The notes under the pieces were generated by a model. The model was not told where the DNA came from, searched no databases, and saw only the letters and a list, made by a program, of their open reading frames with translations. From assembly GCF_001447785.1 (NCBI RefSeq), contig NW_015162557.1, positions 127,886-186,765 of the forward strand: a stretch of DNA of 58,880 nucleotides. The letters run 5' to 3'. The stretch is from Gekko japonicus. Its lineage: Eukaryota. Of this stretch, positions 1-58,880 are shown piece after piece. Position numbers and translations under genes: made by a program. Position 1 is the first letter of the stretch; every line of letters begins with the position of its first letter.

Positions 1-4
1 TTGG

Positions 5-185
5 GTTGTTCAGTCGCACAGTCGAGTCCGACTCTTCGCGACCCCATGGACCAGATCACGCCAGGCCTTCCTGTCTTCCACCGTCCTCTGAAGTTTGCTC
101 AATTTCATGTTTGTTGCATCTATGACACTGTCTAACCATCTCATCCTTTGCTGTCCCCGTCTTCTTTGACCTTCAATCTTTTGGG
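5..185 (-). mobile_element. BovB (RTE LINE) 3' fragment
   Basis: gttcagtcgcacagtcgagtccgactcttcgcgaccccatggac is the reverse complement of a BovB-type 3' end; the same sequence occurs at 43605. Confidence 0.8.
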
Positions 186-615
186 TAGCTCTAGGAATTG
201 TCAGGAACTCTGTGGTCAGAACTTACTGGTAAATAGCTGAGGCCTCGTAGCTTCTTTCTGTTCTTTCCCCCCACGATTGTGCACCCCCCTTTGGCCCCAG
301 CTTCCGCCTGCTGAGCAGCTGAACAATCGTCGGGCCAGGGCTGCAATTCTCCCACCATAAGAAGGCAAGAGGGAATCCTACCCTATAGGGCTTGGATTCT
401 CTCGTTTCCCGGCTCTGACTCACTGTTACTTCAGCTTCACAAATGTTTACTCCTGAAAGAGGAGGAAGGGATCAGAGCAAGCAAGAGACTTAAGATTTTC
501 CTTTTGCCTCTTCCTGTGAATACTTCCAGAGTACGATTAGCTCCTCCATCTGTCACAGAAAGGGCAACGTCCCGTCTAGAGGGCCAAGGAAATGATATCC
601 TTGCATGTCTTCAGT

Positions 616-952
616 CAGGGCTTTTTTGGTAGAAAAAGCCCAGCAGGAACTCATTAGCATAATAGGCCACACCCCTGACAGCACGGCTCATTAGCATATT
701 AGGCCACACCCCCACGCTACCAGAAGTGTGGTCATCCAGCCACACCCACCTATTGCTTCTTATTCTCTTTACCTTGTTTGTTGTCATAACCCTTTTTGCA
801 TGTTAGGCCACACACCCCTAATTGTAGCCAATCCGAATAAGTTCCTGCTGTTGGGTGTGGCCTATTATGCTAATGAGTTCCTGCTGGGCGTGGCCAACTT
901 GGGAGCCAGCCGGAACTCCGTTCCTGTGCGTTCCTGCCCAAAAATAGCCCTG
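616..952 (+). mobile_element. hAT-type MITE (CAGGGCT...AGCCCTG)
   Basis: TIRs; 8-bp TSD tcttcagt; second copy at 37236-37632. Confidence 0.8.
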
Positions 953-1425
953 TCTTCAGTTAATGTGATGTTCTTTGTGGGAACAAAGCAGGGTCCCTCT
1001 TCTTCAGGTTGGGTACTCTTTTTTTTTTTGGGGGGGGTATTTTTAAAATATGTGAGTATGTGTGTCGGGAAGTCATGGCGACCTCTGGTGACTGCCCCTT
1101 GCTGGCGGCCTGGAGGCTATCCGGAGAGGTGGCTGAGTAAAGCCTGCCCCCGCCTCCCTCCTCTGGTATTCCATGGAGGTCTCCCATCCAAGTACTGGCC
1201 AGAGTCGACCCGGCTTAGCTTCCCAGACCTGGCGATAGCCTGGGGTATCCAGGTCAGGGCAAAGTTGGGTACTCTTAAAACGCGCGGCCCAAAAAGTATG
1301 GTCAGGATCCTTCTCAGGGTACAGAACGGTGTTTGTCTTTGTTCGTGGGAATGCCGCCGAAAGGGGCGTGTATAACTTTTTTCCTACTTGGGTTCACGAT
1401 CCTCAAATCCTCTCTCTTTTCTCAG

Positions 1426-4379
1426 TTACTGGGCCCAGCCATCGTCGGACAAGAGACCCAGGTCCAGATCGTCTTCAAAAACCCACTTCCTGTCATGCTG
1501 ACTAGCGTCATCTTCCACATGGAGGGATCCGGGCTCTCCACCCCCAATACCATGACAGTGGGGTGAGTAGTCCCTCCAATGTCTGCCCATCATTGCGAGT
1601 CACAGAATCATAGAATCATAGAGTTGGAAGGGGCCTGACAGACCATCTAGTCCAACCCCCTGCCCAGCGCAGGACCAAATAACGCACCCCCTGTGAGCCA
1701 GTTGGGGCCGAGAGAGCTCTCTCAAGAACTGCCCTTGAGAGAACAGCTCTGAGAGAACTTGGGACTGGCCCAAGGTCACCCCAGCAGCTGCATGTGGAGG
1801 AGTGGGGAATCAAGCCCGGCTTTCCCAGATTAGAGTCCGCGCTCCTAACCACGACGCCAAACCTAATTCCCTGCTGCCCCCCCCCATCCGTTTCCCACCC
1901 AGAACATTGGGTGGGATCCTGAACAGCCTGCCTCCCCTTAAGCCATCAAATGGCATCTCCATCCCCTGCAAGTTATTGCATTTGTGGTCCTCGTTTGCGA
2001 TGCGCGGATCGAAAGGCCTTGCTTCATGGTTGCATTTCCACAGGGAAGGGACGGGCGCACCTGCTTGTGTGGAAAGAGCGGTCAAGTCGCAGCTCATGTA
2101 TGGAGACCCTGTAGGGTTTTCAAGGCAAGAGGTGAACAGGAGGTGGTCTGCCGCTTGCCTGCCTCTGCAGAGCAACCCGGGACTTCATGGGTGGTTTCCC
2201 ATCCAAGGACTAACCAGGGTCGACCCTGCTTAGCTTCCGAGATCTGATGAGATCAGACCAACCTGGCCCATCCAGTTTGGTGTCGTGGTTAAGTAGCGCG
2301 GACTCTAATCTGGGAGAACCGGGTTTGATTCCCCCACTCCTCCACTCGCAGCTGCTGGTGTGACCTTGGGCAAGCCGTAGTTCTGACAAGAGCTGTCCTC
2401 GCAAGGGCAGTCCTCGAAAGAGCTCTCTCAGCCCCACCGACCTCACAGGGTGTCTGTTGTGGGGACGCAGTGTTTCCTCTAAGCTGAGTGAGTGTGAGCT
2501 AGCTCACCGTTTTTTAGCCTCCAGCTCACACATTTTTGTCTTGGCTCGGGAAGGAGGGCTCTAGAGTAAACTAATTTATGCAGTAGCCAAATGGTTCACT
2601 CACAAATTTAATGCCAGTAGCTCGCGAAGTAGAATGTTTGCTCGCAAGACTCCACAGCTTAGAGGGAACATTGGTGGGCAGGGGAAGGGAAAGGAGTTCG
2701 TAAGCCACTCTGAGACTCCTTTGGGTAGTGAAGGGCGGGGTATAAATCCAATCTTCTAATGGGCTAGAGCCCACTTTATGGGATGTACCTTGGTGGTGGA
2801 AAATGCCACTAAATGGCAGTTGATTTAGGGCAGTGATGGTGAACCTTTTAGAGACCGAGTGCCCAAACTGCGACCCAAAACCCACTTATTTATCACAAAA
2901 TGCCAATACGGCCATTTAACCGGAATACTGAGGTTTTACTTTAGAAATAACAACTCATACATTAACTTAAGATGATCCAAACAAAGTAAGGAAAGCCATC
3001 CCAAATGCTTTCGTTTGCTTAACATTATTTGGCAGAGAATTCGACACTTTAATGATGGTCTGAGCCTGGCTGGGGCGATGGCACGCATGCCCACAGAGAG
3101 GGCTCTGAGTGCCACCTCTGGCACCTGAGCCATAGGCACCACCACTGATTTAGGGCAACCCCTCACGGGGTTTTCAAGAGAAGAGAGGAGCAGAGGTGGT
3201 TGGCCGTTGCCTGCCTCTGCGTAGCAACCCTGGACTTCCTTGGTGGTCTCCCATCCAAGTACTAACCAAGGCTGAGCCTGCTTAGCTTCAGAGATCTGAC
3301 GAGATCTGGCTCGGCCGGGCCATCCAGGTCAGGGGGCAGACTTTTGCAGCGAGAATCACAGTCAACACATTGGCAAATATTATATGAATACTACAAGCAT
3401 CGGCATGCGCTTGGTCTCTGTCCAGTGAATACCCCTAACGGGATGTTTAGCCTGGGAAAGAGAAGGCTTAGAGGGGACACGATTTCAGTCTTCAAGTATC
3501 TGAAGGGCTGTCATGTAGAAGATGGAGCAGATCTATTCTCTCTTGCTCCGGATTGGATTGCAAGACTGGATCTAATGGGTGGGAATTACAAGGGAGTCGT
3601 TACCGGCTAAATATCAGGAGAGACTTCCTGACTGTAAGAGTGGTTGAGCAGTGGAACAGACTGCCTCGGGAGGTGGTGGATGCTCCTTCGCTGGACATTT
3701 TCAAGCGGAGGCTGGACGATCATCTTTCGGGTATGTCGTAGGTATGTAGGGCTATCTTTTGGCGATGCTCCTGCAGAGTGCAGGGGGGTTGGACTAGATG
3801 ACCTTCAAGGTCCCTTCCAACTCTAACATTCTATGAGTCTATGATTCCCACAGACCTGGGGTATGAGGGCAGGACTTCACAACTCCAAGCTGACTTCCTT
3901 CCCTGTTCCTTCCTTCCGTCCCTTCTTTTTGGCTCCCCGGTTCTCGAAGGTGTCTGACTCTCTTCCGTTCTCTTAACAGGGATATCGGCCCACACCAGAC
4001 GGTGAAGATGCGCCAGACGTTCACGCCGCTACGCCCGGGCCGTCGCCAGCTGGTTGCCAGCATGGACAGCCCTCAGCTCTCCCAGGTCCACGGAGTGCTG
4101 ACGATGGATGTGGCGCCAGGACCTGCGCGGGGCCCGGGAGGTTCCCCTGCCCCCAATCGGGCTTCCCCTGTCCTTTCCCGAGACTCTCCCGGTAGGCAGC
4201 CCACCAACCGTGGCAGCCCCGCGAACACCCGTGCTTCTCCGGCGCGGGGCTCCCCGGCTCGCCAGCCAGATCCCCGTGGGTCCCCCAATGCCCGCGGGTC
4301 CCCCAACGCCCATGGGTCCCCCAACGCCCGTGGGTCACCAGTTGTTGGCAGAAGAGACCGGACTGGGCGCCCTGTCTGA
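1426..4379 (+). CDS. TGM1: Transglutaminase 1 (keratinocyte TGase), last two coding exons: join(1426..1562,3980..4379); 5' part lies outside the window
   Basis: Exon 1426-1562 (cag|...GG|gtgag) encodes [37 protein letters not shown]. Exon 3980-4379 encodes [39 protein letters not shown]... These closely match the C-terminal beta-barrel of human TGM1 ([11 protein letters not shown]; [17 protein letters not shown]). Synteny with TINF2. Confidence 0.95.
2068..2273 (-). mobile_element. 5S rRNA-derived SINE with RTE-like tail (other copies ~1070-1262, 2793-3336, 24610-24832, 35985-36170, 52975-53637, 54650-54853)
   Basis: Reverse strand reads gatctcatcagatctcggaagctaagcagggtcgaccctggttagtccttggatgggaaacc (5S internal control region), followed by a non-5S body. 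Confidence 0.8.
2272..2757 (+). mobile_element. Squam3-like tRNA-derived SINE interrupted by a 206-bp-family hAT MITE (2468-2673)
   Basis: ccagtttggtgtcgtggttaag...gggtataaatccaatcttc; the family recurs about 18 times in the window. Confidence 0.8.
2831..3147 (+). mobile_element. hAT/Charlie-type non-autonomous element, 317 bp
   Basis: TIR CAGTGATGGTGAACC...CCACCACTG; 8-bp TSD atttaggg; sister copy at 24176-24492. Confidence 0.85.
3439..3847 (+). mobile_element. CR1 LINE 3' fragment
   Basis: Frameshifted ORF2 end ([11 protein letters not shown]...FKYLKGCH; [12 protein letters not shown]) plus CR1 3' UTR ggtcccttccaactct and ATTCTATG-type tail. Confidence 0.9.
4273..4340 (+). repeat. 18-bp coding tandem repeat (RGSPNA)n in TGM1 tail
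   Basis: cccgtgggtcccccaatg-like unit, about 3.8 copies. Confidence 0.85.
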
Positions 4380-4665
4380 GCCAGACTCTAGTAGTTGCTA
4401 TGTACTGTATATCTACAATGCCAGCAGAAGTGGGGGGCAAGAGGGGGGGAAGGGGGGCCACCCGCCTGAGCCACAGAACCACAGCACTGCAGTGGGGGGA
4501 AGGGCGGGGGGGGAAACTGGATTTCCCCGTCCCCGTCCCAGGGTATCTCCTGTGTGCCCACCGAGAAAGACCCCCTACCATCTCCCTTTCTGCCTTATTT
4601 ACATTAGCCCTGAGGTTGCCACCGGCTCGCTATCCCCCAAACACGCTCACATCCCTAATCTCACT

Positions 4666-4780
4666 TGCTGTATGTATTCATCCGCTCACACCACCCAAAG
4701 TAACTGTAATCCACCCTTTGTTTGCTGTATATATTCATCTGCTCGCGCCACCCAACGTCACTGTAATCCACCCTTTCCGT
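4666..4780 (+). repeat. ~57-bp tandem duplication in TGM1 3' UTR
   Basis: tgctgtat(g/a)tattcatc...ctgtaatccaccctt, two copies. Confidence 0.8.
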
Positions 4781-5598
4781 TCCCATAAAGAGCCACCAGT
4801 TCTTCCCAGAGTCCCTTTGCACCCATCCTCCCCTTGTGTTCACTTACCACTTATACCCCCTTCCCTTGCTTGCGCTTTCCTTGCGTCAAAGCATCCGTCC
4901 TGCCCATTTTCTCACCCTCGAGCCTTCAAGGGTCCCCTAAAACGCTGGCTCTGGTTGCACGCCACCCCTTTCCCCAACACGCTCGGTTCTGCACCCCACT
5001 GATACAGGCAGCTCCCCAAGGCCCCCCTGGGTTACTCGCTTTTCCGTTTTGTTCTGAAGCCCTTCCGAGGTGACCGCAAAGAGCCGCTCCTGAGCCCAGC
5101 CCTCCGGGTCTGTCCCAAACAGATCGGCTGGAATTTACCTCCCCTGTACAGGAAACGGGACTGCATAACCTGGCCCTCCCCGACCAGCTTTGGGGAGGTG
5201 AATTTGTATAGGTTAGGATGGGGTTTCTTTCAGGGATCCCCACAAGTAATGCACGCGACGGAAGGAAATGGAGAAAGGATAAGCCGCTGTTAGGGTATAT
5301 TGGCCGGCCGCTGCCGGATCGCCTTTGCTCACGTATTTAAACGCTTGCACTTTCCAAAGAGCCGAGGCCCTTCTTCGACTTGCACTGAAGCTGAGCTATT
5401 AAAGGGGTTATATGGGCAAGGGGGTGGGGGCGAGTGGGAGGTGGGGAACACACCGCACTGTTTGCCAAGCCAGGGGACACCCCTGACGATGTACGAGAAG
5501 AGACCGTTTTTACATTTAAAGGACAAGCAAATGAACAACGCCAAGCCAAACGCTGTGATATGTTTGTTTTTTCATGCAAATGCAGATATTTATTTGAA

Positions 5599-5604
5599 AA
5601 TAAA
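5599..5604 (+). terminator. Candidate TGM1 polyadenylation signal AATAAA
   Basis: First AATAAA seen after the TGM1 stop; U-rich upstream and followed by a GU/U-rich stretch. Confidence 0.55.
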
Positions 5605-5787
5605 TTGTTTTTAACTCAGAACGTGTCCTGTCTCCCTGCTGCGTGGACTTACTTTGTTGCAAGACCTTTGGGCAGCTTTGAGTGTAGAAGCCCAATCAGA
5701 CTGATGAGCAATAGTAACGCCGTTTTGACAGGCTTTGCAAAGTTGCTGGCGGCGGCTGGCCTTTGCCCAGCTTTGTGAACTCCAATA

Positions 5788-6134
5788 AGTAAAAGGTAAA
5801 GGTTTCCCTTGCTCGAAAGCCAGTCGAATCCGACTCTAGGGTGCGGTGCTCATCTCTGTTTCCAAGGCGAAGAACCAGCGCTGTCCGAAGACGTTTCCGT
5901 GGTTATGTGGCCAGCATGACTAAACACCGAGGCGCACAGAACATTGTTACCTTCCCACCCAAGCAGTACCTATTTATATACTTGCAATTTCTTGCTTTCG
6001 AACTGCTAGGTTGGCAGGAGCCGGGGCCAGAGACAGGAGCTCACTCCGTCACGTGGCACTCGGGTCTGGAACTGCTGAAGTACAGACCTTCCGGTTTGCA
6101 GCTCAGCGTCTTAACCGCTGAGCCACCGCAGCCC
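5788..6134 (-). mobile_element. Sauria SINE, full length
   Basis: Typical body (cctgccaacctagcagttcgaaagc), ACCTTT-type tail, 14-bp TSD tgtgaactccaata. Confidence 0.9.
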
Positions 6135-6484
6135 TGTGAACTCCAATACAGTTTTCTAAAACAAGAGACGGGCATTCTTGGAGGGGGGAAAGGTATTGAG
6201 CACAAGAGAACAAAATGATCTGTGTGTTTCAACAAATAAAAAGCTGATCTGCTGACTTGCTAACATGCAAACTAGGCTAGAGACATGCAAGAATAGATTG
6301 AGCCCATGCATAGAAACATGATGAAAACTAAAGCCATTGTTCTGTGGCCACCGCACTGTTTGCATGGTAGGAAGATAAGGGAGAAACACGGAGTTTGTGA
6401 GAGGCCCAAAAATTAGGGTGGAAGAACTGTATGCTTGCTACGTGATGTCCTTATAACTCGCATCAGAGTTATAATGTGCGTGCC

Positions 6485-6920
6485 TGAAAGACCAACAAAG
6501 TTTAATTCTGGGTATAAGCTTTTTGAGTGCATGCACACAGGTATCTGAAGAAATGTGCGTGCACACGAAAAGCTTATACCCAGAATTAAACTTTGTTGGT
6601 CTTTAAAGGTGCTGCTGGACTTGGAACTATCATCTAGTGCTCTGTTAACTATTATGAGACACTACATTTCCCATGAGGCAGTGCAAGTTAATTGTGACAG
6701 TGTGGTGGTGGGGTCTCTCTGGGTATAAGATTTTTGTGCGCACGCACACAGGCATCTGAAGAAGAGTGCGTGCATATGAAATCTTATACGCAGAATTAAA
6801 CTTTGTTGGTCTTAAAGGTGCCGCTGGACTTGAACTGTCATCTAGTGCTCGGTTAACTATTATGAGACACTACATTTCCCATGAGGCAGTGCAAGTTAAT
6901 TGTGGCGGTGGGGTCTCTCC
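6485..6920. mobile_element. Penelope-like inverted pLTR remnant with degenerate minimal hammerhead, followed by a 208-bp tandem duplication
   Basis: aaagaccaacaaagtttaattctgggtataagct pairs with agcttatacccagaattaaactttgttggtcttt; core ggtat-CTGAAGA-...gcacac-GAAA-agctt-atacc at 6540-6580. Confidence 0.65.
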
Positions 6921-7154
6921 CCCAACGGCCTGGTGCTTTTCCTCTTATGTCACTTGGTGCAAGGCTGTGGTTTCACAAACATTTGCTCATCTTAACACTG
7001 TAGTGCTTTTCATCCTTAATTTCACCTTGGAAAATCACAGGCATCTTCTTGGCTCTGCATTCTATAATTATACACCGTGTCACACAGGAAAAAGGAGAGA
7101 GCACAAACTAAAACAGTCAATGTCCCATAAAGACGGTTGCCAACCTCCAGGTGG

Positions 7155-7606
7155 GACTTAATTTGTAAGGAAAAAACAACTGTGATGCGATAACGAAACC
7201 TTGTTAGAGAAAAATATATCATCTTTAATTATCCAGTGAATAACAAATCGTTAAAGGAGTTTTCTTTGAAGTAAATTGGTCTCACGTTTTTCTTTCTGAC
7301 CTACAGCGCTCAATAGACCTTTTCACTCAAGGTTTTCATCAGATGAGACCTTTACACCTTTTGCATTTTTTTCTACTCCCTCTTCCTTTTAGAGGGCAGC
7401 AGGTAGCTGCTTTTCACATAACCAAATGATGTAAGTTAGAAAGGAAGAGACCAATTTACTTCAAAGAAAACACCTTTAACGATTTGTTATTCACTGGATA
7501 ATTAAAGAAGATATATTCTTCTCGTAACAAGGTTTCGTTATCGTATCACGGTTGTTTTTCCTCACTAAGTTCAGCCTGTCCCGTGATCTCTCGTCCTCGA
7601 CTTAAC
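7155..7606. mobile_element. Long inverted-repeat element (~130-bp arms), probably Penelope-like, inserted in a Blackjack-type MITE
   Basis: 7155-7283 is the reverse complement of 7447-7570; ~36 bp of extra sequence on one side only. Confidence 0.6.
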
Positions 7607-7819
7607 CACCAGGTGGGGCCTGGAGGCCTCCCAAAATTACAACTGACCTCCAGAATACAGCGATCAGTTCCCCTGGAGGAAATGGCTGCTTTGGAGGGTG
7701 GACTCTTATGGCATTATAACCTGATGAGGTCCATCCCCAAACCCTGTCCTCCACCCCCTACTCTCCAGGAATTTCCCAACCCAGGGCGGGCAGCCCTCGC
7801 TATGAGGGTCACAAGCTTC

Positions 7820-8540
7820 TTTGAAACATGGAATTCACTGCCACAGTAAGTGGCGACGGCTACAAACATGGACGGCTTCAAGAGGGAACTGGATAAACAT
7901 CTGGAGCAGAGGTCCGTCAGTGGCTATTAGCCACAAGGTATTGAAAGGAATTCTCGGTCTGTGGCAAGGGATGCTCTGTCTTCTTGGTGCTGGGGGGGGG
8001 GGCAACAGTGGGAGGGCTTCTGGAGTCTTGGCCCCACTGGTGGACCTCCTGACGGCACCTGGTATTTCTGGCCACTGTGTGACACAGAGTGTTGGACTGG
8101 ATGGGCCACTGGCCTGATCCAACATGGGCTTCTCTTATGCTCTTATGTTCTAGTGTCCTGGCCCCACTGCTGGACCTCCTCATGGCACCTGCTATTTTGG
8201 GGCACTGTGTGACATAGAGTGTTGGACTGGATGGGCCACTGGCCTGATCCAACACTGGCTTCTCTGATGTTCTTATAAGAGGGAATTGGATAAGCATATG
8301 GAGCAGAGGTCCATCAGTGGCTCTTAGCCACAAGGTATAGATAGGAACTCTCGGTCTGGAGCAAGGGATGCTCTGTATCCTTGGTGCTTGGGGGGGGGGG
8401 AGCAACAATGGGAGGGGCTTCTAGTGTCCTGGCCCCACTGGTGGACCTCCTGATGGCACCTGGGATTTTTGACCCAGAGTGTTGGACTGGATGGGCCACC
8501 ATTGGTCTGATCCAACATTGGCTTCTCTTATGTCCTTATG
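7820..8540 (+). mobile_element. CR1-clade LINE 3' ends, three tandem copies
   Basis: gagtgttggactggatgggccac...gatccaaca..ggcttctct..tg..cttat occurs three times. Confidence 0.7.
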
Positions 8541-8599
8541 AAATCAACACGTGGTCCGGAGGCAGCTGAGCTACCTCCCTATTTAGGTTTTCCCTTAAA

Positions 8600-9070
8600 A
8601 GCAGCAGCAGCCGCGTTCTCTTGTTCACACGCTTCCAGTATTCCGCGCATGCTCTCAAACGCTCCCTCAATGACATTCCCCAAGAAGCCTGCGGGGGTTC
8701 CGTCTCCCGCGCGGCGCCCCTGCTGGGTGCAGTTCCCACATTGGCCATCAGAGGCCGCTGCCCCTCTTCTTTAAGACGGAACGCTGTGGACGGAAGTGCC
8801 GGAGCGCGCGATGACGTCACGCGCATCCCCATAGCAACTCCCCGGAAGCTCGGTCGTAAATAAAATAAACTGCCTGAGGCGCCGGGTCTAGTCTCGGCCC
8901 GGTGAAAGCCGAAGCGCCGTTCCCCTCCCGTCCTTAAAGCCCGAGAGGGAAGCGACGAAGAGGAGGCGAGGGCGAGCGTCCGCTCCGGAAGTGACGTCGC
9001 AAAACTAGAGCGAGCGTGTGTTCTCCAGGAACGGTTGCCGGTAGCAACGGGTACGGTTGCCACCTCCAGG
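8600..9070 (+). promoter_or_regulatory. TINF2: TINF2 CpG-island promoter and probable non-coding first exon
   Basis: CpG-rich. ETS CGGAAGTG at 8791, CRE TGACGTCA 8812-8819, ETS-CRE CGGAAGTGACGTCGCA 8986-9001, RFX X-box GTTGCCGGTAGCAAC 9034-9048. Candidate donors at 9051 (gtacgg) and 9070 (gtaaat). Confidence 0.75.
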
Positions 9071-9617
9071 TAAATAATTTCCTGGAGGTTTGGGAGGGGG
9101 TGGAATCTGGGGAGGGCGGGAGGACCACAGGAAGGTGTCTCAAGCCGTAGACTCCACCCTTCAGGGCAGCCCCTTTCTCTGGGGGACCTGAACTCCGTAA
9201 GGCTGGAGATCATTTGCAATTCCGGGAGATCTCCCGTCCCCACCTGGAGGTGACCCAAAACGAAGAAAACACCGTGTACAAAAATCCAAAGGAGGCCAGT
9301 AAAATGATTTTGATAGACTATAAAGAACTAGTGTAATAGATATCTTTTATATTTTAAATAGAATAATTGTAATAATAAGCAATATGCAAATGTAGTCAAA
9401 ATATATATATAAAGAATTAGTATAATAGATATTTTTTATATTTTAAATAGAATAATTGCTATAATAAGCAATAGGCAAATGTAGTCAAAATATATTTAGC
9501 ATATGAAAAACAAACTCGCAAGTTCTGATGCACCATAAAGTTCATGCATAAACCATGGAGAGGGGCTCATACAACGTGCAGGAGGAGGGTAGCTCTGCTG
9601 GGGAAAGGGGTGAAGAC

Positions 9618-9827
9618 CAGTGTTCCCTCTAAGCTGAGTTAGTGTGGGCTAGATCACCGTTTTTTAGCCTCCAGCTCACACATTTTTGTCGTGGCTCAGG
9701 AAGGGATGGCTCCAGAGCAAGCTAAGTTACGCAGCAGCCAAATCACTCAATCACAACTTTAATGCCAGTAGTAGCTCACAGAGTAGAACTTTTGTTCACA
9801 AGACTCCACAGCTTAGAGGGAGCCTTG
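9618..9827 (+). mobile_element. ~206-bp hAT MITE (CAGTGTTCCCTCTAAGCTG...CAGCTTAGAGGGAACATTG). Other copies: 2468, 10518, 13596, 15105, 17142, 17341, 22462, 23964, 33316, 33506, 39065, 41986, 54288, 54904, 55118
   Basis: 19-bp TIRs; 8-bp TSDs (catacaaa at 13596, cctgtgag at 41986, gatgtaac at 54904). Confidence 0.9.
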
Positions 9828-9995
9828 GTGAAGGCTAAGGCTAGATGGAGTCGAAGGGGCGGGGCCTGGTTGGGAAGGTGGGGCTTGGTGGGCCGAGGCT
9901 TGGGAGCACGAGGGAAACGATGTGTTGAATGAGGGAGAGCAGAAAACAGCTGTGCTTGCCGGCCCTAACCACCACTCTTTGTCTCCCTTCAGGTG

Positions 9996-12900
9996 ATGGC
10001 CGCCAACGGGGCGGCCGTGGAGGAGGAAGCGGCCCTCGACCCCTGCTCAGCCCTGCGGCTGGTGGCCGCCGCCGCCTGGCACACGGTCCGGGAGCACCGG
10101 ATCCAGGACTTCTCCCGCGTGTTGAGACTGTTGGAGGCCGTGGAGGATGCGGCCCCCGAGCTGGTTCACTACCGGCACCTGGCCAAGTTGCGTCTCGGCC
10201 TCCAGGCCAAGGTGAGGCAGGAGGCGGCCCGTCCGGCTGTGCCACTTTCACTCCGGGGGAGTGAGGGAATTCTGGAGTGATTCTCCCACAGTGCTTTGCT
10301 TCCCAGCCCGGCTTCACTTCTTTCCGGCTCCTCCTTTTCTCAGGTGATAATGAACATGCTGAGGGAGGCAGAGTCAGACGGCAAGATCTACGATGCTATC
10401 GATACATACTTTCCGGAGCGAGAGCCACCCCCCCACCCCAAAGCCGTGAGTACTTGCAGTCTTGAGAATGCAGGCGGAATCCCTGCTTGCTCTTGTGAGC
10501 TGCCCCCGACTTACCACCCGTGTTCCCTTTAAGCTGTGTTAGTGTGAGATAGCTTGCTGTTTTTTTAGCCTCCGGCTCACACATTTCTGTCTTCACTCAG
10601 GAAGGACGGCTCTGGAGCAAACTGATTTATCCAGTAGCCAAATCGCTTGCTCACAGCTTTAATGCCAGGAGCTCACAAAGTAGAATTTTTGCTCACAAGA
10701 CTCCACAGCCTTAGAGGGAGCATTGCTTACCAATCTGCTTCTTCCCTTCCCAACAGACCGCTCATGATTTGAAATTAGTGCGGGTGGCCCGGGAGAACTT
10801 CCGGGATCTGGTCCTGGGACTGCTGAGTGACCAAAGACAACGGGAGACATACGTGCAGGTAAGTTAGGACTGGAAAATGAACAGGGCTGTGGCTCAGTGG
10901 GAGAGAGCATCTGTTTAGCATGCGGAAGGCCCCGGGTTCGATCCCTGGCATCTCCAGTTAAAGGACCAGGCAGTAGGTGAAGTGAAAGACCGCTGCCTGA
11001 GACTCTGGAGAGCCATGAAGTGGGGCTGTGGCTCAGTGGTAGAGTGTCTACTTGGCATGCAGAAGGCCCCAGGTTCGATCCCCGGCATCTCCAGTTAAAG
11101 GACCAGGCAGTAGGTGAAGTGAAAGACCGCTGCCTGAGACTCTGGAGAGCCATGAAGTGGGGCTGTGGCTCAGTGGTAGAGTGTCTACTTGGCATGCAGA
11201 AGGCCCCAGGTTCGATCCCTGGCATCTCCAGTTGAAGGACCAGGCAGTAGGTGAAGTGAAAGACCGCTGCCTGAGACTCTGGAGAGCGATGAAGTGGGGC
11301 TGTGGCTCAGTGGTAGAGTGTCTACTTGGCATGCAGAAGGCCCCAGGTTCGATCCCCGGCATCTCCAGTTAAAGGACCAGGCAGTAGGTGAAGTGAAAGA
11401 CCGCTGCCTGAGACTCTGGAGAGCCATGAAGTGGGGCTGTGGCTCAGTGGTAGAGTGTCTACTTGGCATGCAGAAGGCCCCAGGTTCGATCCCCGGCATC
11501 TCCAGTTGAAGGACCAGGCAGTAGGTGAAGTGAAAGACCGCTGCCTGAGACTCTGGAGAGCTGCTCCCAGTTTGAGTAGATGGCAATGACCTTGATGAAC
11601 CAATGGTCTGATTCAGTATAAGACAGTTCTGGAGAGGAGCCGTGGCTCAGTGGTATATCTGCTTGGCATGCAGAAGGTCCCAGGCTCAATCCCTGGCATC
11701 TCCAATTGAAAGGACTAGGTCAGAGGTGTCAATTTGTTATGAGGGACTGCTGAAGACGAGGTGGTCCTGCCATGCTGAAGCCACAATTGGAGTGGCTCCG
11801 CCCACTCCCTCCCGAGCAGTCTCCTGTTCCCCCCCCCCCGCACTAGTTATTTGTGGGCCGCATAAGAGCCCTGGACGGGCCAGTTCTGGTCTTGGTAGTA
11901 GCTGATGTGACGGATTTCTGCTTAACACCTTGGAGAGCTGCTGCCAAGTTCAAGTAGACAAGACTGACTTTGATGGGCCAGCAGTCCGATTCGGTAGAAG
12001 ACCTCTTCCTGTGTTCATGTGGCAGGAGTGACGACAGGGAACACCTTGAGAGGAAGCTCTGGGAACAATCTGTTTGCATGACGGAAGGGGTGGTGGTGTT
12101 TGATTCCTGTGTTGGGGTCAAGCAATACTGTGACGCAGGGGTCATTTCGTAGAAAAAGAGGTGCAGGGGCTCATTAGCATAACTCATTAACATGACTTTT
12201 TTGCATAGGCCACACCCCCTGACATCATCGGAAGTGTGTCAGAAGGCAACACCCATCGCTCAGGCTCCCCTGGACTGTTTTGGATTGCTAGCTATTGGGG
12301 GGGGGGGAATGTAGAGCATCGTCCNNNNNNNNNNNNNNNNNNNNNNNNNNNNNNNNNNNNNNNNNNNNNNNNNNNNNNNNNNNNNNNCCTTGGAGTTTTT
12401 GGGTTTGGGGGGGGGGGGTGGCTCTGCAACTGACCTGGCTGCTTCTTGCTCTGACTGAGGGCTGCTGGGAGCAGGGGCGGGGCTTGTTGCATGTGCCCGC
12501 CCCCTGGGCTCCTTACTGCCGGAGCTCCGCTCCTGTGCGCTCCTGTAGGAAATGACCCCCGCTGTGACGTATTTACATAACGTTAAGAGACAATGCAAGA
12601 CTTGATAGGCCATTTCCGTCTGAGCCGATAAACTCCCTTCTTGCAGAAGCACTTGGAAAACGACTATGGGGAAACCTTCCAAAGCGTAGTGGAGGAGCTC
12701 TTCTACGATTACCTGTGGCAGCTGGAGAGCACACTGCCCAAGCCCCGTTTCCAGCAGGTATGAGTTGGAACGATGCATTTCCTGGGCCCTAATTATGTGC
12801 TGGCCCTTCTGTCTCGCTGTTTTCCAGCCGTTCAGGGGCGGGGCTGTCACTCTGTGGTGGAGTTCCCAGTTTGCATGTGGCAGGTCCCAAGTTCAGTTCC

Positions 12901-15900
12901 CTGGCAACGGTTGGGGAAAAAAAGGTCAGCCGCAACAGAGCTGACACAAGCCATGGCCAGACCGACGCTGCCATTTGGAGTGGACGGTCTTGAGCAAGCG
13001 GAAGGGAATGCTATAGTTGAATGTCCTAAAGTGAATTAAAATACTCTGATTCTGCTGCTGGTAGGTGGGGGCTGGAGAAAGAAGGGGAAAGAGCCTAAAA
13101 CCCCGGGTAAATCTGAGAGAGAACTATGAAATAGAATTCATTATTTACTTCATTCATAGCCCACCTCTCTCCCAGTTAGGGTCCCAAACTGACTTGCATT
13201 GTTCTTCTTTCCTCCATTTTATCCTTACAACAACCCTGTGAGGTAGATTAGACTGTGAGTGTGTGCCTAGCCAAGGGCCGCTAAGCCAGCTTCTATGATG
13301 GAGGGTAGATTCGAGCTTGGGTCTCCCCGATCCTAGTCCAAAACTGTAACCGCGACACCGCAGATGCTTGTGTTGTGTGTACATGCAAAAGTATGGATAA
13401 ATTCCAATCAGTAACACCGAGAAAGGTCAAACTAGAGACACAAAACCGCATGACTTGTAAGAGAATGGAGAAGTTTCAGCCACAGTCGGGTAAGGTTGAA
13501 CTTTGACAAGGTTCAAAAAGCGGAACTTGGATTTCAGACTCTGACTTCGGAGGTTGAATCTTGGCTGTAAGAACGTTGAAAAGGTGGCATACAAACACTG
13601 TTCCCTCTAAGCTGAGTGAGTGTGAGCCAGCTCACAGTTTTTTAGGTTCCGGCTCACACATTTTTGTCTTAGCTCAGGAAGGAGGGCCCCAGAGCAAACT
13701 AATTTATTACAGTAGTCAAATCGCTCGCTCACAACTTTAATGCCAGGAGCTCACAAAGTAGAATTTTTGTTCACAAGACCCCACAGCTTAGAGGGAACAT
13801 TGCATACAAATATTAGAAATACAGAAATACAGAAATTGAACTGTAGCTACATCCTTAACCAGGATTAGCACTTGAAGCTGAAGTCAAGAGTTCAACCTTA
13901 CCCTGTATGCACAGTGTTGGAAACAAGAATGAACACCAGAAACAGAAGAATGGATACGAAAAATTCTGTCCATGGCAGAGATGGACAAAATTACGAAGAA
14001 ACTGAATAACAGGGAAGATCTTGACTTTTTTGAAGAATGGAATGACTTTAAACTTTATCTAGAAAAAAACTGGGATGTGAAGCACAATTTACTATGTTTA
14101 GAACAATATTGAGATTAATTGATGTTATCTTAAGATGTACTGGGGGGTCAAAGGGGGAAACATTGCGGGAAGCCACCAGGAGGGAGGGGGGATATGGGAA
14201 TATAGGTATAGGTTTAAGAATGATAATAGTTTTTTTTTTAACTGTAAGAGGTTATTTCCATGAAAATAAAAAATTCTTTTACCAAAAAAGAGTTCAACCT
14301 TACCCCTCTGAGTGTAGCTGAAATTCAGCTCAGTGTTGTATGTCATTTGATCTTACTTGAGATGTGATGGTCCGGGGGGGGGGGGGGAAAAAAATTAAAA
14401 AAAATTCCCCCCCCCTGAAGACTACCCTCCCCCCGTTTTCCCAGTGGAAAAACTGGAAATGCCGGGAAACACTGATGAAGCATTAGAAGATCTCATGAAA
14501 TATATATTTTTTCTGGAATGAATGAAATGTTCTTTAAGGCCAGTTTTACTCTCTCAATTTAAGTGGTGCGAGGATGCTTTTACAAAAACCATTCCCAGCA
14601 TTAAAAATGGTTGTCCCTGTGTGTACTATAGACGTGCACAACGTATTTTCCTGGGTATATTTGTTTAAACATCAGTATAAATTCTCCGCTATTAATTTGC
14701 TATAAAATCTAGGGTACCGTAGTGTTCCCCTGGGCGCCATGTTGGGGGATCAGTGTGCTAAACCCAGAGGAGGGACCGCTTTTCCCCCTTCACCCGCTGG
14801 ACCCACAGCCAAGCAGGGAGCTGTTAGCCTACAGTCTCGTCTTTTGGAGTTTTGTCTTGCACTGCCTCTGGCTCGGCCCTGACAAAGTCTGGAAAAGCCC
14901 CAATTCTGCATTTTCCTCTCCAGCTGCTGAAGGCCGCTCACACGCCGGATCCCGGCCAGTCTTCCCCCGATCCCAGTATCCTGTGCAGATACCTCTCAGA
15001 CATGGGGTACCAGACCACAGGTGGGTATGCGGGGGCTGCAGCATGCGCCAGCGCTGGTCATTCCGTCTTCTCCCCTGTTCAGTCCCGTCCGTCCTTGTCC
15101 TCACCAGTGTTCCCTCTAAGCTGAGTTAGTGTGAGCCAGCTCAGTTTTTTAGCCTCCAGCTCACAGATTTTTGTCTCAGCTCAGGAAGGAGGGCTCCAGA
15201 GCAAACTAATTTATCCAGTAGCCAAATCACTCGCTCACAGCTTTAATGCCAGTAGCTCACAAGGTAGAATTTTTGCTCACAAGGCTCCACAGCTTAGAGG
15301 GAACATTGTTTTTTGAACAGTGTTTCTCCCTCCCAGAGTTCTCCACACCTCCGTGCTGTCCCGGCCAGTCCAGGCCCGTGTACCAGAGCGAGGACAATCA
15401 GCAGCAGCAGCCAGGGACATCCGAATCCAGGCAACCGCTGAACCCGCACAGGAGCAGAAGAAAGAGGAGCTGCCCGCCCTGTGCGCCGGAACTGTAAGCA
15501 CCTCCCAGCCCCGCCTCCTCTGCCCCCTCCTGCTCCTCCGACCCTGCTCACGGCATCCTCTCTTCCCACTTCCAGGGATTCCCCGGGGAACCACACAGGC
15601 CTCCGGTTGCCAGGCGACCACGAGACAGGTAGGTCTTGGTACTTCCGTGCTATAGAACTCTGCCATGAGGTTGACGATAACTGGTTTTTCTCTTTCCCCA
15701 CCTTCAGGTATGTTTGTTTAATTCATCTACACCCTGCCTCTCTCCCCAATGGGGACCCAAAAGCGCTTACATCCTTCTCCCCGCCTCCGTTTTATCCTCA
15801 CAACAACCCTGCGAGGGAGGTCAGGCATGATTTGGGAGGAGCTGGCTCCAGCGTTCTGCCGGGAGGCGTGTCAGTAGCCTCTTTCCTGGCACAGCCCCTC

Positions 15901-17671
15901 TTCTTGCCACAGGAGCCGTTTGTCCCCCCCGCCCACCTCATGTCTCTCTACCTTTGTCTGTGTTTGGCTGTTCTCTGAGCCAGTTTGGGGTAGTGGTTAA
16001 GTGTGCAGACTCTAATCTGGGAGAACTGGGTTTGATTCCCAGCTGCTGCTGGATGACCTTGAGCAAGCCATGGTTCTGATAAGAGCTGTCCTTGAAAAAC
16101 AGCAGTTTCTTTCAGAGCTCTCTCAGCCCCACCAACCTCACCAGGTGTCTGTTGTGGGGAAGGGAAGGGAAAGGAGTCTGTAAGCTGCTCTGAGACTCCT
16201 TTGGGTAGTGAAGGGCAGGGTATAAATCCAATCTCTTCTTCTTGAACTGTCTTGTCTCTAGTAAGGAGGGGAAGGGAGACAGATTGCCAAGGGGAGCTAG
16301 TTCTGGGCCTTTTATTTATTCCCTTATTTCCTCCATGTATACCCCCCAACAGGGACCCAAGACTACTCACGTCATTCTCCTTTCCTCAGTTTCATCCTCA
16401 CAAGAACCCTGTGAAGTAGGTTGGGCCAAGAGTGCGTGACTGGCCCAAGGTCACTCCCAGCAGGCTTCCCTGGCTGCGTGGATTCGAACCCGGGTCTCCC
16501 GGATCGAACACTCTAATCAGAAAGGGCAGGAAAAGGCAGCTTACGAATGACATTGGCGGAAGAGGCTGGGCCCTGCACTCCCCTCAGCCCTGGGCCTTTG
16601 TCTCTTGAAGCTCCACCTGGCGCCGCTCAGAGGCGTCCTCCCCAAAAGGACAGCAGGCAGCTTGCGGGCTCCCCAGGCATGTTGAATCACCCCAGAGCCC
16701 ACTGGCCACAAAACCACCCCCTCCCCTGGGGAAGATGCGGCTGGGGGCGGTGGCGTCAGAGGGCACAGCCGATCCAGCCAGGGCAAGCGCGCGCCCCCCC
16801 AACTCTGCCGTCTGTCCTCTTCGCAGGTGAACCTGACGACATCGTGGCCGATTCAAGTGGCGAAAGGGAGAACTCCCCTTTCAAGAAGGTGAGGCCAGAT
16901 CCGGCAGGGAGCTGTCGGGGCGAAGGGGGGGCTCGGGAGACCTCTGGAGGAGGCCCAGCTGAACGGGGAGGGTGGGAACAGCAGAGGGGAGGGGGTGGGG
17001 CCCAGGTGGACCTGAAGGTGGCCTGGCAGGCTGTGTCGGGAACGCAAGTGGGTCAAGGCCTGGCTGGCTTGAGGCTTCCCTGTGGTTAAAGGGGAGCAGC
17101 TCAGTGTGTGTGTGGGGGGGGAAGCTCCAGGCACTGGTGACCAGTGTTCCCTCTAAGCTGAGTCAGTGTGAGCTAACTAAGTTTTTTTTAGCCTCCGGCT
17201 CACACATTTTTGTCTCAGCTCAGGAAGGATGGGGCTCCAGAGCAGAGTAATTTATGCAGCAGCCGAACCGCTTGCTCGCAGCTTTCATGCCAGGAGCTCG
17301 CAAAGTAGAATCTTTGCTCACGAGACCCCACAGCCGAGGGCAGTGTTCCCTCTACGCTGAGTTAGTGTGAGCTAGCTCACAAGTTTTTAGCCTCCAGCTC
17401 ATGGATTCTTGTCTTAGCTCAGGAAGAATGGCCCCAGAGCAAACTAATTTATGTAGTAGCCAAATCGTTTGCTTACAACTTTAATGGCAGCAGCTCAGAA
17501 TGTAGAATTTTTGCTCACAAGACTCCACAGCTTAGAGGGAACATTGGCCGAGGGGGAGCGTTGCTGGTGACCCTCCTCCCTTTCCCCCAGCAGAGCGAGT
17601 ACCACTGCACCCGCCACAACACCCTCATCCCGACTTTCCGCGACCACCTGGTGGACACCGAGAGCGAGTGA
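9996..17671 (+). CDS. TINF2: TERF1-interacting nuclear factor 2 (TIN2, shelterin): join(9996..10211,10344..10445,10757..10858,12647..12757,14924..15020,15337..15493,15576..15628,16827..16888,17591..17671), ~326 aa
   Basis: N-terminal TRFH-like domain (ALRLVAAAAWHTVR...FSRVL...PELVHYRHLAKLRLGLQAK; DYGETFQSVVEELFYDYLWQLESTLPKP) matches TIN2. C-terminal DIVADSSGE and RHNTLIPTF match the TIN2L motifs DLVLDSDEE and KFDTLIPTL. All junctions are GT-AG and in phase. Exons 6-7 are the least certain. Confidence 0.9.
10884..11629 (+). repeat. 137-bp tandem array (5 units) of a tRNA-Ala-derived (Squam2-like) SINE 5' part in TINF2 intron 3
   Basis: Units start at 10884, 11022, 11159, 11296 and 11433. Each has A box TGGCTCAGTGG and B box GGTTCGATCC. 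The last unit continues into the SINE 3' body. Confidence 0.9.
12136..12561 (+). mobile_element. hAT-type MITE (CAGGGGTCATTT...AAATGACCCC); other copies ~24966-25650, 30204-30596 (-), 51006-51411
   Basis: TIRs; 8-bp TSD ctgtgacg; contains an assembly gap. Confidence 0.8.
13905..14282 (+). mobile_element. L1-clade LINE 3' fragment
   Basis: Encodes ...MAEMDKITKKLNN...EEWNDFK.Y.EK.W, as does the copy at 27607-27972; A-rich 3' end with AATAAA. Confidence 0.7.
15977..16243 (+). mobile_element. Squam3-like SINE
   Basis: Head gagccagtttgg...; tail (TTC)n. Confidence 0.8.
17142..17563 (+). mobile_element. 206-bp-family hAT MITE with a second copy (17341-17546) nested in its right TIR
   Basis: Outer TSD ctggtgac; inner TSD gccgaggg. 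Confidence 0.85.
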
Positions 17672-17886
17672 GTGGTCCTCCGCAGCCGGGGACCCCTGAA
17701 CACTCGGTTGACCAACAACCCCTTGACCAAGAGGTCCCTTTTCTTCTTCCTCTCCCTCCCTCCAAAGACCCGATGCTTTCTCAGACGGGGAGACTCCAGC
17801 CGAGACCTGACTGCCCCCTCTCCCTCCTCCTCCTCCGCGCAACCCGCACACAGCTGGGCCAGCCGCCCGAGGTCACGTCAGCGCTT

Positions 17887-17908
17887 TTTATTATATAATT
17901 TCAGTAAA
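17887..17908. terminator. Paired poly(A) signals: GMPR2 AATAAA (- strand, 17887-17892) and TINF2 AGTAAA (+ strand, 17903-17908)
   Basis: The only AT-rich patch between the TINF2 stop (17671) and the GMPR2 stop (18276): ttttattatataatttcagtaaa. Confidence 0.65.
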
Positions 17909-18275
17909 GACTGTGAAACCTTTGACATTTCTCTCTCCGTCTGTCTCGCGACCCGTCACAGGGAGGGAGGACGGGAAAGCGGGGTTGGGGAGCACCCTCG
18001 CTCACGGGGCGGGGACGCCCCCCTCCCCAGGGTGCACACACTCCACCTCACACACACCCCCCACGTAACTGGAGCTGGGGGGGGAACCAGAGTGTGCACT
18101 GGAATGAACCAGGAAATGGCAGCGGATCTCTGCCTGGAGTGAAGAGGGCCTGCGTGATTGGTCGGCGTCTGGAATGAGAAGATGCTGGACGTCTGGCCAG
18201 TCTCCGCTCCCAAAAGGTAGGCGGATGGGGGTCAGTGTGTGAGCGACCGGAGCCGCTTCCTCCCAAGGCGTCGCG

Positions 18276-29063
<10,788 letters not shown>

Positions 29064-29282
29064 TTTGGACCTCTGCACCAAAAAAAGAAAAAGCCAAGGG
29101 ATCACATCAGAAAGGTGCCAGGAATCCTGTGTGATTTCACAAAGGGCTGAGAACTTGGAGGAGCAGATTTAAAAGTTTCAGCGGACCGGTCAGTGAGGGC
29201 CAACGTTAACCAATGTGACAGTGAGCGTTAATGAAGGGCACACTTGTGTTTTTATGTGGTGTGTTATCCTAACAGAGACATA

Positions 29283-29762
29283 GACGGTCAGACCAGAACC
29301 AACGGGTTGAAATTAGATCAGAAGAGTTTTCGGCTAAACATGAGGAAGGACTTCCTGGCAGTTCGAGCGGTTCCTCAGTGGAACAGGCTTCCTCGGGAGG
29401 TGGCGGGCTCACCTCCTTTGGAGGTTTTCAGACAGAGGCTGGATGGCCATCGGACAGCAGTGCTGATCCTGTGAACTTAGGCAGATCACGGGAAGGGAGG
29501 GCGGGAAGGGCTGCCTCAGTGCTTAGTTCTCGTGGCCCTTTCTTACACGCCCAGGGAAATGGTGATCACCACTTTGGGGTCAGGGAGCCATTTTTCTCCA
29601 GGCCACTTTGGCCGGGGATCCTGAAGGTTTTTTGTCGTCTTCTGGGCATGGAACAGGGGTCACTGGGGATGTGGGGGGGGGAGGTATTTGTGAATTTCCT
29701 GCATCATGCAGGGGGTTGGACTAGATGACCCTGGAGGTCCCTTCCAACTCTATGCTTCTGTG
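29283..29762 (+). mobile_element. CR1 LINE 3' fragment
   Basis: TRTNGLKL...[11 protein letters not shown] plus CR1 3' UTR. Confidence 0.85.
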
Positions 29763-31176
29763 ATCTTTCCCAGTGGTTTTTGTTTCTAAGTGCTTACCTT
29801 TAACAAAGGGTGTAACTTCTGGGAGTTCTGGCTTGCTAGCAGCTTTTCATGGCACCCGTTTTTAGCTCAACCCCTGGCTCCTTTTGCCTTGGAAAGAACA
29901 TACTGTACAAGTCAGGACTCTGCTCCTTGAGCCTCTCATGAGATCTGAACTGCTGCTCCCAATACAGGCCCTTGACCCTCTACGACTAGCTTCCTTCACA
30001 TGTCTTCAGTGTACCATCTGCTGCCCCAAGTCCAGCACCCTGACCTTCCGTATCCTGCTGCAGATCTGAGACCACCTGACACTGCTTTCAACATCTCCTC
30101 CATTTTTAGGCTTACGTTAAACCCACGATCCTCTGACTGAACTCTGGCAGAGCTGGCATCGCCAGGATTTCGCCCCAACTCTGCTCCATCACATTCTTCT
30201 AAGTAGGGGTCATATCCTGCGGGGAGCGCACAGGAGCGGAGCTCCGGCAGTAAGGAGCCCAGGGGGCGGGCACATGCAACAAGCCCTGCCCCCTGCTTTC
30301 AGCAGCCCTCAGTTGGGCCACGAGGAACAAGCAGCAGCCAAGTAAGTTGCAAAGCCCCCCCCCCGCCCCGGCCCTCCTTCAGGTACAAGCTCTCCCTCCT
30401 CTGTGACGGCAGATCTGTGAGTCCCCCCCCCCCCAGTAGCTAGCAGTCCAAAACAGTCCAGTGGAGCCTGAGTAGTGGGTGTTGCCTTCTGACACACGTC
30501 CGGTGATGTCAGGGGTGTGTGGCATATGCAAATAAGCTATGCAAATGAGTTATGGTAATGAGCTCCTGCACCTCTTCTTCTACCAAATGACCCCTGCTTC
30601 TAAAGCTTATTTCCACACCCAGTGCCATCCGTGGCAGGCAATGTCTACCCGTTTCACATCAGCCTTGTTTCTGCACAAGCATGCTTAGGTAGACGCTGTC
30701 TCTCTCAAAATCAACTGAATGTTTGCCTGTAATAGAGACAGAGGCATTAACTGCAATTGTAGCACATAAGAGAAAGCCTGCTAGATTAGACCAAACACTC
30801 ATCTAGTCCAGCATCCTGTTTGCCCACATTGGTCAGTCAGACCTTCCTGGAAAGTTTGCAAGCTGGGGCATGGAGGTTAAGGAGGAAGTCTCTTGCTGGC
30901 TGCCCCCCACTGGCAGCTGGTTTTGAGAACAGCTAGGTTTGAGTCCAGAAGTGCCTTAGACACCAACAAGATTTTGGGGTTACGCGAGTCAAAGCTCCCT
31001 TCGTCAGATACAAGTAGGAATGGAGTTCCCTGAGACCTCATATTGAAAGCTCATGTCCCCAAAATCTTGTTGGGACTCGAATCTAGCTGCTCTACGAAAG
31101 ACCAACACGGCTACCCTCTGAAACAATCTTCATGGTTCTGAGATGTGCACTGCCTCTGCATACGGAAGCTCTAGTT

Positions 31177-31611
31177 CAGGGGTGTCGAATTCATTTGTTA
31201 CGAGGGCCGGATCTGACATAAATGAGGCCTTGTTGGGCTGGGCCACGCGTGTCATAAAATGTAATGCCAGGGAGCGGAGAGATAAACTTTATAAAGGACA
31301 CAAACACAAAGGTGTGTTTTTTAAAACTTAAAATAAGAACATGCTTAAAACATTAGCACGCTTGCAATATTTGGTTTATTTAACAGTGTCTGATAACTGA
31401 CACCTCTTGCTCTCTGAATTATTGCATCAGAATGTCTGTGCTGTTTCAATCTTATGCTGCTCAGGTGTGAATCTGTAAGCTGCAAACCGACGATGACGCA
31501 GCAGCAGCAGAACTGGAAGAAGAAGCAGGAGATGGCCAGCTCCGCTGCGGGCCTGATAGAAGTCCTCCAGGGGCCTGATCCGGCCCCCAGGCCACATGTT
31601 TGACACCCCTG
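31177..31611. mobile_element. hAT/Charlie-type MITE
   Basis: TIR CAGGGGTGTC...GACACCCCTG; TSD ctctagt(t/g). Confidence 0.8.
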
Positions 31612-32113
31612 CTCTAGTGAGCTACTGTGCCTATCAACCATCTGTAGATCTAGCCTTGAATCTGTTGAATACCCTTTTAATTCTACCTGAGTTAGTGGCC
31701 ATCACCAGATCCCATGGCAATGAGCCTGTGATTACAGTCTGTGAAGAAATGCCTCCTTCTGTCCATCAGTCTTACTGGGCGACCTTGAGTTCTAGCATTA
31801 TGGATGAGGGAGAAAAGGGGTTCTCTCCTCTTTCCCCACGTCATGCGTGATTTCCAAGTCTCAGTCCTGCCCCACCCCAACGGTGGAGAGATTCAAACTC
31901 AGCCTCTCCTCCTGGATCTTTTGGATTCCCCATTTCTACACGCCATCCCATACGGCGGCACCTTTTGCAAGGCTGTCCCGTGCTGTTGGCTGTGCCAGTC
32001 TTGGATAGCAACCCAAGACCTCTGACTCGCTCTATAAAACCCACTTTCGGCTCCCCTTTTCCCTGCACGTAGACTTCCGGGTACCTGATGTCAGATTACG
32101 AGTCCGCACTCAC

Positions 32114-32250
32114 CTTTCCACGGCTTCGGATTCTCTAGAGACACCTGTCCACTTGCTCTTCTGGTCCCGTTACTGTTCCCGGCGCAGTGCCGTCAGGGAG
32201 ATGAAGTCTTGAAGCTGGTTCTACCCAATGCTAAAGGGGACGGAAGGGAC
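32114..32250 (-). other. GMPR2: GMPR2 5' non-coding exon 1 (upstream limit approximate)
   Basis: Strong minus-strand donor AAG|gtgagt at 32114/32113 inside the CpG island. The ATG exon has an acceptor (ttttggtgcag|AGGTCCAAAATG) only 9 nt before the ATG, so it needs an upstream exon. Confidence 0.75.
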
Positions 32251-32935
32251 TACATTTCCCATAAAGGAGCGCGGTGCCTATAGCGTATTGCGATATGTGT
32301 GCTAGTCTCGACAAAAACTGTGAGCCAATCACATTTACGGAAGGAAAGGACCATATTTCCCAGCAATCTCGCGCGACAAAAAGCAGTCGACCGTAAGGAT
32401 TACTGTCGCAATGCTTGACGGTCGATGTAGTCCAGTAGCCTCGAGGGGTGCCGCGGATTATTTATATATGTACTTATAAGTGATTAAATAAATCTGGGGG
32501 GAAAAACCAAACTCTTGACGTGTAACGCCCTTACTCACTTTTTAAAAAACTTCCAAAGACTTTCTACTGACAATCGCAAGGCCTCAGGGAGTAGTATAGT
32601 ATAGTTTTAAAAGCACGAAGAATGAGGAAAAACTACACCTCCCATCGTGCACTGCGATAGAAGGGCGTTAAAACCATTAATGCGCGGAGGGCACCGGGCA
32701 GCGGCGAAACATTTTTCCGTCACACGACCGTTCGACTGAATACTACCATTCTTTTCAAAATTACCAAGTGACGGGAGTTTTGAGAGAGTGTCATAATTTT
32801 TAAAAAGCGGTGGGTTGCGCGCGGCGACGGAAGTGACGTCGCACAAGCAGCGCCCGGGAGGAGCCGGAGGCGCGGCCTATCGGAATTGTTTCCGGGGTCA
32901 GGGGTGGGCGTGTAGTCGGTGAGGAGGCGGTCACG
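32200..32935. promoter_or_regulatory. Bidirectional GMPR2/NEDD8 CpG-island promoter
   Basis: Head-to-head genes <1 kb apart. ZNF143/THAP11-type motifs ACTACATTTCCCA (32249-32261) and ACTACACCTCCCATCGTGCACTGCG (32632-32656), a CCAAT box near 32326, and ETS-CRE at 32828-32843. Confidence 0.85.
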
Positions 32936-39670
<6,735 letters not shown>

Positions 39671-40036
39671 TGGACTCTCTGCCCTCCTTGCGTGCCCCTC
39701 TCCCCGACCCTCCCCCCCGGGCTCCACAACGGACAGACCCCCCTCCCCGTCTGCGCGTGCGAGAAGCAAATAGCACTCCTCCCACGTCCCTCCTGGTTCC
39801 AGGATGACAGCCTCTCCCTTCCTGGATGCTTCCGCAAGCTGCTGTTTGAGGGAGGTGCTGTCGAGGAGGGGGTGTCCTTTTGAGGGGGCACAGGCCCCCA
39901 CCCTCGTGGCCTCGGTTCTCTTCCATCCCGGCAAGTTCTTAGGAGCTGCTTGTTCATCTGCTGGGGTTTTGTTTTTGGCACCCATGTTGAAATGTCTTTC
40001 CCCCCCCCCGCCCTGAATTGGAATGGCTGAATGTTC

Positions 40037-40042
40037 AATAAA
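40037..40042 (+). terminator. NEDD8 poly(A) signal AATAAA
   Basis: 367 nt after the stop, followed by GU-rich sequence. Confidence 0.75.
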
Positions 40043-41049
40043 GGTCTTTCACAACCTTGGTGGTCTCCTGAGTGGTCCTGACTTGGGTAGTTTGCAGGGA
40101 GGGGGGATCCCTCAGCTAAGATTGGGAGAGATGGCTCTTTCTGGGTGCTGTTTGGGCATGTTGAGGGAGTCGGGAATGTTGAGGAAGTCGGGAATGTTGA
40201 GGGATTCAAGGATTCAGGCATGTTGAGGGATGGGCCTCGTCTCCCCAGGTGTGTTGGTGTTGATCTTTTTAAAAATGCATTCCTTCTATCCTGGGAGATG
40301 TAGTTTGGGAAGTGGGACTAATGCAACATTAACCAGGTGGTCAGCCGTGTTGGTCTGAAGCAGTAGAACAAATTTAGAGTCCAGTGGAAAGTTTTATTCA
40401 AGGTATGAGCTTTCGTGTGCACGCACACTTTTTCAAATACATTGGAATGGTAGATAAGGTTCAAACTTCTAGACGGGCTGAACAGCAAATTAACATGTAA
40501 CTTGATGAAGATGTGCAAAGACAAACTAAAGAACAAGCCAAGGTTATAAGGTCAACAGTTGTAAAGCAATAAATATGTCAAGATAGCAGATAAATGTGTA
40601 AAGGTATCTTTTCTAATTGTGGGAAGTAAGCTGATACATGAACCGTATTTGTGTCCAACCACACAACACCAACTACTTCTCTAGAAATAACCATACTGGT
40701 TTAACAGGCGGTGTATAGTGGTTGGAGTGTCAGACGGCAGGGACCTGGATTCAAATCCCTGGGCCCTCTGCCATGGAGCCCACTGGGTCATAGAAGCATA
40801 GAGTTGGAAGGGACCTCCATGATCATCTAGTCCAACCCCACCTGGGGACAGTCAGCCAAACCGACTTCATTGGGTTGTCTTTTAGACTCTTCGAAATGTT
40901 TGGGAGGTTTGAATTCCTAATTCCTGCCTTAAAAACAACTGAATGCAAAAGCCATGTAATCACTTTTGTTATTTGGCTCAAGAGGATTCTATACCACGCA
41001 CAGGCTTTTAGGAACCCCAGAATGCTTTCTCTCTCTTTTTTTTTAAGTA

Positions 41050-41668
41050 CCCAAGGGTACACTTTTATTGTTTTCCATTATACACTACAAACATATATAG
41101 AAACCAACAACATAAAACTACCACTAACAAACATAAAACATATAACAGGAGGCATATTCCATCTTCTATCCTTCAATTATCTAATTATTACATTCCAGAT
41201 CTCATGATCTATTTTGCTAGCTTATCTTTTCTGCGTACTCAAATTCCATCAGGTTGTTACGCTTATATTATACCAGTCATAAAATCTCTTCCAAGTTTTT
41301 TGAAAAGTCCATTCCGTTCCAGCTCTCATTTCCAACGTTAATTTATCATTCTCAGCCGTTTCAAACAGCTTATTCACGTATTCTTGTTTCGTTGGAGTCT
41401 CCATTGTTTTCCAATATTTAGCATATAAAATCCTTGCAGCTGTTGACAAATAAAAAATCAAATACCTGTCTGCTTTATCAAAATATTTCAGAAATCTATT
41501 CAAGAGCAATATCTCTGGAGTAAATGGGACCTTAGTTCTTATAATTTTTTGCATTATTTCATGTACCCATCTCCAAAACCTTTTTGTAACATCACATAGC
41601 CACCACATATGATAGAATGAACCAGTCTTATTCTTACATTTCCAACATTTATCTGAGCTAGTAGCGTT
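41050..41668 (-). mobile_element. L1-clade LINE 3' fragment with CCHC knuckle
   Basis: CWKCKNKTGSFYHMWWLC...FW...TAARILYAKYWK. Confidence 0.8.
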
Positions 41669-42756
41669 TTGTTCAGCTAGTCTCCCAGAATGCTTTCTCA
41701 AGCTGGTCTGTAGGAAGAGTTCTGCAGGACTCAAAAGCTTCTTTGGTACTGCATTATTTTGGTTCGTCTTAACAATGACATCTCACATGTGGCTCAGTGG
41801 CAGAGCCTCTGCTCGGCATGCAGAATGTCTCAGGTTCAATCCCCGGCATCTCCAGTCAAAAGGATTAAGACTACAGGTGATGAAGAAGAAGAGAATTGGA
41901 TTTATACCCTGCCCTTCACGCGGGAGTCTCAGAGAGGCTTACAAACTCCTTTCCCTTCCCCTCCCCACAACAGGCACCCTGTGAGCAATGTTCCCTCTAA
42001 GCTGTGGAGTCCTGTGAGCAAAACTTCAACTTTGTGAGCTACCAGCATTAAAGTTGTGAGCAGGCAGGTGATTAGGCTACTGCATAAATTAGTTTGCCCT
42101 GGACTGGAGCCCTCCTTCCTGAGCGAAGACAAAAATGTGTGAGCTGGCTCACACTGACTCAGCTTAGAGGGAACACTGCCTGTGAGGTAGGCGGGGCTGA
42201 GAGAGTTCTAAGAGAACTGTCCTTGAGGGAACAGCTCTGACAGAACTGTGGCTTGCCCAAGGTCATCCAGCAGCTGCAAGTGGAGGAGTGGGGACTCAAA
42301 CCCGGTTCTCCCAGATTAGAGTCCGCGCACTTAACCACGACACCCAACTGGCTCTCAAGGATAGGGAAGACCTCATCCTGTGACCCTGGAGAGCCACTGC
42401 CAGTCTGAATGGACATGCAGCTACATGTCCCTCCCTCCCCATACAGATGCCTTGGATTTCTTTGGGAGGGAGGGACTGTGACTCAGTGGAAGAGCCTCTG
42501 CTTGGCATGCAGAAGGTCCCAGGTTCGATCCCCGGCACCTCCAGCTAACAGGTAGGAAGTGATGTTAAAAGACCTCTGTCTGAGACGAAATAACACCAGA
42601 AATGGATCAAAAAGACTCTTGACATGAGGATTCCAGCAGCATGTTCATACTTCCACCCTGGGCCCTTTCCCCCAGAACTGGCATCAGTTCCCGAATATAA
42701 AGCCAGTTTGTGGTTTTGGCTGAGTGGCAGAACATCTGCCTCTATACGGTCCCAGC

Positions 42757-43098
42757 TGTCATGAGAATGGGGAGGGGAAACTGTGGAACGTCTAGTTTTG
42801 TTTCTGCTGAGTCTCTACTGTTTTAGTTATTTGTAAGCTGAGCCGTGTAACGTTGAGTGTCTGGCATCTTTCTCTTGGGAAAAGTGGCCCGCGACTTCGG
42901 CGGACTTCTACCTGTCCTCTTATTGGCCATGAGCCATTTGGGTCCCCTGTGAATTCTGTATATCTATTTGCTTCGCTCGCTTTCTCCTCAGTTCTAACAC
43001 GAAACAGTTAAGATACCTCAATGCCACAAATGTCTCAATAAACTTTTATTCTGTTGAATGACTGTCGTTGGGAGCTGGTTGACTCAAGGCGTCTGACA
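42757..43098 (+). mobile_element. Probable solo LTR (342 bp) inside a Squam2-like SINE head
   Basis: TGTCA...TGACA termini, AATAAA at 43037. Host tctgc is duplicated but offset by 17 nt on the left, so the TSD is imperfect. Confidence 0.6.
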
Positions 43099-43604
43099 TC
43101 TGCTTTGCGTGCAGGAAGTCCAAGGTTCAATCCCCTGCCTCCCCAATTGAAAGGTCCAAGTGGGAAGTAATGTCAAAGAATTCACCCTTGATGGTTCCGT
43201 CCAGTGTAAAGCAGCTTCCTGTGTTCCATAACAAGTTTTAGGGGCCTTCTTGTTTTGGGGCTTTGCTTCACGCCTCTGCTGAAGTCGAGTCTAAGCTGGT
43301 GCTGAAAAGTAGTTTTGACGGGGCATCAGACTCCTGCTAAGTTTTACTGTGGCACCCTAGTGCAGTTAATTTCATTGCTTTTTCAACTGGTAGGCTGGGG
43401 AGGAAGAAAAGGGAAGAAGCAAAGTTGAATCTGGTTCACGGAAGGGCAGGCGTGCAAAGAACGAGGAGGAAGAGAACTAAGGAAATCCTGCATCCCCATA
43501 AATCAAGTGTTTGCTGTCCCCGTCCTGGGTCCTGGACACAAAAGTGTGGTTGGCATGAGAGCCAGCATGGTGTTGTGATTAGAGGGCCAGACTAGCATCT
43601 GGGA

Positions 43605-43872
43605 GTTGTTGTTCAGTTGCACAGTCGAGTCCGACTCTTCGCGACCCCATGGACAAGATCACGCCAGGCCCGCCATCCTCTGAAGTTGGCTCAGTTTCAT
43701 GTTCGTTGCATCTATGACACTGTCCAACCATCTCATCCTTTGCCATCGTCCCCGTCTTCTTTGACCTTCAATCTTTCCCAGCATCAGGGTCTTCTCCTCC
43801 AGTGAGTGCTCCCTTCTCATTGGGTGGCCAAAGGATTTGAGCTTCAGTTTCATTATCTGGCCTTCCAGGGAA
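43605..43872 (-). mobile_element. BovB 3' fragment
   Basis: LEEKTLMLGKIEGQRRRG..RMRWLDSVIDATNMKL. Confidence 0.9.
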
Positions 43873-44190
43873 CAGCTGGGAGACCTGGGTTCAAATCCCC
43901 ACTCTGCCCTGGACAATGTTGCCAACCTCCAGGTGGTAGCTGGAGCTCTCCTGGATTCACACAACTGATCTTCAAGACAACACAGATCAGTTCCCCTGGG
44001 GGAAATGGCCCCTCTGAAAGGTAGACTCTACGGCAATATACCCCGCGGAAGTCCCTCCCTTCCCCAAACCCCACCCCCCCAAATTCTCCAAAATAAAGAA
44101 CGTTTTGCTCACAAGACTCCACGGCTTATAGGGCGGTTGTGAAGGTGGAATGGTGAAAAGGCGAGCAATGTAAGCCTCTGGGGGGGCATT

Positions 44191-44537
44191 GGTAAAGGTT
44201 CCCTTGCTCGAAAGCCAGTCAAGTCCGACTCTAGGGTTGTGGTGCTCATCTCCGTTTCAAAGCCAAAGGGCCAGCGCTGTCCGAAGACGTTTCCGTGGTC
44301 ATGTGGCCGGCGCGACTAAACACCAAGGCGCACGGAACGCTGTTCCCTTCCCACCAAAGTGGTCCCTATTTATCTCCTTGCAATTTCTTGCTTTCGAACT
44401 GCTAGGTTGGCAGGAGCTGGAACTAGAGACAGGAGCTCACTCCGTCATGCGGGCACACGCGGGTCTCGAACTGCTGAACTACCGACCTTCCACAGCCTGC
44501 AGTTCAGCGCCTTAACCACTTGAGCCACCGCAGCTCC
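44191..44537 (-). mobile_element. Sauria SINE directly upstream of the MDP1 promoter
   Basis: Same body as 5788. Confidence 0.85.
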
Positions 44538-44599
44538 TATTGGAGAGAAAGGCGGGGTATTAATGCAGTAAATAAAACGATGAAAAGAAAAATTTAAAG

Positions 44600-44805
44600 G
44601 TCCTCCCCCGGGGGGGGGGAGGGCTGCTGCATCCCCCGACCTCCCAAAAACAAGCGGGCTGGCGCCGAAGCAGTTAACCGGCGCCTCCGGCAGCACGTGG
44701 GCGAGGAGGGCTGGCCGGAGCCGAGCGAGCCGGGATGGGCAGAAGGCGGCCGGGACGGGCGTCGCGTGGAGGAAGGGAAGGCGGAAGCCTCGAACCGGCA
44801 CCCAG
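44600..44805 (+). promoter_or_regulatory. MDP1: MDP1 CpG-island promoter
   Basis: CpG-rich stretch directly before the ATG; E-box CACGTG 44694-44699; ETS-like GGCGGAAG near 44780. Confidence 0.65.
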
Positions 44806-55621
<10,816 letters not shown>

Positions 55622-55672
55622 ATTATCGCCACTGCACAACTCCCTGCCTCAAAGCCTGCCCCCCCGCCCCGA

Positions 55673-55915
55673 GAGCCAGTTTGGTGTCGCGGTTAAGAGC
55701 GGCAGGACTCCAGAGAACCGGATTCCCCTATTCTCCACATGCAGCCGGCTGGGTGACTTTGGGTTAGTCACCGCTCTCTCAGAGCTCTCTCAGCCCCGCC
55801 TACCTCACAGGGTGTCTGTTGTGGGGAGAAAAAGGGAAGGTGATGGTAAGCCACTCTGAGACTTCTTCAGGTAGTGAAGGGCGGGGTATAAAACCAACTC
55901 TTCTTCTTCTTCCTC
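55673..55915 (+). mobile_element. Squam3-like SINE within the MDP1 3' UTR
   Basis: Lies between the stop (55621) and AATAAA (55973). Confidence 0.8.
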
Positions 55916-55972
55916 TTCTCCTCCTCACACATGGGGGTGCATGCAGAGGAGCTGAGGGCGCTGATGCTGTCC

Positions 55973-55978
55973 AATAAA
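55973..55978 (+). terminator. MDP1 poly(A) signal AATAAA
   Basis: First AATAAA after the stop, followed by GU-rich tgtggtgtgcttctgtgtgtctgt. Confidence 0.7.
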
Positions 55979-56599
55979 CACTTACTGTTACCCTGTGGTG
56001 TGCTTCTGTGTGTCTGTAGGCACCCCTCTCTTTCAGCCGCTGTTCACCACATCCAACCTGGAAAGCATCGAGATTTCAAGCCGGTAGAAGACCACTGCCA
56101 GGGAAAGCCGGAGTGGGGTGGTAGTCACTGCCCTCCTTTGTGGTCGCTCATTCCTTGCCTGTCAAGGCTCCTCAGTAGTGCTGTAGGACTTGGTAGGAGG
56201 GGAAGGAGAGATTTGTCACGAGCGCCGTTTGAACCAGCTGTGCTATGGTAATGCCTGCTTGCAGGTGTAGGAGTGGACAGCACACTCCATTTGCTTTAGC
56301 CTGCTGGAAGCCTGTAAGCAAGGATGCACAGGCTGGACTCTGGTTATGACTTAGTGAGGAATGCACTCTGCACATGGTCAGAGACACCCAGTGGGGGAGA
56401 GATCTGGGGTTTATTTTATTTTTGATTTTAACTGGAATTTTTTTTCCAACTAGTATCCCATATGCAAAAGAACCTCCTCAGAAAAGCTCCTCCATTAGCA
56501 TATCACAGCCTGGGGGACTCCTACAAGATAATGATTCAGCCCTACCCCACCTTCCTGAGTACATATAAATTACCTACCTACCATTTTTCTGCTCACCTT

Positions 56600-56722
56600 G
56601 ACACAGAGTCCTCCATCTTTCTGTGTCATACCTCTGAGGATGCCAGTCACAGCTGCTGGCGAAATGTCAGGTCCTACAATGCCAAGACCACGGCCATACA
56701 GCCCGGAAAATCTGCAACAACT
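56600..56722 (+). mobile_element. Penelope-like pLTR fragment with degenerate minimal hammerhead
   Basis: cct-CTGAGGA-tGCCAGtcacagctgCTGGC-GAAA-tGTC-agg followed by gaccacggccatacagcccggaaaa. Confidence 0.65.
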
Positions 56723-56847
56723 AATATTATTGTAAGCCGCCTGGAACCATGAGGAAAGGTGGGATATAAATGCTTCAATAACTATTTTTGTCACACGTTC
56801 CAAAGATGCAAACCAGTTGGATAGGATGTATCCTAGCTGCAAACAGA

Positions 56848-57075
56848 GAGCCAGCATGGCGTAGCGGTTAAAGTGCTGGGCTAGGAGCTGGGAGCCCCAG
56901 GTTCGAATTCCTGCTCTGCCCAGGAAGGTTGCTGGGGGAACTTTGGGCCAGTCACACTCTCAGCCTAACCTTCCTCACAGTGTTGTTGTGAGGATAAAAG
57001 GGAGAAGAGGAGAATGATGTAAGCTGCTTTGGGTCCCCATTGGGGAGAAAGGCAGGATATGAATAAAATGTTTTA
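56848..57075 (+). mobile_element. Older CORE-type tRNA SINE (related minus-strand copies ~13135, 15715, 16310)
   Basis: tRNA head plus gttgttgtgaggataaaa. Confidence 0.65.
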
Positions 57076-58060
57076 AAAAATTAAATCAAGCTGGTCACTG
57101 GAGAGTACAATTACTTCATTTAACAGTAGTGGAGATATTAATGGGGTGGACAGGAGTATCTGTCTTAGCTTCTCAGATTGCCTGGTTAGAATTCTCCTCC
57201 CTCCTTCACCTGTTGAATGTCAGGAGAAGCCCTTCACCTGTTGCATGTCATACCAGGTGCCCACAAAGACAAGGAGGGGGGACCAGCAAGGAAAATAAGA
57301 TTGTCTGTGCGTGTGTTATGACTTACTAGCAGTAAAGCCCGTTGTGAAAGCAATACAACGGGATCTAGAAAGAGGCTCTGGGGCAGTGCTCTGGCTTTGG
57401 GCAAACAGTGTCAATTTGCTGTGGTGACCTTAGCAGGGTATAATGACAGAGTCCACTGTTTTCTCCAGAGGAACTGATCTCTGCTACCTGAAGAACAGTT
57501 GTAATTGTGAGTAATCTGTAGCCCTCACCTGGAGATTGGCAACAATTGTTACCCAGGACAACATGGCTGGTTTGGAGGGTGGAGTCTATGGCATTCTACC
57601 TGTCTGAGGTCCCACCCCTCTGCAAACCCCACCCTCTCCAGGCTCCACCCCTCAAATCCCCAGGAATTTGTCAGGATGTAGTTGGCAACCCCATCTCCTT
57701 CCCAGCTAGCCATCAACCTACCATTATCTGCCCCTTTGACTTCAGCTGACTTCTGCCCTCCCTTCTGCAGAACAGTTGTAATACTGAGTGCTCTCCAGCC
57801 CTCACCTGGAGATTGGCAACAATGGTTCCCTATGTGGGACTGACTGGTTTGGAGGGTGGAGTCTATGGCAGTGTACCTGTCTGAGGTCCCACCCCTCCTC
57901 AAACCTCACCCTCTTCAGGCTCCATCCCTCAAGTCTCCAGGAATTTCCCATCTGGAGTTGGCAACCCTATCAGGATTGGCCCCAATGTGTTTTCTCCCAA
58001 AGGCCAAAGTAGGTGACAGGACCAAGCTTAGTTGCCTACCAACAGGCACTGAGGGGAATG

Positions 58061-58278
58061 TAGGGTTGCCAGCTCTAAGGAGGGAAATACCTGGAGGTTT
58101 GGGGGGTGGATTCTGTAGAGGGCAGCATGGGGGGTGGTGGAAGGACTCAGCAGGTATAATGTCATAGGGTCTACCCTCCAAAGCATCCATTTTCTCCAGG
58201 GGAACTGATCTCTGTCATCTGGAGATCAATTGTAACAGTGGGAGATCTCCAGGTCCCACCTGGAGATTGGCAACCCTA
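58061..58278. mobile_element. hAT/Blackjack-type MITE (many partial copies: ~7133, 9055, 33268, 43915, 47010, 57440-58850)
   Basis: TIR TAGGGTTGCCA...TGGCAACCCTA; TSD ggggaatg/ggggaaag. Confidence 0.75.
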
Positions 58279-58880
58279 GGGGAAAGTCAGCTGCACAGCA
58301 GGGGGTTGAAGAGAATGGTTTGATGGGTGCTGGGCCAAGATTAGCAACAATAGTTCCCTAGGAGCAAATAGCTGGGTTGGAGGGTGGAGTCTATGGCACT
58401 GTAACCTGTCTGATGACCCCCTCTCCGGCCTCCACTCCTCAAATCTCCAGGATTTTCCATACCTAAAGCTGGCAACTTTATCTCCTCCCCTCTCAGTAGC
58501 CTCTTATTTTGCCTTAAATTGGTTTTGATGCCAGCAGAGTGAGAAAATGCCAGAGGCTCTGGGTGGGTGCCTCATCGTAAATGCACCAAACAATTCCTAA
58601 AGATTTGCCAAAACACTACTCTGTCGACAAATTGCAGCACTTTGAATTAGCACCAGAGCTTTAAGAGCTCTCCAGCTGTCACCTGGAGACTGGCAACAGC
58701 TTGTTTGGAGGGTGGGGAGTATGGCATTGTATCTGTCTGAGGTCCTCCTCTTTCTCTTCCTCCTCCTCCTCCTCAGACCCCACCCTCAGCAGGCTTCATT
58801 CCTAAACTATCCTGGAAGTTTCCAACCTGGAGTTGGCAACCCTATCTGCCTGTCTGTCTTAAGTTTTACACACACACCCC

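Follow-up and report, generated by a model that had tools for sequence, protein, structure and literature searches.

Gecko TINF2 encodes an ordinary reptilian TIN2 without the FxLxP and PxVxL motifs of mammals

The window analysed here, a 58,880-nucleotide stretch of Gekko japonicus DNA, contains on its plus strand an intact and expressed orthologue of TINF2. The predicted TIN2 protein lacks both the TRF1-binding FxLxP motif and the dyskeratosis congenita (DC) patch of mammalian TIN2. This observation, made in a preliminary description of the DNA, is correct, but the absence is the ordinary state in reptiles and has already been published. We estimate at roughly 80% the probability that the gene specifies TIN2 in its normal reptile form, with a TRFH domain, the C-terminal motifs and, between the two, a short linker that has neither FxLxP nor a DC patch, and that it likely joins TRF2 to TPP1-POT1 and whose link to TRF1 is likely weak or made by another surface.

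A nine-exon model built from the window DNA encodes a protein of 326 amino acids (aa) that matches the annotated XP_015261851 (P0017) at every letter. Coding exon 1 (9996..10211, aa 1-72), which is 100% identical to Gekko japonicus TIN2 XP_015261852, begins the TRFH domain. This domain continues through exon 2 (10344..10445, with AG/GT ends), exon 3 (10757..10858) and exon 4 (12647..12757), and ends in exon 5 (14924..15020). Exon 6 (15337..15493) specifies aa 210-261, a short linker of low complexity with neither FxLxP nor PxVxL, and contains a QPLNP followed by a basic run (15432..15467). Exon 7 (15576..15628) is followed by exon 8 (16827..16888), encoding an acidic motif, DIVADS, that BLASTP aligns with the mammalian LVLDSDEE region, the CK2 site of human TIN2 (PMC5974431). 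Exon 9 (17591..17671) encodes TLIPT (at 17621) and the stop codon. As stated in the preliminary description, the TRFH domain and TLIPT are retained: the Pfam family TINF2_N (PF14973) matches the N-terminal domain with E=2e-40, and the human TIN2 structure 5xyf is matched over residues 18-207 with E=9e-31. Upstream of TINF2 lies a match to Transglut_C (1279-1563, E=4e-4, below the curated cut-off), corresponding to a transglutaminase C-terminal exon, and downstream is the last exon of GMPR2 (18294-18470, minus strand; GMP reductase 2, E=1e-31). The order transglutaminase gene, TINF2, GMPR2 is presumably that of the human locus as well. By its TINF2_N domain, its acidic DS and TLIPT motifs, its neighbour genes and its spliced, expressed open frame, the gene is a TINF2 orthologue. 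At about 10890-11560, intron 3 contains five to six tandem copies of a short tRNA-like unit of ~125 bases.

Public RNA runs, three raw runs from one study and one contig run from a second, were mapped to positions 14850-17950. In the three raw runs, respectively, the exon 5-6 junction is crossed by 8, 82 and 15 reads, the exon 6-7 junction by 6, 143 and 13, and the exon 7-8 junction by 5, 95 and 24. For the junction from exon 8 to exon 9, two acceptors are used that lie 3 bases from each other (4, 52 and 10 reads for one; 12, 114 and 16 for the other). These counts are for the junctions listed, besides which there are 80 weaker ones, and the tissues are not given. The contig run has the same junctions minus the 702-base one. 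The exon 4-5 join is represented by 54 reads with an overhanging end that matches the 3' end of exon 4, the mapped span starting within intron 4. An exon 6 of 157 bp with AG and GT boundaries and the predicted peptide is thus confirmed by RNA junctions on both sides. High read depth within introns 5, 7 and 8 is due to repeats, with more than 90% of the mapped material in two runs continuing unlike the window. The two exon 9 acceptors, at 17591 and 17594, lead to isoforms of 326 and 325 aa, and the annotations of many squamates include isoform pairs with a one-residue difference. In one run (X21), nearly all reads depart from the assembly at 14959, 15382, 15621, 16837, 16843 and 17632, where run X22 is mixed; the difference at 15382 changes a Tyr to Cys, the residue found in Gekko kuhli. 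These fixed exonic differences may reflect another population or a close relative.

It is extremely improbable that the gene model has missed an exon bearing the motifs. Intron 7 does contain an exon-like open stretch (~16611-16782, with a GC donor), but read depth is zero over 16618-16721 in all three raw runs, each of which joins exons 5-6-7-8-9 directly; no missed exon was found between exons 5 and 9 by this check, which the preliminary description had proposed. The 80 weaker junctions, the unspecified tissues and a 63-base assembly gap in intron 3 (12325-12387; the others in the window are at 25090-25295 and 51290-51307) give the idea some room. Against it, six-frame matches include no in-frame exonic FxLxP, and 23 other squamates, independently annotated, concur in length and content.

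Scanning of the whole 326-aa gecko protein detected neither [FYH]xLxP nor PxVx[LI], which bears out the reported absence of FxLxP. To see how these motifs are distributed, we counted them in the tails that follow the TRFH domain, using one protein per species and leaving out proteins without a tail. [FY]xLxP is found in none of 38 sauropsid tails (24 squamates, 7 turtles, 1 alligator, 5 birds and the tuatara, a set that includes five doubtful bird tail models and a partial tuatara protein) and in none of 20 anamniote tails (13 bony fishes, 2 salamanders and 5 cartilaginous fishes). It is present in all four mammalian tails counted (two bats, elephant shrew and beaver). This count leaves out two mammal-type proteins whose annotated sequences lack the motif: P0095, a short form without the relevant region, and P0100, an echidna isoform. 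Mammals were not among the matches of two full-length homologue searches and were recovered by a further search; no full-length frog, marsupial or human TIN2 was identified among the homologue matches. The tail of P0100, isoform X3, has neither motif as annotated, and its composition looks like a frame-shifted reading of the mammalian region.

The same distribution has been described by Myler et al. 2021 (PMC8653790), the available text of which gives FxLxP as restricted to mammals and the DC patch as strongly reduced in reptiles. The non-mammalian TIN2s treated there, including those of Pogona and Chelonoidis, resemble the gecko protein in having a conserved TRFH domain, no FxLxP and an unrecognisable DC patch. 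That list, as available, includes Pogona and the tortoise and does not include Gekko japonicus; a literature search on TIN2 in lizards and geckos yielded nothing but ecology papers on other subjects. The preliminary description had allowed that the state it found might be the documented norm outside mammals and, since this norm is published and holds for 38 of 38 sauropsids, that is the case. The state is therefore not peculiar to the gecko. As originally posed, the finding restates a published one and changes nothing.

In line with this, the TIN2s of other squamates (Gekko kuhli, Heteronotia, Eublepharis, Tiliqua, Anolis and snakes) are about 320-360 aa long, have and lack the same motifs, and in most cases have linkers of 85-102 aa. 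The gecko protein differs from them by ordinary divergence only (50-91% identity). Exon 6 has a mean identity of 39% to 20 other squamates, compared with 59-78% for exons 1-5. Mammalian TIN2L, exemplified by a bat protein of 452 aa (P0227), shares with the gecko protein the TRFH domain (36% identity over 195 aa), the acidic DS motif and TLIPT. However, its linker is 218 aa long and contains FNLAP and PTVML, whereas the gecko linker is 101 aa long and has neither. For human TIN2L, we take the length to be 451 aa, the figure in the preliminary description.

These counts bear on the direction of change. The rewiring envisaged in the preliminary description implies that an ancestral FxLxP disappeared in the gecko or squamate lineage, which we regard as very unlikely. 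Two changes in the binding pocket of gecko TRF1 (E106L and R131C, see below) would suit such a loss, as would the presence of FNLxP in two holostean TINF2_N paralogues, FNLQP at 348-352 of P0105 (Amia) and FNLEP at 363-367 of P0106 (Atractosteus), both close to the mammalian FNLAP. These paralogues lack the TIN2 C-terminal motifs, however, and the TIN2 of Amia is a different protein, in which FxLxP is absent. The likeness may be due to chance or convergence. [FY]xLxP is missing from all 20 anamniotes and from all 14 non-squamate sauropsids, and the motif is mammal-only according to the available part of PMC8653790. FxLxP is thus likely a mammalian gain, as judged from its distribution among sequences, in which case the gecko lost nothing. 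For this motif the polarity proposed earlier is reversed; a loss may be the correct reading in the case of the DC patch alone.

It had also been proposed that QPLNP and the basic run in exon 6 align with the human motif, with its Phe lost. As assessed by shuffling, QPLNPHRSRR is the joint best site in the gecko tail against the bat and elephant-shrew motif, yet with p=0.48. None of the 11 sauropsid tails tested resembles the mammalian motif beyond what chance would give (p 0.18-0.94), the gecko 10-mer used as a query does not recover the mammalian motif in mammalian tails, and neither MAFFT nor BLASTP aligns the two sites. Leu244 is shared by 3 of 6 geckos and by 3 of all 21 squamates compared. 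A derivation of QPLNP from FxLxP is consequently not supported, nor is the loss of a Phe demonstrated. The segment that MAFFT sets against the mammalian motif instead, GNHTGLRLP in exon 7, was also set aside: the site does not stand out by score, and the mammalian DC region is in exon 6.

The basic element itself appears to be under some constraint, to judge from the residues kept (P246 in 16, R248 in 18 and R250 in 15 of 21 squamates). We consider it unlikely, although less so than an ancestral FxLxP lost in squamates, that its Pro-x-Arg-x-Arg-Arg is a degenerate TRF1-binding motif that contacts the acidic loop of TRF1 and provides a useful link without Phe or Leu. Such a role would account for the conservation of these three positions within a poorly conserved exon and for the basic runs shared with turtles, alligator and birds. 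It would also suit the retention in gecko TRF1 of D139, F142 and E146, in a loop that takes three TIN2 arginines in the human structure according to the accessible text of 10.1101/2025.02.14.638354, and the binding of TIN2 by Xenopus TRF1 without the motif, cited in PMC8653790. Set against this are the chance-level matches in 11 of 11 sauropsid tails and the rarity of L244 (3 of 21). In addition, the gecko run lies ~10 residues ahead of the exon 6/7 join, a position matching that of a basic run that precedes the KEN motif in fish TIN2s, and it may as easily be a nuclear localisation signal as a TRF1 contact.

The DC patch has a different distribution. In human TIN2, the patch and a PxVxL site for HP1-gamma (residues 283-287) overlap (PMC6791651, PMC5974431, both as far as available). 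No sauropsid tail, including that of the gecko, contains PxVx[LI] (0 of 38, 1.2 expected), in agreement with the reported absence of the DC cluster, and comparison of the gecko tail with the bat DC motif gives p=0.6-0.93. In the gecko, the exon 6/7 join follows the TRFH domain after only ~55 residues, too few to hold the DC segment. PxVx[LI] is found in 3 of 4 mammals and in 11 of 13 bony-fish TIN2s (P0091, P0109, P0110, P0111, P0146, P0150, P0152, P0166, P0172, P0214 and P0215), against 2.1 expected from shuffles, the pattern having been picked post hoc from the mammalian motif and the fish sequences being related. The anamniote set consists of the proteins with TIN2 C-terminal motifs among 139 newly found ones, plus the coelacanth; its 13 bony fishes, lungfish and coelacanth included, comprise 7 proteins named TIN2 by their source and 6 assigned by likeness. 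The context of the fish motif is conserved (CLxxQPxVxLxRL), and QPxVxLxRL is also common in fish TINF2_N paralogues. The strict pattern is absent from all seven salamander and cartilaginous-fish proteins, where salamanders have [LI]xVxL and one shark QPVVLV.

The spacing of the fish motif is mammal-like: it lies 61-82 residues from the downstream KEN in 9 of 11 ray-finned fishes, compared with 71 in the bat and 115-117 in coelacanth and lungfish. With a six-column fish profile, RPTVML comes out best in the three mammalian tails that are intact (p 0.01-0.03). When fish tails are scored with the bat motif, the fish site comes first in 9 of 13, in a rank test that is partly circular. A 14-column profile also places the DC patch best in 3 of 4 mammals, without significance (p 0.2-0.8), and no pairwise match of the bat motif to a single fish tail is significant (p 0.05-0.9). 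The available text of PMC8653790 reports no significant DC homology in other vertebrates, whereas here PxVx[LI] occurs in bony fishes. Since it does so in 11 of 13 at mammal-like spacing, reptiles have probably lost the motif, the core being ancestral in bony vertebrates and having gone as the sauropsid linker shortened. Short motifs can converge, and the HP1 site in fish is a predicted one. We found no earlier report of PxVxL in fish TIN2 in the open-licence literature on TIN2, HP1, dyskeratosis congenita and zebrafish tinf2, which for preprints means the main text. If the loss is real, reptiles and birds would be natural knock-outs of the hotspot of a human short-telomere disease, keeping their telomeres without PxVxL; and if the core is common to fish, these would offer a model for the hotspot, whose function is unsettled.

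We then turned to the binding partners. A search of the gecko genome with the Pfam TRF family gave no match at E 0.001; a single true exon appeared at E 7.5. We then located TRF1 and TRF2 with a short Myb pattern and compared their TRFH exons with the solved human domains. Exons 1-3 of TRF1 are at L006:7678-7810, L007:476-571 and L007:2829-2959 (G000:C9478), and the TRFH exon of TRF2 is at L009:9804-9887 on the minus strand. According to the accessible text of 10.1101/2025.02.14.638354, R102, E106, Q127 and R131 are four key TIN2-binding residues of TRF1. Gecko TRF1 retains Q127, D139, F142 and E146, as well as R102 by an ungapped count across the exon 1/2 join. In place of E106 and R131 it has Leu and Cys, respectively, as read from a single assembly of a single squamate species. 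Gecko TRF2 retains an Arg at the matching QxLxR position. Of the groove changes that the preliminary description had proposed to look for, two are thus present at key residues, whereas R102, Q127, D139, F142 and E146 are unchanged. The changes would fit a relaxed use of the groove, which is not abolished, and they offer a concrete handle on the question of a six-subunit shelterin in reptiles.

The literature on non-mammalian TRF1 is split. In the available part of PMC5309834, Kappei et al. report that non-therian TRF1 domains do not bind TTAGGG directly, and that TRF1, TIN2 and TPP1 are often unenriched on telomeric DNA in pull-downs from non-mammalian extracts, where the stability of the complex seems impaired. 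Myler et al. (PMC8653790, as available) report that in mouse cells the Myb domain of Anolis TRF1 directs it to telomeres.

Together, these observations point to a TIN2 that would be held at gecko telomeres mainly via TRF2. Its TRFH domain would carry TPP1-POT1, given the conservation of this domain and the finding, in the available part of PMC8653790, that it binds TRF2 and TPP1, with partner motifs conserved in vertebrates. The link to TRF1 would be weak or non-canonical, and the mammalian HP1 contact would be absent. Because FxLxP is missing, gecko TIN2 is predicted to be unable to dock on TRF1 the human way, which is consistent with the two changed pocket residues. This much of the rewired shelterin of the preliminary description stands, but a rewiring special to the gecko does not, the state being common to sauropsids. 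Against our reading of the protein are the retained TRF1 groove residues (R102, Q127, D139, F142 and E146), the Xenopus TRF1-TIN2 interaction cited in PMC8653790, the presence of Anolis TRF1 at telomeres in mouse cells, the small number of mammals counted, the two mammal-type proteins left out of that count, the FNLxP of the holostean paralogues, and the doubtful bird and partial tuatara models. Somewhat short of even odds, we tentatively propose that the two motifs had opposite histories, FxLxP being a mammalian gain and the PxVxL core an ancient element deleted in sauropsids, with the gecko TRF1 pocket (E106L, R131C) drifting since TIN2 no longer uses it. The fish PxVxL motif and the changes in the gecko TRF1 pocket are side results not found in the literature examined.

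Some other TIN2 models have unusual features. Among bird-type models (P0072, P0075, P0077, P0079, P0083, P0087 and P0088), one continues in frame into a ubiquitin-like domain and six share an odd tail, which suggests, from these sequences, read-through into, or mis-joining with, a neighbouring NEDD8-like gene. The gecko window has a NEDD8-like exon near 37790-37835, with GMPR2 between it and TINF2. In the Anolis carolinensis model (P0044), the exon 6-7 region is duplicated within the linker, which is 166 aa long compared with 98 in A. sagrei.
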